Shown here: positions 1 through 64,000 of the stretch, in pieces | Layout: every line of letters begins with the position of its first letter | Numbering within the stretch: position 1 is the stretch's first letter | IMG/VR virus record: IMGVR_UViG_3300042881_004206 | Reading direction: 5' to 3' (one strand) | Length of the DNA stretch: 64,000 nt | Source: a virus | Lineage: Duplodnaviria; Caudoviricetes | Position numbers and translations under genes: made by a program | Notes under the pieces: model-generated | What the model was told of the DNA's origin: nothing | The model's database searches: none | Seen by the model: only the letters and a program-made list of their open reading frames with translations

Positions 1-430
1 TGAAAACAGTTGATCCTTTTGAATCGTAAAAACTCACATAAGCGTTAAGATAGTCAATTCGACCATCGTCCCAACCATTACCGTTTTTCGCTGTGAAACT
101 AAAATTATAACCATTTACACGCAATCCTGTTCCTGAATTTGGAAGAAGACTGGATATAAGTTGCATCTGATATAAATTTGTAGTACCATATGAAAAATTT
201 ATATTATTGCCTGGTCGGACAATAGCATTTGGACCACAATATCCGGGATCACCCGAAGCCCAACAAGTCAAACTATCCTGATAAACACCATTGACCCATG
301 GTGTTGTGTTTGTACCAGAAACAGTCGGTTGCACCACATTTCCTGTGGTGTAAACTTGAGTTGGATCAAGTGTTTGAGCGGTTGCAATTGATGATAAAAA
401 AACCATCAAAGCAAAAAAGAGATTTTTCAT
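1..430 (-). CDS. Secreted/exported protein, N-terminal part (runs off window start)
   Basis: Manual translation from ATG 430, which overlaps the upstream TGA: MKNLFFALMVFLSSIATAQTLDPTQVYTTGNVVQPTVSGTNTTPWVNGVYQDSLTCWASGDPG...; signal-peptide-like N-terminus; not in ORF track because truncated. Confidence 0.75.
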   Translation of the reverse strand, partial: MKNLFFALMVFLSSIATAQTLDPTQVYTTGNVVQPTVSGTNTTPWVNGVYQDSLTCWASGDPGYCGPNAIVRPGNNINFSYGTTNLYQMQLISSLLPNSGTGLRVNGYNFSFTAKNGNGWDDGRIDYLNAYVSFYDSKGSTVF

Positions 431-1689
431 TCTCTTATAGCTTTAGGAATTTTGTCCGGATTTGCAGCCCAAGCGACTTTAGCTTGTTCACCAATCAAAC
501 CTTCATATGGGCAAGGTGTACCGGCTGCCATCATGGCATCAAATACTCTACGATCCTGACACATCGTGGCAACTGCGGCAACTTTCATACCCATGTCAAA
601 TAGTGTTTTGGAAAGTTTTAATCTTTCGCAATTTTGGTCACGCATTGTACCACCAAAACTTAAACCAAAAACTTGAGTTTGTGTAGCACCAGAAACACCA
701 GTCACGCAAAGGTCTGAGCCCATACTCATCATTGCAGGTGCGATTGCTGTTGGTGGAGGTTGAACAACTTTTTGTGTGACGGTACTTTCATTGATATTGC
801 GATTGGTCATTTCACCTGACTGAATGTTTTGATTAACATTTGTTGCAGTTGATGTGTTATTATTTTGGTTTACATTTGTACTTGTTGTTTGATTTACATT
901 ATTATTGTTATAAGTCATTGTTCCAGAATTGATATTCTGATTGACATTTGTACTTTGACTATTGTTTACATTTAAATTTGTATTTCTACTTGTGCTTGTT
1001 GAAGTATTAACATTATTATTGTTATTTGTCATTGTACCAGTATTTTCATTTCTATTAATGTTGGTGCTTGTGCTGACATTATTGTTGTTATATGTCATTG
1101 TACCAGAATTAATGTTATGGTTCGTATTTGTTGAAGTGCTGGTACTTACATTGTTGTTATTGAATGTTTGTGTGCCACTATTAATATTATAATTTGTATT
1201 TGAATTTGTTGATGAGGATGTATTGGTGTTTACATTGTTGTTATTGTTTGTAACTGTTCCACTTTGTACATTATTGTTTGTGTAAGTAACAGAACCGCTC
1301 ATCACATTGTTGTTATTGTTTGTGATAGTGCCATTTGTGGTATTTTGATTGATGTTTGTAACTGTTCCACTTTGCACATTGTTATTATTGTTATTGTAAG
1401 TCACAGTACCGCTGTTCACATTATTGTTTGTGTTGACATTGGTGCTGTTGACGGTACTTGTACTGGTGGTCGTGCTTGTACTGGTACTATTATTGTTTGT
1501 GGTAACGGTACTTGTGCTATTTGAAGTGGAGTTGGTATCCACTAATGTCTTTGAATCATAACTACCTTGATTAATAGGTGTAGTTGTGCTTGTTGTTGTT
1601 CCACCGGTTGTACTCTGCGTACTTGTTGTTTGCGCAAATGCTGTACCCATAACAAAAAGTAAGGCTAAAGCCAACTTTTTGAAGTTCAT
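427..1689 (-). CDS. Secreted Asn/Thr-rich repeat protein with Cys-containing C-terminal domain
   Basis: ORF 427..1833; start re-called at ATG 1689 (AAGGA RBS; MNFKKLALALLFVMGTAFA signal peptide); about 280 aa of N/T/S repeats; C-terminal CVTGVSG..CERLKLSK..MCQD..GTPCP domain. Confidence 0.8.
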   Translation of the reverse strand: MNFKKLALALLFVMGTAFAQTTSTQSTTGGTTTSTTTPINQGSYDSKTLVDTNSTSNSTSTVTTNNNSTSTSTTTSTSTVNSTNVNTNNNVNSGTVTYNNNNNNVQSGTVTNINQNTTNGTITNNNNNVMSGSVTYTNNNVQSGTVTNNNNNVNTNTSSSTNSNTNYNINSGTQTFNNNNVSTSTSTNTNHNINSGTMTYNNNNVSTSTNINRNENTGTMTNNNNNVNTSTSTSRNTNLNVNNSQSTNVNQNINSGTMTYNNNNVNQTTSTNVNQNNNTSTATNVNQNIQSGEMTNRNINESTVTQKVVQPPPTAIAPAMMSMGSDLCVTGVSGATQTQVFGLSFGGTMRDQNCERLKLSKTLFDMGMKVAAVATMCQDRRVFDAMMAAGTPCPYEGLIGEQAKVAWAANPDKIPKAIRE

Positions 1690-1747
1690 TTGATTTCCTT
1701 TTAATTTTGTTATGAAAAAAAACATTGGTAAATGTTTCAGGGACATA

Positions 1748-1776
1748 TTGCATGTCCGAACAAAATCATATATAAT
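1748..1776 (+). promoter_or_regulatory. sigma70-type promoter for tRNA and replication operon
   Basis: TTGCAT-17 nt-TATAAT; the -35 lies inside the inverted repeat GGACAT-N5-ATGTCC (1741-1757). Confidence 0.6.
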
Positions 1777-1787
1777 TGTATCACTCT

Positions 1788-1795
1788 TATTTATG
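1788..1795 (-). promoter_or_regulatory. T4-type late promoter (CATAAATA)
   Basis: Minus-strand CATAAATA about 100 nt upstream of ATG 1689; T4 late consensus is TATAAATA. Confidence 0.5.
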
Positions 1796-1872
1796 CGGGT
1801 AGACAGGTGAAGGGGCCACCAACAGCCTTCCAAGCTGAAGATCGCGGAGTTCGACTCTCCCTACCCGCTCCA
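1795..1872 (+). tRNA. tRNA-Gly(UCC) with encoded CCA and atypical 8/4 acceptor/T-arm
   Basis: GCGGGTAG/CTACCCGC acceptor stem, GGTG/CACC D stem, CAGC-CTTCCAA-GCTG anticodon arm, GGAG-TTCGACT-CTCC T arm, discriminator T, 3' CCA. Confidence 0.9.
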
Positions 1873-1893
1873 CTTTTATTGGGAATTTAAATT

Positions 1894-2199
1894 ATGGATA
1901 TAATTGTATTGAAATTAATTACCGGCGAAGAAATCCTAGGTGAAATAGAATCCGAATCGGAAACCGAATTTGTCTTAGTCAATCCAGTAGGAATTGCAGT
2001 TGTTCGTGGCCAGGACGGTGCTCCCAATGTAGGTTTTGCACCATTTCCTATTCATGCCGAACAAAAAAGAGGTTCGACTATTGCCTTGGTGAAGAAACAT
2101 ATTGTATACTCATATGTTCCTGCCGAAGATTTTATCAATAATTATAATCAAATATTCGGTTCTGGAATTATTGTTCCCAACAAACAGCTTATTACATGA
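1894..2199 (+). CDS. Conserved hypothetical protein upstream of polymerase (possible Sm-like beta fold)
   Basis: KLITGEE..G..LVNP motif; stop overlaps polymerase start. Confidence 0.6.
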   Translation: MDIIVLKLITGEEILGEIESESETEFVLVNPVGIAVVRGQDGAPNVGFAPFPIHAEQKRGSTIALVKKHIVYSYVPAEDFINNYNQIFGSGIIVPNKQLIT

Positions 2200-4742
2200 G
2201 TTTTTATACAAACGTACAATCTATCGGTGGTAAAATCCTTTACCGTGGTGTAATCGGCGGTAAAAGAGTCAAACAAAAAATTGATTATACACCATCACTT
2301 TACATTCCCTCCAAGAAAGTAACCAATTACAAAACACTGGATGGAAAATATCTCGACAAAAAAGTTTTCGATAGTATTCATGAAGCGAGAGAATACACCA
2401 AACAATTTGATGGTTTAGTGAATGCCACCAAAATCTATGGTAATACCAGATATGAATATGCTTTCATAGCAGATCAACACCCCGAAATGGTCGAGTGGGA
2501 CCAAGATTTGATTTCTATTGCCGTAGTTGATATTGAAGTTGGTTCCGAAAATGGTTTTCCAGATCCTTACGAAGCAAACGAACCAATCACCGCAATCACC
2601 ATAACCTATCTGAATGGGTATACTTATGTCTATGGATGTGGTGATTACAACAACTATGATGATAATGTTTCTTATGTGAAATGTAAGGACGAATGGACAC
2701 TTTGCAAGAGATTCCTTGAAGATTGGATGAACAAATGTCCAGATGTTATCACCGGTTGGAACACCAAGTTTTTTGATATTCCATATCTAATTAATCGATT
2801 CAACCGCATTCTCGGTGAAGATTATGCAAAGAAACTTTCTCCTTGGAATATGATCTCTGAGAGAAATACTGTAATCAATGGTCGACAAATGAAAGCATAT
2901 GAAATTGTCGGTGTTGGTTCTCTTGATTACATTGAACTCTACAAATGGTATGCGCCAGGTGGTAAATCACAAGAATCTTATCGATTGGATAATATTGCAA
3001 ATGTCGAGCTCGGTGAAGGTAAGATTTCGTATGATGAATATGACAACCTGCATCAACTTTACAAACTGAACTATCAGAAATTTATTGAGTATAACATCAA
3101 AGACGTACAACTGATTCTAAAACTTGAAGATAAACTGAAGTTGTTAGAGTTGGCCTTAACTCTTGCGTATGATACCAAGTCAAATTATGAAGACGTTTTT
3201 GCGCAAACAAGAATGTGGGATTCTCTTACATATTCCTATTTGTTGCAACAAAATATTGTTGTTCCTCCGAAAGAAGTAAAAGAGAAAGACTCTGCTTTTG
3301 AAGGTGCTTATGTTAAAGTACCACAAGTTGGAATGCATGAATGGGTGGCCTCTTTCGATCTGAACAGTCTGTATCCGCATCTCATGATGCAGTATAATAT
3401 TTCTCCAGAAACTCTGATCGAACCGGAAAATTATACAGAAGAAATGCGAAATATCATTTCTCAAGGTATCAGTGTTGATAAGTTGTTGGCCAAAAAAGCT
3501 GATTTGTCAAAATTGACTGGTGCAACAATTACACCAAATGGACAATTCTTTCGCACAGATATTCAAGGTTTCTTACCCAAGATGTTGGAAGAAATGTATG
3601 AAGATCGCAAGAAATTCAAGAAGATGATGATTTCTGCAAAACAGGAATATCAGAAAGAAAAAGATCCAAAAGTAAGAAATGAACTTGAAAAGAAGATTGC
3701 ACGATATAATAATCTTCAGTTAGCAAAAAAAGTTTCATTGAACTCTGCTTATGGTGCTCTTGGTTCACAGTATTTCCGATTTTATGATTTGCGAATGGCT
3801 CTTGGTGTAACAACTGCTGGTCAATTGTCAATTCGTTGGATTGAAGCGAAGATTAATGATTATATGAACAAACTTCTGAAGACGGAAGCTGATTATGTTA
3901 TTGCATCGGACACCGATTCAATTTATCTCCGTTTGGGTGATCTGGTCAACAAAGTTTACGGATCAGATGGAAAAGTTTCGATGCCCAAACAAAAAGTTAT
4001 TGACTTCATGGATCGTGTTTGTGAGGACAAGATTCAACCATATATCGATAATTCATACGAAGAATTGGCAAATTATGTTAATGCATATGACCAGAAGATG
4101 CAAATGAAACGAGAAGCCCTGGCCGACAAAGGAGTTTGGACAGCCAAGAAAAGATATATTCTGAATGTATACAACAATGAAGGTGTCGCATACGATGAAC
4201 CATACATGAAAGTTATGGGTCTAGAAATGATTAAGTCTTCCACACCTTCTGCAATTCGCGAAAAAATGAGTCAAACAATTGAATTGATGATGCGTGGTAC
4301 CGAATCTGAAGTACAAGACTTTATTCAGAAATTCAAGGAAGAATTTAAAAGATTACCACCAGAAGAAATTTCTTTTCCTCGTGGTTTGAATGGACTCAAA
4401 ACTTATTCAGATTCGGTAAATCTATACACCAAAGGAACACCGATTCATGTGAAGGGTGCAATTCTATATAATCATTATCTGAAAGAGATGAAATTAACAA
4501 AGAAATATCCTCTCATTCAAGAAGGTGAAAAAATCAAATTCACATATCTAAAAATGCCCAATCATTTCAAAGATATGGTAATTTCTTATCCTGGTAGATT
4601 ACCAAAAGAATTTGGTCTTGACAAATATATTGATTATGATGTACAATTTGAAAAATCGTTTTTGGAACCGATTAGAGTAATTCTTGATTGTATGAATTGG
4701 TCTGCGGAGAAAACAAATTCGATTGAAGATTTCTTTTCATAA
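2196..4742 (+). CDS. 43: DNA polymerase family B (T4 gp43-like)
   Basis: Exo I DIEV, region II SFDLNSLYP, region III KVSLNSAYG, region I ASDTDS, KKRY. Confidence 0.98.
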   Translation: MSFYTNVQSIGGKILYRGVIGGKRVKQKIDYTPSLYIPSKKVTNYKTLDGKYLDKKVFDSIHEAREYTKQFDGLVNATKIYGNTRYEYAFIADQHPEMVEWDQDLISIAVVDIEVGSENGFPDPYEANEPITAITITYLNGYTYVYGCGDYNNYDDNVSYVKCKDEWTLCKRFLEDWMNKCPDVITGWNTKFFDIPYLINRFNRILGEDYAKKLSPWNMISERNTVINGRQMKAYEIVGVGSLDYIELYKWYAPGGKSQESYRLDNIANVELGEGKISYDEYDNLHQLYKLNYQKFIEYNIKDVQLILKLEDKLKLLELALTLAYDTKSNYEDVFAQTRMWDSLTYSYLLQQNIVVPPKEVKEKDSAFEGAYVKVPQVGMHEWVASFDLNSLYPHLMMQYNISPETLIEPENYTEEMRNIISQGISVDKLLAKKADLSKLTGATITPNGQFFRTDIQGFLPKMLEEMYEDRKKFKKMMISAKQEYQKEKDPKVRNELEKKIARYNNLQLAKKVSLNSAYGALGSQYFRFYDLRMALGVTTAGQLSIRWIEAKINDYMNKLLKTEADYVIASDTDSIYLRLGDLVNKVYGSDGKVSMPKQKVIDFMDRVCEDKIQPYIDNSYEELANYVNAYDQKMQMKREALADKGVWTAKKRYILNVYNNEGVAYDEPYMKVMGLEMIKSSTPSAIREKMSQTIELMMRGTESEVQDFIQKFKEEFKRLPPEEISFPRGLNGLKTYSDSVNLYTKGTPIHVKGAILYNHYLKEMKLTKKYPLIQEGEKIKFTYLKMPNHFKDMVISYPGRLPKEFGLDKYIDYDVQFEKSFLEPIRVILDCMNWSAEKTNSIEDFFS

Positions 4743-4751
4743 GGATTAAAC

Positions 4752-5801
4752 ATGAGCATTCTAGATAAAATTAAAAAGAATAGTAGTATCAAAGATTCAG
4801 CTATTCTGTCTCAATCGAAGTTTTTCAATGAGAAAGATATGATTCCTACTCCTGTGCCCATTGTAAATGTGGCACTTTCTGGTCGATTGAGTGGTGGATT
4901 GACACCAGGACTGACCATGTGGGCGGGACCATCAAAGCACTTCAAGACTGCATTTAGTCTGTTGATGGCAAAATCTTACTTGGAGAAATATGATGATGCC
5001 GCTCTACTATTTTATGATAGTGAATTTGGTACTCCTCAGTCTTACTTTGATTCATTTGGTATCGATACCAATCGTGTTTTGCATACACCAATCACCGATA
5101 TAGAACAACTGAAGTTTGATATTATGAATCAATTAACAAACCTAGAACGGGGAGACAGGTTAATTATTGTTGTGGATTCTATTGGTAATCTTGCATCAAA
5201 GAAAGAAGTCGAAGATGCTTTGGAACAAAAATCTGTTGCGGATATGTCTAGAGCAAAACAAGTTAAAAGTTTATTCCGTATGGTAACACCACACCTTTCT
5301 TTAAAGGATATTCCAATGATTGTTGTGAACCATACATACAAAGAAATCGGTATGTTTCCGAAAGATATTGTCGGTGGTGGAACAGGTTCTTACTATTCTG
5401 CTGATAATATTTTTATTATTGGTCGACAACAAGAAAAAGAAGGTACAGAAATTACCGGTTACAACTTTATTATCAATGTAGAAAAATCACGTTATGTAAA
5501 AGAGAAATCAAAGATACCTGTTTCTGTCTCATTTGAGGGTGGTATTAGTAAATGGTCCGGTTTACTTGACCTCGCACTTGAATCTGGTCATGTCGTAAAA
5601 CCAACCAATGGTTGGTATGCAAAAGTTAATCAAGAGACCGGAGAAGTTGGTGAAAAACACCGAATTAAAGATACTGAAACTAAAGAATTTTGGTTGCCAG
5701 TACTAAGTGATAAATCCTTCCACGAATTTGTAGAAAGTAAATATCGAGTCGCTTCCACAGATATTCTGCGACCAGAAGAAGTGGAGGAAGAAAATGATTG
5801 A
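4752..5801 (+). CDS. uvsX: RecA-like recombinase UvsX
   Basis: AGPSKHFKT Walker A, YDSEFG, DSIGN..SKKE, GGTG motifs. Confidence 0.96.
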   Translation: MSILDKIKKNSSIKDSAILSQSKFFNEKDMIPTPVPIVNVALSGRLSGGLTPGLTMWAGPSKHFKTAFSLLMAKSYLEKYDDAALLFYDSEFGTPQSYFDSFGIDTNRVLHTPITDIEQLKFDIMNQLTNLERGDRLIIVVDSIGNLASKKEVEDALEQKSVADMSRAKQVKSLFRMVTPHLSLKDIPMIVVNHTYKEIGMFPKDIVGGGTGSYYSADNIFIIGRQQEKEGTEITGYNFIINVEKSRYVKEKSKIPVSVSFEGGISKWSGLLDLALESGHVVKPTNGWYAKVNQETGEVGEKHRIKDTETKEFWLPVLSDKSFHEFVESKYRVASTDILRPEEVEEEND

Positions 5802-6117
5802 AGGTATAGACTACTGTTTCATTTATCCGAAAAATGATAGTTCGTTGGTACACATAAAGCTACTGGAAGGTCCTTATAAAGATACTGTTTTTAAATACGG
5901 TAAAGTTAAATTTAAGGAAGAAAACGATTCCGTATATTTACTTTTCGCGTATGATGTGATAGAATCAACAAACGCGAAACCATCAAAGATGGAAAAAGAT
6001 GAGAAGTTCAAAAACTACATAGGCGACCTTCTCGTAGAGCTCATGTCATCCAATATTGAACAGGAAATTATTGATGAAACTGGAACAGACGATACTGAAA
6101 AACCTAGTTTACAATGA
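5794..6117 (+). CDS. Hypothetical protein in the T4 gene 40 position
   Basis: 107-aa ORF between uvsX and 41, overlapping both. Confidence 0.6.
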   Translation: MIEGIDYCFIYPKNDSSLVHIKLLEGPYKDTVFKYGKVKFKEENDSVYLLFAYDVIESTNAKPSKMEKDEKFKNYIGDLLVELMSSNIEQEIIDETGTDDTEKPSLQ

Positions 6118-7471
6118 AGAATATTTACGGAAAGTCCTACCTTTTCTAAAAGAAGAATATTTTACCGATAGAACAGATAAAACTATATTCAATGAAATTT
6201 CATCGTTCGTACAGACTTACAATAACACGCCATCGATTGAAGCAATTGAATTGGCCGTCAAAGAGAGGCGTAATCTCACAAATGATGAAGTGGAGAGATG
6301 TGAATCTTATCTTAAAGAAATTGAAAAGACTGCATCAGAAAAATCCCAGGTTCAATGGCTTGTTGACAAGACAGAAAAGTTTTGTCAGGAAAAAGCTATC
6401 TACAATGCAGTATTGGGGTCTATTTCTATTCTCGATGGAAAAGACAAAACAAACGACAAAGGTTCGATTCCCAAGATACTATCGGACGCCTTAGCAGTAA
6501 GTTTCGACAATTCAGTTGGCCACGATTATTTGGAGAATTCAGATGAACGATATGACTTCTACCACAGAAAAGAAGAAAGAATCCCATTTGACCTGGAATA
6601 CTTCAACAAGATTACAAAAGGTGGTCTTCCTGCCAAAACTCTTAATGTTGCTCTTGCTGGTACCGGTGTGGGCAAGTCTCTCTTTATGTGTCATGTTGCC
6701 GCTTCGTGTCTATCTTTGGGTAAAAATGTACTTTATATCACCCTTGAGATGGCTGAAGAAAAAATTGCAGAACGTATTGACGCGAATCTTTTGAATGTCA
6801 CAGTTGATGAATTGATTGAACTACCAAAAGATTTATATGATAAAAAAATTAATCGAATCAAAGATAAAGTTGTTGGTAAATTAATCATCAAAGAGTACCC
6901 AACAGCATCAGCATCAGTTACACACTTCAGAACACTTTTGAATGAACTTAATCTAAAAAAGTCTTTTGTACCAGATATTATCTTTGTCGATTATCTTAAC
7001 ATCTGTTGTTCTTCCCGTATTAAACCAGGTTCAAATATTAATTCATACACATATGTTAAATCGATTGCTGAAGAACTTAGAGGTCTAGCAGTTGAGTTCA
7101 ATGTTCCTATTGTATCTGCTACACAAACTACACGATCAGGATTTACAAGTAGTGATCCTGGTTTGGAAGATACATCAGAATCGTTTGGTCTTCCAGCAAC
7201 TGCTGATATGATGTTTGCTTTAGTTTCGTCAGAGGAATTGGAAGAACTTGGGCAAATTATGGTCAAACAATTGAAGAATCGTTATTCAGATCCAACACAA
7301 TTCAAAAGATTTGCTCTAGGTATTGACAGGTCTAAAATGAGATTATATGATGTTGAACAATCAGCACAAAATGGTTTGGCGGATGCTGGAATTACCGATA
7401 AACCATTAAACACATTTGGTGACCGAGAAAGAAACACAAAGAAGGACAAGTTCAGTGCATTTAAAGTTTGA
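6074..7471 (+). CDS. 41: Replicative DnaB-like helicase gp41
   Basis: AGTGVGKS Walker A, ITLEMAEE, VDYLN, SATQTTRSG, KQLKNRY; start re-called at ATG 6074. Confidence 0.97.
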   Translation: MKLEQTILKNLVYNEEYLRKVLPFLKEEYFTDRTDKTIFNEISSFVQTYNNTPSIEAIELAVKERRNLTNDEVERCESYLKEIEKTASEKSQVQWLVDKTEKFCQEKAIYNAVLGSISILDGKDKTNDKGSIPKILSDALAVSFDNSVGHDYLENSDERYDFYHRKEERIPFDLEYFNKITKGGLPAKTLNVALAGTGVGKSLFMCHVAASCLSLGKNVLYITLEMAEEKIAERIDANLLNVTVDELIELPKDLYDKKINRIKDKVVGKLIIKEYPTASASVTHFRTLLNELNLKKSFVPDIIFVDYLNICCSSRIKPGSNINSYTYVKSIAEELRGLAVEFNVPIVSATQTTRSGFTSSDPGLEDTSESFGLPATADMMFALVSSEELEELGQIMVKQLKNRYSDPTQFKRFALGIDRSKMRLYDVEQSAQNGLADAGITDKPLNTFGDRERNTKKDKFSAFKV

Positions 7472-8561
7472 TGACGCTTTATATTGTGCCAAAGTTTTTG
7501 AAAATTATTTTGGTAATTTTAATCGCATCGATGAATACATGAAGGATCAAAAGTTGGCATCTCTATCGGAGATACCGACTAATCCACTTTTTCCGATTGA
7601 AGATGATTTGTTTTCAAATTTTGCGATTCATCCATCAGATATGAATTTTGAAGTGTGTGAAATTGCACAAGATACATGGGAAACATTACTCAATATCACA
7701 TCATCACATATTAATGTTGCGCCAGTTGGTCGACAGATTCGTTTGGCTGTCAGAGAAACAAATACAAATAAATTTGTTGGTTTTCTTCGACTCGGTTCAC
7801 CCGTTATTAACATGAAGCCGAGAAACGAAATGCTCGGTCAGGTTTTTACACAACAACCAGAATGGGCAAAACAATTCAATGATTCTGCCATGATGGGTTT
7901 TGTAATTGTTCCTTCACAACCATTCGGTTATAATTATCTTGGTGGTAAACTTCTTGCACTTATTTGCACTTCACATGAAGTACGCGAAATCATTAACAAG
8001 AAGTATGGAATGAATTTTTGTTTGTTTGAAACCACAAGTCTCTATGGTAGTTCTAAGACAGTATCACAATATGATGGTTTGAAACCATATATTCGTTATA
8101 AAGGATTGACTGATTCAGATTTTGTGCCGTTGATGCACGGAAAGCCATACGAAGATTTGAGAAATTTTGTGGAAGACAAGATTGGTGATATTGTGGATCC
8201 GGATGCTTCCAGTAAGAAGCTAAAAACTACCATGAGAATTATTGCTCTCACCAAATCAGCACTCAAAGGTACTTCTGAAGGCGGCTCATTCCAAGCAACG
8301 ATTGAGAAGGCTAAGGGGTTGACAGAACAGAAAAGATATTATATCAGTGACTATGGTTATAAAAATATGGTGGATTATGTTAACTGTAAGTCGGACATGC
8401 TTATTCCTGGCGAAAACTATGAAAAACATCATTTGGTAAATTTGATTGGATGGTGGCGAAATAAAGCATCGAATCGATACGACACATTGAAATCGGAAGG
8501 CCGTTTACGCAATGAACTTGAAGTGTGGACCTCAGGAAAAGATATTCAGATAATTAGATAA
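7455..8561 (+). CDS. DUF4338/DruA/Mom-like GNAT-fold protein
   Basis: VGRQIRLAV..G..RLGSP, PSQPFGYNYLGGKLLAL, ETTSLYG motifs; probable GTG start at 7455 after AAGGA. Confidence 0.65.
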   Translation: MHLKFDDALYCAKVFENYFGNFNRIDEYMKDQKLASLSEIPTNPLFPIEDDLFSNFAIHPSDMNFEVCEIAQDTWETLLNITSSHINVAPVGRQIRLAVRETNTNKFVGFLRLGSPVINMKPRNEMLGQVFTQQPEWAKQFNDSAMMGFVIVPSQPFGYNYLGGKLLALICTSHEVREIINKKYGMNFCLFETTSLYGSSKTVSQYDGLKPYIRYKGLTDSDFVPLMHGKPYEDLRNFVEDKIGDIVDPDASSKKLKTTMRIIALTKSALKGTSEGGSFQATIEKAKGLTEQKRYYISDYGYKNMVDYVNCKSDMLIPGENYEKHHLVNLIGWWRNKASNRYDTLKSEGRLRNELEVWTSGKDIQIIR

Positions 8562-8564
8562 ATA
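8557..8564 (+). promoter_or_regulatory. T4-type late promoter (GATAAATA)
   Basis: ATAAATA core 18 nt before ATG 8583. Confidence 0.45.
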
Positions 8565-8582
8565 TTTTTATTTGGGGTTCAA

Positions 8583-9332
8583 ATGGCTGCACAACAAGGT
8601 TTTCAATATGAAATTAATGCTGCAAATGTTCTAAAGCCTTTGGGTTTAGTGCCTAAATCTTTTGTTCCTGCTGGAGCTGGTCATGATCAACCAGATTTAA
8701 TGTTAGAACATAAAAAGGTAAAAGCTGGTTGTGAGTTAAAAATAACAGCAGCATCAGCTGGTTCTTTGGTTTTAAAATATGATACCGGCGATAAACGAAA
8801 TCCATGGAAGTTTGGTGATATCGGTGAAGATGATGCTGAAAAAACATTTATCAAAGACTTAGCAGAAGAAGTTGGATTATTCGATATTATCAAAAAAGAG
8901 TGGAAAGAAATGCCTTTCAAACGAGAGAAAGATGATCTCTGGAAAGCTACGGCAGGTAAATTAACAAAAAAACAACAATACGAAAGAGACAGAGATACAT
9001 TTCCTGATATACGAGGAGAAATCCCTGCTTCAAAAATAGAACAATACTATAATAGAAAAAATACTTACTATGTAAATGTGGGCACTCATGGTTTTTTTCT
9101 AATGGGAAAGAAAAATCCATTGAAACTAAAAGGAGTACCCCTTTTTGGACAATCAGCTAAAGCTACTTACAGAGCAAGAGTTCAATATAAAGGAAGTGAT
9201 AATTATCAATTCACTTTTGAAATGCAATTTTCAATACCAGCAAGTAAGAAGTCACCATTCAATATTGCTCCAGTCGATGGAAAAACTGTTGCAATAAAAA
9301 AAGAACTTTTAAACTTAAATTGCTTCATGTAA
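8583..9332 (+). CDS. PD-(D/E)xK restriction-endonuclease-like protein
   Basis: GFQYE helix, then PDL and CELK catalytic-type motifs. Confidence 0.6.
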   Translation: MAAQQGFQYEINAANVLKPLGLVPKSFVPAGAGHDQPDLMLEHKKVKAGCELKITAASAGSLVLKYDTGDKRNPWKFGDIGEDDAEKTFIKDLAEEVGLFDIIKKEWKEMPFKREKDDLWKATAGKLTKKQQYERDRDTFPDIRGEIPASKIEQYYNRKNTYYVNVGTHGFFLMGKKNPLKLKGVPLFGQSAKATYRARVQYKGSDNYQFTFEMQFSIPASKKSPFNIAPVDGKTVAIKKELLNLNCFM

Positions 9333-9333
9333 T

Positions 9334-9615
9334 ATGACACCAAGTAATATAGATAAAATACTAGAAGAATTCGGCGACTTCGAAGATGATTTTGGATTCT
9401 CGGCTGTTTCTGAGGAAGAATACAATAAAGTAATTTCCGATACCACAGAGACTGCGGAAAATTTGAAGGATAGATTAGAAGAAATTGAAAAGTTGGTGAT
9501 ACCATTTTTGAAAAAACTTCATACCACTGGCGATAAAGAATATATCTACTGGCCAAACAGAAAACCAATCATAGAAAAACAAATTGAAAAAATATTGAAA
9601 CTGACAAGAGGTTAA
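9334..9615 (+). CDS. Conserved hypothetical protein
   Basis: DDFGFSAVSEEE ... YIYWPNR motifs, typical of T4-like environmental phages (recall). Confidence 0.7.
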   Translation: MTPSNIDKILEEFGDFEDDFGFSAVSEEEYNKVISDTTETAENLKDRLEEIEKLVIPFLKKLHTTGDKEYIYWPNRKPIIEKQIEKILKLTRG

Positions 9616-9617
9616 TT

Positions 9618-10331
9618 ATGAAAGCTACTGTGATTATACCGACCACTGGTTCACCAGAAGTTCGGAATGCTATAGAATCTGTACTAAAACAAACTATGGA
9701 AACTCAATGTTATGTTGTATGTGATGGTGAACAATATGGCGGTAAATCTGATGTTATAATTTCCGATTTTGGTGGTTGCAAAAATGTAAAATACACCAAA
9801 CTACCAATTAATGTTGGTGCAAATGGTTTCTATGGACACAGAATATATGCCGCTTTTACACACTTAATTGATACTCAATACGTTCTTTACCTGGATCAGG
9901 ACTGTTGGTTTGAACCAAATCATGTAGAAGAATGTATCAAGTCTATCGAAAGAAACGACCTGGATTGGTCCTATTCACTCCGTAAAATATGCAATAAAGA
10001 GGGCAAGTACCTTTGCAATGACGATTGTGAATCTCTCGGTGCATGGAAAACTTATCACGGAGTAAATCATATAGATACTAATTGTTATTGCATTAAAACT
10101 GAAGTTGCGATAAAATTGGCACAGGTTTGGCATGGAGGTTGGGGTCAAGACAGAGTTTGGCTTCAAGTTTTATCGCAACATTTTCCGAAATATGATTGCA
10201 CAGGCCTTTACACATTAAATTATAGAGTTGATGGAAATGCTGGTTCAGTAACCGCCGACTTCTTTTATAATGGTAATGAAGTTATGAATAGACGTTATGA
10301 TGGAGATTTCCCATGGAGAAAAAGAATTTAA
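9618..10331 (+). CDS. Glycosyltransferase family 2
   Basis: TVIIPT..AIESV..Q, YLDQD DxD motif, IDTNCY. Confidence 0.85.
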   Translation: MKATVIIPTTGSPEVRNAIESVLKQTMETQCYVVCDGEQYGGKSDVIISDFGGCKNVKYTKLPINVGANGFYGHRIYAAFTHLIDTQYVLYLDQDCWFEPNHVEECIKSIERNDLDWSYSLRKICNKEGKYLCNDDCESLGAWKTYHGVNHIDTNCYCIKTEVAIKLAQVWHGGWGQDRVWLQVLSQHFPKYDCTGLYTLNYRVDGNAGSVTADFFYNGNEVMNRRYDGDFPWRKRI

Positions 10332-11194
10332 TTATTGGAGGTTTCACCAATTACAATTATAGTCAGTTGAAACCTTGGGTCGAATCAATTGATGAATGTG
10401 GTTTTAGTGGTGATAAAGTGATGGTTGTTGGCAACGCATCACAGGAAACAAAAAATAAGTTACAAGAAAAAGGATTCGTATTGGTCGATATGCCACAGAT
10501 GAATGTGCCCATTCATGTTGCTCGATTTTTATCAATATACGAATATCTTAGAAATAACTGGCAAAATTATAATTATGTTGTGACAACAGATGTTAAAGAT
10601 GTTTATTTTCAAATTGATCCGTGTGAGTGGTTAGATTTTCATATAAACACTAAGTATAAGTTAGTTGCTGGTTCTGAAAGTATGAGATATAAAGATGAAC
10701 CTTGGGGAAATGAAAATTTGATGCAAGCATATGGTCCTTATATACACAACTTGTTTAAAGACACTGTAATATACAATGTGGGTACCATCGGTGGTAAATC
10801 AGAATATGTGAAAGACCTGGTCTTCAACATTTTCACAAATGCTATTAATAGACCTATTCCAATAGTTGATCAAGCGGTGTATAATGTTCTATTGAATACA
10901 CAACCATATAAAGATGTTACATTTTTTGCATCACAGTCCGATGGATGGGCTTGTCAAGCCGGCACCACAGTTGATCGATCAAAAATAGAAAAATTCAGAC
11001 CTTTCTTAACTGAAGCCGAACCTTTGTGGGAAAACGGTAAAGTTTTAACTGGTCAAGATTCGTCACATTGTAAAAAAGGAACTCCATTTTGCATCGTGCA
11101 TCAGTACGACCGAGTTCCTGAATGGAAAAAGTTTATACAAGAAAAATATGATCAAGACGATCCCAATCAACATTTTGTTTACAGGACAGTATAA
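10313..11194 (+). CDS. Putative GT-A glycosyltransferase
   Basis: TTDVKDVYFQIDP DxD-like motif, NVGTIGG, DQAVYN, VHQYDR. Confidence 0.55.
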   Translation: MEKKNLIIGGFTNYNYSQLKPWVESIDECGFSGDKVMVVGNASQETKNKLQEKGFVLVDMPQMNVPIHVARFLSIYEYLRNNWQNYNYVVTTDVKDVYFQIDPCEWLDFHINTKYKLVAGSESMRYKDEPWGNENLMQAYGPYIHNLFKDTVIYNVGTIGGKSEYVKDLVFNIFTNAINRPIPIVDQAVYNVLLNTQPYKDVTFFASQSDGWACQAGTTVDRSKIEKFRPFLTEAEPLWENGKVLTGQDSSHCKKGTPFCIVHQYDRVPEWKKFIQEKYDQDDPNQHFVYRTV

Positions 11195-11769
11195 TGAGTG
11201 ACCTTATAAAATTCAATACTTTTCAACAAGCTTTTGGAACACAAACACCAAAAAATATTTTCAAGTGTTCTGGATATGGTCTATCCGAACTGATAAAAGA
11301 TTTTAATAATCCTATTGGATTAGAAATTGGATGTGATATCGGTGACACAACAGAATTTTTGTTAAGTTCAAAAGAAGATTTAAATCTAATTTCGATTGAT
11401 CCGTATGAGAACTATGTTGATTGGAATGGTCGACCACTAAATGAACGAGAAGAAGTTTTCAATCGAATGATGGAAAGAATGAAAATTTTTAACAATCGTT
11501 TCACGCTTATCAGAAAAACTTCTGATGATGCGGTAGTTGATTTTCACGAAGAACAATTTGATTTTATTTTTATTGATGGTTTACATACTTATGATCAATT
11601 ATCTAAAGACTGTGAAAACTATTATAAATTCTTAAAACCTGGAGGCATATTCTCGGGACATGATTTTACAGCAATTGAAGGTGTCAATCGTGCAGCGAAT
11701 GAATTTGCAACAAAGGTCAACAAAGAAATAATGACAACCGAATGTGATGTTTGGTATTGGTACAAATGA
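11194..11769 (+). CDS. Class I SAM-dependent methyltransferase (Methyltransf_24-like)
   Basis: LEIGCDIGDT, SIDPY, DFIFIDGLHTY, LKPGGIFSGHD. Confidence 0.9.
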   Translation: MSDLIKFNTFQQAFGTQTPKNIFKCSGYGLSELIKDFNNPIGLEIGCDIGDTTEFLLSSKEDLNLISIDPYENYVDWNGRPLNEREEVFNRMMERMKIFNNRFTLIRKTSDDAVVDFHEEQFDFIFIDGLHTYDQLSKDCENYYKFLKPGGIFSGHDFTAIEGVNRAANEFATKVNKEIMTTECDVWYWYK

Positions 11770-12452
11770 AAAAGTGTATAATATTATCAGGTCAATACAG
11801 AACATTTGAAAAGACCAAAGAGAATATCAAAAAATTCATTGATATTAATGATATGGATGTTTATTGCCATATCTGGTCGATGGATGCGAGAGAAATAGAT
11901 GATGTCAAACATACTCTTGTTCCCAGAGCTATTCTCTGTGAAGATTTTAAAAAATACGAGGATCAATTCAACAAAATTGAATCTAGAATACGATCAACGA
12001 ATCCGAAAAATGCTCCAGACGATAAAGTTGCTGGAAATGCATCAATGAATTTTAGTCGAAAGAGAGCCTTTGATCTGATAGAAGAAAAATATGACATACT
12101 AGTTTATTGCAGATATGATATTGCATTCAAGTATCCTTTTCAATTTGAAAATGTCGATAAAATTTATACTCCCTTAGAAGAATCATACAATCTGATATCG
12201 GATATTTTTGCAATAATGCCGTTTGACTATGCAAAAAATTATTTTATATATGACAATTATGAAAAATTACACTCAACACAATTTGAAAAAGATTTTGAAG
12301 ATTATTTGAGATATAAAAAAGTTTACGGTGAAGAAAATATTAGAATTCATAAACATGAACGTTATTGCCCACATATGATGTTACTTAGAAATTTGGTAAT
12401 GACTAATACACCATTTGAAACATTCAATTTGCCAGTGGGTCTACAGAGATGA
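11766..12452 (+). CDS. Glycan-locus protein of the SGQ.R family
   Basis: IILSGQYRTF, DVYCHIWS, RYD, SDIFA; paralogous to next gene; start re-called at ATG 11766. Confidence 0.6.
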   Translation: MKKCIILSGQYRTFEKTKENIKKFIDINDMDVYCHIWSMDAREIDDVKHTLVPRAILCEDFKKYEDQFNKIESRIRSTNPKNAPDDKVAGNASMNFSRKRAFDLIEEKYDILVYCRYDIAFKYPFQFENVDKIYTPLEESYNLISDIFAIMPFDYAKNYFIYDNYEKLHSTQFEKDFEDYLRYKKVYGEENIRIHKHERYCPHMMLLRNLVMTNTPFETFNLPVGLQR

Positions 12453-13126
12453 AAATAGCACTATGTTTTTCTGGCCAGGCCAGATCCTTTGAAAAAGGTT
12501 TCGAATTTTATAAGAAAAATCTTTTGGATCACTATGATGTGGATGTTTATGTGCATTCTTGGAAATTCGAAAACGAAAGAAAACTGTTAGAATTATACCG
12601 ACCAAAAAATTATGAATTCGAAACTCCCCCTCTTGGTGATTTTGATAATCGTTACACTAATACTCCTAATCCCCAAAAGCATCCACCAAAATTTACATAC
12701 CGAATGTTATATTCCATGTATAGGTGCAGCCAAATTATATTAGGAGAATACGATTGGATTATCAAGTCTCGTACAGATTATGCGTTGAATGTGAAGATAC
12801 CCTTTGAAAAACTTGATAGTCGAATACTTTATATACCAAATTGTAGAATGGTACCTGAAAGAAATTTTGGTAATGATCAGTTTGCTTTTAGTTCGCATGA
12901 AAATATGTTGAAGTACATGTCGACCTACAATAACATTGATAAGTATTATAATGCAGGAAATCAATTCATAGGTGAAGATATGATGCGAGCAAATCTACAT
13001 GAACACAATTTACACGGAGAAAAACTTGTTTATGTTAACATGAACAATCCTTTTCCTCCAGGTCCGCACAATGGAACATGGCATTCTTTGATTCGTGATG
13101 ATTATGACCAATGGATAAAATCGTAA
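12449..13126 (+). CDS. Glycan-locus protein of the KIALCFSGQ.R family (putative glycosyltransferase-like)
   Basis: KIALCFSGQARSF, DVYVHSW, KSRTD, NDQFAFS. Confidence 0.6.
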   Translation: MKIALCFSGQARSFEKGFEFYKKNLLDHYDVDVYVHSWKFENERKLLELYRPKNYEFETPPLGDFDNRYTNTPNPQKHPPKFTYRMLYSMYRCSQIILGEYDWIIKSRTDYALNVKIPFEKLDSRILYIPNCRMVPERNFGNDQFAFSSHENMLKYMSTYNNIDKYYNAGNQFIGEDMMRANLHEHNLHGEKLVYVNMNNPFPPGPHNGTWHSLIRDDYDQWIKS

Positions 13127-13866
13127 AAGAATTTCATGGCCATTCTGGTAGCCAAGTTTATTTGATGGAGAATGAACACGGACTATATGTTAAGAAAAAT
13201 GGTAATGTGTTAAGAAACATCGAAAGGATGCAGGCATTATTGAATGCTGGTTTTCCCGTGCCAAAAATTTATATTTGTGACTCGCAAACAATGAATATGC
13301 AATATATTCATGGTCTCGACATGAAAAATTATTTAATTCATTCCGACACAGATCCTTTGATTAATTTTATCAAGGAAACAATAGATAAATTTAAGTCTAA
13401 TACAAAAGAAAAAGACTACACGGAAATATACAATCAGAAGTTAATGTGGATGAATCAAGATAGTAATCTACCATTTACAAAAGATGAACTAATAGAATTA
13501 TTACCTAAAAAATTACCACAATCATTATATCACGGCGATATGACATTAGAAAATATTATGCATACAAAAAAAGGTTTCTATTTTATTGATCCCGTGACAA
13601 TCGAATATGACTCATACATATTTGATATAGCTAAATTGAGACAAGATTTGGAATGTAAATGGTTTCTGAGAAATGAAAATCTAAAATTGGATGTTAAGTT
13701 ACAGAATATTAAAGATGAATTAAAATATTTTTATCCACAAGCTTTCAATGATTCATTATTAATACTGATGTTACTCAGAGTTTATGTACATTGCAAAAAA
13801 GATGATTTCAATTATAATTTTGTGAAAAGAAATATAGAACAATTGTGGAATTATTTAAAAACATAA
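13111..13866 (+). CDS. APH/choline-kinase-like phosphotransferase
   Basis: GHSGSQV loop, HGDMTLENI, FIDP, DIAKLRQD. Confidence 0.85.
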   Translation: MDKIVKEFHGHSGSQVYLMENEHGLYVKKNGNVLRNIERMQALLNAGFPVPKIYICDSQTMNMQYIHGLDMKNYLIHSDTDPLINFIKETIDKFKSNTKEKDYTEIYNQKLMWMNQDSNLPFTKDELIELLPKKLPQSLYHGDMTLENIMHTKKGFYFIDPVTIEYDSYIFDIAKLRQDLECKWFLRNENLKLDVKLQNIKDELKYFYPQAFNDSLLILMLLRVYVHCKKDDFNYNFVKRNIEQLWNYLKT

Positions 13867-13882
13867 GTGAAATGGAATAACT

Positions 13883-14914
13883 ATGGAAATTATTGTGCCT
13901 GCGGCTGGATTATCAACTCGTTTTCCAGATATGAAACCAAAATATCTTCTTTTTGACTACAAACACGATATGATGCTCTCAAATTCTGTTTACAGATATA
14001 AGGAGATGGGACACAATATCACTATTGGTATCTTAAAGGAACATGATGAAAAATACAACGCAAAAGATTTTATACATCATGAATTGGGAGAAGATGTGCG
14101 AGTTGTAATTTTAGAAAAGCCAACGAGAGGTCCTGCTGAAACCGTCTATGAAATCCTAAAGATAGCAAATATTGTCGATGACGAAATCTTTATCAAAGAT
14201 TGTGACAGTTTCTTTGATCATGAAATAGAATCTGGAAATTATATTTGTGTTTCAGACATTACAAAGCACGAAGTGTTGAAAAAACTCTCATCAAAAAGCT
14301 TTGTTATTGCAAATGAACAGATGATCATTACGAACATAATTGAAAAGCGGGTTGTTTCTAATACATTTTGTGTTGGTGGTTATAAATTCAGCAGAGCAAA
14401 AGATTATATCGAATCGTATGAAGAAATATGCAAATATACAGGAGAAATATTTGTATCTGATGTAATTGGAAGGATGATTGACAAAAATCATGTTTTCATC
14501 AAAAAAGATGTGACGAATTATTTTGATGTTGGTACTGCACAAGATTGGTTTGAATATAATGATAAACCTGTATTCTTCTGTGATATTGACGGCACACTCA
14601 TAAAATCACAAACAAGAGTTGGATCAAACACATATTATGATCCACCAATTGTTTTAGAGAACAATGTAAAAATTATGTTGGAATATCAAAGTAAAGGCGC
14701 ACAAATTATTTTTACCACTTCTCGACCTAAATCTGTTGATCACATTACACGGTCCATGTTAGAATCTTTAGGTTTCAAAAACATTCAATTGATTTCCGGA
14801 TTACTTAATTCCAAACGAATACTGATAAATGATTTTAATGCTGGAAATCCTTTTCCGAGGGCCGAGGCTATAAATTTATTCAGAGATGATGATTTATTGA
14901 AAAATTTTCTATGA
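13883..14914 (+). CDS. Sugar-phosphate nucleotidyltransferase fused to HAD phosphatase
   Basis: N-terminal PAAGLSTRF..PK and DCD; C-terminal FCDIDGTLI, FTTSRP, INDF. Confidence 0.85.
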   Translation: MEIIVPAAGLSTRFPDMKPKYLLFDYKHDMMLSNSVYRYKEMGHNITIGILKEHDEKYNAKDFIHHELGEDVRVVILEKPTRGPAETVYEILKIANIVDDEIFIKDCDSFFDHEIESGNYICVSDITKHEVLKKLSSKSFVIANEQMIITNIIEKRVVSNTFCVGGYKFSRAKDYIESYEEICKYTGEIFVSDVIGRMIDKNHVFIKKDVTNYFDVGTAQDWFEYNDKPVFFCDIDGTLIKSQTRVGSNTYYDPPIVLENNVKIMLEYQSKGAQIIFTTSRPKSVDHITRSMLESLGFKNIQLISGLLNSKRILINDFNAGNPFPRAEAINLFRDDDLLKNFL

Positions 14915-15606
14915 TTCCAGATAAAAATTTATTTATTGTAACATCTTGTATAAAACCCGTAATTGGTGTTTTTTCAGAAGAAGTTAGATTTTTGCAAACA
15001 ATCGATTCACTAATATCAATTAGAGAAAAAGATCCTGATGCGATTATATTTTTGTGTGATGCATCTGTAAATAAACTCACCGAAAAAGAATTAGATAAAC
15101 TAAATCGATATTGCAATTTGTTTATTGACATGAATAATTTTCCTCATGTCAGAGAACTTTCATCTAAAGGTCTAAAAAGTCATGCCGAAAATGCTCTAAT
15201 GTTTGGAGTATTGGCATCACTAAAACAAGGTGTAAATTCACAGAAAATGATGTATTCTGTGAAAAGAATATTCAAATATTCTGCACGAACAAACTTAAAT
15301 GAAAACTTTAGATTAGAAGATTATGATAATCTTTTCGGCAAGTTTGTTTTCAAGAAAAGAATACCAACTTGGATGCAAAATGTACAAAATGATGCAACGA
15401 ATCTTTTAATAACAAGACTGTTTTCTTTTTGTCCCTCGTTGATTGATGTATACTTGAATGTCATCAATGAGAATTTCAGATTATTGAATTATATGGACAC
15501 CGAACATGCACACTTTGTAAACATACCAAAAAAATACTTAGTGGAGTTCGATAATATAGGTTGCGTGGGTTTTTTGGCAGGAAATGGTGCGACCGAGGTA
15601 TATTAA
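14911..15606 (+). CDS. Hypothetical protein of the glycan island
   Basis: FIVTS, RFLQT..SLISIR, FKYSAR; position within the island. Confidence 0.55.
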   Translation: MIPDKNLFIVTSCIKPVIGVFSEEVRFLQTIDSLISIREKDPDAIIFLCDASVNKLTEKELDKLNRYCNLFIDMNNFPHVRELSSKGLKSHAENALMFGVLASLKQGVNSQKMMYSVKRIFKYSARTNLNENFRLEDYDNLFGKFVFKKRIPTWMQNVQNDATNLLITRLFSFCPSLIDVYLNVINENFRLLNYMDTEHAHFVNIPKKYLVEFDNIGCVGFLAGNGATEVY

Positions 15607-15643
15607 TTCCAAGGTTTTGACTTTTATATATCAAATACAAGAT

Positions 15644-15684
15644 TTGACTTTTTAAACCTCTTATGATATAATTCGTTATAAATA
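15644..15684 (+). promoter_or_regulatory. Tandem sigma70-type and T4 late promoters
   Basis: TTGACT-17-TATAAT (15644-15672) followed by exact TATAAATA (15677-15684). Confidence 0.75.
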
Positions 15685-15729
15685 ACTCCACGGGCAACCA
15701 AAGTGTGTTGCATATCTAGAGGTAAATTA

Positions 15730-16923
15730 ATGAAATCTTTCGTTTCGTTTCTCCGTGAAGAATCAGAACAGCCGGAAGGCGAAAAACTCAAACATATTGA
15801 GCACCTAGAAGACCATCCTATTAACGATGGTAAAAGGGGATTTGAACACGCCGTTGGTGCATTAGATCAGGCACACAAACACATCATTGCTGGTAGTCAC
15901 GATTCAACTTTGACTATGAAACACGATGGATCACCTTCTATTGTATTTGGTCATCATCCTGAAACTGGCAAGTTTTTTGTGGCATCAAAATCGGCTTTCA
16001 ATAAGAATCCAAAAATCAACTACACACCAGAAGATATTAAAAATAACCATGGCCATGCACCAGGTCTAGTAGAAAAATTAACTCACGCACTACAACACCT
16101 ACCTAAAATTACACCAAAACAGGGTGTTTTTCAAGGTGATGTTCTTTTCTCCGGCAAAGACAAGACTACTTCCGGCGGTGTAACAAAGTTTACTCCCAAC
16201 ACAATCACTTATTCCGCAGACAATCCGGAAGAAGAAAAAAAGATCCGTAAGGCCAAATTCGGCATCTATAATCATACAGAGTATGTTGGTAAGTCTGCCA
16301 AGGCAATGACTGCAAACTACAGTCCCAACTTTGAAAATTTCAAAGAACATCCCGAGGTATATCACCGAATGGGTGGTCATGATACATCTAAGGTCAAAAT
16401 GACTGGCAATCAACATGTTGAATATGCGCAACATCTGAAAGCTGCAAATAAAGTGCATAATGCACACGGCAACTACATGTATGATGCGCTGGAAAACCCT
16501 GGATCCTATGGATCACTTCGTGATCATGTGAAAACATACATTAATTCAACTGTGGATACACAAGAAAAACCATCTGTTCCGGGTTTACAGAAACATTTGG
16601 AAAACAAATACAACAAACAGATCGACAAAGTTAAAACTGATGCTGCCAAGAAAAAGTATCAGGATGAAGTTGCGAGTCACATTAAACATACCAATTTACA
16701 CAAACAAAACTTAGAAAATGTATTCTCTGTACACCATCACTTGCAGAAAGCTAAAGATGTTCTCGTACATGCACTCTCAACACATACTGGTGGTCTCAAA
16801 CATGAATATAAAGGACAACCAGTGAAACCTGAGGGATTTGTAATTAACCATGAAGGTCAACTATCAAAATTCAATGACCGCAATGAATTCAATAGACTCA
16901 ACAGACTAGCAAGATCAAAATGA
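15730..16923 (+). CDS. Ligase-like covalent nucleotidyltransferase (DUF6267-like), probable capsid-internal protein
   Basis: KHDGS (motif I KxDG), FQGD (III), PEGFVI (IV), LSKF (V); N-terminus MKSFVSFLREE. Confidence 0.6.
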   Translation: MKSFVSFLREESEQPEGEKLKHIEHLEDHPINDGKRGFEHAVGALDQAHKHIIAGSHDSTLTMKHDGSPSIVFGHHPETGKFFVASKSAFNKNPKINYTPEDIKNNHGHAPGLVEKLTHALQHLPKITPKQGVFQGDVLFSGKDKTTSGGVTKFTPNTITYSADNPEEEKKIRKAKFGIYNHTEYVGKSAKAMTANYSPNFENFKEHPEVYHRMGGHDTSKVKMTGNQHVEYAQHLKAANKVHNAHGNYMYDALENPGSYGSLRDHVKTYINSTVDTQEKPSVPGLQKHLENKYNKQIDKVKTDAAKKKYQDEVASHIKHTNLHKQNLENVFSVHHHLQKAKDVLVHALSTHTGGLKHEYKGQPVKPEGFVINHEGQLSKFNDRNEFNRLNRLARSK

Positions 16924-18734
16924 AGAAATTTTCAGAATTAGTAGAAGAAAAAAACAAACATCTCGTGATGTTGTTTGGACGCATGAATCCACCAACTAAA
17001 GGTCACGAAGAAAACGTCGAGGGAATGAAAAAAATGGCCCAACGAAATGGTGCCGACCATCTTGTTGTTGCTTCACATTCACAAGATGCAAAGAAAAATC
17101 CACTTTCTCCTGATGTTAAATTGAAGCATCTAAAACGTTCATTTCCAGATACGAATGTCATTACATCCAGTAAAGAGAAACCATCAATCATGCATCATGC
17201 TGCAGATGCATATAAAAAAGGTTATAGTCATTTGACGGTTGTTGCTGGTGCAGACCGCGTACCTGAATATGAAAGATTATTGAATCACTACAATGGCAAA
17301 TTCAAAGATGAAGCTGGAACACCAGTTGGCCATGGTGGTTATAATTTCAAGAGCATCAAAGTTGTTTCGACTGGTGAAAGAAAAAAAGGTATTTCTGGCA
17401 CCGATATGCGCAATCATGCACAGAACAACGATTTCAAATCTTTTCATGCAAATCTATCCTCGTCAATGAGGAAAAATCCAAATCATGCTAAAGAGTTATT
17501 TCATGATGTTAGAAAAGGTATGGGTTTAAATGAAGACACAAATCGTGGTATTTTCAAAGCCATCTTTGTGACGGGTGGGCCAGGTTCCGGAAAAGATATT
17601 GTTATCCGAGAAGCAATTTCTGAACAAAAAGCCGTTGAAATTAATATCACTCAAGCATATGATTTTCTCTGTGATAAACATAAACTGGCAGAAAAAACAA
17701 ATGATTATCGCAGAGAATCGATCCGTCTTCGTGGCCCATTAATTATCAATGGACCGGCCGATTCAGGAAAAGAAATGATTTGGGTGAAAGAAGAACTGGA
17801 AGAACTCGGTTACCAGACAATGATGGTGTTTGTTGATACGACAAATGAAGTTTCAAAACAAAGAAACATGAAATTGTCGAAAATGATATCGGAATCGATG
17901 CGCCAAGAAAAATGGATGGAAGCACAAAAATGCAAGGAATCTTATCAAAATTGTTTCGATGAATTCATCTATATCAATAACAGTGGATCCTATCAAGAAA
18001 TAGAAGATGATATTACTGATACCTATAAAGAAATAAATACATTTATTGAGGGCAAGAACTATAATGAGATTGCTTCTTATTGTATGGAAAACCGTGGTAA
18101 AAATGAAACCACATCTACTTTGAAGGAAAATGACTATGTTAAGAAAAATTCTAGATTTTTTGAGAATTACAAAACCAGCCGTGCAGGAAAAACACCCACT
18201 GGATATAGCAAAATATCAACCGGTGGTCCAAGAGCAGAAGGTCCAGGAGACATTACCCCAGACAACAGAGCCAGTGACACCAACACAGACAACATCAAGT
18301 GGGACGCACCAAAAAGAACAAAAACCTACACCTTCAGAACCTACAGTGAAGCCAAAGGCACCCCGCAAATCAAGGTCTACCCACAACCAAAAGAAACCAA
18401 CTTCAGTAAAGACAAAGAAAAAGTAAAGAAAAGGGGTATAGTTGATGCACCAACAGTCAGTCAAAGAATGAGAAATGTGACGAGTTTAGGTCCAGAGTTT
18501 GATACTAGACAACAAGGAACTGTGTACCCAATGTCTGGTTTAGGAGATGTGACATATAGAGAAGAAAAGAATTTTAGAAATTTTAAAAAATTCTTAGAAT
18601 CTCACATGGATCCGGGCGACAATGAAATGGGTGTTGGTGGCGTATTAGGTGGATCAACAAACAAAGAACCGATGGAAAACCCAAAGGATAAATTAGGTCA
18701 AACTTACACAATAAAAAAGAATAAAAAGAAATGA
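16920..18734 (+). CDS. HIGH-family (cytidylyltransferase-like) nucleotidyltransferase fused to P-loop kinase
   Basis: FGRMNPPTKGH, VAGADR, ISGTDMR; second domain VTGGPGSGKD..VFVDT..R; N-terminus MKKFSELVEE. Confidence 0.8.
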   Translation: MKKFSELVEEKNKHLVMLFGRMNPPTKGHEENVEGMKKMAQRNGADHLVVASHSQDAKKNPLSPDVKLKHLKRSFPDTNVITSSKEKPSIMHHAADAYKKGYSHLTVVAGADRVPEYERLLNHYNGKFKDEAGTPVGHGGYNFKSIKVVSTGERKKGISGTDMRNHAQNNDFKSFHANLSSSMRKNPNHAKELFHDVRKGMGLNEDTNRGIFKAIFVTGGPGSGKDIVIREAISEQKAVEINITQAYDFLCDKHKLAEKTNDYRRESIRLRGPLIINGPADSGKEMIWVKEELEELGYQTMMVFVDTTNEVSKQRNMKLSKMISESMRQEKWMEAQKCKESYQNCFDEFIYINNSGSYQEIEDDITDTYKEINTFIEGKNYNEIASYCMENRGKNETTSTLKENDYVKKNSRFFENYKTSRAGKTPTGYSKISTGGPRAEGPGDITPDNRASDTNTDNIKWDAPKRTKTYTFRTYSEAKGTPQIKVYPQPKETNFSKDKEKVKKRGIVDAPTVSQRMRNVTSLGPEFDTRQQGTVYPMSGLGDVTYREEKNFRNFKKFLESHMDPGDNEMGVGGVLGGSTNKEPMENPKDKLGQTYTIKKNKKK

Positions 18735-19846
18735 AAACATTCCTACAACACAGCAAAGATTATGAAAAGTCTGAGATAGAAAGACAACTTGCACATTTTA
18801 GGGATATGGCCGAAAAGAGTAAACTGTCGGCTGAAACCTCTTTGATGCGAGGTGACCTCGATGGTCATGTAACATTCATGGCAAAACATGCTCATTTCAT
18901 GAAGCAATATGATCACTTAAACTCCATAAAGGAAGGTGTTGAAAGGATTGAAGAAGGCGAAAGCATTGTAACACCTAGAAAAACACTTCATGGTGAACCA
19001 CCAAAAGGAACTTACGCATACGAAAGAAAATATGGTGCCTATACTGCCAAGGGTGAGCTTCGAAAGAAACCAAACCCAAATAAACCACCCGTTAAAGAAA
19101 GCATTGATGAAAGCCATGTTGCAATTGCAATGGGTAAAGAAATGGATGATGAAGGAAGTATGATCATGAATCAGCTGGATCAAATTCAGCGTTCATGTGA
19201 AATGCTTCGTAAAGAAATCAAAGATCCAGAAATGCAATTACCTGCATGGGTACAATCCAAAGTAACTTTGGCTGCTGATTATATGGAAACAGTTGCTGGT
19301 TATATGGCAAGCAAGAATGAAAAAGTTAACGAAGAAGTCGAAGAAATTTATGAAGGTGATTATTCGGTAACTGTTAAACACACCAAAGATGGTCAAACGG
19401 TTGATCATGAATATATTGTGAAAAACGCTCAGAGTCCGAGACACGCCAAACATATTGCAATGAACCGACATGAAAATAAAGTTGGTAGATTGCAACCAGG
19501 CGAACAATATAGTGCCAGCAACAACACGGTTAGAGAACTCAATAAAGAAGAAGTTGAAAATATTGAGGAAGCCACACCAGCCTGGCAACGCAAAGAAGGC
19601 AAGTCTGAATCTGGTGGCTTAAATAGAAAAGGTATTGCAAGTTACAGACGCCAAAATCCTGGTTCCAAGTTATCAATGGCTGTTACAACTAAACCATCAA
19701 AATTAAAACCAGGTTCTAAGGCAGCTAATCGCCGCAAATCTTTTTGTGCCAGAATGACAGGAATGAAAAAGAGATTGACTTCTGCCAAGACAGCAAAAGA
19801 TCCAAATTCTAGAATCAACAAATCACTACGCAAGTGGAACTGCTAA
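18731..19846 (+). CDS. Modular head-internal-type polyprotein
   Basis: Short modules separated by [LIV]xE sites; LPAWVQSKVTLAADY module; C-terminal AWQRKEGK..RRKSFCARM..RKWNC module (DUF6321-like by recall). Confidence 0.6.
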   Translation: MKTFLQHSKDYEKSEIERQLAHFRDMAEKSKLSAETSLMRGDLDGHVTFMAKHAHFMKQYDHLNSIKEGVERIEEGESIVTPRKTLHGEPPKGTYAYERKYGAYTAKGELRKKPNPNKPPVKESIDESHVAIAMGKEMDDEGSMIMNQLDQIQRSCEMLRKEIKDPEMQLPAWVQSKVTLAADYMETVAGYMASKNEKVNEEVEEIYEGDYSVTVKHTKDGQTVDHEYIVKNAQSPRHAKHIAMNRHENKVGRLQPGEQYSASNNTVRELNKEEVENIEEATPAWQRKEGKSESGGLNRKGIASYRRQNPGSKLSMAVTTKPSKLKPGSKAANRRKSFCARMTGMKKRLTSAKTAKDPNSRINKSLRKWNC

Positions 19847-19860
19847 ACGGAGAACAATAA

Positions 19861-21060
19861 ATGAACGACCTAAGAAAAAAAGATTCAGTTGCCGATTCAA
19901 TCCAATCAATTTTGGAAAAAGAATTGTCCACAAAACAAAAGAAAATTGCAAAAATGTCTCCACCAGAAGACAAGATTGACGCTGGTGATTTGGCTAAGTT
20001 GAGAGCTGGTCATAAACCAACTAGTGAAGAAATCGATCCTAATAACACAACAACAGATACATTAAAAGGTCGCGAGAAAAAAAGTGATAATCGGTTCCTC
20101 TCAAAGAAAGTTTTGATGGATGTTCCAGGAAATGTTAAAGAAGAATCGGAACAACTGGATGAACTGAAAAAGTCAACTGTAAAATCTTATATTGGCAAGA
20201 AAATGGATTCACTTCCGGGCAAAGATCCGAAGAAGGATCAAGAAAGTCTGATGAGAGCTCACCATCGTGTAACTGGTGTTAAGCCAACATCTGAATCAGT
20301 TAAAACATTAAAATCGTTTAGAGAAGAAATAGAAGAACCTATTTTGGACGAACTGATCAATGAAGTCTTGGGTAAAGACGCATCCGCTGGTGATTGGATT
20401 CACGATTTCGTTCATTCTGATAATCCAAAATTCAAGGGCAAGTCTAAAGCTAAACGCAAAGAAATGGCTTTGGCTGCCTATTATGCAAAACAACGTAATG
20501 AAGAAGTTGAACAATTGGATGAAGGTAAGATGAAAGAACTTTCTATTGATTTGAAAGATATGTCGCATGACGAATTTCAGAAACAATATGGCAAATCAAA
20601 AAGTCATTTCACTTCGAATCCAAAAGAAACTGGCGCAACCGTTTCGAGCATTCGTGCTAAATTAGCAGATAAGAAAATGGCAAAAGAAGAAATTGAAGTT
20701 GAAGAATCTGCTAATCCATTCAGTCCCGACTATAAAAGTCAAATGAAAACCAAACCAGGTGAAAAAGCTGGATTTGACTCCAAGAAAATTTCGACCGGCA
20801 CTGTTTATTCTAAAAAACATAAAGCAGAACCGGAAGATGATAAAAAAAAAGTAAATGAAATGAAAAGACCCGAGAGTGACACTGTTCCTTTTGTGAGTGA
20901 TGTGCCATTTGAGGGTCCTTATAAAAAATCTAGTTCAGCTTCTGTGGTCGACAAATCTGGAGCAAAACATACTCCTATGTCGAGAGTCAAACACTTAGCT
21001 AAACAATCAATGAAAAAAGTTAAAGCAGAAATGATGGGAAAAACAGGCACTTCTGAATAA
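19861..21060 (+). CDS. Highly charged modular polyprotein
   Basis: Repeated xEE/LDE/INE sites; DWIHDFVHSDNPKFKGKS..ALAAYY module. Confidence 0.6.
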   Translation: MNDLRKKDSVADSIQSILEKELSTKQKKIAKMSPPEDKIDAGDLAKLRAGHKPTSEEIDPNNTTTDTLKGREKKSDNRFLSKKVLMDVPGNVKEESEQLDELKKSTVKSYIGKKMDSLPGKDPKKDQESLMRAHHRVTGVKPTSESVKTLKSFREEIEEPILDELINEVLGKDASAGDWIHDFVHSDNPKFKGKSKAKRKEMALAAYYAKQRNEEVEQLDEGKMKELSIDLKDMSHDEFQKQYGKSKSHFTSNPKETGATVSSIRAKLADKKMAKEEIEVEESANPFSPDYKSQMKTKPGEKAGFDSKKISTGTVYSKKHKAEPEDDKKKVNEMKRPESDTVPFVSDVPFEGPYKKSSSASVVDKSGAKHTPMSRVKHLAKQSMKKVKAEMMGKTGTSE

Positions 21061-21068
21061 GGTCTAAG

Positions 21069-22403
21069 ATGAATAAATCACAAATTATCAAATCAGTTGT
21101 GAAGAAAAAGGGTCCTCCTACCACATTCGGTACGGACCCACAAAATCCATGGGCAACAAAATCAAATGTGACTGAATCTTCCATCAACGAATGGAAACAA
21201 AGCTCTGCTTTGGTTCGTTTCTTGAAATCAAAAGGTGTTGATCCGCGATATGTCACAAAAGACACAATGATCAGTCATTCGAAATCTGGAGAATTTTCTA
21301 AATGGAAGTCTGACCATAATATATCGGAAGAAGCTGATAAAAAAGATACAATCACTTTCGACATACCATTGATAATTCGCATGTTGGAGTTAGCCAGAGA
21401 AGATTTGAAGTCGGACGCTGATTTGCATCGTGTTGTTGAAAAATTAATTGAAATACGCAACAAAGGCGTATTGACTATGGACGATTATGATTATGTTGCC
21501 AACATTAAAGAAGGTTTTGAAGTTACGGATGAAATGCATGACATGTTGGATGAAGACCTGAGAAAATGGTTTAAACAAAAGTGGGTGCGTATGGATACCA
21601 AAGGTAACATAAAAGGTGATTGTGCTCGTGAACCGGGTGAAGGAAAACCAAAGTGTCTGCCTATGGCTAGAGCGCATGCTTTAGGAAAAGAAGGTCGCGC
21701 ATCTGCGGCTAAACGCAAGCGCAGAGAAGATCCTAATCCCGAAAGAAGAGGAAGTCCAATTAATGTGCGTACAGAAGAAGTTGAAGAATTGAACGAAAAA
21801 AATAAACCAACAAGTCCAGAAAAGTGGGCTCGTGCAAAGGCGGCTGCAAAATCCAAATTTGCAGTTTATCCTTCCGCATATGCAAATGCTTGGGCAGCCA
21901 AGAAATACAAATCCATGGGTGGTGGTTGGAGAAGTACGAACGAAGAATCGGAACAAGTTGACGAGAGATGCTGGCCTGGTTACAGACCAGTTAAAGGTAA
22001 AAAAGCTTATGATAAAGGATCTTGTGTGAAAGAAGACAAGTTTCAAGATCCTTATGCTGCCACACAGACAGTCGGTATGGAAATTGATACAGATTCTGTT
22101 CCAAGTAGAAAAAAAGAATTATCTAAATCTGCAAGAATCATAAAATCGATTTATAAAAAAAAGAACGTGAAAGAGGAATTATATGATCATGAAAAGGAAA
22201 AGAAAGTTCCTTCTTTAGGTAAAAAACCTAAAGTGTCTGAAATAGCTGGCGAAATCGGAAAAATGCCTGCGGCTGCTGCAGTCATGTCTGGTGGAACCAC
22301 CATGACTGGTGAAAAAAGAGATACAGTAGAAATTGACCCAATGATGAAATTCAAAGTTGGAGTTTCCGATAAGTCGGGTCAAGTAGATCCAACAAAAAGA
22401 TAA
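21069..22403 (+). CDS. Modular polyprotein (DUF5872-like modules)
   Basis: DLRKWFKQKW..KPKCLP, YPSAYANAW..GGGW and CWPGY modules between [LIV]xE sites. Confidence 0.6.
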   Translation: MNKSQIIKSVVKKKGPPTTFGTDPQNPWATKSNVTESSINEWKQSSALVRFLKSKGVDPRYVTKDTMISHSKSGEFSKWKSDHNISEEADKKDTITFDIPLIIRMLELAREDLKSDADLHRVVEKLIEIRNKGVLTMDDYDYVANIKEGFEVTDEMHDMLDEDLRKWFKQKWVRMDTKGNIKGDCAREPGEGKPKCLPMARAHALGKEGRASAAKRKRREDPNPERRGSPINVRTEEVEELNEKNKPTSPEKWARAKAAAKSKFAVYPSAYANAWAAKKYKSMGGGWRSTNEESEQVDERCWPGYRPVKGKKAYDKGSCVKEDKFQDPYAATQTVGMEIDTDSVPSRKKELSKSARIIKSIYKKKNVKEELYDHEKEKKVPSLGKKPKVSEIAGEIGKMPAAAAVMSGGTTMTGEKRDTVEIDPMMKFKVGVSDKSGQVDPTKR

Positions 22404-22406
22404 ATA
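22399..22406 (+). promoter_or_regulatory. T4-type late promoter (GATAAATA)
   Basis: ATAAATA core 33 nt upstream of ATG 22440, which has an AGGAG RBS. Confidence 0.55.
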
Positions 22407-22439
22407 GTAACATAACCCTCGGTTAAAAGGAGAATAACA

Positions 22440-23123
22440 ATGTCATCTTGGGGAAATAACGACAATGCTGCCAATGCTCCATATTGGGCAGTCAATTCTA
22501 CAATCGTAAATGCAGCTGGAGTAAAGGCTTCCGCTGCAGCACCTACGGCCGCAAACGTTGCTTTATTATATGGCAACACAACCGCTGATGTATACACATC
22601 AGGTGAAACCATCGGTCTGTTTGGTGTTGATGCACAAGAAGCTACAGTTACTCATGCTCAACACACCGGATGGGTGTTGAGAACTACAGGTTCTGGTGGC
22701 CGTGCTAACAGAGTACAACATGAAGTGCTTGTTGCTTTAAGTGAAATGAAAGGACCTGACGGTGATGCGCAGCAGTATCCTAATGTGTCTATCACTTTAG
22801 TCAGCCCATCCGGTGCAACAGTAACTTCCAATACATCCAACGCCAACTTTGCGACATTTACCGTTGGAACATCATTGGTTGGAAACACAAGTGCAACACT
22901 GTCTTACCAGTGGCAAATTAATAGCAATACAGGTTCCCTTGGTTGGACAAATGTTGCAAACAATACACCAACCGCAACTGGTTACCTGGACGGAACAACC
23001 AATACACTCAAGGTTTACCCATACAACGCAACCGCAAACCAGTATGTTGTTCGCGCAATTGTTACGGCAGCCGATCAGGGTGTATCAGCAACATCCGCCA
23101 ACGCAATCGTTACAATTATGTAA
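22440..23123 (+). CDS. Virion structural protein with C-terminal Ig-like domain
   Basis: Ala/Thr/Asn-rich; GWVLRTTGSGGRANRVQHEVLVA motif; LSYQWQ..W..Y.V.AIV Ig-like pattern; late promoter. Confidence 0.6.
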   Translation: MSSWGNNDNAANAPYWAVNSTIVNAAGVKASAAAPTAANVALLYGNTTADVYTSGETIGLFGVDAQEATVTHAQHTGWVLRTTGSGGRANRVQHEVLVALSEMKGPDGDAQQYPNVSITLVSPSGATVTSNTSNANFATFTVGTSLVGNTSATLSYQWQINSNTGSLGWTNVANNTPTATGYLDGTTNTLKVYPYNATANQYVVRAIVTAADQGVSATSANAIVTIM

Positions 23124-23132
23124 TTTTAGAAC

Positions 23133-23155
23133 GGGGCAGTTCGCTGCCCCTTTTT
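23133..23155 (+). terminator. Rho-independent terminator
   Basis: GGGGCAG-TTCG-CTGCCCC followed by TTTTT. Confidence 0.92.
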
Positions 23156-23159
23156 AATT

Positions 23160-23546
23160 ATGTTTGATAATTTGAATGAAGATAATTTTATCATCTACGC
23201 AATGAAGTGTTATACTTCTCCGCATTGTATTATGTCGGAATTTGAAGGTGATATAAAAAGAACAAAATATCTAAAAAGATTGTTTCGAAGATATAAAATT
23301 ACTAAGTCATTAAAAGAACGTTTAATATTGAACCATATTATTCTGTTAAATAATGTATTTGGTAATGAAGCAACAACAAGAATTTTGTTTTACAAAACAG
23401 ATGAACGCGATTATGATGTTTTAAAGACATTTTTAATGTACTTAAATATTATGCCTGATGTGGTGTGTGGCATCAAAGGTAAAAACATACACATAGAAGA
23501 CATTCCTATTGATTCGAATATTGCAGAAATATTAAGTAAAATATGA
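23160..23546 (+). CDS. Conserved T4-like hypothetical protein
   Basis: LNEDNFIIYAMK.Y..P.C..EF..D..R..Y ... RLILNHII.L.NVFG motif. Confidence 0.75.
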   Translation: MFDNLNEDNFIIYAMKCYTSPHCIMSEFEGDIKRTKYLKRLFRRYKITKSLKERLILNHIILLNNVFGNEATTRILFYKTDERDYDVLKTFLMYLNIMPDVVCGIKGKNIHIEDIPIDSNIAEILSKI

Positions 23547-23734
23547 AAAATTTCAAAAAATTCGTATACGAAGATGGTGTCGGCGCAGTAGCTGCCGCAC
23601 CCACAAATACAACAGGATCCGGTCAAGTAGCTGGTATGGGTCAACCACCTGGTAGCAAATCTGGTGAACCAGGAGTCAGCAAAAAAAGAAATCCAATGAT
23701 GGGATTTTTTAAAAGAAAACAACCGAAAATGTAG
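23543..23734 (+). CDS. Small Gly-rich protein with capsid-targeting-like N-terminus
   Basis: MKNFKKFVYE then PTNTTGSG..AG; resembles T4 61.1-type peptides (recall). Confidence 0.55.
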   Translation: MKNFKKFVYEDGVGAVAAAPTNTTGSGQVAGMGQPPGSKSGEPGVSKKRNPMMGFFKRKQPKM

Positions 23735-23743
23735 GATATTAAA

Positions 23744-24199
23744 ATGTGGATTTTAGAATGGTTGCCTTTTTGGATATTTTATGTTATACTTCTGATAGGT
23801 GTATTGGGACTGGCTGCAACCTTTCTGATGCGTTTTTTACCTATTCCTGGTCTATATCTTTATAAAACTGCAATACAACTAGTATCGATTGTTCTAGTCG
23901 TTATAGGCACCTATATGTCTGGTGCAATATCAAACGAAGAATCCTGGTTGGCAAAAGTCAAAGAACTTGAAACTAAAGTATCTGAATCCGAAAAAAAGGC
24001 AGCCGAAAAAAATACCGAAATTGTTGAAAAAGTAGTCACGAAGACTCAAGTTATAAAAGAAAAGGGTGATGATATCATTAAGTATGTGGACAGAGAAGTG
24101 GTAAAAAAAGAAGAAGTTGTCAAATTTGTTGAAAACTGTCCTATACCAAATGACATCATTAACGCTCACAATGCAGCTGCAAGCCTAAATAAAAAATGA
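23744..24199 (+). CDS. Membrane-anchored coiled-coil protein, putative i-spanin (Rz-like)
   Basis: Two N-terminal TM segments and a coiled-coil tail; precedes a lipoprotein and the endolysin. Confidence 0.55.
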   Translation: MWILEWLPFWIFYVILLIGVLGLAATFLMRFLPIPGLYLYKTAIQLVSIVLVVIGTYMSGAISNEESWLAKVKELETKVSESEKKAAEKNTEIVEKVVTKTQVIKEKGDDIIKYVDREVVKKEEVVKFVENCPIPNDIINAHNAAASLNKK

Positions 24200-24507
24200 G
24201 ATTAGTTTTACTTATTTTACCATTTTTATTATCGGCTTGCGCAATGTTTAAAACCGTTGTGCCCGTTGAAAGACATTTCCCCGAAGTGCCCAAAACATTA
24301 CAGGAAAAATGTAATGAATTAAAAACTTTACAGGGAGACAAGGTTTCAATTACAGATATGTTAAAAGTTGTGGTTGAAAATTATAGAATGTACTATGAGT
24401 GTTCAACAAAAGTTGAAGGTTGGCAAGAATGGTATGATGAACAACGGAAAATATTTGATGGTGTGGATAAAAAACAAAAATCTTGGTACAATATTTGGAG
24501 TAAATAA
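24196..24507 (+). CDS. Lipoprotein, putative o-spanin (Rz1-like)
   Basis: Lipobox LSAC; P..L..KC..L and Y..C pattern. Confidence 0.6.
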   Translation: MRLVLLILPFLLSACAMFKTVVPVERHFPEVPKTLQEKCNELKTLQGDKVSITDMLKVVVENYRMYYECSTKVEGWQEWYDEQRKIFDGVDKKQKSWYNIWSK

Positions 24508-24767
24508 TGAAATATTTAATTCTAGCACTCACTTGTCTCTCACTCACTGGCTGTGCAACAGCTAGTAAAGACCAATTATATTACGATACAGCTAAGTCAA
24601 TTAGTAAAGATAATACAATGTCACAAACAGCATGTTGGTCTGCTGTCACCGAAATAGCAAAAGGTGGCGACAACTCAGCTAAAGTTGGTGCAATTGCACT
24701 TGCTGATAGATGCAAAAATGAAACAGTTAAAATTGAAGCTCCAAAAAGAAATTGGATGGGATTTTAA
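24507..24767 (+). CDS. Small lipoprotein
   Basis: Lipobox LTGC after a hydrophobic stretch. Confidence 0.65.
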   Translation: MKYLILALTCLSLTGCATASKDQLYYDTAKSISKDNTMSQTACWSAVTEIAKGGDNSAKVGAIALADRCKNETVKIEAPKRNWMGF

Positions 24768-24777
24768 AGGATAAAAA

Positions 24778-25404
24778 ATGGAATTAACATTAGAACAATT
24801 AAAACAATTACTTCCAAAAAATCCTTATGTAACTCATTGGCATAATGCTCTGGTGCAATTATTTCCTGACTATGAAATAAACACATCTAGAAGAATGGCA
24901 GCATTCATTGCTCAATGTGCTCATGAGTCTGGTGGATTCATGATTCTCACAGAGAATTTAAATTACAAATGGCAAACACTTAGAAAATTATTTCCAAAGT
25001 ATTTTCCTGATGATGCAACCGCACAAAGATACGCATCAATGCCGAACAAACAAGAGGCAATTGCAAATAGAATTTATGCAAGCCGGATGGGTAATGGACC
25101 CGAAGAATCTGGTGACGGATTCAAGTATCGTGGCCGTGGTTTGATTCAACTTACCGGTCGCGATAACTATTCTTGGTTTGCAGCTTCACTAGAAATTTCT
25201 GCCGAAGAAGCAACAGAATACCTAGGCACATTTGAAGGTGCTGCACAGTCCGCGTGTTGGTTCTGGGAAACAAATAAACTCAATCAATGGGCAGATAACG
25301 GCGACATTGTAACTTTGACAAAGCGAATCAATGGTGGAACCATAGGGCTTGATGATCGCATTAAACATTATGAACATGCGCTTCACGTTCTAGGGGGTCA
25401 CTGA
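24778..25404 (+). CDS. Glycoside hydrolase family 19 endolysin
   Basis: AAFIAQCAHESGGF, ENLNY, YRGRGLIQLTGRDNY, SACWFW, INGG..GLDDR. Confidence 0.93.
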   Translation: MELTLEQLKQLLPKNPYVTHWHNALVQLFPDYEINTSRRMAAFIAQCAHESGGFMILTENLNYKWQTLRKLFPKYFPDDATAQRYASMPNKQEAIANRIYASRMGNGPEESGDGFKYRGRGLIQLTGRDNYSWFAASLEISAEEATEYLGTFEGAAQSACWFWETNKLNQWADNGDIVTLTKRINGGTIGLDDRIKHYEHALHVLGGH

Positions 25405-25682
25405 TGAATGATAAAAAATTATTTAAATACCTACTCTTTCTTCTAGTTCTTCCAATTGGACTGGCAATTTTTGGTGGTGACAGATTTCGTTATCCATGTC
25501 AAGATCCAAAAAATTGGGACAAAGAGATGTGTCAAAAGCCACTGTGTGATGTGACAAGAACCTGTCCAGAACACGTATTTAAGGGTCAACGTGATCCTAG
25601 ATTAGGACCTCCAAATGATGCAATCAATAACCAACCTTCTCAACAAATTTGTGTTCCGCAAGGAGTCAGCTGTGGAAAATAA
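25404..25682 (+). CDS. Membrane-anchored Cys-rich protein
   Basis: N-terminal TM; RFRYPCQDP..W..C..P.C..TRTCP. Confidence 0.65.
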   Translation: MNDKKLFKYLLFLLVLPIGLAIFGGDRFRYPCQDPKNWDKEMCQKPLCDVTRTCPEHVFKGQRDPRLGPPNDAINNQPSQQICVPQGVSCGK

Positions 25683-26157
25683 ACCAGAATTTGTATACAC
25701 AGAAGAGCAATTAATGGCTCGTCTGAAATTCTTTATTGGTGTGTGTCTTGCATTAACTCTCACTGGTATTGTGTTCGTTGTTTTATATTCTTTAATTTTC
25801 GTCACACAGCCACTCAATGCAATTTCACCAATCGACCAAAAATTCTTTGAATTAATTGTTCCTATTGCCACATTCTTGACAGGTACACTTTCGGGCATCA
25901 TGTTATCTGGTGCTAAGAAAGAGGATCAAGAAGCCATGTTGGCCGCACAAAAATTGGCTAACGAAAACTTCGAAGCTACTAAGAAGGCAATGGTCGCACC
26001 ACCTCCGCCACCATCGATGCCAACAGTTACAGTAACTGACAAGGGCATAACAATTGGTGCCGGTGCGTCTAACGCTCCCACTCAATCTCCAGGACAAGTC
26101 GTTGTGGGATACGGAGGAAAACTAGCACCTCCACAGTCGCCACATCCTGAGATTTGA
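25672..26157 (+). CDS. Two-TM membrane protein (holin candidate)
   Basis: Probable GTG start at 25672 after AGGAG; two TM helices and a Pro-rich tail. Confidence 0.55.
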   Translation: MENKPEFVYTEEQLMARLKFFIGVCLALTLTGIVFVVLYSLIFVTQPLNAISPIDQKFFELIVPIATFLTGTLSGIMLSGAKKEDQEAMLAAQKLANENFEATKKAMVAPPPPPSMPTVTVTDKGITIGAGASNAPTQSPGQVVVGYGGKLAPPQSPHPEI

Positions 26158-26160
26158 TGA

Positions 26161-26469
26161 ATGCAAATCAAAAGTTTGCTCCAAGATGGTGTTGATGGGT
26201 CTTTAAGTAGTAGGCGCGTCATCACCTTCTTGGCGTTTGTATTTTGTAGTATTGCCTTTTTTGCCAATTTATTTTGGGGTAAAAAAGTAGATTCATTTAT
26301 GTTTGAAGGCATGATGTATATTGCGATAGCTGGATTGGGAGTAACTGTAGCCGAAAAATTTTCAAATAGAAATGCACCGATTATAAACTCACCATATCAC
26401 ACAGAAACAATAAATAGAAAACCAATTTACGGTACACCTTTACCTAAAATACAGGAGAGAGAAATATGA
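26161..26469 (+). CDS. Two-TM membrane protein
   Basis: SSRRVITFLAF.. and GMMYIAIAGLGVTVAEKF hydrophobic segments. Confidence 0.6.
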   Translation: MQIKSLLQDGVDGSLSSRRVITFLAFVFCSIAFFANLFWGKKVDSFMFEGMMYIAIAGLGVTVAEKFSNRNAPIINSPYHTETINRKPIYGTPLPKIQEREI

Positions 26470-26699
26470 AAGCTATTGCCATCGTAACTCTAATTGCTTC
26501 TTCGCTTTTTTTAAATACATCATTTGCAAATGCACCTAAAGCTGAAGATAAACCGGCCGAAGTTAAAAAAGTTTGCATTGATAAAGTCACAAAAGACGGA
26601 AAGCCAGTTCTCGATAAAGCCGGCAAACAAGTGCAAGAATGTAAAGAAATGAAGGTTCATAAAAAATTAGAAGGAACAAAAGTTCCTGAAAAGAAATAA
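26466..26699 (+). CDS. Small exported protein
   Basis: Signal peptide ending SFA; KKVC..QECKEMKVHKKLEG. Confidence 0.6.
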   Translation: MKAIAIVTLIASSLFLNTSFANAPKAEDKPAEVKKVCIDKVTKDGKPVLDKAGKQVQECKEMKVHKKLEGTKVPEKK

Positions 26700-27160
26700 T
26701 GTCTGTAAATACAAAAGGTGAAATTGATATACGGGTCGATGTGGTCGACCTGCAGGTTGATGTTGGTGTGATGAAACAGCAAATCACTAACATCACCTCA
26801 TTATGTGGAAAAATGGATTCACTGATAGAAAAAATGATGGAAAAACAAGATAAAATCGAATCTGAGATTTATAATCATGTTGAAAAGAAACAGGAAGAAA
26901 CAACTTCCGATGTGAAGGAATTACATTCCAGAATTACCACTGTTGATAGAAATCTTTCGGATAAGTTGGAACTTACCGAAAGAAGAATTATGGACGAAAT
27001 TAAATCGTTGAGACAGGAAATCAACGCACACAATCAAAGAGAAGACGACCAAATAGAAAAAATATTGGAGTGGAAATGGATGGCAGCCGGTGGCATTATT
27101 GTAATCGCATGGTTGCTTTCACACGTTAAATTTGATATAATTTCGAAATTATTCGGTTAA
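26699..27160 (+). CDS. Coiled-coil protein with C-terminal TM anchor
   Basis: Heptad-rich; C-terminal WKWMAAGGIIVIAWLL. Confidence 0.6.
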   Translation: MSVNTKGEIDIRVDVVDLQVDVGVMKQQITNITSLCGKMDSLIEKMMEKQDKIESEIYNHVEKKQEETTSDVKELHSRITTVDRNLSDKLELTERRIMDEIKSLRQEINAHNQREDDQIEKILEWKWMAAGGIIVIAWLLSHVKFDIISKLFG

Positions 27161-27184
27161 CTTTTTCTTTCCTTTAATTTTGTT

Positions 27185-28192
27185 ATGAGCGTTTTCATTG
27201 ATCGTACCTTTTTGCTACGGGTTTCTCCGAAGCTTCAAAAATTCACACAGAAAAAAGAGGATCTCTATAATTTTAGGTGTCCTCTCTGTGGCGATTCTTC
27301 AAAAAATAAAACCAAAGCTCGCGGTTATGTCTACCGCAAAAAGAATGATTATTTCTACATGTGCCATAATTGTGGTGCATCCACCAATTTTTATAATTTT
27401 CTCGATAAGGTGGATTCAAGCCTTGTCAAAGAATATGCTCTAGAGCGTTATAAAAATGAAACCGGTGCCAACAACTATAAGAAGCCAGATTTCGACGAAT
27501 TCAAAACCAAAACTACTTTTAAACAGAAACTTGATTTGCCTTCGATATCCGATTTACCCGATGAACATTATGCAAAAACATATGTTTTGTCCAGAGGTAT
27601 TCCAGAAGAACACCATTTAAATCTTTATTATGCAGAAGATTTTAAAAAGTTTGTTGAATCATTGGATGTGGAGAAAGATGGTTTAAAAGATAATGATCCC
27701 AGACTTATTATTCCCTTTTATGATGAAGAAAAAAATCTAGTTGCATTTCAAGGTCGTTCACTAGGTGAGTCTAAATTAAGGTACATAACAATCAAATTGG
27801 ACCAAGACAACTATAAAGTTTTTGGTCTCGACAGGATCGACCAGGATGAAATGATTTATGTAGTCGAAGGCCCTATCGATTCTTTATTTTTAAAAAATGC
27901 TGTGGCTACGGCCGATTCGAATTTGATGGCTGTTTCTAAGATATTTGATCGTTCAAAAGTAACTCTTGTGTATGATAACGAACCGAGAAATAAAGAATTA
28001 CACAAACAAATGGAAAGAGCAATTGAAGAACATTATAATGTGGTAATATGGCCGGAGATGATTGACAAAAAAGATATCAATGATATGATACTCGATGGTT
28101 TCTCATCGGATGAAATTCAAGATATCATAAGTAAAAATACATTTGTAAATCTTAGAGCGAAGATGGAATTCATAAATTGGAAAAAGACTTAA
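27185..28192 (+). CDS. 61: DNA primase gp61
   Basis: CPLCGDS..CHNCG zinc finger, FQGR, TOPRIM VVEGPIDSLF, DNEPRN, KDINDM. Confidence 0.96.
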   Translation: MSVFIDRTFLLRVSPKLQKFTQKKEDLYNFRCPLCGDSSKNKTKARGYVYRKKNDYFYMCHNCGASTNFYNFLDKVDSSLVKEYALERYKNETGANNYKKPDFDEFKTKTTFKQKLDLPSISDLPDEHYAKTYVLSRGIPEEHHLNLYYAEDFKKFVESLDVEKDGLKDNDPRLIIPFYDEEKNLVAFQGRSLGESKLRYITIKLDQDNYKVFGLDRIDQDEMIYVVEGPIDSLFLKNAVATADSNLMAVSKIFDRSKVTLVYDNEPRNKELHKQMERAIEEHYNVVIWPEMIDKKDINDMILDGFSSDEIQDIISKNTFVNLRAKMEFINWKKT

Positions 28193-28202
28193 TGGAGAAT
28201 AA

Positions 28203-28859
28203 ATGAAAGTTAAATTAATTTCTTATACAAAAGATACTGAAAATAGATCGTTGATTGAACAAATTGCATATGTCGCTCGTGTATCAAACCCATCAAATCA
28301 AAATAATAATGATAATGCGGAAAAACTAGTTCGATATTTGATTAAACATAAACATTGGTCTCCTCTCGAAATGGTTAATGTGTGTTTAGAAATTCAAACC
28401 ACTCGCGATATTGCAAGACAAATAATTCGTCACCGTTCTTTTTCTTTTCAAGAATTTTCACAACGATATGCGGACCCAACTAAAGATTTAGATTTTGTGC
28501 AGAGAGAAGCGAGATTACAAGACCTGAAGAATAGACAGAATAGCATTCCTACTGATAATCAACAGCTTATGGCATTTTGGGAAGAAAGGCAGAAACGTGT
28601 CATCCGAGAATCAAAAGAAGCTTATGCGTGGGCTGTTGAAAATGGAATTGCTAAAGAACAAGCACGAGCAGTTTTGCCTGAAGGATTGATGGAATCTAGA
28701 ATTTATATGAACGGCACTTTGCGTTCTTGGGTTCACTATATACAACTCCGATGTGCAAATGGAACACAAAAAGAACACCAAGAAATTGCTATAAAATGTG
28801 CAGAAGAAATTCAAAGTATATTCCCAATGATTATGGAGTTTATCAATGAACAGTCGTGA
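28203..28859 (+). CDS. thyX: FAD-dependent thymidylate synthase ThyX
   Basis: HWSPLE, RQIIRHRSFSFQEFSQRY, ARAVLP, TQKEH. Confidence 0.96.
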   Translation: MKVKLISYTKDTENRSLIEQIAYVARVSNPSNQNNNDNAEKLVRYLIKHKHWSPLEMVNVCLEIQTTRDIARQIIRHRSFSFQEFSQRYADPTKDLDFVQREARLQDLKNRQNSIPTDNQQLMAFWEERQKRVIRESKEAYAWAVENGIAKEQARAVLPEGLMESRIYMNGTLRSWVHYIQLRCANGTQKEHQEIAIKCAEEIQSIFPMIMEFINEQS

Positions 28860-29214
28860 TGATGTAAAAAAATTTATGGTTGCGTGTGATCAGAATGAAA
28901 TTGGTTTTGGTCCTCAATCTTCACTCTATTTCAATTTAATTGTTGAAGAATTTTGGGAACTAAAGAATGCTGTGCAGAAACGAGATATGATTGAAATTGC
29001 TGATGCTTGTGCAGATTTAAAATGGGTTATTGAAGGTTTAGAAAACTCTTTAAATATTCCCCAACAAGAAGTTTGGGACGAAGTTTCAAGAAGCAATCTC
29101 AGTAAGATTAGTTCCAATGGCAAAGTTATCAAAAGAGAAGATGGAAAGGTTTTAAAGCCAGATACATATTCTCCTCCTGACATTAAAAAAATTCTAGACA
29201 ATAATAAGGCATAA
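28846..29214 (+). CDS. PRA-PH/MazG-like NTP pyrophosphohydrolase
   Basis: EEFWE, DACAD, EV.RSNLSK..REDGKVLK. Confidence 0.85.
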   Translation: MNSRDDVKKFMVACDQNEIGFGPQSSLYFNLIVEEFWELKNAVQKRDMIEIADACADLKWVIEGLENSLNIPQQEVWDEVSRSNLSKISSNGKVIKREDGKVLKPDTYSPPDIKKILDNNKA

Positions 29215-29218
29215 ACAC

Positions 29219-31009
29219 ATGAAATATCTCGGCATCAATATAGACTTAGAAAGAGATAAATTATTCGACCAGTTAGGTATTAAAAGACTCCAAGAATCTT
29301 ACATGCGTGAAGACGAAACTTCACCACAACATAGATTTGCATATGTTTCAAAATCATTTGGTTCTAATCCGGAACATGCTCAGAGGTTGTATGACTACTC
29401 AAGTAAACATTGGCTTTCATATTCAACACCAATACTTTCTTTCGGCCGATCTAAAAGAGGAATGCCCATATCATGTTTTCTAAATTATATCGAAGATACA
29501 GCAGAGGGTCTAGTTGATAATCTGTCCGAGACTAATTGGCTCTCTATGTTGGGTGGAGGCGTGGGCATTGGTTTCGGTATTCGGAGCGCTGATGATAAGT
29601 CTACTGGTGTTATGCCTCACCTTAAAATCTACGATGCATCCTCTCTCGCCTACCGCCAGGGTCGTACTCGTCGCGGCTCTTATGCTGCATATCTTGATGT
29701 TTCACATCCTGATATTATTCCCTTTTTAGAAATGCGAAAACCAACCGGTGATCCAAATGTGCGTTGTTTGAATCTGCATCATGGTATTAACATCACAGAT
29801 GATTTCATGCAAGTAATCGAAAAGTGCATGGTTGATCCTGGTGCAAATGATAATTGGGAGCTTAAAGATCCACACACCGGCGAAGTGCGTGAAGTTGTTT
29901 CCGCAAAGATGTTATGGCAAATGATTCTAGAGTTGCGTATGCATACAGGTGAGCCGTATATTCATTATATTGATACGAGCAATCGTATGATGCCACAATG
30001 GCTCAAAGACAAAGGATTACGAATCAATCAATCCAATTTATGTTCAGAAATTATTCTGCCAACAAATGAAGAAAGAACTGCTGTATGCTGTTTATCAAGT
30101 TTGAATCTAGAGTATTACGATGATTGGAAAAATGATAAACTATTTTTGCGAGATGTTGCTGAGATGCTGGATAATGTGCTTCAGTATTTTATTGATAATG
30201 CTCCTGATTCCATTTCTAGGGCTAAGTATTCTGCTAGTCGCGAGCGTTCAATTGGTATTGGCGCTCTTGGTTTTCATGCCTACCTGCAATGCAATAACAT
30301 TGCTTTTGAAGGAGTGATGGCAAAGGTAACAAATAACAAAATATTCAAACATATTAGGAAGGAATTAGATGAAGCTAATAAGGTTTTGGGAGCAGAACGA
30401 GGTGAAGCTCCAGATGCTAGTGGGACTGGTCTGCGTTTTAGTCATCTTATGGCTGTTGCTCCAAATGCTTCTTCGTCTATCATTATGGGAAACACTAGCC
30501 CTAGTATCGAGCCTTATCGCGCTAACGCTTATCGTCAGGACACGTTATCTGGCTCATCACTAAACAAAAATAAGTATTTCGATAGAATTATTCAAAAACA
30601 TTCAAAAGGCCATGCAGAGGGATGGTCTGAAGAGGTCTGGTCTTCTATTATTGCTAATGATGGTTCGGTGCAACATCTTGAATGGCTTGATGAAAACGAA
30701 AAAGCTGTATTCAAAACTTCCATGGAAATTGATCAGAGATGGGTCATAGAACATGCTGCCGATAGACAACAGTATATTGATCAAGCACAATCATTGAATG
30801 TATTTTTCCGTCCCGATTCGAACATTAAATATGTTCATGCTATACACTTTATGGCATGGAAAAAAGGAGTAAAAACGTTATATTATTGTAGATCCGAAAA
30901 AATTGGAAAAGCAGATAAAGTTTCGAAGAAAATTGAAAGACAGGTAATCAAAGAACTTGACATGACACAAATTGCTCAAGGAAACGATTGTATAGCTTGC
31001 GAAGGATAA
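29219..31009 (+). CDS. nrdA: Ribonucleotide reductase class I alpha subunit
   Basis: ISCF, SNLCSEI, VCCLSS, APNASSS, KTLYY, C-terminal CIACEG. Confidence 0.96.
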   Translation: MKYLGINIDLERDKLFDQLGIKRLQESYMREDETSPQHRFAYVSKSFGSNPEHAQRLYDYSSKHWLSYSTPILSFGRSKRGMPISCFLNYIEDTAEGLVDNLSETNWLSMLGGGVGIGFGIRSADDKSTGVMPHLKIYDASSLAYRQGRTRRGSYAAYLDVSHPDIIPFLEMRKPTGDPNVRCLNLHHGINITDDFMQVIEKCMVDPGANDNWELKDPHTGEVREVVSAKMLWQMILELRMHTGEPYIHYIDTSNRMMPQWLKDKGLRINQSNLCSEIILPTNEERTAVCCLSSLNLEYYDDWKNDKLFLRDVAEMLDNVLQYFIDNAPDSISRAKYSASRERSIGIGALGFHAYLQCNNIAFEGVMAKVTNNKIFKHIRKELDEANKVLGAERGEAPDASGTGLRFSHLMAVAPNASSSIIMGNTSPSIEPYRANAYRQDTLSGSSLNKNKYFDRIIQKHSKGHAEGWSEEVWSSIIANDGSVQHLEWLDENEKAVFKTSMEIDQRWVIEHAADRQQYIDQAQSLNVFFRPDSNIKYVHAIHFMAWKKGVKTLYYCRSEKIGKADKVSKKIERQVIKELDMTQIAQGNDCIACEG

Positions 31010-31012
31010 AAA

Positions 31013-31252
31013 ATGAAAATACTTAGATTCACAGCATCTTGGTGTCAGCCTTGTAACTCGTTAGCCAAAAATTTGGAAGAAGCAAAATTAAACATACCAG
31101 TAGAAGTTATTGATATTGATGTTCACAATGATTTGGCGATTGAATACGGAATTAGATCGGTTCCAACATTAGTCCTTATTGATGAAAATATTGAAGTCAA
31201 AAGATCTATAGGCACAAAAACAATCGAACAATTAAAGGAATGGGCAAGATGA
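31013..31252 (+). CDS. Thioredoxin
   Basis: FTASWCQPC, YGIRSVPT. Confidence 0.93.
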   Translation: MKILRFTASWCQPCNSLAKNLEEAKLNIPVEVIDIDVHNDLAIEYGIRSVPTLVLIDENIEVKRSIGTKTIEQLKEWAR

Positions 31253-32238
31253 TTAAAAAAGTTTCAGAACAAAAACTTACGGATGAAAGAAATCATTTTA
31301 AACCTTTCAATTATCCTTGGGCTTACGATGCATGGTTAAAGCATGAACAAAGTCATTGGTTGCATACAGAAGTTCCGATGTTGGAAGATGTTAAAGATTG
31401 GAAGAAAAGATTAACGAATGAAGAAAAACAATTTCTAACTCATATTTTTCGTTTTTTCACTCAAGGAGACATTGATGTTGCTGGTGGGTATGTTCGCAAT
31501 TATTTGCCATATTTTCCTCAACCTGAAGTCCGAATGATGTTGTTGGGTTTCTCTGCTAGAGAAGCACTACACATTGCAGCTTATTCTCATTTAATTGAAA
31601 CTCTCGGTATGCCAGAGAGCACATATAATCAATTTTTAGCATACGAAGAAATGAGAGATAAACATGAGTATATCACCGAAATTTCTTCTAAGAATGGAAC
31701 GGCCGAATCAACTGCAACACATATTGCTGCTTTTAGTGCATTCACAGAAGGTATGCAACTATTCAGTTCATTCATCATGTTATTAAATTTTCCAAGACAC
31801 GGAAAAATGAAGGGCATGGGACAAATTGTAACATGGTCAATTGTTGACGAGACACAACATGCAGAAAATATGATCAAGTTATTCAGAGCTTATGTTGAAG
31901 AAAATAAGGAAATCTGGAATGACGAACTTAAAGGAAAAATATATTCAATTGCTGAGAGAATGGTTGCTCTCGAAGACAGGTTTATTGATTTGGCATTCGG
32001 CATGGGTCCTATGGATGGTCTGGACGCTAATGACGTTAAACGTTATATCCGGTATATTGCTGATCGTCGCCTTATCAGCCTTGGCCTTAAAGGAATTATG
32101 AAAGTCAAAAAGAATCCATTGCCTTGGGTTGAAGAAATGATTAATGCACCAACACATACAAATTTTTTCGAAAACCGCGCTACAGATTATGCCAAGGGAG
32201 CATTGACTGGCGATTGGGGTGATGTTTGGGCTAACTAA
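31249..32238 (+). CDS. nrdB: Ribonucleotide reductase class I beta subunit
   Basis: FFTQGD, REALHIAAY (radical Tyr retained), EGMQLF, DETQH, NFFE..ATDY. Confidence 0.96.
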   Translation: MIKKVSEQKLTDERNHFKPFNYPWAYDAWLKHEQSHWLHTEVPMLEDVKDWKKRLTNEEKQFLTHIFRFFTQGDIDVAGGYVRNYLPYFPQPEVRMMLLGFSAREALHIAAYSHLIETLGMPESTYNQFLAYEEMRDKHEYITEISSKNGTAESTATHIAAFSAFTEGMQLFSSFIMLLNFPRHGKMKGMGQIVTWSIVDETQHAENMIKLFRAYVEENKEIWNDELKGKIYSIAERMVALEDRFIDLAFGMGPMDGLDANDVKRYIRYIADRRLISLGLKGIMKVKKNPLPWVEEMINAPTHTNFFENRATDYAKGALTGDWGDVWAN

Positions 32239-32247
32239 GGAGAAAAA

Positions 32248-32433
32248 ATGAATAAGTCAGTAACCGGAGAATGTCTCAATTGCGAATCATCATTCGATGT
32301 AGCATACAGAGAAGAATTTGTTTCTGAAGAATACCCCCAGTTTTGCCCTTTTTGTGGCGAAGCCATCGATGAATTGTCCGAAGAATATATAGAGGATGAC
32401 GATTCTGATGATGATGGAGACAAATGGAACTAA
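32248..32433 (+). CDS. Small zinc-ribbon protein
   Basis: CLNC...CPFCG with acidic tail. Confidence 0.7.
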   Translation: MNKSVTGECLNCESSFDVAYREEFVSEEYPQFCPFCGEAIDELSEEYIEDDDSDDDGDKWN

Positions 32434-32834
32434 ACTGGACTCATAAAGATAAAAATTTTACAGAAGAAGAAATAAAAGAAAATTATGGTTTTGTTTATTG
32501 TATAACAAATCTATTAACAAACAAAAAATATATCGGAAAAAAATTCTTTTATTCTTCAAAAACAAAACAAGTAAAAGGTAAAAAAAAGAAAATAAAAGTA
32601 TTCAGTGATTGGCTGATATACTATGGTTCAAACGCAGAACTATTAAATGATGTGAATCAACTAGGAAAAGAAAACTTCAAAAGAGAAATAATTCATTTAT
32701 GTAAAACTAAAGGTGAATGTGGTTATTTGGAAGCAAAAGAACAATTCACAAATTGTGTTTTAGAAAATGATAATTATTATAATACATGGATTATGGTTAG
32801 AGTGAGAAAATCACACATCAGAGGATTAAGATGA
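32424..32834 (+). CDS. GIY-YIG family endonuclease
   Basis: GFVYCITN..KKYIGKK, YYGS, E..EQF, YYN. Confidence 0.85.
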   Translation: MELNWTHKDKNFTEEEIKENYGFVYCITNLLTNKKYIGKKFFYSSKTKQVKGKKKKIKVFSDWLIYYGSNAELLNDVNQLGKENFKREIIHLCKTKGECGYLEAKEQFTNCVLENDNYYNTWIMVRVRKSHIRGLR

Positions 32835-33169
32835 TAGAACCTTTTAAACAAATTTCTTCAGATTTCGATGTTTTATTTTTTTTACCACATGAAGAAAGTG
32901 ATAAAGTGCATATTGAAGCTGCAAGATATGGAAAAAAAGGAAAACTTGTAGATGATAGCAATATTGGACCGACCTGGCACATCATTCTTTTCAAAACCGA
33001 CGAAAATGGTATAAAAGATAAAGATGTGTTTGAAGCAATATTTTCAGATCCGAGGGAATATGTTTCAAATTTAATACCACAAGATTGGTATGGGTTTGTT
33101 GCGAAAAAAACAACAACTTCAAAAAAATTTGTCAAAGAAGCTATTGACAGAATAGATAAAATCTACTAA
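32831..33169 (+). CDS. Hypothetical protein
   Basis: 112-aa ORF in operon. Confidence 0.6.
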   Translation: MIEPFKQISSDFDVLFFLPHEESDKVHIEAARYGKKGKLVDDSNIGPTWHIILFKTDENGIKDKDVFEAIFSDPREYVSNLIPQDWYGFVAKKTTTSKKFVKEAIDRIDKIY

Positions 33170-33198
33170 AATATGTGAGTCTATATTTTAAAGAGAGA

Positions 33199-34062
33199 AT
33201 GATCATGATTTTGGTTGATTTGAATCAAGTGTTGTTGTCCGGTCTTATGGCACAAATTTCTTCACAAAAAGGTGTCAAGTTGGACGAAAATCTCATTCGA
33301 CATATGATACTGAATATTCTCCGTACACATCTAAAAAATTTTAGAAATGAATATGGTGAAGTTGTTTTATGTTGCGATAACAAGAAATACTGGAGAAAAG
33401 AATTTTTTCCATTTTACAAAGCTGGTCGAAAGAAAAATCGAGAAAAGTCCGATTTGGATTGGCATTCAATTTTTAACATGTTGGCGAAGTTCAAAGATGA
33501 ACTGCGTGAAAACATGCCATATAAAGTGATTGATGTTGAAGGTGCGGAAGCTGATGATATTATAGGTACACTTGCACCAAGAAGTGTCGCACATGAAAAT
33601 GTTTTGATTATTTCCAGTGATGGTGACTTTTTGCAATTGCAAAGATATAACAATGATAAATTTAAAATCAAACAATATAATCCAGCAATGAAAAAATTCA
33701 TTCTTTCGGATAATCCGTTGATTGAATTGAAAGAGAAAATTATTCGTGGCGATAAAGGAGATGGTATTCCTAATATAGTTTCATCTGCTGATTGTTTTGT
33801 TCGTGATATCCGGCAAACACCAATAAATAAAACAAAATTGGAAAAGTTTTTGAATGAAGATGCTTCACAATATATTTCTGAAGCACAAGTCGGATTTTCC
33901 AGAAATCAAACTCTAATTGACCTATCCTTTACGCCCGTTGCAATCAAAGATAAAATCATAAATAATTACATAGAAGCAAAGCCGGTTGCGAGATCGAAGA
34001 TTTTAAATTACTTTATTGCAAATAAACTTAAAAACTTAATAGAGGTGATTGAGGAATTTTAA
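33199..34062 (+). CDS. rnh: T4-like RNase H / 5'-3' exonuclease
   Basis: ILVDLNQ, WRKEFFPFYKAGR, EADDII, SSDGDFLQL, GDKGDGIPN. Confidence 0.95.
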   Translation: MIMILVDLNQVLLSGLMAQISSQKGVKLDENLIRHMILNILRTHLKNFRNEYGEVVLCCDNKKYWRKEFFPFYKAGRKKNREKSDLDWHSIFNMLAKFKDELRENMPYKVIDVEGAEADDIIGTLAPRSVAHENVLIISSDGDFLQLQRYNNDKFKIKQYNPAMKKFILSDNPLIELKEKIIRGDKGDGIPNIVSSADCFVRDIRQTPINKTKLEKFLNEDASQYISEAQVGFSRNQTLIDLSFTPVAIKDKIINNYIEAKPVARSKILNYFIANKLKNLIEVIEEF

Positions 34063-34487
34063 TGAAAAATATATATGAAATATTTGATGAATTTGAGAAA
34101 GCTAAAAATAAAAAAGAAAGAATGGATGTAATAGGAAATAATCTTTCCTCAACTCTTGTAAAAGTTTTAGAACTATGTTTCCATCCACAGTATCAATGGA
34201 TGATTAGTGAACTGCCAGAAAATTATAAAATACCTACCGATATTTTACCAGGAATTACTTTCGATAATTTAAATTCTCAATTGCGGAGACTCTATTTGTT
34301 TAGAGTTGGAGATGCAACAGCAGAATCTCTGTCCAACGATAAAAGAAATCAAATCCTTACTCAAATGTTAGAATCAATTGAACCGCGTGAAGTTGAAATT
34401 ATTTTAGGAATCTTTAGAAAAGATTTTGGCATAAAGGGCTTGGACTATAAATTTGTAAAAGAAGCCTTTCCAAATCTTTTACCATGA
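34062..34487 (+). CDS. Conserved hypothetical protein following rnh
   Basis: F..QMLE.I.P.E..I ... GL....V.EAFP motif. Confidence 0.7.
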   Translation: MKNIYEIFDEFEKAKNKKERMDVIGNNLSSTLVKVLELCFHPQYQWMISELPENYKIPTDILPGITFDNLNSQLRRLYLFRVGDATAESLSNDKRNQILTQMLESIEPREVEIILGIFRKDFGIKGLDYKFVKEAFPNLLP

Positions 34488-34870
34488 CAACGAAAAAAGA
34501 AAAAATTGTTGTAGTATCCGGAGAATTTGATTCAATATCATTGGAGGAATTAAATTTTCTAAAAAAGTGTAGGAAAAAAGGCGATTGGTTAATTGTTGGT
34601 TTACACTCTGATAATTTTTTAGAACTTTGTCGCGGTGGATTTACATTAAACTTTCACCGGCGCAAACAAATATTAGAAAGTATCAGATATATTAGTGAAA
34701 TATTTGAATTTGACGATTCAGATGGTACCGTTTGCAATCTACTAAAATTAGTAAAAATTTGTTATCCTAATTCCGAATTACTTTACATTTCAAATGAGGA
34801 TATGCACAATATGCCAGAAACAAAAATACGTGGCATTACTTTTGAAGTCATAAAACTAGGAGATTTTTAA
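34484..34870 (+). CDS. Cytidylyltransferase-fold protein with degenerate HIGH motif
   Basis: VVSGEFD..GDWLIVGLHSD..R..I..FDDSDGT frame, but HxGH replaced by SLEE. Confidence 0.7.
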   Translation: MTTKKEKIVVVSGEFDSISLEELNFLKKCRKKGDWLIVGLHSDNFLELCRGGFTLNFHRRKQILESIRYISEIFEFDDSDGTVCNLLKLVKICYPNSELLYISNEDMHNMPETKIRGITFEVIKLGDF

Positions 34871-35083
34871 GTGTCTAAATTTTTAGGTAAGTTTCGAAAA
34901 CATAAAGATTATAATGATGATTATGGTTTTTCAAATAAAAAAAGAAATCGAGATGAACACTCTGAAATTAAAAAGATAAAAAATCACAATTATGATGAGT
35001 TATTGAAAATTTATGAAGAAGAAGATAACTATTATGGAGATTATACAAAATCCAGTCGAAAAAACGGAAGAAGAACTGCTTAG
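34871..35083 (+). CDS. Small basic hypothetical protein
   Basis: GTG start after GGAG; 70 aa. Confidence 0.55.
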   Translation: MSKFLGKFRKHKDYNDDYGFSNKKRNRDEHSEIKKIKNHNYDELLKIYEEEDNYYGDYTKSSRKNGRRTA

Positions 35084-35084
35084 T

Positions 35085-35136
35085 GTTGTAAAAAAACAAC
35101 TGTCATATTGACACAAACTCAAAAAATGAGTACAAT
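35085..35136 (+). promoter_or_regulatory. GTTG-N8-CAAC box plus sigma70 promoter
   Basis: GTTGTAAAAAAACAAC; TTGACA-17-TACAAT. Confidence 0.75.
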
Positions 35137-35165
35137 ACAAACTCCACTTCAATTAGGAGTTGTTT

Positions 35166-35534
35166 ATGATGATCTATACAAGGATTCCTAAATCCAAAAA
35201 AAGAAATAAACCCAAAGCTGAGCGCGAACAATACGAAAATTGGCTGAAGTCACATCAGACTGCACAAAAATTCATCAATATTACTGTCAAAAAGACAGAA
35301 ATTAAGAGTGTTACACTAAAACCTGAAAAGAAAATCGATTCTCTTAACGATTGGGTTACAGGACCACTAACAAAAACAGGAATCATGAGGGATTATCATC
35401 GCCTTTCACCCTCGGATCGTGAAAAAATCGATTCAATCAGTAAGTCCGTAGCGCCTCTACATAAAAGTAACTATGTTTACGTGTCTGAGGGTATGAATCC
35501 TGCCTCTTTGGGTAGAAAAAATGAAGTTCTTTGA
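35166..35534 (+). CDS. Hypothetical protein
   Basis: GGAG RBS; VAPLHKSNYVYV motif. Confidence 0.65.
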   Translation: MMIYTRIPKSKKRNKPKAEREQYENWLKSHQTAQKFINITVKKTEIKSVTLKPEKKIDSLNDWVTGPLTKTGIMRDYHRLSPSDREKIDSISKSVAPLHKSNYVYVSEGMNPASLGRKNEVL

Positions 35535-35551
35535 TAGAAAGAAAGTATTTT

Positions 35552-35767
35552 ATGCGTGAAGATGAATATTTTGTTAATTCCGACACAATAAATTCGGAAA
35601 ATAATCCCTGGAAAAGTCTGGAAAGTGTTGTTCGTTCTTGGGCATCATTGTCTGGACACGAAAAAGATCAAAATCAGTATGAAACTACAAAAAATAACTA
35701 CAACAAGAGTTATACTTCATACGTCGAAGAAGCCGATGATGTTGTAAAAAAACAACAATCCGAATAA
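35552..35767 (+). CDS. Hypothetical protein
   Basis: ORF 35531..35767 re-started at ATG 35552. Confidence 0.5.
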   Translation: MREDEYFVNSDTINSENNPWKSLESVVRSWASLSGHEKDQNQYETTKNNYNKSYTSYVEEADDVVKKQQSE

Positions 35768-35801
35768 TTTATTTGATTTACTGTAAAAGTTGTGTTAGAA
35801 T
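35741..35801 (+). promoter_or_regulatory. GTTG-N8-CAAC box plus sigma70 promoter
   Basis: GTTGTAAAAAAACAAC (identical to 35085 copy); TTGATT-17-TAGAAT. Confidence 0.65.
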
Positions 35802-35825
35802 TCTTTCTCAATACAGGAGAAATCA

Positions 35826-37952
35826 ATGAGTTTAGTCGATTCTAAGTCTATTTTGGCCAAATTGATGGCCACTGAGAATTTAATAATTGAACAAAAGAAT
35901 GTTACTACCGCATCTTTTGATGTAAGAAACCGAATTCTAACTGTTCCAATTCTGGACAACAACATTTCATCCAACTTATATGATCTGTTTATGGGTCATG
36001 AAGTTGGTCACGCACTCTATACACCTCTTGAGGGTATGTTGCAAGCCCGTAAAGATAATCTTCAATCGAGTATCGTGAATGTAGTTGAAGATGCTCGTAT
36101 CGAAAGAAAGATTAAGTCGCGTTATCCTGGTTTGAAAAATTCATTTTTAAAAGGTTATAAAGAATTAAATGACCGCGATTTTTTCGAGACAAAGAATAAA
36201 AATCTCAACTTCATGAATTTTATTGATAGGATTAATCTTCATTTTAAATGTGGTGTTAATTCTGGTATTAAATTTAATGAAGAAGAACGAAATTTACTCA
36301 GAGAAGTTGAAATCACAGAAACTTTTGATGATGTAATTTCGGTTTCAAAGAAAATTATCGATTACATGAAGACTCAACAAGAAGAAAACAAAAAAATTCG
36401 AAAGTCTTCTGATGATTTTATGGATGACTTCGATGATTCCATTAATGGCGACATGCCATTTGATGATTATGAACAAGAAGAATATGATGGATCAAATGAA
36501 TCGGAAGATTCTATAGCAGAACCATCTGAGGATTCAAATGATATTGGTGATTCGAATCTTGAAGATGAAGATGATAGAGATGACTCAACATCTGGTGGAT
36601 ATTCTTCCGATGATGCGATTAAATCTTTTACTGACGAAGCCTATCGCAAAAACGAAAGTCAGCTTTTTGCTGATAAAGATATTTCGTACAAATATATTAA
36701 TATTCCAAAAGTAGAAACAGAAAAAACCATTCTTGATTATAAAATTCTTTACAAGAATTATAAAGAAGAAGGTTTTGGTTCCGCAAAGAGAAAATTTATT
36801 GAATATCGGCGCGAGTCGAATCGTGTTGTATCATATTTGGTAAAAGAATTTGAAATGCGTAAAAACGCAGAACAACTGAAACGTTCTAGTACCGCAAAAA
36901 CCGGTGATTTGGATCTAAACAAGATTTTTTCATATCAATTCAATGAAGATATTTTTAAGAAAATTACAGTTGTTCCTGGTGGCAAATCACATGGGCTGGT
37001 GATGTTTTTGGATTGGTCTGGTTCAATGTCCGTACATATTGGCAATACAGTAAAACAGTTATTAAATTTGGTTTTCTTTTGCAAAAAAGTAAATATTCCA
37101 TTTGAGGTCTACAGTTTCGTTGGTGATAGAGGTAATCACTGCAACTTTATTCAAAACCCAAAAACAGGAGATTTTCATATTGATGATTTCTATTTGGCGA
37201 ACATTCTCTCCAGCAGAATGAGTGCGTCCGAATTCATTGAAGCCGGAGGCGTTTTGATGAATATTTCCGGAATAGGAAACTACACCTATAGTGGTTGTGG
37301 TCCTTCGTGGTTGAAAATGTGTGGAACTCCTCTGAATGAATCCATCATTTGTGCAATGGAAATTGTTCCAGAATTTCAGAAAAAATATAAATTGCAAATT
37401 GTAAATACTATTATTCTAACTGATGGTGACAGTAATTATATTTCGGAATATTTTAATTCCGATTTGAAACCAGAACAAATTGATAGTAGATATTTCCGTG
37501 AAAACATTACGGATATTGTTATAGTTGATCCCGTAACAAAGAATCAGGAAAAATATAAAAATGTTTATCACAGACGTGCCTGGTTGCAAACAAATGCTTT
37601 GATTTCTCTTTTCAAAAAAAGAACCAATTCGAATGTAATTGGTTTCTATGTTACAACACAAAGAGAACTTATGCAGAATATTAATAAATTTTTTGGCTCA
37701 ATTCAAAATAATAATGAGCTCGAAAACATTAAAAGTAAATTCCGTAAAGAAAAATTTATTGTAGTTGACACAACTGAATTTAGTGATTATTATGTACTTC
37801 GTTCCAACTCTCTAAATACGGAAGAAGATGCAGATTTTGTAGTAAAAGAAAATGTCACACGCCGTGGTTTAGTTTCGGCATTTTCCAAATATGCAAGCGC
37901 TCGAGTTAATAACCGAGTAATTTTAAATCGTTTTATTGGTCTTATCACATGA
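35826..37952 (+). CDS. CobT-like protein: HExxH domain, acidic linker, vWA domain
   Basis: HEVGH, NVVEDARIE, acidic linker, MIDAS DWSGS, GTPL, LTDG. Confidence 0.88.
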   Translation: MSLVDSKSILAKLMATENLIIEQKNVTTASFDVRNRILTVPILDNNISSNLYDLFMGHEVGHALYTPLEGMLQARKDNLQSSIVNVVEDARIERKIKSRYPGLKNSFLKGYKELNDRDFFETKNKNLNFMNFIDRINLHFKCGVNSGIKFNEEERNLLREVEITETFDDVISVSKKIIDYMKTQQEENKKIRKSSDDFMDDFDDSINGDMPFDDYEQEEYDGSNESEDSIAEPSEDSNDIGDSNLEDEDDRDDSTSGGYSSDDAIKSFTDEAYRKNESQLFADKDISYKYINIPKVETEKTILDYKILYKNYKEEGFGSAKRKFIEYRRESNRVVSYLVKEFEMRKNAEQLKRSSTAKTGDLDLNKIFSYQFNEDIFKKITVVPGGKSHGLVMFLDWSGSMSVHIGNTVKQLLNLVFFCKKVNIPFEVYSFVGDRGNHCNFIQNPKTGDFHIDDFYLANILSSRMSASEFIEAGGVLMNISGIGNYTYSGCGPSWLKMCGTPLNESIICAMEIVPEFQKKYKLQIVNTIILTDGDSNYISEYFNSDLKPEQIDSRYFRENITDIVIVDPVTKNQEKYKNVYHRRAWLQTNALISLFKKRTNSNVIGFYVTTQRELMQNINKFFGSIQNNNELENIKSKFRKEKFIVVDTTEFSDYYVLRSNSLNTEEDADFVVKENVTRRGLVSAFSKYASARVNNRVILNRFIGLIT

Positions 37953-37961
37953 GGATGCTAT

Positions 37962-38177
37962 ATGACTTCACAATGTTATGAATCTGGTGACAGAAAAGCA
38001 ACAGTCAATTTGATTGAATCGAACTGGGACTCCCGACACAGTAAATGGGAGGTTACTTTCTTCATTAGAGGTCGAATTATTGAAAAACGCACGGTTACAT
38101 CATTTGATCAAGCTGAAATTGTAGCTGAAACTTTCGTTGAAGGATTTGATGCAAGTAAGGTGTTGTTAAATGAATAA
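37962..38177 (+). CDS. Hypothetical protein
   Basis: GAGG RBS; 71 aa. Confidence 0.6.
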   Translation: MTSQCYESGDRKATVNLIESNWDSRHSKWEVTFFIRGRIIEKRTVTSFDQAEIVAETFVEGFDASKVLLNE

Positions 38178-38445
38178 TCAAGTGAAAGAAATCTTCTGTA
38201 TCACACAAGAAGAATGTGCCGAAGTCTCTCAAGCAATTTCCAAAGTTTTTAGATTTGGTATCGATTCTACTCATCCCATTACAAACAAAACGAATCAACA
38301 ATCATTAGAAGAAGAAGTTGGTGATTTACTGGCTATGATTGATATTATGGTTGAAAAGTGTGTTGTATCCGATACGAATATTAATGTTGCTCGAAAAGCG
38401 AAAAGAGAGAAGTTGAAAAAATGGTCCTCAATACAAGGACTTTAA
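38170..38445 (+). CDS. MazG-like NTP pyrophosphohydrolase
   Basis: QEECAEV..AISK, EEEVGDL. Confidence 0.8.
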   Translation: MNNQVKEIFCITQEECAEVSQAISKVFRFGIDSTHPITNKTNQQSLEEEVGDLLAMIDIMVEKCVVSDTNINVARKAKREKLKKWSSIQGL

Positions 38446-38473
38446 TACATTTAACATAAATTAAGGAGATAAA

Positions 38474-39460
38474 ATGAAAAAACTATTTGTGACACTACTG
38501 GCAGCATTTGCTGTTTCAGCACAAGCACAAGTGAATGGAGCAGGCGCAACATTTCCTGCACCATTGTACGCCAAGTGGGCTGATGCTTACAATAAAGAAA
38601 CTGGAATTAGAATTAATTATCAAAGTGTTGGCTCTGGCGCAGGTATTAAACAAATTGAAGGTCGCACTGTAGTATTTGGTGCGAGTGATATGCCATTGAC
38701 TGATGATAGACTCAAGACTATGGAAGTTATGCAATTTCCAACTGTAATTGGTGGAGTTGTTCCCGTAGTTAATTTGAAAACTGTACAGCCAGGACAAATG
38801 CGTTTGACTGGCACAGTTCTTGCCGACATTTATCTCGGTAAGATTACAAGATGGAATGATGCAGCAATTAAAGCTTTGAATCCTAATTTGAATCTTCCGG
38901 ACGAAACAATCATGCCAGTCCGTAGAGCTGACGGCTCAGGCACAACATTTATTTGGACAAATTATCTAAGTAAAGTTTCCAAAGATTGGAAAGAGCAAGT
39001 TGGTGAGGGCACGGCTGTAAACTGGAGAGTTGGTGCTGGTGGTAAAGGTAATGAAGGTGTAAGTGCATTGGTCCGCCAATTGCCAGGAAGTATTGGTTAT
39101 GTTGAGTATGCATATGTGAAACAAGCCAAGATGAATTGGGTTCAAGTTCAGAACCGTGAAGGTACATGGGTAACACCTGATGACCTAACATTCAAGGCTG
39201 CAGCTGCTGGTGCAGACTGGAATAAATCCTTCTATCAAATCCTGACCGACCAACCAGGAAAGAATAGCTGGCCAATTACCGGTGCAACTTTCATCATTAT
39301 GCCACTCAAGAGTTCTGATCCGGCAAAAGCACAAGAAGCCATCAAATTCTTCTTGTGGTCCTTTGAAAAGGGTGATAAAATGGCCGAAGAACTGGACTAT
39401 GTGCCCATGGCAGACAGTGTGATTCCAAAGATTAAGGCTGAGTTGGCAAAAATCAAATAA
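38474..39460 (+). CDS. pstS: Phosphate ABC transporter substrate-binding protein PstS
   Basis: Signal peptide; GAGATFPAPLY, YQSVGSGAG, FGASD, RADGSGTT, IGYVE, WPI. Confidence 0.97.
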   Translation: MKKLFVTLLAAFAVSAQAQVNGAGATFPAPLYAKWADAYNKETGIRINYQSVGSGAGIKQIEGRTVVFGASDMPLTDDRLKTMEVMQFPTVIGGVVPVVNLKTVQPGQMRLTGTVLADIYLGKITRWNDAAIKALNPNLNLPDETIMPVRRADGSGTTFIWTNYLSKVSKDWKEQVGEGTAVNWRVGAGGKGNEGVSALVRQLPGSIGYVEYAYVKQAKMNWVQVQNREGTWVTPDDLTFKAAAAGADWNKSFYQILTDQPGKNSWPITGATFIIMPLKSSDPAKAQEAIKFFLWSFEKGDKMAEELDYVPMADSVIPKIKAELAKIK

Positions 39461-39469
39461 GGTAATATT

Positions 39470-39925
39470 ATGGACTATGATTATGAACGGTATTGTGAGA
39501 TTCTTCAGGCTTTCATGGAAACTTCATGGAGAGATCCAGATGATCTTATGATTGGTGTTGATATCTCTGATGATCCTGAAGTGAAAATCATTTTTGATGG
39601 TCATGGTGATTTGGAAGAAATGGATGAAAATGGTGAGTACAGATATGAAGAAGGTGGCGACAAGAATATGGAATCATACGCCATCTTCATTCACAAAGAC
39701 GCACTTACTGAGGGGTTTGTTTTCCCTGAACACGACCAAACTCCTTGGTGTCTCATCCATCGTCCTAAAGAAGAAGTTTGTTTATACACCTGGTATGACG
39801 TAAAGAATAATTCTTGGGAATTTCTACCACTAGAGGATAGATTGGATGAATCCAATACTATGACTATCGATATGGTTATGGAAATTCTAGAAGGTCTCTA
39901 CAAGAAGCATTATAATTATAACTGA
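39470..39925 (+). CDS. Acidic hypothetical protein
   Basis: 151-aa ORF with RBS. Confidence 0.65.
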   Translation: MDYDYERYCEILQAFMETSWRDPDDLMIGVDISDDPEVKIIFDGHGDLEEMDENGEYRYEEGGDKNMESYAIFIHKDALTEGFVFPEHDQTPWCLIHRPKEEVCLYTWYDVKNNSWEFLPLEDRLDESNTMTIDMVMEILEGLYKKHYNYN

Positions 39926-39954
39926 GTGTTTTCAAGCGCTTCCGGAGCTCTCCA

Positions 39955-40146
39955 ATGGAATCCAATACATTGCACAATTTCTTGATGATTTCTCTACCCG
40001 CACTGAATCTTTTTAGTTTCGTCTTGGGAATGCTCTATACACTTTCATCAATTTCCACAATTGGCAATCCAAAGAGTTTGTGGTTGCAAGTTGTGGGTTA
40101 TTTTATTGTCGTTGCGCTTTATTTTTATTTGCAGGTGAACTTATGA
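39955..40146 (+). CDS. Small two-TM membrane protein
   Basis: Two hydrophobic segments. Confidence 0.5.
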   Translation: MESNTLHNFLMISLPALNLFSFVLGMLYTLSSISTIGNPKSLWLQVVGYFIVVALYFYLQVNL

Positions 40147-40364
40147 ATGAGAAAATTCAACAAATCCTTGATAGAAACACCATCGAATGCATGGGTGTTA
40201 AACAAGTTAATCATGATGCATTTGCTCGTGAGATTATACAAGAGTGTTTGAAAGCCGTTGAAATGACTCCCAAACACTTTGCATACACTTCATATGATTA
40301 CGGATTGATGAGTGCAACCATCAAAGCCAGTGTGATTTCAGTCAAAGAACATTTCAAACTTTAG
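40143..40364 (+). CDS. Hypothetical protein
   Basis: MNEKI..FA..IIQEC..I.EHF pattern, paralogous to 52179..52406. Confidence 0.6.
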   Translation: MNEKIQQILDRNTIECMGVKQVNHDAFAREIIQECLKAVEMTPKHFAYTSYDYGLMSATIKASVISVKEHFKL

Positions 40365-40380
40365 ACTGAAAGATAATTAT

Positions 40381-40605
40381 ATGAAAGACACCTGCAACTA
40401 CTGTGAAAGTGAAAATCTATCGGAAGTCTACTATGATATGAACTGTTCTATCTGTAGAAAGAGAATGTTTAAAACAGTGACTGAGACTTCTGACCATAAC
40501 GGCGAACCCAGTACTCAACTTCTGCAGGACTTGAAAGATTTTTTGTTTCCAAAAACCTCTCAAGGTCCGATTTATCGTCAGCGAAAAAGTAAATTCCGAC
40601 GATAA
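40381..40605 (+). CDS. Hypothetical CxxC protein
   Basis: CNYC..CSIC. Confidence 0.45.
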   Translation: MKDTCNYCESENLSEVYYDMNCSICRKRMFKTVTETSDHNGEPSTQLLQDLKDFLFPKTSQGPIYRQRKSKFRR

Positions 40606-40645
40606 GAAAAATGTAAGATAGTAAGAAAAAGATAATGAAACCCAT

Positions 40646-40678
40646 TTGATAACTCCATATTAGTGTTTATACTAATAT
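40646..40678 (+). promoter_or_regulatory. sigma70-type promoter facing a non-coding A-tract region
   Basis: TTGATA-16-TATACT, overlapped by inverted repeat ATATTAGT-N6-ACTAATAT. Confidence 0.45.
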
Positions 40679-40854
40679 ATAGTCAGGAATCATGGGAGCT
40701 CCGAGAAAAAAATTTTAGGATTACGAAAAGTAAAAAATCGAAATCCTCTTGGAGGGGCTGGAAAAATAAAAAATTGGAAAAAAGAGTTTGACCTGGTGGA
40801 GCTTTTTTAGCTAACGCCGCTCCCCATGGCCCCGCATCCTCCATCCAATAGTCG

Positions 40855-40879
40855 AAAAAAAGCAGAGCCGAAGCTCTGC
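40855..40879 (-). terminator. Rho-independent terminator of the leftward island
   Basis: Minus strand GCAGAGC-TTCG-GCTCTGC-T7. Confidence 0.92.
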
Positions 40880-40884
40880 CGCTA

Positions 40885-41109
40885 TCAGCCTTGCCAGCGA
40901 GCAGCTCGCAGCGTCTGCTCAAGGCGTTCCATGGCAGCCGGACTCTGAGCCGCTACGGACTGCAGCACGCTTCGAATGTATCCAGTGGCGTATGCATAAG
41001 CATCACCGCGGTCGCTGGAATACTTTTCGCCTTTGGCCTTGACCAATTCCACCAGCTCATCGGTCAGCTTGTCTGCCAACTCATAGCGCTTATCGTATGC
41101 CTTGCTCAT
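40885..41109 (-). CDS. Early hypothetical protein
   Basis: AAGGA RBS, own promoter, downstream terminator; YATGYIRS motif. Confidence 0.7.
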   Translation of the reverse strand: MSKAYDKRYELADKLTDELVELVKAKGEKYSSDRGDAYAYATGYIRSVLQSVAAQSPAAMERLEQTLRAARWQG

Positions 41110-41145
41110 TTGCTTTCCTTTGTTTTACTGTTTACGATGGAATGC

Positions 41146-41173
41146 AGTGTACCAGAACCAAGGAGGATGGCAA
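41146..41173 (-). promoter_or_regulatory. sigma70-type early promoter
   Basis: TTGCCA-16-TACACT. Confidence 0.7.
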
Positions 41174-41241
41174 CCATCCATGGAATACTTGACCTTTCCG
41201 GTGGTTCTTCGGTGGCTGGTTGCCTTGGAGTCGGGTTTGTG

Positions 41242-41454
41242 TTAGGCTGCATCGGTTAGGTCAGCAGTGGTTAGATTGAGCTCACGCATGAGCTTCCGGA
41301 CAGCCTTGGCGCCTTCAGCTTTCCGCTTTTCGGCAGCCTTGGCGGCTTGCACAGCAGCCTTGGCAGCGAGCAGTGCATCCAGAGCCGTGTCCAATTCCGA
41401 CTTAATGGCAGAATTAATGGAGTCTAATTGGGTTTGAAGAGCTTCGGTGGACAT
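41242..41454 (-). CDS. Ala/Lys-rich coiled-coil hypothetical protein
   Basis: Start re-called at ATG 41454 (AAGG RBS). Confidence 0.6.
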   Translation of the reverse strand: MSTEALQTQLDSINSAIKSELDTALDALLAAKAAVQAAKAAEKRKAEGAKAVRKLMRELNLTTADLTDAA

Positions 41455-41465
41455 AATATTACCTT

Positions 41466-41561
41466 TCAAAGGGGGAAGAAAAACGGAACAAAGGGAAGCG
41501 CTACTGCCAAAGCAAGGCCAATAGCACCGAGATAATCGGAAAAAGTGGTGGTTTGATTCAT
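41466..41561 (-). CDS. 31-aa membrane peptide
   Basis: Manual translation MNQTTTFSDYLGAIGLALAVALPFVPFFFPL; ATGA coupling to upstream gene. Confidence 0.45.
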   Translation of the reverse strand: MNQTTTFSDYLGAIGLALAVALPFVPFFFPL

Positions 41562-41665
41562 TTCATCAGCTCAATAATTGCGATAATTGCAAAGCCGAGA
41601 CTGATACCAGTGGCGACAGAAGCCAGGAGGAACAGCGTTTCATTGGTTTGGTACTTTTCGTTCAT
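41558..41665 (-). CDS. 35-aa membrane peptide
   Basis: Manual translation MNEKYQTNETLFLLASVATGISLGFAIIAIIELMK; AAGGA RBS and own promoter. Confidence 0.55.
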   Translation of the reverse strand: MNEKYQTNETLFLLASVATGISLGFAIIAIIELMK

Positions 41666-41693
41666 TTGGTTTCCTTATCAATCTATGAAAGCA

Positions 41694-41721
41694 AGTATAC
41701 CAGAAGTGGACGGATTGTCAA
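41694..41721 (-). promoter_or_regulatory. sigma70-type early promoter
   Basis: TTGACA-16-TATACT. Confidence 0.8.
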
Positions 41722-41749
41722 GCGTTATTGGAAAAGTCGACCGGATTGG

Positions 41750-41935
41750 TCAGCCTTTCGCATGGACCAGACCAGCATCCCGGAGACCAATGGCTTTCCG
41801 ACCAAGGTTTGCCACCGACCATTTTGCACCGGTAATCCAGGTTTTCTCGGACTGGCGCGGCCTGCGTGGCTTGAATACTGTAACCAATACTCCATCGGCA
41901 TTGGTATATTGTGAAAGTATATTAGATTTAGCCAT
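41750..41935 (-). CDS. Basic hypothetical protein
   Basis: MAKSNILSQY..GVLVTVFKPRRPR; GAGG RBS. Confidence 0.6.
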   Translation of the reverse strand: MAKSNILSQYTNADGVLVTVFKPRRPRQSEKTWITGAKWSVANLGRKAIGLRDAGLVHAKG

Positions 41936-42077
41936 TAGTAACCTCTGAAAGAAAAGCACGGAGATTTTCTTCGGGAATATTGCTGAGCAATTCGACAATA
42001 GCGGTCAAATCACCACGGTCAATATCTTCCACAATTTGGTCAATAACCATATCCATCAAATCAGTAAATTCAGCCAT
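41928..42077 (-). CDS. 49-aa acidic hypothetical protein
   Basis: Manual translation MAEFTDLMDMVIDQIVEDIDRGDLTAIVELLSNIPEENLRAFLSEVTNG; TAATG coupling. Confidence 0.65.
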   Translation of the reverse strand: MAEFTDLMDMVIDQIVEDIDRGDLTAIVELLSNIPEENLRAFLSEVTNG

Positions 42078-42289
42078 TATTCTTCCTCGGTTTCTTCTTC
42101 AAAATGCTCGAGCAATTCGTCCCAATTAATAGCGGTGATATTAATTTGGTCCTTCAGAAAACCATTCGGCATGGCATCATATTGCTCCTCGATCATATCA
42201 CGGATGAAATGCACATCCTCACGGGATTCTGGATTATACCAGACATTTACCGACCAGGTTTCATAATTGGACCAACCGTTGTAGCTCAT
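42077..42289 (-). CDS. Hypothetical protein of the YNGW.NYETW family
   Basis: Start re-called at ATG 42289 (AAGGA RBS); MSYNGWSNYETW..INW.EL. Confidence 0.75.
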   Translation of the reverse strand: MSYNGWSNYETWSVNVWYNPESREDVHFIRDMIEEQYDAMPNGFLKDQINITAINWDELLEHFEEETEEE

Positions 42290-42317
42290 TTGCTTTCCTT
42301 TGTTTACGATGGAATAC

Positions 42318-42345
42318 AGTATACCAGAAGTGGTAGGAATGTCAA
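42318..42345 (-). promoter_or_regulatory. sigma70-type early promoter
   Basis: TTGACA-16-TATACT. Confidence 0.8.
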
Positions 42346-42369
42346 GCGGTAGTTGACCGTTCCGGTATG

Positions 42370-42507
42370 TTATTTGCCCTGGGGCTTGGCGGCTTGCTGA
42401 ATGGCAACCTCCGATGTTAAAATCAAGCGGTCCAGGGCCTGAGCCATGGGGGTCAAGCCAATATTGGCAGCCACAATCCCGAAAATGAAGCCTAGAATGA
42501 ATCGCAT
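42370..42507 (-). CDS. 45-aa membrane peptide
   Basis: Manual translation MRFILGFIFGIVAANIGLTPMAQALDRLILTSEVAIQQAAKPQGK; own promoter. Confidence 0.55.
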   Translation of the reverse strand: MRFILGFIFGIVAANIGLTPMAQALDRLILTSEVAIQQAAKPQGK

Positions 42508-42533
42508 TGCTTTGTCCGTTTGTCAATGTTTGG

Positions 42534-42635
42534 ACTGTACCAGAACCACAGAGGATGGCAAGTTGCACAAAAGCAACACTACAGGCCGGTCAACTATTGC
42601 ATGTGGCTTGCCTTGGGCTCTCGGAGTGGTATAAT
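42534..42635. promoter_or_regulatory. Divergent promoter pair around a GTTG-N8-CAAC box
   Basis: Leftward TTGCCA-16-TACAGT (42561-42534); box GTTGCACAAAAGCAAC (42562-42577); rightward TTGCCT-16-TATAAT (42608-42635). Confidence 0.7.
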
Positions 42636-42673
42636 GGCTTCATAGCAATCGGAGAAGCCGGAGCTCTAATCCA
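42633..42673 (+). repeat. 41-bp direct repeat, copy 1 (promoter-proximal non-coding element)
   Basis: AATGGCTTCATAGCAATCGGAGAAGCCGGAGCTCTAATCCA; 40/41 identical to copy 2. Confidence 0.9.
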
Positions 42674-42740
42674 GACCTGCGCGTTGGATCCACGGCTATC
42701 AGTCCTGCGCCGGCGATTAGAATTTCCAATGGTCAGACGC

Positions 42741-42768
42741 TTGCCATTTCCACTGGTTCTGTCACAAT
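42741..42768 (+). promoter_or_regulatory. sigma70-type promoter
   Basis: TTGCCA-16-CACAAT. Confidence 0.55.
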
Positions 42769-42775
42769 GCAAAGC

Positions 42776-43132
42776 ATGGAAACACAATACACCTTCAGCG
42801 ATGACCTGGTCTCTGACCTCCACAAGGACGCCTATGGCTTCCGCCCCAGCGAGTCCTTCTGGAGAACCTGGGAAACCTCCACCGATGCCGAAAAGCAGTC
42901 GGAGTGGGACCGCTTGGCTGCTCATATGCAGCTGGCCATGGAACAGGAGGCGGCCAACCACCGGACCTGTATCGCACGGCTGGAGGACAGGATTGCCCAG
43001 CTGATCCAATGCGGCGCCAAGGACCGTGCCATGGCCATCCGTTGGTTGGATGAGGCGTACCAGACCCATGGCGACACCGAATTCCTGGAGTGGAACCTCG
43101 GCGTACCTTTCGGTTACCTGCGGAAGCCCTAA
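42776..43132 (+). CDS. Hypothetical protein, possibly leaderless
   Basis: SDLHKDAYGFRP motif ... EW.LG.PFGY; ATG 42776 is 7 nt after the -10. Confidence 0.75.
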   Translation: METQYTFSDDLVSDLHKDAYGFRPSESFWRTWETSTDAEKQSEWDRLAAHMQLAMEQEAANHRTCIARLEDRIAQLIQCGAKDRAMAIRWLDEAYQTHGDTEFLEWNLGVPFGYLRKP

Positions 43133-43176
43133 GCACTACCTATAGTGCTTGCTATGCGAAAACCTCGAGGATTTTG

Positions 43177-43238
43177 GTTGTTTTTTAGCAACGGACACTA
43201 GGGGTAGTGCTTGCCATTTTCCGTGGATCGCTTAGAAT
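43177..43238 (+). promoter_or_regulatory. GTTG-N8-CAAC box plus sigma70 promoter
   Basis: GTTGTTTTTTAGCAAC; TTGCCA-16-TAGAAT. Confidence 0.7.
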
Positions 43239-43276
43239 GGCTTCATAGCAATCGGAAAAGCCGGAGCTCTAATCCA
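43236..43276 (+). repeat. 41-bp direct repeat, copy 2
   Basis: AATGGCTTCATAGCAATCGGAAAAGCCGGAGCTCTAATCCA. Confidence 0.9.
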
Positions 43277-43393
43277 CCCCTGCCTGCTATATGTTTCCGG
43301 CCGCGCACGTTTGGACCATTATATCATACGGGAACGGACAATGGCAACCAGCCACCCAATACCCAGTAAACCGGTCAACATTTCACACAGCGC

Positions 43394-43421
43394 TTGACAA
43401 ACCCACCAGAACCTGTACAGT
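43394..43421 (+). promoter_or_regulatory. sigma70-type promoter
   Basis: TTGACA-16-TACAGT. Confidence 0.6.
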
Positions 43422-43454
43422 CCGACCATTGAAATTCAACAGCGGAGATATTCC

Positions 43455-43637
43455 ATGGATATTCAAACGGCGCAACATATTATGGGAAAATTCAGTATTA
43501 ACCATAATACTGAGACATTTATGGAAACCATTGAATTAATGGACCATTTTCTGCAGCGTGATACTCTGACGGATATTGAAAAGCAAGCATATTTTCTGAT
43601 TATTGACGAATATGCTGCATATAATACTGCGGAATAA
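43455..43637 (+). CDS. Hypothetical protein
   Basis: GGAG RBS and promoter. Confidence 0.6.
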   Translation: MDIQTAQHIMGKFSINHNTETFMETIELMDHFLQRDTLTDIEKQAYFLIIDEYAAYNTAE

Positions 43638-43776
43638 TTGAAAAACCGCAGAAAATAAATCAAATACCTTCGCGGACAGAAACTAAGTCGGATACTCTCC
43701 AAAATATCCACGATATTCTGCGAAAACCCACGCGACACAATATTGCACTTTTTGACACAATTTGACACAATAAATC

Positions 43777-43935
43777 ATGTATTCAATTGAATTCTCAGAA
43801 TATCGGATTGGTCGGTTGTTTCATTATAACGGAAACGATTATATTAAAGCATCCACCCGTACTGGTAAAATGTTATCCAATGGTCGGACATTTTATTTTC
43901 GTAAGCAGGAAGTAATTCATCCCATTTCATGGTAA
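43777..43935 (+). CDS. 52-aa hypothetical protein
   Basis: Manual translation MYSIEFSEYRIGRLFHYNGNDYIKASTRTGKMLSNGRTFYFRKQEVIHPISW. Confidence 0.55.
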   Translation: MYSIEFSEYRIGRLFHYNGNDYIKASTRTGKMLSNGRTFYFRKQEVIHPISW

Positions 43936-43944
43936 GGATTAATC

Positions 43945-44133
43945 ATGGATATTTTTTCGGAAACTCGAAATCATTACATTGAAGAATTGGTATCGGATGA
44001 TATTGATACCATACAGAATTCTCCCATATACTATATTGAATCATTCTTGAAGTATGGTCATCGTGGTTATATGGATTATTCTGATGAGGAATTGATTCAG
44101 GTGTATAATCAACGGTTTGCGGATAGGAGATAA
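43945..44133 (+). CDS. Hypothetical protein
   Basis: AAGGA RBS; GHRGYMDYSDEEL. Confidence 0.6.
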   Translation: MDIFSETRNHYIEELVSDDIDTIQNSPIYYIESFLKYGHRGYMDYSDEELIQVYNQRFADRR

Positions 44134-44134
44134 T

Positions 44135-44347
44135 ATGATGGAATACAATTTCGAATCTACAGTATTAAATCTAGTGGAACCGCATCGGACTAATGGTTCT
44201 AAGGTATACTTTGAGAATGGTTCTCTATTTTTGGAGAATATCCCAGATGATTCTGCGGATAATATTATGAAAGCATTAAATGGCAGGTTTGATATAATCG
44301 TTACTGAATATGAAGCGATTAATGGTTTTGTAGTTGATTTTGGTTGA
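44135..44347 (+). CDS. Hypothetical protein
   Basis: AGGAG RBS before ATG 44135. Confidence 0.6.
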   Translation: MMEYNFESTVLNLVEPHRTNGSKVYFENGSLFLENIPDDSADNIMKALNGRFDIIVTEYEAINGFVVDFG

Positions 44348-44373
44348 TAGAATAAGCGAGAGGTCGATTTATT

Positions 44374-44619
44374 ATGATGTTGGGCGGAGCAATTTGGAAT
44401 CTTGAAGGTATGCATATATCTGGCCTGTATATGGGTAATATTCCCGTTTCAGGTAAGGTATGGTTGTCCCGTGTCAAATATGGTGGTGAGGTATCGCATC
44501 ATATTAACCTGGATAAGGTTATCTCGGTATATGGTGCCGAGCGGGATTCGGTGATTCTGAACCATTCTGAGGTGTTGCAGGTACGCAACAGTGGTGCAAC
44601 GGTTGTGGAAACTGCTTGA
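44374..44619 (+). CDS. Hypothetical protein
   Basis: V.G.V..SRVKYGG.V.H motif. Confidence 0.65.
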   Translation: MMLGGAIWNLEGMHISGLYMGNIPVSGKVWLSRVKYGGEVSHHINLDKVISVYGAERDSVILNHSEVLQVRNSGATVVETA

Positions 44620-44644
44620 CAAAGCGGTAGAAGTGAGGTAAGAT
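44574..44644 (+). promoter_or_regulatory. GTTG-N8-CAAC box plus sigma70 promoter
   Basis: GTTGCAGGTACGCAAC inside the upstream ORF; TTGACA-17-TAAGAT. Confidence 0.65.
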
Positions 44645-44668
44645 ATTGATTCTTTTGGAGATTTAAAT

Positions 44669-44866
44669 ATGAATTATGATATGTTTACCCATGCTGGTGA
44701 TGCCGCGGTACATGGTATCGTGGTCGCTGCGGATGAATTAGATTTGACCTGGGAACAGGTGGAGAATAGTTTAATTCGATTATCACGGCATGAGGGTTTT
44801 GCGGAGGCAACCGATACTGCGGTCCGTGAAGCAGTATATTGTGCATTGAATTTTGATAAGAGGTAA
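44669..44866 (+). CDS. Hypothetical protein
   Basis: GGAG RBS; Y.MFT..G..AV ... EA.DT.VRE motif. Confidence 0.7.
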   Translation: MNYDMFTHAGDAAVHGIVVAADELDLTWEQVENSLIRLSRHEGFAEATDTAVREAVYCALNFDKR

Positions 44867-44867
44867 T

Positions 44868-45131
44868 ATGTTTATCGTATACCATACTGATTTTCCGCAC
44901 CAGGATAAGCGGTATTTCAATACCCATGCCGGTGCAAGGCGGTCGGCCACCTGTTCCAATCGGAATTTGACGGAAGAAAAGTATAAAGTGGTACCGGAAA
45001 CTGATTTTGATACTCTATTTCCTGTTACCATGAAAACGGTACGGAATCTCATGACAGGAGAATTGATTCAAATTCCCTCCAATACTCCCCATTCCTGTGA
45101 TCCTAGTACCGAAGCATACTGGAGTCAGTAA
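44868..45131 (+). CDS. Hypothetical protein
   Basis: VRNLMTG....IP..TP..CDPS.E.YWS motif. Confidence 0.7.
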   Translation: MFIVYHTDFPHQDKRYFNTHAGARRSATCSNRNLTEEKYKVVPETDFDTLFPVTMKTVRNLMTGELIQIPSNTPHSCDPSTEAYWSQ

Positions 45132-45368
45132 GTGCAAACTAATTTCAAACAATATGTATCGGATATGAATCGCCGATCCATTTTCCATGGTATTCCCATG
45201 CAATACCTGGAAGAATTGACCAGTGTTTTCCGTAGAAACAATTTCCGTATACGGATCAAATACCGTGGTCCTAGGAATACTCCTGCTGATTCTGGTCGGA
45301 GTATACTTGCTCGGCAGGGTACCTGCCTGAAACAAAACGCTAAATCATTTGCAATTTATTATAGGTAA
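45132..45368 (+). CDS. Hypothetical protein
   Basis: GTG start; RIKYRGPR..K..A..FAIY. Confidence 0.6.
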   Translation: MQTNFKQYVSDMNRRSIFHGIPMQYLEELTSVFRRNNFRIRIKYRGPRNTPADSGRSILARQGTCLKQNAKSFAIYYR

Positions 45369-45372
45369 AATC

Positions 45373-45585
45373 ATGAAACTCCCTTTTGAATGTATCGTTG
45401 GTTCTGAAAACGAAGTAATTACTAACCCTTTTTCTGGTGAATCGGTCGAATTGATTCCAGAAGCCGTTGCAGTATATGACACCATTATGGGTGCTCAAAT
45501 GTTTAATGATTATAAAACTGTCCGAAAAGGTTTGGACTGGTTTCGCCGTCATTTTCCCCAAGAATATATGATTCTGCTGGACTAA
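45373..45585 (+). CDS. Hypothetical protein
   Basis: NPFSGE..L.PEAVAVYD.I.G ... GLDWF...FP.EYM.LLD motif. Confidence 0.7.
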   Translation: MKLPFECIVGSENEVITNPFSGESVELIPEAVAVYDTIMGAQMFNDYKTVRKGLDWFRRHFPQEYMILLD

Positions 45586-45586
45586 T

Positions 45587-45847
45587 ATGAATTCAAAAGA
45601 AATTCAAGCCCATATTTGTGAATGGGCTCGTGGTCATAATTTCACCGCACCATATGGTGTATTAGACGGTGAATTTACCAACCAAAAGGGACGGAAATAC
45701 CTTTCGGTTACCTTTGGTCGTGCCCGTACACTGGACGCCACGGTTGAAATCTATAATCGGAATTTCATGGTACTACGGACTTCCCGTTATGATACCGAAG
45801 TATTCAAGGATTTTCCGTCATTAATGGCAAAACTGGAGACCCTGTGA
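45587..45847 (+). CDS. Hypothetical protein
   Basis: 86-aa ORF in operon. Confidence 0.6.
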   Translation: MNSKEIQAHICEWARGHNFTAPYGVLDGEFTNQKGRKYLSVTFGRARTLDATVEIYNRNFMVLRTSRYDTEVFKDFPSLMAKLETL

Positions 45848-46062
45848 TTTATAAACGCAATTTGGCCTATTTGGCCGAAGATTATGACCTAGATTATGAT
45901 GATTTTGTGAAATATTGTTTTGCAAATTATCCACAATCGGTATGGCAAGTATATGACGGAATCAAGTATTGCCATGAGGCTTGTGCCGAATATCTGGTAA
46001 AAGAATACAAGGAATTCAAACGATTGGTATACCAGTATAATATACCACTTGAAACGGCTTGA
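45844..46062 (+). CDS. Hypothetical protein
   Basis: GTG start after GGAG, coupled to upstream stop. Confidence 0.55.
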   Translation: MIYKRNLAYLAEDYDLDYDDFVKYCFANYPQSVWQVYDGIKYCHEACAEYLVKEYKEFKRLVYQYNIPLETA

Positions 46063-46086
46063 CAAAACAGGAAAATGGTCTATACT
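46059..46086 (+). promoter_or_regulatory. sigma70-type promoter
   Basis: TTGACA-16-TATACT. Confidence 0.75.
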
Positions 46087-46113
46087 CTCGGTGTAGCCAT
46101 TTGAGAATATATT

Positions 46114-46308
46114 ATGGAATTTAAATTTACCGATATTGAATTGGTTCAGTTTGCTGAGGTATTGAAACATTTTGATCCAAAAAGTACCTTTGCAATTTAT
46201 ATGGGGCGGTCTCCACAAGATACCGCATCCTATAAACAGGAACAGGTGGAACAATTTATGGACATTTTTAAAACTGAATATAACTCCAGAATTCAAAATA
46301 AATTCTAA
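46114..46308 (+). CDS. Hypothetical protein
   Basis: Downstream of promoter. Confidence 0.55.
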   Translation: MEFKFTDIELVQFAEVLKHFDPKSTFAIYMGRSPQDTASYKQEQVEQFMDIFKTEYNSRIQNKF

Positions 46309-46309
46309 T

Positions 46310-46468
46310 ATGAAAAACATTGCTCGTATGTTGGAATCATTTGAGAATGATACCAATAAAATCAAAAATACTCCAAAACAACATAAACAAAATACTCGAA
46401 AGCCTATTAAACCTAGACAGGCATTTAAACTAGCTTCGCGTCAAAAATCTAGAAACTCCGAGTATTAA
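46310..46468 (+). CDS. Small basic hypothetical protein
   Basis: Start re-called at ATG 46310. Confidence 0.45.
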   Translation: MKNIARMLESFENDTNKIKNTPKQHKQNTRKPIKPRQAFKLASRQKSRNSEY

Positions 46469-46469
46469 T

Positions 46470-46568
46470 ATGAAAACTGAAGAAATATTTTCTTCTATTG
46501 TTTGTGTGGTCATAGCATTACTTGCTATAGCCTTATTGTTGAATGTTATTTTTATCAGTATTACTTAA
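46470..46568 (+). CDS. 32-aa membrane peptide
   Basis: Manual translation MKTEEIFSSIVCVVIALLAIALLLNVIFISIT. Confidence 0.4.
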   Translation: MKTEEIFSSIVCVVIALLAIALLLNVIFISIT

Positions 46569-46916
46569 ATGATCCGTGCACCATTTTACGCACAATTATA
46601 TCCAATTCTATATGAAAAGACCTTAGGGTATGGTTATACCTTGGCCCTCCATGGTACTCTCCAAAGGGATTTGGATGTTATTGCTGTACCATGGGAAGAA
46701 AATGTAAGTGAACCAATACATTTAATCCGTGCATTGGAAAAAGTATCTGGTGGGCATTGTGTGCCTAGAATCGATAGGAATGGTCTGGTGATTGGTCCAT
46801 ACGATCCTCTACCAAAACCACACGGTCGGTTGGCATGGATTATTGCACTCTCCAACGCTGGTCCTAACGGTCCATACATCGATATTTCTGTTGCACCAAA
46901 ACAACAAAATAGTTGA
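46569..46916 (+). CDS. Hypothetical protein
   Basis: GY.LALHG.L.RDLD.IAVPW ... KPHGRLAW motif. Confidence 0.7.
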   Translation: MIRAPFYAQLYPILYEKTLGYGYTLALHGTLQRDLDVIAVPWEENVSEPIHLIRALEKVSGGHCVPRIDRNGLVIGPYDPLPKPHGRLAWIIALSNAGPNGPYIDISVAPKQQNS

Positions 46917-46960
46917 CCGGTTTGGTCGACATTTGCCATTTCCGCGGATGCCTGTATACT
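46890..46960 (+). promoter_or_regulatory. GTTG-N8-CAAC box, GACC-N5-GGTC palindrome and sigma70 promoter
   Basis: GTTGCACCAAAACAAC; GTTGACC-GGTTT-GGTCGAC; TTGCCA-16-TATACT. Confidence 0.7.
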
Positions 46961-46987
46961 GCGAAGCATAGTAACTAAGGAATGCAA

Positions 46988-47632
46988 ATGGTCAAGCTCT
47001 CTACCACATCCAAGCTCGGTACCAAGTCCTGGTCCCTCCAGGCGTTTGATACCTGCCCTGGTTCACGCAATAAGGACGGATCCGTGGTCCCGGCATGCCA
47101 GGGTTGCTATGCGCGTGGTGGTTTCTACCGATTCGGTGCCGCCAAGCAAGTCCGTGCAGCCAATTTTGACGATTGGAAGCGATTCTCTTGGACCGAAGAT
47201 ATGATTAATGCATTATCCAAGCAAACCCATTTCCGTTGGTTTGATTCTGGCGATATGTATTCTCTGGAATTGGCTGAAAAGATTTATGTGGTAATGGCCT
47301 GCACGCCTCATGTTAAGCACTGGCTGCCTACCCGTATGGCCAAATTTGCCAAGTTTCAATCTATCATTAATCGCATGAAAACCCTACCTAATGTAATGGT
47401 GCGTTTTTCATCCGATTCTGTAAACGGTGAATTTACTCCTGGCGTCCATGGTTCTACCATTGTGCCCTCTGCTGATACTGCACCAGAAAATACCTTTGTT
47501 TGTGGTGCATATACCCGTGGCGGTAAGTGTGGTGATTGCCGTGCTTGCTATGACAAAAATATCGATGTTATTGCTTACCCTGCTCATGGCGCAACCATGA
47601 AAAAGGTTATCCGTCTGGCTGTTTCTCATTAA
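46988..47632 (+). CDS. Phage gp88-like Cys-rich (radical-SAM-like) protein
   Basis: LS.TSKL..WSL.A..TCPG, CQGCYA, FRWFDSGD, HWLPTR, CGDCRAC. Confidence 0.75.
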   Translation: MVKLSTTSKLGTKSWSLQAFDTCPGSRNKDGSVVPACQGCYARGGFYRFGAAKQVRAANFDDWKRFSWTEDMINALSKQTHFRWFDSGDMYSLELAEKIYVVMACTPHVKHWLPTRMAKFAKFQSIINRMKTLPNVMVRFSSDSVNGEFTPGVHGSTIVPSADTAPENTFVCGAYTRGGKCGDCRACYDKNIDVIAYPAHGATMKKVIRLAVSH

Positions 47633-47646
47633 TAGGAGAGTTTCAA

Positions 47647-47898
47647 ATGTCCCGTATGTCCGATATTAACCTGTCCATCCGTGAATATCTTATGGATGGT
47701 GAGTATAGTAACCGTGAAATTGCTGAAAGGCTGAATATCCCAATCGAATGGGTTAATGCGGTGGAGGAAGATATGGGTTTCACCGATGATTATTATGATG
47801 ATTCTATGGATGGCGACCATGCATCAGCCTTGGCCTCGGTGGGTTGGGGTACGGATGAGGATTATGTAGCCGATAATGATTTTTTTGACGATTTCTAA
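47647..47898 (+). CDS. Acidic hypothetical protein
   Basis: HTH-like EIAERLNIPIEWV; DDSMDGDHASALASVGWGTDEDY motif. Confidence 0.7.
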   Translation: MSRMSDINLSIREYLMDGEYSNREIAERLNIPIEWVNAVEEDMGFTDDYYDDSMDGDHASALASVGWGTDEDYVADNDFFDDF

Positions 47899-47900
47899 CC

Positions 47901-48035
47901 ATGAAGATTATAGTACCAGTCCAGAAACCAGTATGCCGAACACCGATTAAACCGGTGGTCCGTCATAAACTGGAAAACAAGTATCAGCGGAAACCTAAAC
48001 ACCGCAAAGCGTTGTTTCCATACAACAATACTTGA
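47901..48035 (+). CDS. 44-aa basic peptide
   Basis: Manual translation MKIIVPVQKPVCRTPIKPVVRHKLENKYQRKPKHRKALFPYNNT; Y.RK.KH motif. Confidence 0.5.
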   Translation: MKIIVPVQKPVCRTPIKPVVRHKLENKYQRKPKHRKALFPYNNT

Positions 48036-48082
48036 CCGGATTGGTACATTACCATTGACATTTGCCCGGAAACCTGTATAAT
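48011..48082 (+). promoter_or_regulatory. GTTG-N8-CAAC box plus sigma70 promoter
   Basis: GTTGTTTCCATACAAC; TTGACA-16-TATAAT. Confidence 0.8.
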
Positions 48083-48115
48083 AGTCTCTATTGACAATCG
48101 AAAAGGAATTTTGTA

Positions 48116-48658
48116 ATGCTTGACAGTTTCACTTTCAATACCCACAAACCTACCGTGTCCGCGCTGTATCTGGTCGACCGTGGTGCCCAAGGTCGATGGT
48201 ATCGATGGTATAATGCACAAACCGACCAATGGGGTCGCTGTGGTATTGATATGGATGAGGCAGTCCAAAACAAGGACAAAACCGCATTGGATTTTTTCCC
48301 GTGGGTCGGTCCTCTTACTGGTCCCAATTTTGCAACCAATAAGCCTGTGGCTGAAGTAACCGATACTCCTACGCCTGCAACCAAGGCACCCAAGGTCAAG
48401 CAACCTGCTAAGAAAATGGCAAAGCGTGGCGCGTCCCTGGTGGTCTCCAAGGTCGGGAATGTCACGGTTGGTTCTATCGTGAAGCCTAGTGGTAAGGTGG
48501 TGCATCCTGACGGTACGGTGTGGTTCCGTGCTGACCGTCAAAAATGGGTCGCTATGTGGAATGGTAAGCAAGAAGCTGCACGGCCTACTGCTGATGCTTG
48601 TTTGAAGTTTCTTGCCAAGAAATATGGTGTTACTGGTACTGTTATCCCTAAGGAATAA
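48116..48658 (+). CDS. Early protein with possible C-terminal AP2/Arm-like DNA-binding domain
   Basis: AAGGA RBS, strong promoter; GTVWFRADRQKWVAMWNGK. Confidence 0.6.
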   Translation: MLDSFTFNTHKPTVSALYLVDRGAQGRWYRWYNAQTDQWGRCGIDMDEAVQNKDKTALDFFPWVGPLTGPNFATNKPVAEVTDTPTPATKAPKVKQPAKKMAKRGASLVVSKVGNVTVGSIVKPSGKVVHPDGTVWFRADRQKWVAMWNGKQEAARPTADACLKFLAKKYGVTGTVIPKE

Positions 48659-48660
48659 TC

Positions 48661-48912
48661 ATGCGTACAAAGCGAATCGTATTTGGTCTCGATAATAGCC
48701 AAAAAATCCGCCTCATGGTGAATGATTTTGGTATGTTCTGCAAAGTCCAAGATGTTGAGAATATCTGTACCAGGGAACACCGTGTACCCGTATGGATAGC
48801 CCTGGAAAGGCTAGGTAACGAAAACTTTGTCAATAAGAAACTGCACCAACCTCTAATCACAGGTTATGCCAGCACTATTGATGGTGTTAATGTTCAGGTA
48901 GATTTGGTTTAA
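48661..48912 (+). CDS. Hypothetical protein
   Basis: AAGGA RBS. Confidence 0.6.
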   Translation: MRTKRIVFGLDNSQKIRLMVNDFGMFCKVQDVENICTREHRVPVWIALERLGNENFVNKKLHQPLITGYASTIDGVNVQVDLV

Positions 48913-48931
48913 TATAAGAGAGGTTGAAATT

Positions 48932-49390
48932 ATGGGACTCGATATGTATTTCAGAGGCAGTCGATATATCAGCAATTTCGATTTTACGCCTGTTGATAAG
49001 CCTATTAATGCTGAAATCAAAAAGGCTCTTGGCCTGACCAATTATGATGGTGAGGATAATTCCGTTGAGGTGACGGTGAATCTTGGTTACTGGCGCAAGG
49101 CAAACCAGATTCATAAATGGTTTGTCGATAATGTGCAAGGTGGTACTGATGATTGCCGTGATGCATATATTGATCGTCTACAAATGGGAAAACTCCGTGA
49201 CCTGTGCGAGAAAGCATTGGAAACTCGGGATGTTACCCTTTTCCCTCCACAATCTGGTTTCTTTTTCGGTCCCACCGATATTGATGAGTATTATTGGGAA
49301 GATATTGCTTATACCAAGAATCTAATGGACAAACTATTGAGTGATGAACAGCTCAACAAATTCGAATTTTTCTATCATTCTTCATGGTGA
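48932..49390 (+). CDS. Conserved phage hypothetical protein
   Basis: MGLDMY, YWRKANQIH.WF, GFFFG, Y.SSW. Confidence 0.8.
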   Translation: MGLDMYFRGSRYISNFDFTPVDKPINAEIKKALGLTNYDGEDNSVEVTVNLGYWRKANQIHKWFVDNVQGGTDDCRDAYIDRLQMGKLRDLCEKALETRDVTLFPPQSGFFFGPTDIDEYYWEDIAYTKNLMDKLLSDEQLNKFEFFYHSSW

Positions 49391-49393
49391 TAT

Positions 49394-49744
49394 ATGGCAC
49401 AGCAAATTGTAATTAATCGTTGTTATGGTGGTTTTGGCTTGTCGCATGAAGCAGTAATGCGTTATGCCGAATTGAAAGGTATTAACCTTGTATTTCAAAA
49501 GAAAGATGTTTTCGATTTAGTTCATTATTATAAAGATGAAATCAAACAAGAAAACTATTTCTCCGACCGTGATATTGAACGGACTGATTCTGCATTGGTT
49601 CAGGTCGTGCAGGAAATGGGTGACAAAGCCAGTGGTCCACATTCTCGGTTGGGTGTGGTAGAAATTCCTGATGGTATTGATTATACTATTGAGGAATATG
49701 ATGGTTCAGAATGGGTGGCAGAAGTACACCAAACTTGGAGGTAA
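49394..49744 (+). CDS. Conserved phage hypothetical protein
   Basis: IVIN.CYGGFGLS..A, R.D..LV.VV, IEEYDG.E. Confidence 0.8.
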   Translation: MAQQIVINRCYGGFGLSHEAVMRYAELKGINLVFQKKDVFDLVHYYKDEIKQENYFSDRDIERTDSALVQVVQEMGDKASGPHSRLGVVEIPDGIDYTIEEYDGSEWVAEVHQTWR

Positions 49745-49745
49745 T

Positions 49746-50195
49746 ATGGATTTTAAAGATTTTACTGTTAATTTTCATAATGTGGCCACAAATAAGGAGT
49801 TTTCTTCTGTCACTCGGTTATTGGCAACCGATTTGATGCGTAATCCATATTTGAGTGTTGGGGATTTTTTCAAGAACCTTTCCGATTCTGATTTACAGAT
49901 TCTATCCGATATAGCTGATACAGTTTTCACACACTTTAGTGATGAAGAATCACAAGCAGACAATAAAGCAAATAACAATATCAATGAATGTGTTATGTTG
50001 ACAATGCTATTGTCTGGTGCTGAAGGATTGGATTCGATTCCTGATATTGATATTATTCGAAAAAGAGTATCACAATTGATTATGTTTGTCAGTTGTGAAT
50101 CGTTGCACCGAAAAGGATTGGTTAAACTGCACCACCACAATCTTTCTTTTGGTGAAGATTCTGACGATAAGATTGTAGTCGAAAGAATCGTTTAA
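49746..50195 (+). CDS. Hypothetical protein
   Basis: GGAGG RBS before ATG 49746. Confidence 0.65.
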   Translation: MDFKDFTVNFHNVATNKEFSSVTRLLATDLMRNPYLSVGDFFKNLSDSDLQILSDIADTVFTHFSDEESQADNKANNNINECVMLTMLLSGAEGLDSIPDIDIIRKRVSQLIMFVSCESLHRKGLVKLHHHNLSFGEDSDDKIVVERIV

Positions 50196-50196
50196 T

Positions 50197-50352
50197 ATGT
50201 TAATAATGTTTTTATTTTTGATGCTAACTGGTTTGGCTTTGTTAGTATCAATTGAAGATTTCAAATACGGTAATAATAAATCTGGATGGTTTTGTTTATT
50301 TTTGTCCGCATTTAATTTTACAAATTTTGTAAACATTGTATACAATTATTGA
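50197..50352 (+). CDS. 51-aa membrane protein
   Basis: Manual translation, two hydrophobic segments. Confidence 0.4.
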   Translation: MLIMFLFLMLTGLALLVSIEDFKYGNNKSGWFCLFLSAFNFTNFVNIVYNY

Positions 50353-50356
50353 AAGT

Positions 50357-50438
50357 GTTGTTTTTATACAACGAATAGTCGACCGCAATGGTCGACTTTT
50401 TTCATTCCGCTTGCCATTTTCCGTCCATCCGCTACAAT
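50357..50438 (+). promoter_or_regulatory. GTTG-N8-CAAC box, GACC-N5-GGTC palindrome and sigma70 promoter
   Basis: GTTGTTTTTATACAAC; GTCGACC-GCAAT-GGTCGAC; TTGCCA-16-TACAAT. Confidence 0.75.
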
Positions 50439-50468
50439 CCATTTATTCACTCAACAAAGCACAGCACT

Positions 50469-51356
50469 ATGACCCAAGTTACTTTCGTTAACGGCAAATA
50501 CCAGGCTCTTATCAACGGCAAGATTGTCAAGCGTGCCAGTCGCGCTCATATGGATTATGTTTTGCGCAAGGCCGGTTTGTCCGCCAAAACCGCGGATGTT
50601 AAGGAGCCTTCCCGTGAGTCCCGCTTTTCTATCAATGAACGCTTTGGTTTCGTTACCGATATGGTGACCATGCTCGCCAATGGTGCACAATCGTCCGTGG
50701 TTATCACTGGTCCTGGTGGTCTTGGCAAGTCCTATACGGTGTCCAAGACTCTGGAGAATGGTGGTTTCAAGGATGTTACCACCGTGGACGCCCTTGAGGT
50801 TGGTTTCCGTATCAATCACCACAAGTCCTTCCGTGTTATCAAAGGTTACTCCACGCCGAAAGGTTTGTATCGTTTGCTGTGGGAAAACCGTGACGGTGTT
50901 TTGGTGTTTGATGATTGCGATTCCGTACTCAAGGATCCAGTTTCCCTTAATCTGTTGAAAGGTGCTCTTGATTCTTATTCTCGCCGTATTATTTCATGGC
51001 GTGCGGATATTCGTGATGATGACCTGCCTACTTCCTTCGAATTTAAGGGCCGTGTTGTTTTCATCTCCAATTTGTCCTCTTCCCAGATTGACCAGGCCAT
51101 TATCACGCGCTCGATGGCTGTTGACCTGTCCATGACTACTGCTCAAAAGATTGAGCGTATGCGGTTCATTATGGATTCTGATGAGTTTATGCCTGAATTC
51201 AGCAAGCAACATAAGGTAGATGCTCTTAATCTTATCGACCAACTCAAGGATACGGTCAAGGAATTGTCGCTGCGTACTCTGATTCAGGTTACAAATATCC
51301 GCGCTAATGCAGGTGCCAACTGGCGTAATCTTGCTGAGTATACTATTTGTGGTTGA
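50469..51356 (+). CDS. AAA+ ATPase
   Basis: ITGPGGLGKS Walker A, LVFDDCD Walker B, F.FKG.V.FISN, SR; start re-called at ATG 50469. Confidence 0.85.
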   Translation: MTQVTFVNGKYQALINGKIVKRASRAHMDYVLRKAGLSAKTADVKEPSRESRFSINERFGFVTDMVTMLANGAQSSVVITGPGGLGKSYTVSKTLENGGFKDVTTVDALEVGFRINHHKSFRVIKGYSTPKGLYRLLWENRDGVLVFDDCDSVLKDPVSLNLLKGALDSYSRRIISWRADIRDDDLPTSFEFKGRVVFISNLSSSQIDQAIITRSMAVDLSMTTAQKIERMRFIMDSDEFMPEFSKQHKVDALNLIDQLKDTVKELSLRTLIQVTNIRANAGANWRNLAEYTICG

Positions 51357-51367
51357 TGAGGTAAATT

Positions 51368-51610
51368 ATGAAAACAATTATTGTTAAATCCAGTTATGGT
51401 GATGTTATGTCATTTGTACCCGTGAGTGGGAATATCTATAAGTTTGGTAGTGAAATTCTATATTGCCGATTTGGTGGTAATGATATGAAGGATTTAGAGT
51501 TTTTCGATCCCCCTGGCGGTCCATTTATTTCGGCGGGTTATTCGATTGATGGCCGTAAGGTAGTTCGTATTATGGCTGAAGAAGACGGAATCTATTTTGA
51601 GGTAGAATGA
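51368..51610 (+). CDS. Hypothetical protein
   Basis: FFDPPGGPFIS.G motif. Confidence 0.65.
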   Translation: MKTIIVKSSYGDVMSFVPVSGNIYKFGSEILYCRFGGNDMKDLEFFDPPGGPFISAGYSIDGRKVVRIMAEEDGIYFEVE

Positions 51611-52182
51611 TTTCTCTGAGAATTGCCGAAACACCCGAAGATAAGAGTATTGCTGATCAAATGGTCATACAGCACCATTCCTATGTGGCTTCGGCGAGAA
51701 CTGTAGGCCGCTGTATGAAATATATTATTTCTACTGCATATGAGGGAAAAGATATTGGCACCTTTTGGGTTGGTTCTGGTTTTAAACCTACGCCTAAATC
51801 TATTCTGAATCATTTTGGCATGAGTCAATCAGAATATGATGGAATATTCAATGAAGTTGCCGACAATAAACGATTCTGCATGGTCGAAAAGATTCCAAAC
51901 CTTGGCTCTCAGATATTAAAGGCCATACGCCGAAGGGTTAAAAAAGATTGGTATCAAAGATATGGTGACAATCTAAGGGCGATTATCACGACCATTGGTG
52001 GGAATAAGAGTGGCTCAGTATATCTTGCCGACAATTGGAAACAAATTGGTTATACTGCCGGGTTACCTGCCAATCGTAAGTCTGTGAGTATGAAATGGGA
52101 TGATAAGGATTCTATTGCTCAGAAGTATGTAAAACCCACAGGTGAAAACAAGAAAATTATATTAATTACGGAGAGAATATGA
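51607..52182 (+). CDS. DUF4338/Mom-like GNAT-fold protein
   Basis: HHSY..VGR.MKY, NKRF...PNLGS..L...R...DW..RYG, G.VY.ADNW..IG.TAG. Confidence 0.75.
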   Translation: MISLRIAETPEDKSIADQMVIQHHSYVASARTVGRCMKYIISTAYEGKDIGTFWVGSGFKPTPKSILNHFGMSQSEYDGIFNEVADNKRFCMVEKIPNLGSQILKAIRRRVKKDWYQRYGDNLRAIITTIGGNKSGSVYLADNWKQIGYTAGLPANRKSVSMKWDDKDSIAQKYVKPTGENKKIILITERI

Positions 52183-52406
52183 ATAAACTTTTCGATTTAT
52201 TGCAACAATCAGAAGTATCTATTACTCATGTAAAACATTTTAATGGACATATTGATATTGAAAAATTTGCTAAATTGATTGTTGAAGAATGCATTGATAT
52301 AATCAATAAAACACCGAATGGTTATCGCGACTATCGAAATCAAATTGAAGATGCTATGCGTAACGCCTGTGTAGATGATATTAAAGAACATTTTGGAGTT
52401 GAATAA
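52179..52406 (+). CDS. Hypothetical protein
   Basis: EKFAKLIVEEC..IKEHFGVE motif. Confidence 0.7.
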   Translation: MNKLFDLLQQSEVSITHVKHFNGHIDIEKFAKLIVEECIDIINKTPNGYRDYRNQIEDAMRNACVDDIKEHFGVE

Positions 52407-52576
52407 TGTTGATGAACCTAATTGTATATGGTATTCTTGGATACCTACTATCATCCATGGAAATTACCATAACAAAAGAACCTGCACTTTTCTTTTCTTT
52501 TCTTGCACTATTCATGCTCATAGATACTAAACCATGGGAACACTGGAACAAAGATGAAACAAACAATAAATCTTAA
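52406..52576 (+). CDS. 56-aa membrane protein
   Basis: Manual translation, TAATG coupling, two hydrophobic segments. Confidence 0.4.
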   Translation: MLMNLIVYGILGYLLSSMEITITKEPALFFSFLALFMLIDTKPWEHWNKDETNNKS

Positions 52577-52757
52577 CTATAATGATGTTCAACGAATTCT
52601 TTCAGTTATGGAAAAATTCAATGTTTATGATAAATCTGTGCAACTGGTACATGATAGTTGTGCTGTTGGTTATACAATTGATCTTCAATTTGAATATCTT
52701 CTGTGTGGTGAATTGGTCACTGTAACTGTACCTGTTGCAACATCGGAACATTGGTAA
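52554..52757 (+). CDS. Hypothetical protein
   Basis: 67-aa ORF. Confidence 0.55.
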   Translation: MKQTINLNYNDVQRILSVMEKFNVYDKSVQLVHDSCAVGYTIDLQFEYLLCGELVTVTVPVATSEHW

Positions 52758-52765
52758 TAATATAA

Positions 52766-52975
52766 ATGCGTTACTATGCATACATGGAATACGATGCTAA
52801 AGGTGATCACAAATTAACAGTATCTGAAGAAGACATTAAACAAATGTATTGGCCATATTGGTATGAAAATAAATGTGAAAAGTACGGCAAAGAATTGACA
52901 GATAAAATGTATACATTTGAACATTGTTTGAAAGATTGGATTCAATTATATTGGGCATGGCCAGTTAACAAATAA
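52766..52975 (+). CDS. Hypothetical protein
   Basis: YWPYW..C..C..DW...WAW motif. Confidence 0.6.
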   Translation: MRYYAYMEYDAKGDHKLTVSEEDIKQMYWPYWYENKCEKYGKELTDKMYTFEHCLKDWIQLYWAWPVNK

Positions 52976-52988
52976 GAGGAGACAAATT

Positions 52989-53360
52989 GTGCGAGAAGAT
53001 TTAGATAAACTGCTGTGCGAAAAATATCCAAAGATTTTTGCTGATCATTATAATTTTGAATGTGGTGATGGTTGGTTTGATTTGATTGATAATCTATGTT
53101 CATCAATTCAAAATCACATTGATTATAACCATGCACCACAGGTAGTTGTTGAACAAGTAAAAGAAAAGTTTGGCACTCTGCGATTTTATTATCGTGGTGG
53201 TGACGATATGATTTCAGGTATGGTTTGGCATGTTGAAAATCTAAGCGGTAAAACCTGTGAAGTATGTGGCGCACCAGGTAAAACCCGAGGCAAAGGTTGG
53301 TACTATACTGCTTGTGACAAACACGCTAGACCTGGTGATTTTAATGATGAGGTAAATTAA
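52989..53360 (+). CDS. Conserved phage protein with C-terminal CxxC
   Basis: CGDGWF.LI, QVKEKFGTLRFY, CEVCG..G..T.C..H. Confidence 0.8.
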   Translation: MREDLDKLLCEKYPKIFADHYNFECGDGWFDLIDNLCSSIQNHIDYNHAPQVVVEQVKEKFGTLRFYYRGGDDMISGMVWHVENLSGKTCEVCGAPGKTRGKGWYYTACDKHARPGDFNDEVN

Positions 53361-53956
53361 TGTTAGAAACAATTTCAGAACTATTTCAAGAAGCTTACAA
53401 ACGTAATTGGATTACTGCTCGTGATGGTAATGCATCTATTCGATGGCATGACCGTGACCATTTTTATGTAACACCAAGTGGTGTGAGGAAACAAACTCTG
53501 CAACCAGAAATGTTTAAGAAGATTTCATTGGATGGTGTTGATTTGCACTATACGGATATAAGCAAGAATCTGATGGCCAGTGGTGAATTGCCTATGCATA
53601 AAACATTGCAACAAAATATAAACACCGAGGTTCGTGTTGTGTTGCATTTTCATCCAACATATACTGTTGCAGCGATGTATAAGGGAATACAATTGCCAGA
53701 TTTGCTCAATGAATTTCCTGAATTGAGTAGATATACCAGTGTTGCACCTAATGTACCATTGCTTCCTCCTATTACGGAAGAATTGGCTGTTGCCTGTGTG
53801 GCAAATTTAGGTTACAATACCGAAACTGGTGCAGTAAAATATAACATTGTTGGTATGGATCGTCATGGTGTGGTTGCTGTAGATACTAGTCCATGGCGTG
53901 CATTTGAACACATTGAACGCCTTGAACATATTTGTAAAATTGTTCTTGCAAGTTAG
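53360..53956 (+). CDS. Class II aldolase/adducin family protein
   Basis: DGNAS.R, VTPSG..K, SGELPMH, VVLHFHP, HGVVA, E.LEH.CKI. Confidence 0.9.
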   Translation: MLETISELFQEAYKRNWITARDGNASIRWHDRDHFYVTPSGVRKQTLQPEMFKKISLDGVDLHYTDISKNLMASGELPMHKTLQQNINTEVRVVLHFHPTYTVAAMYKGIQLPDLLNEFPELSRYTSVAPNVPLLPPITEELAVACVANLGYNTETGAVKYNIVGMDRHGVVAVDTSPWRAFEHIERLEHICKIVLAS

Positions 53957-53964
53957 GTAACATT

Positions 53965-54342
53965 ATGGATGAGAAGCAAAAAAATGCTCTAGATAATTTA
54001 GAAGAAACTTCACGAATCTTTCAAGAAGTTTTTGATGAAATTGAAAAAGAACAGGAAGAATATTGGAATTCTTTGACTGAAGAACAACGATTAAAAGCTT
54101 TCTGTGCAGTATCTCGCCGAATACACGAAGGTGAAATCGAAAAGAAAGGTTCTTATCGTTATGTGCTTTATGATGTTTTTGGTTTTGGGCCTGAAGCATA
54201 TGCACAAGCACAAATGGCAGGATATCTTGCCATCCACAATTCCATCATGTATGATGACTATGATTCGAAGCTGTTGAAAGCATTTTGCAAGAAATACAAT
54301 ATTGATAATGCTGATGAAAAGGTTACGGAATTTTTGATATGA
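53965..54342 (+). CDS. Hypothetical protein
   Basis: GSYRYVLYDVFGFG..AY...G...HN motif. Confidence 0.7.
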   Translation: MDEKQKNALDNLEETSRIFQEVFDEIEKEQEEYWNSLTEEQRLKAFCAVSRRIHEGEIEKKGSYRYVLYDVFGFGPEAYAQAQMAGYLAIHNSIMYDDYDSKLLKAFCKKYNIDNADEKVTEFLI

Positions 54343-54545
54343 TTAAAGAACCTGTTACTAAAAGTGATTTGAATCGAATAATGTTTCCTATTCTCGGCCG
54401 TTTCAAATATGTTGAAATATGGTGGCAATCTGAAAACAAAGCATTCAATAATAAAACACCCAATGAATTGTATTGGGCTGGTGGTGAATCACGCCAAAAG
54501 GTGATTGATTATGTTCTTGGCCAAATGAACGGTGATTATTCTTAA
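54339..54545 (+). CDS. Hypothetical protein (MbcA/ParS antitoxin-like C-terminal pattern)
   Basis: WW...NKAF...TP ... V..Y. Confidence 0.5.
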   Translation: MIKEPVTKSDLNRIMFPILGRFKYVEIWWQSENKAFNNKTPNELYWAGGESRQKVIDYVLGQMNGDYS

Positions 54546-54560
54546 AAAGGAAATTATATT

Positions 54561-54977
54561 ATGATGCCTGCTGGTCTGTATTATGTTGGTGATTTGTGTT
54601 ATGTAATGACTGACGAAGAATGGGACGATTTCTGTTCTATTACCATTAAAGGTAATGAATGTTTGTCTGGTGAATTTACAATGCCTGATGGTCGTAAGTT
54701 TGCAACATATAACACCATGTATGGTGATGGTGAATATTCAGATCAATCTGCCCATTATTCTTTTGTTGTAGATTCGGGTTCGATTGGTTGCATTAAACTA
54801 ACAGAAATTAACGTTGGTATTGATGATGTTGGTCGTTTAGGTTCTGTTATTCAATTCAATAGTGATTTTGAAACATCAGGCGGCCGTGATGAAAAATGGG
54901 ATGGTGTGATTCGATTTGGCCACATACATATTGATACCGATCCAAATATCGAATTTGATGATAGTGGTTGGATTTAA
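54561..54977 (+). CDS. Conserved phage hypothetical protein
   Basis: G.YYVGDLCYV, T.YGDG.Y, VDSGSIG. Confidence 0.75.
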   Translation: MMPAGLYYVGDLCYVMTDEEWDDFCSITIKGNECLSGEFTMPDGRKFATYNTMYGDGEYSDQSAHYSFVVDSGSIGCIKLTEINVGIDDVGRLGSVIQFNSDFETSGGRDEKWDGVIRFGHIHIDTDPNIEFDDSGWI

Positions 54978-54986
54978 GGAGAACCT

Positions 54987-55247
54987 ATGAGTGACCAAGA
55001 AGCAAAAGAAAAACGTTCTCGCCGAATTCAAAAAGAAGAAAATGCAATTCGCAAACAACTAAAACTGGCCAAAACATTTCATATGGATGTAAAAGACCAT
55101 GAAGGACACCGTTTTGCAAAACACCATGCATTGGATTGTGGAATTCCCAGTTGCCCAATGTGTTCCAGTCCTAGGAAAATCCGTGGTGAACTAACTATCC
55201 AGGAAAAACGTATGTACCAGGATATTGATCCGAATACCGAAGATTGA
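54987..55247 (+). CDS. Basic zinc-binding hypothetical protein
   Basis: KHH..DCG.P.C.MCS.PR. Confidence 0.7.
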   Translation: MSDQEAKEKRSRRIQKEENAIRKQLKLAKTFHMDVKDHEGHRFAKHHALDCGIPSCPMCSSPRKIRGELTIQEKRMYQDIDPNTED

Positions 55248-55248
55248 T

Positions 55249-55297
55249 GTTGTATATTTGCAACATGGTTGCCAACCAACCATATTTTTGTTATAAT
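55249..55297 (+). promoter_or_regulatory. GTTG-N8-CAAC box plus sigma70 promoter
   Basis: GTTGTATATTTGCAAC; TTGCCA-17-TATAAT. Confidence 0.75.
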
Positions 55298-55325
55298 GTA
55301 GTTTTTGAAATGTTGGAGTGAATCT

Positions 55326-56465
55326 ATGAGTCTAAATCGAAACGGTCGTGCATTTGTTCTCGCTGCTGAAGAAAAGTTTGGTATTGGTGCAATTATCACT
55401 CGCGATAATATCAATTCTGTAGTTGAAGAAAAAGGTGTGCCCTATCCCCATTGGCTTGTAACTAAGTCTGAACATCGATACGACCGAGGTTTGTATCGAC
55501 TACCCAATATTGGTACGCAACAAATTAAACAAAAAGAACCTGAACTTGAAATGAATCTATCTGCTCAGGTGGTTTCTTTTCGTCAACCTAAATTGATTGA
55601 CGATTCCGACACTTCAATCCCCACTCTTTATCCTGACTATGTTCAATTTGGATTTTTTAAAGACCTGTCTAATATTGTTAAATCTCGGATGTTTTATCCT
55701 GTGTTCATTACAGGTCTATCGGGAAATGGTAAAACACTCATGGTTGAACAAGTTTGCGCAGTCTTGCAGCGTGAATGTATTCGTGTTAACATTTCGATTG
55801 AAACTGATGAGTCTGATCTTCTCGGTGGTCCAACTCTTGTTAATGGTAATGTTGTTAATCGGGATGGTCCTGTTATTCAAGCAATGAAGAAAGGTGCAGT
55901 CCTTCTGATTGATGAGGTTGACCGCGGTTCAAATAAACTTATGTGCTTACAGGGTATTCTAGAAGGTAAGCCATACTATAATAAAAAGAATGGTGAACTG
56001 GTCACTCCCGTATCAGGATTCAATGTAATTGCTACCGCAAACACCAAAGGTCGCGGTTCAGATGAAGGTCGCTATCTTTCACAGATTCTAGATGATGCTT
56101 TCTTGGAGCGTTTTCCAATTACTATTGAACAGGAATATCCTGATATTAAAACAGAAAAGAAGATTCTGAGTCCTCTTATTCCAGATCAAGAGTTTGTTGA
56201 TTATTTGGTTCAATGGGCTGATGTTGTGCGTCAATCATTTGATCAAGGTGCTGTTGATGAAATTATCTCTACCCGGCGACTAGTGCATATTGCAAAAGCT
56301 TACTCAATCTTTAAAAATCGTGTAAAGGCCATTGAATTGTGCGTTTCGAGGTTTGATTCGGAAACCAAGAGTGCTTTCCTTGACCTTTACAGTAAGGTTG
56401 ATCCTAGTGTAAGTGGCGACACGGAATCCACACAAACAACCGTACCAAAAGAAATTTTAACTTAA
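55326..56465 (+). CDS. cobS: CobS/MoxR-like AAA+ ATPase
   Basis: TGLSGNGKT, LLIDEVD, ATANTKGRG, AFLERF, ISTRRL. Confidence 0.9.
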   Translation: MSLNRNGRAFVLAAEEKFGIGAIITRDNINSVVEEKGVPYPHWLVTKSEHRYDRGLYRLPNIGTQQIKQKEPELEMNLSAQVVSFRQPKLIDDSDTSIPTLYPDYVQFGFFKDLSNIVKSRMFYPVFITGLSGNGKTLMVEQVCAVLQRECIRVNISIETDESDLLGGPTLVNGNVVNRDGPVIQAMKKGAVLLIDEVDRGSNKLMCLQGILEGKPYYNKKNGELVTPVSGFNVIATANTKGRGSDEGRYLSQILDDAFLERFPITIEQEYPDIKTEKKILSPLIPDQEFVDYLVQWADVVRQSFDQGAVDEIISTRRLVHIAKAYSIFKNRVKAIELCVSRFDSETKSAFLDLYSKVDPSVSGDTESTQTTVPKEILT

Positions 56466-56474
56466 TTAAAACAT

Positions 56475-56517
56475 AACCGAAAAAGTGGTTGCCAACATTA
56501 CTTTTTTCGGTTATAAT
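56475..56517 (+). promoter_or_regulatory. Terminator-like inverted repeat containing a sigma70 promoter
   Basis: TAACCGAAAAAGT / ACTTTTTTCGGTTA arms; TTGCCA in the loop, 17 nt before TATAAT. Confidence 0.7.
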
Positions 56518-56561
56518 CCATAATGTTGGTTTTATTATTTGTTTTTTGAAAGGATATTATT

Positions 56562-56897
56562 ATGTCTAATGTTGTTCGTAAAGGTAAGCAAAATCGTCAC
56601 GAAAAGATTACACAGGTTCTTCTTTCTGGTAAGCCTGTATCTCCTGATGAGATTCGTGCTGTATTCAAGGATACCGACCAAGAAAAGGTAATGTATCGAC
56701 TGAGTACAAACATTTATAACATTCGCCTTGATGGTGGTATTATCAAAGTTCACAAGACTGGTCGTACTGTAACCGCTTATCAACTCGTGAATTTTGAAGA
56801 ATTCAATTCTGAAGGTCGTTATGTGGGTAAGCAAAACAAGGTTAACCCTAATCCTGTAACTGTTGAGGTTGAAAATAACGAAACTGTTGAGGTCTAA
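56562..56897 (+). CDS. Hypothetical protein (possible winged helix)
   Basis: AAGGA RBS; YRLSTNIYNIR..GG.IK..K.GR.V.AYQL. Confidence 0.7.
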   Translation: MSNVVRKGKQNRHEKITQVLLSGKPVSPDEIRAVFKDTDQEKVMYRLSTNIYNIRLDGGIIKVHKTGRTVTAYQLVNFEEFNSEGRYVGKQNKVNPNPVTVEVENNETVEV

Positions 56898-56939
56898 TAT
56901 GATCACGGTATATAACCGAATAGAAGGAGTGGACGAATA

Positions 56940-57332
56940 ATGGCACTTTGGAAAATTACACCTACATGGAAAAAATCCATTGTAGAAGTTCAAGAATGGG
57001 TAAAGCCCGGTTCTGATGATGTTATCACGCACGAAATTGGTTGGCGTTGGGGTGAATTCTTTATTGAAACTGAGGATGATAATCCACCTAAAATCGAAGA
57101 AGGTGTGGACATGTTTAATCTCCCTGATGACCTAACTTGTGACGATTGGTCTACAGAAGATGGTTGTTGGGAAGAAACAGATATTGAAATTGATGATGAA
57201 AATGAACACGAAGAAGTTGAAGAATTCTTGTCTGAAAATTCTATCTATGATCTAGAAGAAAAAGATTGGGTATTGTCCGATTCATACATGTACATTAATT
57301 GTGAATTGAATATCGAACGGGTTGAAGACTAA
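56940..57332 (+). CDS. Acidic hypothetical protein
   Basis: GWRWGEF, DGCW motifs. Confidence 0.7.
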   Translation: MALWKITPTWKKSIVEVQEWVKPGSDDVITHEIGWRWGEFFIETEDDNPPKIEEGVDMFNLPDDLTCDDWSTEDGCWEETDIEIDDENEHEEVEEFLSENSIYDLEEKDWVLSDSYMYINCELNIERVED

Positions 57333-57514
57333 CTTCAATAATTTCCATGATTATTCTTAAAGATTTTTTAGATTTTTTAAGGTACTGTACATTCAAGGAA
57401 ATTAAAACTCTTTTTATATTATTTTTTGTTAGCTTGCTTCAATTATTTGTTCCTCTTTTTCTGTTTTATTCAATCTATATAATATATACAACATAAACTT
57501 TTGGAAAATTTATT

Positions 57515-57853
57515 ATGTCTAGAAAAAAATTGTTTCTTGTTGAAACCATTTCTATGTTTCGTCATAGGTATGTGGTGAAAGCAAAGGAAGAATCTCATGC
57601 TCTTGATGAGGTTGTGATGAATGTTGGTTCAGATTATAAAGATTGTTTCGAAGAATTTTCACAATATCATATCGATGAGGTGATTTCTTCATCTAGACCT
57701 ATTTCTAAAGAAGAATATTTTGAATTGTTTGATAAAGATAATAACTATCTGAAGAATTGGAACGAAAAACAAAAGCTTCGTTTCATTAATGTAATTGACT
57801 ATGAGGAAGATAATCATGGCGACAACCAAGAAAACGACAAAAGCCTCGACTGA
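57515..57853 (+). CDS. Hypothetical protein
   Basis: LVETISMFR.RYVV..EFSQ.H..E motif. Confidence 0.7.
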   Translation: MSRKKLFLVETISMFRHRYVVKAKEESHALDEVVMNVGSDYKDCFEEFSQYHIDEVISSSRPISKEEYFELFDKDNNYLKNWNEKQKLRFINVIDYEEDNHGDNQENDKSLD

Positions 57854-58031
57854 AAAGAAAACACGGGTATCAATTAAAAAGGCAATTGATAACATTCAAT
57901 CCACACAAGTGTTTTTTCCTAAAGTGACTGTAGGTTCTCACTTAACGGTTACAGAATTTGCTAATGGTGCAACATATCTCGCATGGAATGATGATGCACT
58001 ACTGAAAGAAATTCAGGCAGCAACAAAATGA
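57816..58031 (+). CDS. Hypothetical protein
   Basis: GAGG RBS before ATG 57816. Confidence 0.55.
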   Translation: MATTKKTTKASTEKKTRVSIKKAIDNIQSTQVFFPKVTVGSHLTVTEFANGATYLAWNDDALLKEIQAATK

Positions 58032-58732
58032 AGGTATATATCTCCCGATATCGTAATCATTGGCTGAGTCCTTATACTATCCTAGAAAAGGTTTGTTTTT
58101 GGGAAAAAGATAGGGATGTATTCTATAATCTGGAAGACAAACCAGACCACAAGTATGAAAAATGGGTTAATTTTTTGACTCCAATTTGTCAATCTCTGCA
58201 AAAGTTCCTTGATTTTGTTCATCCTCGTGTTGAGTATGTCAAGATTGATTACTACGATACTTGGAACATGGACCGAACTATAGGTTTGATTGCTCTCCCT
58301 ATGTTGAAGCAATTGAAAGAAAAGAAACACGGTTCACCATTTGTTGACCTTGAGGATGTGCCAGAGTATCTCCGTGCAACCACAACGGAAGAATATGATG
58401 GTCAGTCTACTTTTGATTTCTACAAAGAACATAAAGTAAAAGAAGGTGAATGTGATATTCATGCACGCTGGGAATGGGTGATGAACGAAATGATTTTCGC
58501 TTTCGAACATCACCTAGATGATTCTTGGGAAGAAAAATATCGTAGTGGTGTTATTGATTGGAAAAATCAACCGTGTGCATGGGATGAAAATGGTAAGGCC
58601 ACATTGTTTAAAACATCGAATGGACCAAATCATACATATGAATGTGATTATGATGGTATGGATGTAGTATACAAAAGAATTCAAAATGGTTTCAGGCTTT
58701 TCGGTAAATACTATCAAGGTCTGTGGGACTGA
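58028..58732 (+). CDS. Conserved phage hypothetical protein
   Basis: ID.YDTW.MD.T...I..P.L.QL...KHG.P, W..V..EMI.AF, GF.LFGKYY..LWD. Confidence 0.8.
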   Translation: MKVYISRYRNHWLSPYTILEKVCFWEKDRDVFYNLEDKPDHKYEKWVNFLTPICQSLQKFLDFVHPRVEYVKIDYYDTWNMDRTIGLIALPMLKQLKEKKHGSPFVDLEDVPEYLRATTTEEYDGQSTFDFYKEHKVKEGECDIHARWEWVMNEMIFAFEHHLDDSWEEKYRSGVIDWKNQPCAWDENGKATLFKTSNGPNHTYECDYDGMDVVYKRIQNGFRLFGKYYQGLWD

Positions 58733-59028
58733 TGGCAAGAAAAAAGAAAGAACAGGAAATATTACTTGACGATTTTCCTTATCCAATTAGAACTCAAAAC
58801 GCAGTGTACTTCTACTTAAACAGATATAAACCAAAATACTTTTTAGGTGATCCTGTCAAAGGCGTATATCAAGGAAAACCTTGGAAAGGTACTGTTGCAA
58901 ACGACACACTAGTAAGTGAGGAAGAAGGTCCTTATGTCCTGGTGTTTTTGGATAAACCTATTATGGTTGACAATGAAGAACGAACTATGTTAAAATTAAA
59001 ACATGATGAGGTGAAAGAATCGAAATGA
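58732..59028 (+). CDS. Hypothetical protein
   Basis: TGATG coupling; GTV.NDT..SE.EGP. Confidence 0.6.
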   Translation: MARKKKEQEILLDDFPYPIRTQNAVYFYLNRYKPKYFLGDPVKGVYQGKPWKGTVANDTLVSEEEGPYVLVFLDKPIMVDNEERTMLKLKHDEVKESK

Positions 59029-59498
59029 GCAATTTGAAATCACACGCTTGGAATGAATTTAAAGCTGCAGGTTGGCTTGATGAACACGGTAAGTTCAAAG
59101 ATGAAATGCAAGAAGCTATTTGCACTCATGTATTGAAATTGCTTGATGTTTTTGCTGATGAAGGACATTCTGGTTCTTCTGCGCCATATGCACTTAACAT
59201 ATTCAAGGAACTGGCCATGTTTGAACCAATTGCACCATTAACTGGTGAAGATTGGGAATGGAGTGATGTGAGTGATTATGGCACCGGTAATTCACTATGG
59301 CAAAACAAACGATGCAGTCATGTTTTCAAAGACTCAAATGGTGCATATGATAGTAATGGTGTCGTATGGTGGGAATGGTACACCGATAAAGAAACTGGTG
59401 AAAAATTTAAGTCACATTTTACTAATTTTAAAAGTCGAGTGCCCGTAACTTTTCCGTATACACCAAAAACTGAATATAAAGAATGGATTGAATCGTGA
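59025..59498 (+). CDS. Conserved phage hypothetical protein
   Basis: EGHSG.SA, PLTG.D.EW, QNKRCS.VFK, V.FPY.P. Confidence 0.8.
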   Translation: MSNLKSHAWNEFKAAGWLDEHGKFKDEMQEAICTHVLKLLDVFADEGHSGSSAPYALNIFKELAMFEPIAPLTGEDWEWSDVSDYGTGNSLWQNKRCSHVFKDSNGAYDSNGVVWWEWYTDKETGEKFKSHFTNFKSRVPVTFPYTPKTEYKEWIES

Positions 59499-59500
59499 TA

Positions 59501-59752
59501 ATGACTTTGATACATTACATTTCTGCCAGCCGAAGGTTGAATGAATGTGAAAAAACTGTTATGATGTTGGGTGGATCACAATACCATGATGATGGTATTC
59601 CTTCACAGATGGCTGCACAAAGAGAAATGATTAAGCGAGAGGTTGAATATTATGGTGAGAGGTTACAATTTTGGATGTATTTGTCACCAGTAATTTTGTT
59701 AATTTTAATTATGGTTGTTATGTTCTCAATTCATTTTGGAGTGTTTAAATGA
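59501..59752 (+). CDS. Membrane-anchored hypothetical protein
   Basis: C-terminal TM. Confidence 0.55.
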   Translation: MTLIHYISASRRLNECEKTVMMLGGSQYHDDGIPSQMAAQREMIKREVEYYGERLQFWMYLSPVILLILIMVVMFSIHFGVFK

Positions 59753-60003
59753 AAAAAATTGTTGATTGGTTTGTAAATAATTTGCCCCTTATTTTGTTGT
59801 TTAGTTCATTTACAATTCTAATTGTATATGTTTACTCTCTGCCCGATAGAGAATACACAAGACAATCCGAACCACTCAAAGAATTCAAAGATGGTATTCA
59901 AAATCATCTTGTATGGTCACTGAAAGGTGAGTGTTACTTTGTTCGACCAAATGACGATGTTACTGTCTATTTGATTCGTGTTAATGATTGTGATAAAAAG
60001 TAA
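59749..60003 (+). CDS. Membrane-anchored hypothetical protein
   Basis: N-terminal TM; ECYFV..DC. Confidence 0.6.
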   Translation: MKKIVDWFVNNLPLILLFSSFTILIVYVYSLPDREYTRQSEPLKEFKDGIQNHLVWSLKGECYFVRPNDDVTVYLIRVNDCDKK

Positions 60004-60013
60004 GGAGAAAACT

Positions 60014-60289
60014 ATGTCCATGTTTGTTGAAGTCGATTCTATTGAAAAAGGTTGTCCAGTTATTGTTAATCTGGACCAAGTTGTTGAAATTGCACCACTT
60101 CATGCCGGTGGCTGTGCGATTTTCTTTACTGATGGTGCAGGCATGAATTCAAAATCAGCAATGAAGGTCACAAACGAATATAGTGAATTCAAACAATTTG
60201 TTTTGCAAACTGTTTCAGCAAAAGATATTGAACGCCGTTTTCCTTCCAAAAAGAAGGAAACTGCTGAAGTAGAGATTCCTAAGCTATGA
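60014..60289 (+). CDS. Hypothetical protein
   Basis: AGGAG RBS; V.VNLD.V..I pattern. Confidence 0.65.
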   Translation: MSMFVEVDSIEKGCPVIVNLDQVVEIAPLHAGGCAIFFTDGAGMNSKSAMKVTNEYSEFKQFVLQTVSAKDIERRFPSKKKETAEVEIPKL

Positions 60290-60489
60290 ACAAGTTTACA
60301 TTAAAAATGGAACAACCTGAATTTAATCGGGTTGTTGAGGTTTCTTTTGAAGAAGAATATCTAGATAATGTTGTGATGCAACTAGATATGTTTCTCAAAG
60401 GATGTGGATATGTGTTTAGTCAACTTGAAGTGTTTGAAGAAAAGACCACTCATATTGATTTTGACACACCTTCGGATGTGAGGGTATAA
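60286..60489 (+). CDS. Hypothetical protein
   Basis: F..FLKGCGY motif. Confidence 0.65.
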   Translation: MNKFTLKMEQPEFNRVVEVSFEEEYLDNVVMQLDMFLKGCGYVFSQLEVFEEKTTHIDFDTPSDVRV

Positions 60490-60950
60490 TGAATCGCAAT
60501 CAAGCAATTGATATTCTCGGCCGTACAGGTGAGAAAATTATCGCAAATATGTTGATTGAACTTGGTTTAAATGTCCAAGAATCGATTGACCATTTCGATT
60601 CTGAAAAAGATTTTCTTGTTGATGGTAAAAAAGTCGAGGTAAAAACCGAACAACCGTATGTGCGCGAAAATTCTTTTTCTTTCAGAGAAAATCAATTGCG
60701 TAAATGCAGGAATGTAGATGTTTTGTATTTTGTTTCGATTCCACCACTATATCGACCAGATTATAAATGGGGCGGCTGGATTTTCCGTGCAGAACCACAA
60801 AACTTCAGGCACTTTAATTTTACAACAAAATTTGGTACTAAAATGATCGGTGTGCCTATTGAACAAGATGCATTAATTCCCGTTAAAAAAATGACTGATG
60901 AGGAAATTAATGAGTTATTGAAATACGCAGAATCAGCTTATGCAAAATGA
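60489..60950 (+). CDS. PD-(D/E)xK nuclease-like protein
   Basis: LG..GE..I, D...DF.VDG..VEVKT. Confidence 0.7.
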   Translation: MNRNQAIDILGRTGEKIIANMLIELGLNVQESIDHFDSEKDFLVDGKKVEVKTEQPYVRENSFSFRENQLRKCRNVDVLYFVSIPPLYRPDYKWGGWIFRAEPQNFRHFNFTTKFGTKMIGVPIEQDALIPVKKMTDEEINELLKYAESAYAK

Positions 60951-61234
60951 ATGACATATTAGCAGATATATTTGATTGGATAAAAGATGATTTCAGGTCT
61001 AATCCTTTTAGGTTTACTGTCGAGCTTGTGGCTTGGGCAATATCTATTGGCTGTTCAATTACGATGGCAGCCACAGTCCCCAATCCTCCTTTATTTGTTT
61101 TATATCCTCTTTGGATTTGTGGGTGTGCTATGTACGCTTGGGCTGCTTGGACTCGCAAATCTTTTGGCATGCTCGCTAACTATGTACTGTTAACAACAAT
61201 TGATACTATTGGATTGATAAGGATGTTAACATAA
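60947..61234 (+). CDS. Three-TM membrane protein
   Basis: Three hydrophobic segments; R.SFG.L.NY. Confidence 0.7.
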   Translation: MNDILADIFDWIKDDFRSNPFRFTVELVAWAISIGCSITMAATVPNPPLFVLYPLWICGCAMYAWAAWTRKSFGMLANYVLLTTIDTIGLIRMLT

Positions 61235-61235
61235 C

Positions 61236-61264
61236 TTGCCATTTACTGGATAATGTGATACACT
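61236..61264 (+). promoter_or_regulatory. sigma70-type promoter
   Basis: TTGCCA-17-TACACT. Confidence 0.6.
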
Positions 61265-61271
61265 ATACATT

Positions 61272-61850
61272 ATGAATATTTTTTATCTAGATAATGATCC
61301 CAAAACATGCGCAGAAATGCATGTTGATAAACATGTGGTAAAAATGATCATTGAATATTGCCAACTCATGTCCACGGCTCATCGTGTAATTGATGGTGAA
61401 GAATATACTGATCTTACAGCCAATGGTCGCCGGATCAAACGGTGGCGCCTTGATGATGATCGAGAACATACTTTGATGAAGGCATCACACATTAATCATC
61501 CTAGTGCAATCTGGTGCCGAGAAAACCACGAAAACTATCTTTGGCTTTATAATCTTTTGCGGCATCTATGTGAAGAATACACATATCGTTACGAAAAACA
61601 ACATTCATGTTCCAGGTTGTTGCCCATTTTGCGATTTTTACCAAACAATATTCCTCTAGGTGATTTTTTCCCACCAACTCCAGCCATGCCTACCGAACTC
61701 AAAGTAGTTGCTGAAAATCCATTGCCTGGTAGAAAATATGATTCTTTGAAATCTTATCATAAATACTATATAACGGAGAAAATCCGTTTTGCAAAATGGA
61801 AAAATCGTAATGTCCCGGAGTGGTTTAATGCCAACATATCAATTTCTTAA
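61272..61850 (+). CDS. Pyrimidine-dimer DNA glycosylase family protein (DenV-like)
   Basis: MNIFYLD.DP..CA..H.DKHVVKM..E..Q, H.NHP..IW.R, Y..YY..EK. Confidence 0.8.
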   Translation: MNIFYLDNDPKTCAEMHVDKHVVKMIIEYCQLMSTAHRVIDGEEYTDLTANGRRIKRWRLDDDREHTLMKASHINHPSAIWCRENHENYLWLYNLLRHLCEEYTYRYEKQHSCSRLLPILRFLPNNIPLGDFFPPTPAMPTELKVVAENPLPGRKYDSLKSYHKYYITEKIRFAKWKNRNVPEWFNANISIS

Positions 61851-62109
61851 TTCAAATACAAACGAAGTCGAAGATCATACGATGAAAATGTCGGATCTCG
61901 ATAAATTTAAAGAAGATAATCCACACCTTCAGAGATATTTCTCCGCAGAATCATTGCCAGGTTTCGGTGATTCTATGCGTATGAGTGTGCCGGGCTATGG
62001 CCAAGGTGTAGCAGCTTTTGAACAGGGTGTCATACAAAGAATTAAAGACACAGTGCCAGGTAATAACTTGCACAGAACACATAAAACAAAAGCACCAAAG
62101 GAATGGTAA
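61828..62109 (+). CDS. FmdB-like small protein (zinc ligands absent)
   Basis: MPTY.F.N..T.E ... NP.L; Cys residues missing. Confidence 0.6.
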   Translation: MPTYQFLNSNTNEVEDHTMKMSDLDKFKEDNPHLQRYFSAESLPGFGDSMRMSVPGYGQGVAAFEQGVIQRIKDTVPGNNLHRTHKTKAPKEW

Positions 62110-62241
62110 TGGCTCAAATTCCAGTTCTATTTTTACCGAAAGGATCACATGGTAAAAAAACCTCCGTAGTTGCATCTCCTATTGTAATTGAACAAAAAAA
62201 GAAAACAATTAAAATTGCTGCCTTATTAAAGGGGAAAATGC

Positions 62242-62994
62242 ATGGTCACCAGAAAAACCTCAATGAAACTAGTCAACAATATCGAGGAAGAAAAAACAAA
62301 TACAACAAATCATACACTCAAAATAAAACTAGATCATCTTAAAACTTTTGACCCCTTAACTGATAATCAAAAAAAGTTTTTTGATGCATATAAAAGAGGT
62401 GATTATTTCGTAGCATTGCATGGTGTTGCAGGCACCGGTAAAACATTTTGTGCAATGTATAAAGCACTGGAAGAAGTATTGGATAAAACGAATCCTTTTC
62501 GAAAAATTATTGTAGTTAGGTCTGCGGTTCAATCTCGGGAAATTGGTCATCTGCCAGGTGATGTAACTGACAAGATGGAAATTTATCAACAACCATATAG
62601 ACAAATTTGTGAAACTTTATTTGGCCGTAAAGATGCGTATCAGAGACTAGAAGAACAAGGTTATATTGAGTTTATATCAACCAGTTTTATTCGTGGTATG
62701 AGTTTTGATGATGCAATTATTGTTGTTGATGAAATGCAGAATATGACATTTGAAGAAATTGATACAGTTATGACGCGAGTTGGATATAGGTCAAAAATTA
62801 TTTGGTGCGGCGACTATAGACAAACTGATCTGAACAAAAAGAAGAATGATGTGAGTGGTATTTTGAAGTTTTTTGATATTGCACATCATATGAACGCATT
62901 TACAAGAATTGAATTTACAGCAGACGATATTGTCCGCAGTAGTTTAGTCAAAGATTATATACTAGCTAAAATAAAATATGAAGATTTAACATAA
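62242..62994 (+). CDS. phoH: PhoH-family ATPase
   Basis: GVAGTGKT, RSAV, G.LPG, FIRG.SF, VDEMQN, TRVG, GD.RQ.D, DIVRS. Confidence 0.95.
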   Translation: MVTRKTSMKLVNNIEEEKTNTTNHTLKIKLDHLKTFDPLTDNQKKFFDAYKRGDYFVALHGVAGTGKTFCAMYKALEEVLDKTNPFRKIIVVRSAVQSREIGHLPGDVTDKMEIYQQPYRQICETLFGRKDAYQRLEEQGYIEFISTSFIRGMSFDDAIIVVDEMQNMTFEEIDTVMTRVGYRSKIIWCGDYRQTDLNKKKNDVSGILKFFDIAHHMNAFTRIEFTADDIVRSSLVKDYILAKIKYEDLT

Positions 62995-63650
62995 TGTTTC
63001 AATATTGCACACCTAAAAACTTAAAAAATTTAAAATCTGAAACTTTTCCTGACGGCAAAAGATACTACACATTAGAAGATGGTACTCGTTTGCCATCTGT
63101 CACTACAGTTATTGGCGCTCAGAAAAAGAAAGCCATCATGGAATGGCGCAAACGTGTAGGTGAGCAAGAAGCAAATAGAATTTCTAGACAAGCATCTGGC
63201 CGAGGAACCAATGTGCATACATTGTGTGAAAGGTATTTGAACAATGAATCTCTTGGTGATATCATGCCAGATGCAAAAGAAATGTTCTTTTCAATTAAGC
63301 CATATCTGAATAAAATTAACAATATTCATTATCAAGAGGCTGCTCTTTGGTCTAAAAAATTAGGAATGGCAGGCCGTGTTGATTGTATTGCAGAATATGA
63401 TGGTGTTTTATCAGTTATTGATTTTAAAACATCCAAAAGAATTAAGAATGCAGAAGACATTCAAGATTACTTCTGGCAAACGACAGCATATGCTATCATG
63501 TATGAAGAATTGGTAGGAACACCAATTAATGATTTGATTATTATTATGGCTGTTGATAACGAAAAACCACTAATCTTTAAAGAGAAGACAAAAGATCATA
63601 TCGAAGGACTATCTAAAGCTATAGATTTTTATCATAAATCTTTGAAATGA
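62994..63650 (+). CDS. PD-(D/E)xK exonuclease (T4-like Exo A)
   Basis: LPSVTTV, RGT.VH, E..L, AGRVDC, IDFKTS, Q..AY. Confidence 0.9.
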   Translation: MFQYCTPKNLKNLKSETFPDGKRYYTLEDGTRLPSVTTVIGAQKKKAIMEWRKRVGEQEANRISRQASGRGTNVHTLCERYLNNESLGDIMPDAKEMFFSIKPYLNKINNIHYQEAALWSKKLGMAGRVDCIAEYDGVLSVIDFKTSKRIKNAEDIQDYFWQTTAYAIMYEELVGTPINDLIIIMAVDNEKPLIFKEKTKDHIEGLSKAIDFYHKSLK

Positions 63651-64000
63651 AACCCGTTGCAACATGGTCTTTTGACCCATGGTTTCAAAAAACATATTGG
63701 AAAGATACACAGTTGATGGTGGCTTCAATGCGAGCCAGTATACTGAGTATTAATGAATTTTTTAGTAAACCAAAAATATACACGGATACACTCACAAAAG
63801 ATGTAATTGATCATCTTGAATTGAATTGTGATGTTGTTGTTGCATATGACAACATTTATCAAAAAGATAATGTTGATTTAAAATTCTGGATGTATACGAA
63901 GTTGTTGACATATCAACAGCAAAAGGAAAGTTATTTTCATTTTGATTTTGACTTCATAGTACACAAAAAAATTGATGAATCATATTTTGATGCGGATTTA
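63647..64000 (+). CDS. Putative glycosyltransferase-like protein (partial, runs off window end)
   Basis: Manual translation MKPVATWSFDP..W..TKL.TY.QQ.E.YFHFDFDF; H.D.D is DxD-like. Confidence 0.5.
   Translation, partial: MKPVATWSFDPWFQKTYWKDTQLMVASMRASILSINEFFSKPKIYTDTLTKDVIDHLELNCDVVVAYDNIYQKDNVDLKFWMYTKLLTYQQQKESYFHFDFDFIVHKKIDESYFDADL

What the first reader, a model, noticed from the sequence alone, without database searches (positions are those of the whole stretch)
1795..1872. tRNA-Gly(UCC) with a non-canonical 8/4 acceptor/T-stem fold
Seen: G1795-G1802 pair perfectly with C1868-C1861 (8 bp) and the T stem is 4 bp (GGAG/CTCC). A canonical 7/5 fold would need a C:C mismatch at 49:65 and a G instead of the invariant U8. 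It also has a 3-nt ACA connector, an AAGGGGC D loop, an A:A mismatch atop the anticodon stem and a 7-nt variable region. Gly identity elements (G1-C72, C2-G71, G3-C70, U73, CC anticodon bases) and CCA are intact. Established: 8/4 tRNAs are described for Ser and His in some bacteria and phages; I do not know a Gly example. Inference: a functional but reshaped tRNA that may escape host tRNA-targeting defences, or a tRNA mimic or decoy.
Basis: partly seen in the sequence, partly recalled or inferred. Interest (0 to 1): 0.8.

Follow-up and report, generated by a model that had tools for sequence, protein, structure and literature searches.

The report
Phage glycine tRNA with 8/4 fold
This is a real glycine tRNA gene of a freshwater T4-like phage whose acceptor stem is one base pair longer and T stem one pair shorter than normal; it belongs to a widespread family found almost only in phages, and I found no description of a glycine tRNA with this shape.

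Summary
Window 1795-1872 folds as a tRNA-Gly(UCC) with an 8-bp acceptor stem, a 4-bp T stem, a 3-nt connector, a 7-nt variable region and an encoded CCA.

It is not a decaying copy. Pattern scans of IMG/VR recovered 84 phage loci holding 41 distinct sequences with the same architecture.
- The 8th acceptor pair covaries: G:C 23, A:U 12, U:A 6 of 42 sequences.
- The canonical alternative, a 49:65 pair, forms in 0 of 42.
- The Gly identity set (G1:C72, C2:G71, G3:C70, U73, C35, C36) is near-invariant, whereas acceptor pairs 4-8 and the D stem vary with compensation.

The family looks phage-restricted. Only 5 contigs matched among about 185,000 prokaryote species genomes, and at least 3 of those carry phage genes. 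Members sit mostly in phage tRNA clusters, usually alongside a canonical tRNA-Gly(GCC) and almost never alongside a canonical tRNA-Gly(UCC).

In related phages a canonical tRNA-Gly(UCC) occupies exactly this site, upstream of the DNA-polymerase operon.

The most likely function is a working elongator tRNA that reads GGA and GGG. Why it has the 8/4 shape (defence evasion or altered decoding) is untested. 8/4 tRNAs are published for Ser, His, Cys and Sec, not Gly, so I file this as a new variant of a known kind.

The parts
1795..1872 (+). 8/4 tRNA-Gly(UCC) gene, 78 nt, with encoded CCA
   Evidence: Sequence; ARAGORN -ps; 101.7 bits to the family model R1, which includes this sequence; family covariation
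1795..1802 (+). Acceptor stem 5' strand, 8 nt, pairs with 1861-1868
   Evidence: 8/8 Watson-Crick pairs here. In the family the 8th pair is G:C 53, A:U 12, U:A 6 of 71 contexts and G:C 23, A:U 12, U:A 6 of 42 distinct sequences
1803..1805 (+). 3-nt connector ACA in place of U8-N9
   Evidence: The family uses ACA, ATA, ACAA, ACTA or ATTG, always 3-4 nt
1806..1820 (+). D arm: 4-bp stem GGTG/CACC and loop AAGGGGC
   Evidence: All four D-stem pairs show changes on both sides; the loop is AAGGGGC in 68 of 71 contexts
1822..1838 (+). Anticodon arm; loop CUUCCAA, anticodon UCC at 1829-1831; A1822:A1838 mismatch at 27:43
   Evidence: 27:43 is G.A in 56, A.A in 10, G:C in 4 and A.C in 1 of 71 contexts. 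No family member has another base at position 34 or 35
1839..1845 (+). 7-nt variable region AGAUCGC
   Evidence: The family has 6-7 nt, or 11-12 nt with a GAAA mini-hairpin. The last nucleotide covaries with D-loop nucleotide 6: G:C 39, A:U 3
1846..1860 (+). T arm: 4-bp stem GGAG/CUCC and loop UUCGACU
   Evidence: The stem is invariant in 70 of 71 contexts and GGGG/CCCC in one. The scan that found these did not constrain the T arm
1861..1872 (+). Acceptor 3' strand (1861-1868), discriminator U1869, CCA 1870-1872
   Evidence: the 3' tail is UCCA in 69 of 71 contexts
1771..1776 (+). Perfect TATAAT hexamer 18 nt upstream of the tRNA; possible promoter for the tRNA plus the downstream operon (inferred)
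   Evidence: Sequence. The consensus scan did not call a promoter here because the -35 is weak. Relatives have TTGACA-N17-TATAAT at the equivalent place
1894..2199 (+). Downstream gene, 101 aa, phrog_527, function unknown
   Evidence: No terminator-like site between the tRNA and this gene. A metatranscriptome contig with no mismatch spans 1843-1926
2196..4742 (+). T4-type (gp43-like) DNA polymerase
   Evidence: phrog_262, 1059 bits; about 50% identical to the polymerases of T4-like cyanophages
427..1689 (-). Divergent upstream gene, 420 aa, phrog_20531, function unknown

Best explanation
Window 1795-1872 is a functional phage-encoded elongator tRNA-Gly(UCC). It has a conserved non-canonical architecture: an 8-bp acceptor stem stacked on a 4-bp T stem, which still makes a 12-bp acceptor branch. 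The connector is lengthened to 3-4 nt and the variable region to 6-7 nt, which would compensate geometrically for the junction being shifted by one pair. Inferred mechanism: it is transcribed early, together with the replication operon that follows it, and its 5' end is cut by host RNase P, which measures the 12-bp branch. Its CCA is encoded. It would be charged by host GlyRS through the retained identity set (G1:C72, C2:G71, G3:C70, U73, C35, C36), carried by EF-Tu and used on the ribosome to read GGA (and GGG). GGA is the second most used glycine codon of this A+T-rich phage, while the phage's canonical tRNA-Gly(GCC) covers GGU and GGC. Shown here: the fold is under selection, the family exists and is phage-borne, and it occupies the Gly(UCC) slot. 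Inferred: charging, EF-Tu use and decoding.
For: Fold. In an alignment of 42 distinct sequences, 94% of cells pair and 13 of 21 pairs change on both sides, with 0 of 500 shuffles reaching that. The 8th acceptor pair is G:C 23, A:U 12, U:A 6. The rival 49:65 pair forms in 0 of 42. The scan that gathered these was anchored on the D loop and anticodon loop only, so the acceptor and T stems were unconstrained.

Identity. GCG/CGC, U73 and CCA are near-invariant while pairs 4-8 vary. No member has a non-U34 or non-C35 anticodon.

Role.
- 73 of 84 loci have other tRNA genes within 1.5 kb.
- A canonical Gly(GCC) co-occurs in at least 29 loci; a canonical Gly(UCC) co-occurs in only 2.
- This phage's own genome (92% complete) has 22 other tRNA genes by ARAGORN, including Gly(GCC), but no canonical Gly(UCC).
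- Nine related phages carry a canonical 74-nt tRNA-Gly(UCC) at the same position, about 18 nt upstream of the phrog_527/DNA-polymerase genes.
- Phage codon use per 1000 codons: GGT 41, GGA 20, GGC 12, GGG 1.7.

Specificity. Among about 1,000 ARAGORN-called tRNAs in these loci, only Gly scores as strictly 8/4.

Expression (weak). In a freshwater metatranscriptome, contigs cover 1793-1872 (depth 13.4, ending at the CCA) and 1843-1926 (no mismatch, depth 10), above the depth of neighbouring bins.

EF-Tu. The pair that lies where 51:63 would be is an invariant G:C, the tight-binding type reported for tRNA-Gly bodies (PMC7826273).
Against: There is no direct evidence of aminoacylation, EF-Tu binding or decoding. 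The RNA evidence consists of assembled contigs from an RNA library that may contain DNA, so it shows neither ends nor expression level. The element fails ARAGORN's default thresholds and the Rfam gathering score, as do 7 of 8 relatives tested against Rfam. U8 is absent, 27:43 is a conserved purine-purine mismatch, and the D loop is unusual, so tertiary folding could differ from a normal L-shape. In this phage the gene lies about 5 kb from the tRNA cluster, as the leader of an mRNA, so a second role in mRNA processing cannot be excluded.
Confidence: 0.78

Rival explanations
1. Counter-defence shape (compatible with the tRNA being functional). The 8/4 architecture was selected because it lets the phage's Gly(UCC) tRNA escape a host factor that recognises the core or elbow geometry of canonical tRNA-Gly, such as a tRNA-directed nuclease or toxin, or a modification enzyme that needs U8. 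Meanwhile it stays usable by GlyRS, EF-Tu and the ribosome.
For: The family appears phage-restricted: 5 contigs among about 185,000 species genomes, at least 3 of them with phage genes. It is spread across phages whose flanking DNA ranges from 32 to 63% G+C. It usually stands in for the canonical Gly(UCC) rather than accompanying it. There is a precedent for phage tRNAs that evade tRNA-targeting immunity (PARIS and retron systems, cited in the bioRxiv preprint 10.1101/2024.07.05.602228). tRNA-Gly is a known target of toxins, for example FaRel2 (same preprint).
Against: No defence system was examined or linked to this family. The one tRNA-Gly-directed toxin whose determinants I could read (FaRel2: pairs 1, 2, 4 and 5 of the acceptor stem) would still recognise this tRNA, because GCGGG/CCCGC is retained. 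The anticodon loop is the ordinary CUUCCAA.
Confidence: 0.2
2. Decoding tuner. The reshaped acceptor/T branch, the 27:43 mismatch (an anticodon stem of effectively 4 bp) and C32 change EF-Tu affinity or anticodon-arm flexibility. The UCC anticodon then reads a different set of GGN codons than a canonical tRNA-Gly(UCC) does, for example by superwobble.
For: T-stem pairs 49:65 and 50:64 and C32 control superwobble in tRNA-Gly(UCC) (PMC10853795). tRNAs with 4-bp anticodon stems have been proposed to decode more codons (PMC13092985). The 27:43 mismatch is conserved as G.A or A.A in 66 of 71 contexts.
Against: These phages usually also carry tRNA-Gly(GCC), so there is no evident need to read all four codons. 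Nothing here measures decoding.
Confidence: 0.12
3. Non-ribosomal glycine donor. The tRNA is charged with glycine but is used by a tRNA-dependent transferase, as the staphylococcal cell-wall tRNA-Gly(UCC) species are used by Fem enzymes or as Gly-tRNA is used by phage Mu Mom to modify DNA.
For: Both precedents use Gly-tRNA-Gly: PMC7826273 and PMC13219725. The staphylococcal species also carry UCC and have unusual D and T arms.
Against: The T-stem pairs are invariant G:C, not the weak A:U set that keeps the staphylococcal species away from EF-Tu, and the D loop keeps its run of Gs. The tRNA sits in ordinary tRNA clusters and in the Gly(UCC) slot. I did not look for a partner transferase gene near the tRNA, so its absence is not shown.
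Confidence: 0.05
4. tRNA-like mRNA leader. In this phage the element serves mainly as an RNase P/RNase E processing signal or stabiliser at the 5' end of the replication-operon mRNA, not as a tRNA.
For: It lies 22 nt upstream of the first gene of the operon with no terminator between them, and an RNA contig bridges the tRNA and that gene.
Against: The same sequence family lies inside tRNA clusters in 73 of 84 loci. None of the other 84 loci has this operon next to it. Selection keeps the anticodon, the Gly identity set and the CCA, which a processing signal would not need.
Confidence: 0.05
5. Decaying pseudogene or chance cloverleaf.
For: It scores below the ARAGORN default and Rfam thresholds, and the folding-energy z-score is only -1.45.
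Against: There are 41 distinct homologues with compensatory changes in all helices, and no 49:65 pair in any of them. An identical or near-identical sequence occurs in many unrelated genomic contexts.
Confidence: 0.02

Closest known systems
(8/4) tRNA-His and (8/4) tRNA-Ser of alpha-proteobacterial phages and some bacteria (Mukai et al. 2017, NAR 45:2776, PMC5389517)
   Same: A 12-bp acceptor branch split 8/4 instead of 7/5; found in phage tRNA gene clusters. tRNA-His is likewise a short-variable-arm tRNA.
   Different: Different amino-acid identity: Gly, with a UCC anticodon and GCG/CGC plus U73. In the loci examined here, Gly alone scored as strictly 8/4. No Gly example appears in the text of that paper; its supplementary figures could not be read.
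Canonical phage tRNA-Gly(UCC), e.g. the 74-nt gene at the same site in related phages (L067, L072, L078, L090, L094)
   Same: Same anticodon, same first five acceptor pairs (GCGGG/CCCGC), U73 and encoded CCA. Same genomic position, upstream of the phrog_527 and DNA-polymerase genes.
   Different: The canonical genes have a 7-bp acceptor stem, U8, a 5-bp T stem, a paired 27:43, U32 and a 4-nt variable loop. blastn finds no similarity between them and the window's tRNA.
allo-tRNAs (8/4 and 9/3) and SelC* tRNA-Cys
   Same: [quoted passage not shown]
   Different: Those have a long variable arm, a tRNA-Sec-like D arm (long stem, tetraloop), a longer anticodon stem, and Ser or Cys identity. None of that is present here.
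Bacterial tRNA-Sec (8/5)
   Same: An 8-bp acceptor stem.
   Different: tRNA-Sec has a 13-bp branch, a UCA anticodon, a long variable arm, and uses SelB rather than EF-Tu.
Non-proteogenic tRNA-Gly(UCC) of Staphylococcus (cell-wall synthesis; PMC7826273)
   Same: A UCC glycine tRNA whose D and T arms depart from the norm while the GlyRS identity elements are kept.
   Different: Those keep a 7/5 fold, have weak A:U pairs at 49:65, 50:64 and 51:63 to avoid EF-Tu, and are confined to staphylococci. This family has G:C pairs there and is phage-borne.

Membership tests
tRNA (Rfam RF00005) | Score at or above the 29-bit gathering threshold | tested here: not met
   27.5 bits, with a shifted acceptor stem and mismatches. 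Only 1 of 8 family members tested passes (32.1 bits), while about 60 neighbouring tRNAs score 33-75 bits, most of them 48-75. The shortfall reflects the 8/4 geometry, which the model does not allow.
tRNA (general cloverleaf) | Four arms; 7-nt anticodon loop with U33 and a purine at 37; T loop UUCGANU; G-rich D loop; 3' NCCA | tested here: met
   All helices are supported by compensatory changes.
Bacterial tRNA-Gly (GlyRS identity set) | G1:C72, C2:G71, G3:C70, U73 | tested here: met
   Present in the window. GCG/CGC in 69 of 71 contexts and the UCCA tail in 69 of 71.
Bacterial tRNA-Gly (GlyRS identity set) | C35 and C36 in the anticodon | tested here: met
   Anticodon UCC at 1829-1831. Scans for family members with another base at position 34 or 35 gave 0 hits.
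Bacterial tRNA-Gly (GlyRS identity set) | Aminoacylation with glycine | not testable with these tools
   Needs a GlyRS charging assay.
(8/4) tRNAs sensu Mukai et al. 2017 | 8-bp acceptor stem | tested here: met
   8/8 pairs in the window. The 8th pair is G:C 23, A:U 12, U:A 6 of 42; the single exception is a row that MAFFT misaligned.
(8/4) tRNAs sensu Mukai et al. 2017 | 4-bp T stem, no 49:65 pair, 12-bp acceptor branch in all | tested here: met
   T stem GGAG/CUCC; the candidate 49:65 pair forms in 0 of 42 sequences.
allo-tRNA | Long variable arm, tRNA-Sec-like D arm, Ser identity | tested here: not met
   7-nt variable region, 4-bp D stem with a 7-nt loop, Gly identity set.
tRNA-Sec (RF01852) | 13-bp acceptor branch, UCA anticodon, long variable arm | tested here: not met
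   12-bp branch and UCC anticodon; no tRNA-Sec row among the matches listed for this region even at E up to 10 (one lower-scoring overlapping match from the same clan was not shown).
Staphylococcal non-proteogenic tRNA-Gly | Weak EF-Tu-binding T-stem pairs (A49-U65, U50-A64, A51-U63) | tested here: not met
   Invariant G:C, G:C at the two pairs that lie where 50:64 and 51:63 would be (compared with PMC7826273).

The most novel reading that the evidence does not exclude
The 8/4 fold is a counter-defence or orthogonality device that works at the level of tRNA architecture. By moving the acceptor/T junction by one pair and doing without U8, phages keep a GGA-reading tRNA that GlyRS, EF-Tu and the ribosome still accept. 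A host nuclease, toxin or modification enzyme aimed at canonical tRNA-Gly would no longer recognise it. This would be a route of escape distinct from the anticodon-loop changes known so far.
Probability: 0.2. Interest if true: 0.85.

Novelty: new variant of a known kind. Interest (0 to 1): 0.62.

Why it matters
It adds glycine to the short list of amino acids (Ser, His, Cys, Sec) served by natural 8/4 tRNAs. The shape is not a rare oddity here: it is a common, apparently phage-specific solution found in dozens of unrelated phage genomes.

Standard annotation misses most copies. Seven of 8 tested fall below the Rfam cut-off, and ARAGORN at default settings finds 16 of 41. Phage tRNA repertoires and codon-usage analyses that rely on these tools are therefore incomplete.

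The family offers a natural pair for experiment, since 8/4 and 7/5 tRNA-Gly(UCC) occupy the same locus in sister phages. That pair could show what the 7/5 rule is for. The family also provides a compact class I scaffold of possible use as an orthogonal tRNA.

Tried and rejected
- blastn of the window's tRNA against 80 syntenic loci of related phages gave no hit. Those loci hold either a canonical tRNA-Gly(UCC) or no tRNA at that site.
- blastn against 50,697 GenBank phage records found only one full-length relative. It is an unannotated copy in Ralstonia jumbo phage RsoM2USA, with a U.U mismatch at acceptor pair 7 and no encoded CCA.
- Hits in Burkholderia phage Mica and in Rhizobium phages cover only the 3' half and lie next to integrase genes (likely attP sites); they are unrelated.
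- The tRNA-Gly of Streptomyces phage Karimac is canonical 7/5. The 'tRNA-Undet' of Pseudomonas phage hairong is 7/5 with an odd D arm.
- Scans for the same scaffold with other anticodons gave 0 hits, so there is no suppressor or recoding story.
- Escape from FaRel2 was considered and dropped, because its acceptor-stem determinants are retained.
- The promoter scan did not call a promoter upstream, so the TATAAT at 1771-1776 is only an inference.
- The folding-energy z-score is not significant.
- No earlier finding of this scan matched the sequence.
- The supplementary files of Mukai et al. 2017 are not held, so I cannot exclude that an 8/4 tRNA-Gly is drawn in one of their supplementary cluster figures.
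- Metatranscriptome coverage outside 1736-2539 was sparse and is not interpreted.

Full report
**What is there.** Window 1795-1872 reads GCGGGTAG-ACA-GGTG-AAGGGGC-CACC-A-ACAGC-CTTCCAA-GCTGA-AGATCGC-GGAG-TTCGACT-CTCC-CTACCCGC-T-CCA.
- an 8-bp perfect acceptor helix (1795-1802 with 1861-1868);
- a 4-bp T stem;
- a 3-nt connector;
- a 7-nt D loop, AAGGGGC;
- an A:A mismatch at 27:43;
- a 7-nt variable region;
- anticodon UCC (1829-1831);
- discriminator U and an encoded CCA.

A 7/5 reading would need a C1845:C1861 pair and a G at position 8.

**How the standard tools score it.** ARAGORN at default thresholds reports no tRNA in the whole window. With thresholds relaxed it draws exactly the 8/4 cloverleaf as tRNA-Gly(tcc). 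The Rfam tRNA model gives 27.5 bits against a 29-bit cut-off, and only by sliding the acceptor stem two bases and accepting mismatches. RNAfold's minimum-energy structure is the 8/4 cloverleaf, but its z-score is -1.45, so energy alone proves nothing. The element is 61.5% G+C in a 37% G+C genome.

**Genomic setting.** The window belongs to a 156.6-kb IMG/VR virus record estimated 92% complete.
- The genes that follow the tRNA are a 101-aa protein of unknown function (phrog_527), a T4-type DNA polymerase, a UvsX-like recombinase and a DnaB-like helicase.
- The polymerase is about 50% identical to those of T4-like cyanophages, so no close isolate exists.
- Near-identical DNA occurs in lake and freshwater metagenomes from 14 studies.
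- The phage has a cluster of 22 ARAGORN-called tRNA genes about 5 kb away, outside the window. The cluster includes a canonical tRNA-Gly(GCC) but no canonical tRNA-Gly(UCC).
- Glycine codon use per 1000 codons is GGT 41, GGA 20, GGC 12, GGG 1.7, so a UCC tRNA would serve the second commonest glycine codon.

**The same site in related phages.** I fetched 80 loci that encode a relative of the phrog_527 protein (71-86% identical).
- Most have only a sigma-70-type promoter and a conserved TTATTTAT motif upstream of that gene.
- Nine (L067, L072, L074, L078, L080, L083, L090, L094, L097) carry a canonical 74-nt tRNA-Gly(UCC) about 18 nt upstream of the gene, in the position the 8/4 gene occupies here. 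These have a 7-bp acceptor stem, U8 and a 5-bp T stem.
- They share with the window's tRNA only GCGGG...CCCGCUCCA, and blastn finds no similarity.

So the site is a tRNA-Gly(UCC) slot. In this phage it is filled by a different, non-canonical gene.

**The family.** An exact-pattern scan of IMG/VR was anchored only on the D loop, A26 and the anticodon loop, so the acceptor and T stems were unconstrained. After discarding 58 chance matches, it left 71 context-distinct occurrences. Together with a scan anchored on the T arm, this gives 84 loci and 41 distinct tRNA sequences.

In the 71 contexts:
- the 8th acceptor pair is always Watson-Crick: G:C 53, A:U 12, U:A 6;
- the nucleotides that would form 49:65 are C/C 52, C/U 10, C/A 6, U/U 2 and U/C 1, never a standard pair.

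On a MAFFT alignment of the 42 distinct sequences (41 plus the window):
- the 8/4 structure pairs 94.3% of cells, 13 of 21 pairs change on both sides, and no shuffle of 500 reaches any of the five measures;
- sliding the 3' partners by 1-3 columns drops pairing to 35-54%;
- the 8th pair is G:C 23, A:U 12, U:A 6, plus one row that MAFFT misaligned;
- in the 7/5 alternative the extra T-stem pair forms in 0 of 42.

**What is conserved and what varies.**
- GCG/CGC at pairs 1-3, U73 and CCA are near-invariant, while acceptor pairs 4-8 and all four D-stem pairs vary with compensation. This is what selection for GlyRS recognition plus helix integrity would produce.
- The T stem GGAG/CUCC (70 of 71), the T loop UUCGACU (69 of 71) and the D loop AAGGGGC (68 of 71) are almost fixed.
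- The connector is always 3-4 nt and the variable region 6-7 nt, or 11-12 nt with a small GAAA hairpin. Each is one or two nucleotides longer than in canonical class I tRNAs. I read this as geometric compensation for the shifted helix junction (inference).
- The 27:43 position is a purine-purine mismatch in 66 of 71 contexts.
- D-loop nucleotide 6 and the last variable-region nucleotide covary (G:C 39, A:U 3, no exception). This suggests a Levitt-like tertiary pair, but the three variant sequences may be one lineage.
- Scans for the same scaffold with a base other than U at position 34, or other than C at position 35, found nothing. The scaffold is dedicated to UCC.

**Where the family lives.**
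- 73 of the 84 loci have other tRNA genes within 1.5 kb, and some loci hold 36-43 tRNA genes.
- A canonical tRNA-Gly(GCC) lies in the same (partial) locus in at least 29 cases. A canonical tRNA-Gly(UCC) does so in only 2.
- Among about 1,000 ARAGORN-called tRNAs in these loci, the strict 8/4 signature (12/12 pairs as 8/4, fewer as 7/5) occurs for 44 tRNA-Gly and for no other amino acid.
- Flanking DNA ranges from 32 to 63% G+C, and one identical 78-nt sequence occurs in 23 different contexts. The gene is therefore spread over very different phages.
- A strict pattern scan of one genome for each of about 185,000 prokaryote species found 5 contigs, all from metagenome-assembled genomes. L302 and L304 encode a terminase, with a portal or baseplate protein, and L303 encodes a phage-type primosomal protein. 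L304 and L305 hold tRNA clusters. The family therefore looks phage-restricted, with the caveat that the pattern demanded an exact D loop and T arm.
- Among 50,697 GenBank phage records, the only full-length relative is an unannotated copy in Ralstonia jumbo phage RsoM2USA. It lies 145 nt downstream of a canonical tRNA-Gly(UCC), has a U.U mismatch at pair 7 and lacks an encoded CCA.

**Detection by standard tools.** ARAGORN at default settings finds 16 of the 41 variants. Of 8 members tested against Rfam, only one passes the tRNA cut-off (32.1 bits), while neighbouring tRNAs in the same loci mostly score 48-75 bits. Many copies will therefore be missing from phage annotations.

**Expression.** No terminator-like site separates the tRNA from the next gene. 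In a freshwater metatranscriptome (run X19), three contigs are relevant:
- an 84-nt contig with no mismatch spans 1843-1926, from the tRNA into the gene;
- a 145-nt contig from a related phage covers 1793-1872 at depth 13.4, is preceded by the 3' end of another tRNA, and stops at the CCA;
- the bin 1736-1869 is the deepest of that run.

These are assembled contigs from a library that may contain DNA, so this is only a weak hint of transcription. A perfect TATAAT lies at 1771-1776, but the consensus scan did not call a promoter there.

**Most likely function.** The retained GlyRS identity set, the preserved 12-bp acceptor branch, the strong G:C pairs where EF-Tu reads the T stem (PMC7826273) and the dedicated UCC anticodon all point one way. 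So do the occupation of the Gly(UCC) slot in phage tRNA sets, the replacement of a canonical gene at the same locus, and the phage's heavy use of GGA. The element is a working elongator tRNA-Gly that reads GGA and GGG. Charging, EF-Tu use and decoding are inferred, not shown.

**Why 8/4?** This is open.
- *Defence evasion.* The phage-only distribution makes it attractive, and phage tRNAs that escape tRNA-targeting immunity are a precedent. I found no link to any defence system. The one tRNA-Gly-directed toxin whose determinants I could check, FaRel2, should still recognise this acceptor stem.
- *Change in decoding.* T-stem pairs and C32 govern superwobble in tRNA-Gly(UCC) (PMC10853795), and 4-bp anticodon stems may widen decoding (PMC13092985). 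However, the phages usually also carry tRNA-Gly(GCC).
- *Non-ribosomal glycine donor.* The precedents are the Fem enzymes and Mom. The tight-type T-stem pairs and the tRNA-cluster setting argue against it.

**Comparison with what is known.** Mukai et al. 2017 (PMC5389517) described 8/4 and 9/3 allo-tRNAs. [quoted passage not shown] Glycine is not among them, and three full-text searches found no description of an 8/4 tRNA-Gly. Their supplementary figures could not be read. The element meets the defining features of an 8/4 tRNA and of a bacterial-type tRNA-Gly. It does not meet those of allo-tRNA, tRNA-Sec or the staphylococcal non-proteogenic tRNA-Gly. I file it as a new variant of a known kind: the first 8/4 glycine tRNA family, abundant and apparently phage-specific.

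Noticed in passing
L120, L122, L126, L129, L130, L149, L159, L167, L170, L173, L174, L182, L206, L224 (IMG/VR loci): A second non-canonical phage tRNA-Gly(UCC) group of 74-76 nt. It has the same anticodon loop and the same T-arm type (GGAG/CUCC or GGGG/CCCC) as the 8/4 family, but a 7-bp acceptor stem, then a conserved A opposite C at the junction (or U49 opposite C65), a 4-bp T stem and a short AAGGU D loop. It may be a sister form of the 8/4 family.
   Followed up: partly
Own genome G000:C1:120676-120765 (minus strand, outside the window); also L304:5841-5933: A 90-93-nt tRNA with anticodon UAU, a long variable arm, a 6-bp anticodon stem and a short D loop sits in the phage tRNA cluster. ARAGORN calls it tRNA-Ile(tat), but it is absent from the Rfam tRNA hits. 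It recalls the allo-tRNA(UAU) group of Mukai et al. 2017.
   Followed up: partly
L107:2013-2104: In a 206-kb phage contig that also carries an 8/4 tRNA-Gly, a 92-nt tRNA-Ser(UGA)-like gene passes the Rfam tRNA-Sec cut-off (48.9 bits against 47). It has a 4-bp T stem plus a G.A. It may be an (8/4)-type tRNA-Ser.
   Followed up: no
Own genome G000:C1:48402-48775 (outside the window); L132:3701-4110: A permuted tmRNA gene (tag ANDEKFALAA) lies in the phage genome. A similar permuted tmRNA lies in another phage contig that carries an 8/4 tRNA-Gly.
   Followed up: no
window 1741-1757 and 1787-1794: A palindrome, GGACAT-ATTGC-ATGTCC, sits where a -35 element would be, upstream of the TATAAT at 1771-1776. 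Several relatives have a similar GGAC...GTCC palindrome there. The motif TTATTTAT directly precedes the tRNA and is conserved in the 5' leader of the phrog_527 gene in most related phages, with or without a tRNA.
   Followed up: no
L225:1486-1562 (MG752970.1, about 50,071-50,147): Ralstonia jumbo phage RsoM2USA holds an unannotated 8/4-type tRNA-Gly(UCC) 145 nt downstream of a tRNA-Gly(UCC)-like sequence that is also unannotated in that stretch. It is the only cultured phage found to carry a family member.
   Followed up: partly
L308:99-169 (Pseudomonas phage hairong, OM223115.1 222-292): The gene annotated 'tRNA-Undet(nnn)' reads as a 7/5 tRNA-Gly(UCC) with a D arm reduced to a GUAC/GUAC stem and a GGG loop.
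   Followed up: no

Follow-up and report, generated by a model that had tools for sequence, protein, structure and literature searches.

Two copies of a short block lie behind two early-type promoters of a T4-like lake phage, and across the phage population either position may carry this block or another initial transcribed sequence. We hold with moderate confidence that the block, here called module A, is a swappable leader in PeSL-like early promoter cassettes, acting in cis, and not a pseudoknotted stand-alone small RNA. A PeSL (promoter-early stem-loop cassette) joins a strong sigma70-like early promoter to stem-loops; the composite motifs flank ORFans and act as patches where homologous recombination takes place. 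This cassette behaviour has been described in RB49/phi1, T4/PST and KVP40/nt-1, and homology of less than 50 bp suffices for recombination in T4 (Arbiol et al. 2010, PMC2839356; Comeau et al. 2014, PMC4122927).

A repeated non-coding block behind two promoters

The source record is an IMG/VR virus of 156.6 kb, about 92% complete, of which the 64,000-nt stretch analysed here (the window) is a part. The phage is T4-like, with a DNA polymerase (phrog_262), a ribonucleotide reductase (RNR) and a CobS-type/cobalt chelatase protein, and it was found in many lake-water metagenomes, from about 19 studies. Its genome is mostly about 35% GC and transcribed rightward. An island at 40.8-43.5 kb has 48-50% GC, as against about 35% elsewhere, and is made up of very small early-type genes, each with its own sigma70-type promoter, in a leftward block (40885-42568) and a series of rightward genes from 42608 onward. 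Consensus promoters with related spacers crowd the island, with 26 sites found in the 39-46 kb region and 17 expected. The short leaders of the neighbouring cassettes start at CAT and continue with a GGA-rich Shine-Dalgarno sequence and then ATG. When the region 40.7-43.7 kb was compared by BLAST with 50,697 phage records there were zero matches. The 118-aa protein encoded between the two copies has 125 homologues, and the 60-aa protein downstream has no relative in IMG/VR. The features of the region are collected in the table.

Features of positions 42534-43637 of the window
Feature	Position	Strand	Basis or remark
Leftward early promoter, TTGCCA-16-TACAGT	42534..42561	-	Promoter scan; back to back with the first rightward promoter
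Small stem-loop GTTGC-N6-GCAAC upstream of the locus-1 promoter	42562..42577	+	Putative; read from the sequence
Locus-1 promoter, TTGCCT-16-TATAAT, TG-extended	42608..42635	+	Promoter scan
Locus-1 discriminator GGCTTC	42636-42641	+	
Module A copy 1, predicted +1 (A42642) to CCTGC	42642..42680	+	Conserved non-coding block
Small hairpin with variable loop in module A copy 1	42644-42665	+	
Rest of leader 1, ORF-free	42681..42740	+	Middle fast-evolving, 64% identity to L018
Proximal promoter, TTGCCA-16-CACAAT, TG-extended	42741..42768	+	Promoter scan; CATAAT in relatives
118-aa gene, phrog_21968	42776..43132	+	Flanked by both repeat copies
Post-gene stem-loop region	43131..43212	+	Not called a terminator by the scan
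Locus-2 promoter, TTGCCA-16-TAGAAT	43211..43238	+	Promoter scan
Module A copy 2, from predicted +1 (A43245)	43245..43283	+	Repeat match
Antisense promoter, TTGCCA-18-TATAAT, TG-extended, strong	43318..43347	-	Promoter scan; converges on copy 2
Proximal promoter of the 60-aa gene, TTGACA-16-TACAGT	43394..43421	+	Promoter scan
60-aa gene with GGAG ribosome-binding site, downstream of locus 2	43455..43637	+	

An earlier note on this DNA had proposed that two promoters are each followed by the same 41-mer, and both promoters were recovered at these positions by the promoter scan. The repeat itself is real: 40 of 41 positions are identical between 42633-42673 and 43236-43276, and a longer alignment (42630-42680 with 43233-43283) keeps 47 of 51. 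The 38-mer at 42636-42673 recurs at 43239-43276 with one mismatch, where shuffled sequences would be expected to give no match at all. Both copies stand directly behind sigma70-type promoters, in the same orientation and 603 bp apart; they are the only two in the whole 156.6 kb genome, and R1, a covariance model of module A, gave no further copy in the window. The promoters at 42608, 43211 and 43347(-) match the consensus at 10-11 of 12 positions and have TG extensions. The leftward promoter that faces the locus-1 promoter is the strand-switch point of the island, and a GTTG..CAAC element resembling the stem-loop next to it occurs upstream of copy 2, at 43177-43193.

The predicted transcription starts were obtained by counting 7 nt from the -10 hexamers, so that GGCTTC would be the discriminator and the transcripts would begin with AUAGCAAUCGG. 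Thus the 41-mer comprises the AAT of the -10 box, the discriminator and the first 32 predicted transcribed bases, and module A extends beyond it, to about 39 transcribed bases. The copies were noted to carry GGAG motifs that lack a start codon, and indeed no ATG, GTG or TTG is found at a usable distance; nor is there a credible ORF between the copies and the next promoters (42741 and 43394). Related GGAGCTC cores had been pointed out at two more places. The one at 39942 shares a 10-mer, CCGGAGCTCT, with the repeat and is the ribosome-binding site of ORF 39955, whereas the one at 40695 shares GGAGCTC alone, which is at chance level.

Relatives were collected as the contigs of the closest homologues of the 118-aa protein and by scanning metagenomes and IMG/VR for sequence patterns. 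Of the hits that did not come from protein-based searches, most were obtained with a pattern that demanded the conserved blocks, and the apparent conservation of module A is therefore biased. Module A was found in 12 distinct related metagenomic contexts, and in all 12 it starts exactly at the predicted +1, 7 nt past the -10 hexamer, although (as far as the promoters ahead of it go) six different spacer/discriminator sequences are represented and a single conserved C precedes the block. Its layout is an 11-nt block, a variable linker of 3-7 nt, CCGGAGCTCTAATCC, 2-3 variable bases and CCTGC. Without exception, 45-400 ORF-free bases separate it from another promoter downstream, and it fronts at least five different downstream sequences. 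It also stands behind unrelated promoters at the strand switch of the related contigs L023 and L026, the latter a complete 177 kb genome with one copy. Exact-pattern scans of IMG/VR gave first no match and then one, and the same kind of scan of 185,579 prokaryote genomes gave none.

The linker of module A exhibits indels of 1 and 2 nt even among near-identical phages, which shows that the module is not read as protein. The codon at +1 is ATA in module A and ACG in module C (see below), and in L011 the frame from +1 meets a stop after 28 codons. Coding readings from ATA, ACG or ATG at +1, including frames of 82 aa and 51 codons, were rejected on account of indels, missing starts and non-conserved frames, as were two minus-strand frames of 21 and 29 aa; a leader peptide or leaderless ORF lacks both a start codon and a conserved frame. 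No relative has a gene start behind module A, contrary to the scenario of a promoter cassette whose gene was recently deleted, which had been put forward as what would refute the earlier proposal. Since a start codon is missing, indels break the frame, and the ORF-free stretch runs up to another promoter, module A is a non-coding module, predicted to be transcribed, and not the stump of a recent deletion.

Exchange of modules and cassettes around the 118-aa gene

The two copies occupy two slots, one ahead of the 118-aa gene at the strand switch (locus 1) and one behind the gene (locus 2). In the phage population each slot holds one of at least three initial transcribed sequences, modules A, B and C; a fourth, module D, was seen in relatives. 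Module A fills both slots in the window, L011 and L012. It is combined with C at locus 2 in L010 and L013-L017, and with B at locus 2 in L018. In L022 and L025 locus 1 has B and locus 2 has A, and in L031 locus 1 has C and locus 2 has A. Apart from self-matches, R1 scored best against the C modules that L010 and L013 carry at locus 2 (E 2.3), which hints weakly that A and C may be diverged homologues.

How the modules are exchanged can be read from close relatives. Comparison of the window with L010 over 42589-43615 in bins of 40 nt gives 97-100% identity throughout, except for one 47-bp patch, 43231-43277, where near-identical relatives have an unrelated or very diverged module instead. The left junction of the patch lies in the shared promoter and the right one at the shared CC(C)TGCCTGC. 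A swap confined to 47 bp in a near-identical background indicates that the duplication arose by recombinational module exchange, and from these alignments the presence of A in both slots of the window is attributed to homologous recombination, as module exchange or gene conversion. In L011 the locus-2 copy differs from the resident locus-1 copy by one substitution and one indel and equals the copy in the unrelated context of L023, so the donor was probably another phage, not the resident copy.

Whole gene cassettes come and go in the same manner. A leaderless gene of 57 aa sits exactly between direct repeats of an 18-bp promoter core, GCTTGCCATTTCCACTGG; the cassette is carried by L013-16, L018-20 and L024 and is missing from the window, L010-12 and L017. 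The suggestion that the repeats could delete or shuffle the gene that they flank is thus well founded in kind, as relatives gain, lose and swap cassettes at such repeats, but no variant that has lost the 118-aa gene through this repeat pair was seen among them. In contigs of one DNA run no joint between the two copies was found, and such contigs cannot show rare forms. Contigs of relatives from RNA libraries cover 42739-43350 and stop at the borders of the repeats, which is usual for assembly graphs; they may stem from read-through RNA or from DNA, and are silent on starts, ends and strand.

The surroundings of the two slots differ in detail. In leader 1 the 3' portion is a conserved part, GAATTTCCAATGG, which adjoins the 42741 promoter, and from the placement of this promoter we infer a start at the ATG of the 118-aa gene, that is, a predicted leaderless mRNA. 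The region behind the gene holds an 8-bp hairpin (43131-43150) and a decayed terminator-like stretch (43158-43186); at the equivalent site L018 has an intact 8-bp stem plus a U-run. Another hairpin (43196-43209) abuts the -35 box of the locus-2 promoter. At locus 2, the predicted transcripts from 43347(-), with a start expected near 43311, and from the locus-2 promoter overlap by about 67 nt. All relatives keep the hexamers of this antisense promoter, with at least four different spacer sequences between them, and this pattern makes transcriptional interference or an antisense pair from the predicted converging promoter likely. A type I toxin-antitoxin system at these convergent promoters was considered and rejected, there being no conserved small hydrophobic ORF.

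Structure and constraint of the predicted RNA

According to the earlier note, both copies keep CCTGC, GCTAT and CCGGC in the same order, and copy 1 also has the complements TCTAATC/GATTAGA and ATCCA/TGGAT. All of these strings are present as described. The a-b-a'-b' pseudoknot built on them did not hold up: across nine distinct locus-1 leaders, none of the 17 pairs shows a change on both sides. Helix a/a' is invariant, and b/b' and TCTAATC/GATTAGA vary solely by losing pairs. The downstream "partner" CCTGC is kept in L010, L013 and L017 despite their replaced 5' module, and among these three only L010 keeps GCTAT and CCGGC unchanged, without the 5' partners of module A; at least in L010, therefore, pairing with module A is not what maintains the strings. 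Because the single leader of L026 can be aligned to the downstream portions of both window copies, the collinear CCTGC, GCTAT and CCGGC are best explained as residual homology of two diverged paralogous leaders, left over from common descent.

Nor do the leaders look like discrete structured RNAs. Compared with dinucleotide shuffles, the fold energies of the full leaders are no better (z +0.79 and +1.86); for the module on its own (40 nt) z is about 0, and its variants have different minimum-energy folds. A terminator scan found none that would give the leaders a defined 3' end, and the hairpins at 42562-42577, 43131-43150, 43196-43209 and 42644-42665 were not called. An Rfam scan of 38-48 kb with E values up to 10 placed nothing on the element, the best hits (E 0.36-3) being to unrelated eukaryotic families elsewhere. 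Sequences complementary to module A in the phage's own genome are chance 10-mers only, none longer than 10 nt. What stands of the proposed RNA family with a constant 5' part and a variable body is thus a non-coding, promoter-attached 5' block in front of different sequences; the structured, discrete small RNA is not borne out, given the shuffles and the terminator scan.

The consensus fold of module A is a small hairpin at transcript positions 3-24 (AGC-AA-UCGG, loop, CCGG-A-GCU), which is weak, about -5.8 kcal/mol with z about 0. All length variation of the hairpin falls in its loop. Five of the seven pairs are invariant, one is broken (L018) and one has changed from G-C to A-U (L031); these two compensatory substitutions are the only ones of L031 in the first 31 nt. 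As a structural signal the change is suggestive: the covariation is a single event in one sequence, and 48 of 500 shuffles match its score. A double-stranded DNA operator for a dimeric protein was judged unlikely, as the spacing of the inverted half-blocks varies by 1-4 bp among variants. Two further resemblances, an 8-nt complementarity between the tail and a conserved loop of 16S rRNA and a likeness of the initial transcribed bases to promoter N25 of T5, are at chance level and were set aside.

Identity to L018 amounts to 90% for module A, 89% for the promoter, 64% for the middle of the leader and 80% for synonymous third positions of the next gene, so that the excess conservation of the module over synonymous sites appears only modest in this comparison. 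In L031 the neighbouring protein has 63% amino acid identity, and module A is still about 87% identical with its hairpin kept. Taken as evidence for a function at the RNA level, the conservation is real but not strong, and the high identity could partly reflect recent lateral exchange instead of constraint.

Possible roles of module A and relation to known systems

In the cis reading that we favour, promoter, stem-loop and leader would form a PeSL-like regulatory cassette within a hyperplastic, GC-rich island of tiny early genes. The two slots flanking the 118-aa gene would be occupied across the population by interchangeable modules A, B and C, and the repeated promoter and leader sequences would serve as homology patches for the gain, loss and swapping of cassettes. 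The predicted RNA of module A would consist of two unpaired bases, the small hairpin with its length-variable loop and a conserved single-stranded, C-rich tail, and would form an untranslated 5' end with two GGAG motifs and no start codon. Because the hairpin lies 2 nt from the predicted 5' end and the GGAG motifs have no start codon, module A may work in cis on the early transcript, in promoter escape or in protection or handling of the 5' end. Against such a role speaks that the gene next to locus 1 is leaderless and offers read-through transcripts no ribosome-binding site; read-through from locus 1 could even occlude the promoters of leaderless genes. Against the fit to PeSLs, the stem-loops here were not called terminators, unlike those of classic PeSLs.

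As read-through from locus 1 cannot aid translation of the leaderless gene behind it, there is room for an RNA that acts in trans. Modules A, B, C and D could then be the 5' domains of a family of abundant early non-coding RNAs (regulators, decoys or anti-defence RNAs), with the slots as expression sites whose contents turn over under selection. We regard this as possible but unlikely. The conservation from +1 does persist across promoter and downstream contexts, alleles are swapped between otherwise near-identical genomes, one stem pair is compensatory and the conserved single-stranded tail could be a seed; no protein-retrieved two-slot lineage is without A in one slot or both, regardless of the gene that follows, but over five lineages this is not statistically meaningful. 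The failure to find a terminator or other predicted 3' end, folds better than shuffles, an Rfam family, an own-genome target above 10 nt or any match in the prokaryote genomes argues against it. The same low probability is given to a wider version, in which the slots express allelic, rapidly exchanged trans-acting early RNAs (decoys or regulators) or else the activating or primer transcript of an origin with DnaA boxes.

That origin component, taken by itself, is very unlikely. It would make the strand-switch promoter and its ORF-free transcript a replication origin or origin-like region into which gene cassettes have been inserted, the transcript serving for activation or as R-loop primer as at T4 oriF/oriG. 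Its attraction comes from relatives: in L026 about 250 ORF-free bases begin with module A and lead up to a cluster of five DnaA-box-like 9-mers, L005 has four such boxes in a 54-bp stretch downstream of a comparable ORF-free promoter, and both share a 28-nt motif (ACTAAGTYGGACTAATACC...) of which a remnant is found in the window at 43683-43700. The modules are also purine-rich at the RNA 5' end. In the window itself, however, no DnaA box within one mismatch of the consensus occurs at 42.5-44 kb, the monotonic cumulative GC skew has no turning point, and neither an unwinding element nor an initiator was identified. A neutral relic, rather doubtful in our estimate, would be what decay has left of a lost gene, namely its 5' UTR, ribosome-binding site and initial codons; it would have no function of its own, hitch-hike with a useful promoter and be homogenised by recombination. 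In appearance the block is close to the usual short leaders in nearby cassettes, its 3' half corresponds to the initiation region of ORF 39955 (CCGGAGCTCT, then AATCCA) minus seven ATG-containing bases, and conservation relative to L018 is near that of synonymous sites while the middle of leader 1 evolves fast. A relic is hard to reconcile with the lack of a gene start behind the block in any of the contexts (at least five), with about 87% conservation in L031 beside a protein at 63% and two stem changes that are compensatory, and with a left border that coincides with +1 although the spacers ahead of it are unrelated.

Among known systems, the PeSL cassette of T4-type phages comes closest. 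Shared with PeSLs are early promoters and stem-loops every 100-600 bp or so in a hyperplastic region of small orphan genes, and close relatives that differ by insertions, deletions and replacements bounded by repeats; the two copies flank a single gene, just as PeSLs flank ORFan192 of RB49. Unlike in PeSLs, about 40 nt of the repeat belong to the predicted transcript, where they form a conserved leader that lacks an ORF and has interchangeable alleles; there are many leaderless genes, the short stem-loops are not predicted to be terminators, and the sequence upstream of the -35 box is not AT-rich and has a box of the type CCGGTCAAC / GACC-N5-GGTC instead. An allelic leader of this kind, conserved and ORF-less, is a variant that the PeSL descriptions do not include.

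Other systems resemble module A in part. The nut sites of lambda and put sites of HK022 are RNA elements repeated behind two early promoters; a nut-type antitermination site has boxA and a boxB hairpin and goes with a cognate N-type protein. Here too the same short, predicted-transcribed element lies just behind two early promoters, which however face the same way, 603 bp apart. The small hairpin lies beside a boxA-like string (GCUCUAA, where the consensus is GCUCUUA), a resemblance only; unlike in nut, the string has no U-run and the hairpin is 5' of it, and no put-like two-stem structure was found at module A. The ompA 5' UTR and the cryIIIA STAB-SD exemplify 5'-terminal stabiliser hairpins and Shine-Dalgarno stabilisers that have no start codon. 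Module A is reminiscent of these in its GGAG motifs and in its hairpin, which starts 2 nt from the predicted 5' end, but at about -6 kcal/mol the hairpin is weak. Origins of the T4 oriF/oriG type consist of a promoter plus a non-coding transcript; the strong predicted promoter with an ORF-free transcript at the strand switch and the DnaA-box clusters just downstream in relatives are similar, whereas the boxes are degenerate in this genome and neither an unwinding element nor a skew signal was found.

With regard to the biology of these phages, the island offers, in uncultured lake phages, a clean natural case of early-region rebuilding in T4-type phages through recombination of promoter-plus-leader cassettes. 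It also serves as a caution that short collinear complements read as a pseudoknot can be mere residual homology between paralogous leaders. Module A is a short candidate for a cis- or trans-acting early RNA element, for which the covariance model R1 is available; if the trans-acting alternative were true, it would represent a new early-RNA family specific to uncultured freshwater T4-like phages. On the cassette reading that we prefer, the PeSL idea would be extended to a conserved, predicted-transcribed allelic module and to leaderless genes.

Antisense promoter and hairpins around the 118-aa gene

The promoter with the top score in the region (TTGCCA-18-TATAAT, with TG) lies on the minus strand and is directed toward the second copy of module A, the roughly 39-nt non-coding block that begins at a predicted +1. 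No ORF was found behind it. Its hexamers are kept in seven relatives' sequences (L010, L011, L013, L018, L022, L025 and L031) while the spacer varies; this pattern suggests that either an antisense transcript or transcriptional interference is favoured by selection. Behind the 118-aa gene, hairpins with the loops CCTA and GGGG flank the terminator region (43131-43212). Compared with the window, the order of these hairpins is reversed in L018 (1216-1305) and in RNA-library contigs, and the 8-bp terminator stem, intact in L018, is half deleted in the window.

Features in the window and in related sequences (positions without prefix refer to the window)
Feature	Position	Strand
Fourth promoter-attached ORF-free module	L005:9549-9600; L018:1517-1570
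CCGGTCAAC box	42586-42594; 43371-43379; 46912-46920 (inverted); also many relatives
Apparently leaderless gene starts	42741-42778; L013:1232-1290; L005:9887-9925; L003:361-400
ORF-free promoter region with DnaA-box-like cluster	L005:9516-9914; L026: about 3176-2750	reverse (L026)
PstS-like phosphate-binding gene	38474-39460
75-aa Ala/Lys-rich coiled-coil protein gene	41242-41469	minus
Antisense promoter	43318-43347	minus
63-aa membrane-protein ORF	39955-40146

A fourth module and the possible source of module A

A fourth module, ATTCGAAAGC..GACTGGG.TGCACACGGA.CCTGCA, is absent from the window and conserved between L005 and L018, which are otherwise distant relatives; the change from GGAU/AUCC to GGGU/ACCC within it looks compensatory. 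The 10-mer CCGGAGCTCT of module A was found again at 39942-39957 as the ribosome-binding site of the 63-aa ORF and, when seven ATG-containing bases are taken out, the following six bases also agree with module A. This likeness is a possible hint at the module's origin.

Neighbouring genes and DnaA-box-like clusters

The PstS-like gene is missing from L005, L006 and L009, where its flanks (38169-38445 and 39470 onward) abut, and it is, on this comparison, an auxiliary gene inserted in this genome. The 75-aa protein, kept in L003, L005 and L026, weakly matched the N-terminal oligomerisation domain of H-NS, with an E-value of 8e-4 that falls short of the Pfam cut-off. In L005 and L026 the strand-switch promoter, with its ORF-free downstream sequence, leads into clusters of DnaA-box-like 9-mers (four in 54 bp and five in 80 bp, respectively), preceded in both by a common 28-nt motif (ACTAAGTYGGACTAATACC...). 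At 43683-43776 of the window this motif is reduced to a remnant and the 9-mers are degenerate. The region could be origin-like or DnaA-titrating.

Upstream box and leaderless starts

Many promoters of the GC-rich early-gene island have CCGGTCAAC at 4-14 nt upstream of their -35 box. It belongs to a GACC-N5-GGTC-like palindrome and is a candidate operator or activator site common to the promoter cassettes. At the leaderless candidates the ATG stands 6-8 nt downstream of the -10 hexamer and a Shine-Dalgarno sequence is absent; this phage group thus appears to have several leaderless genes.
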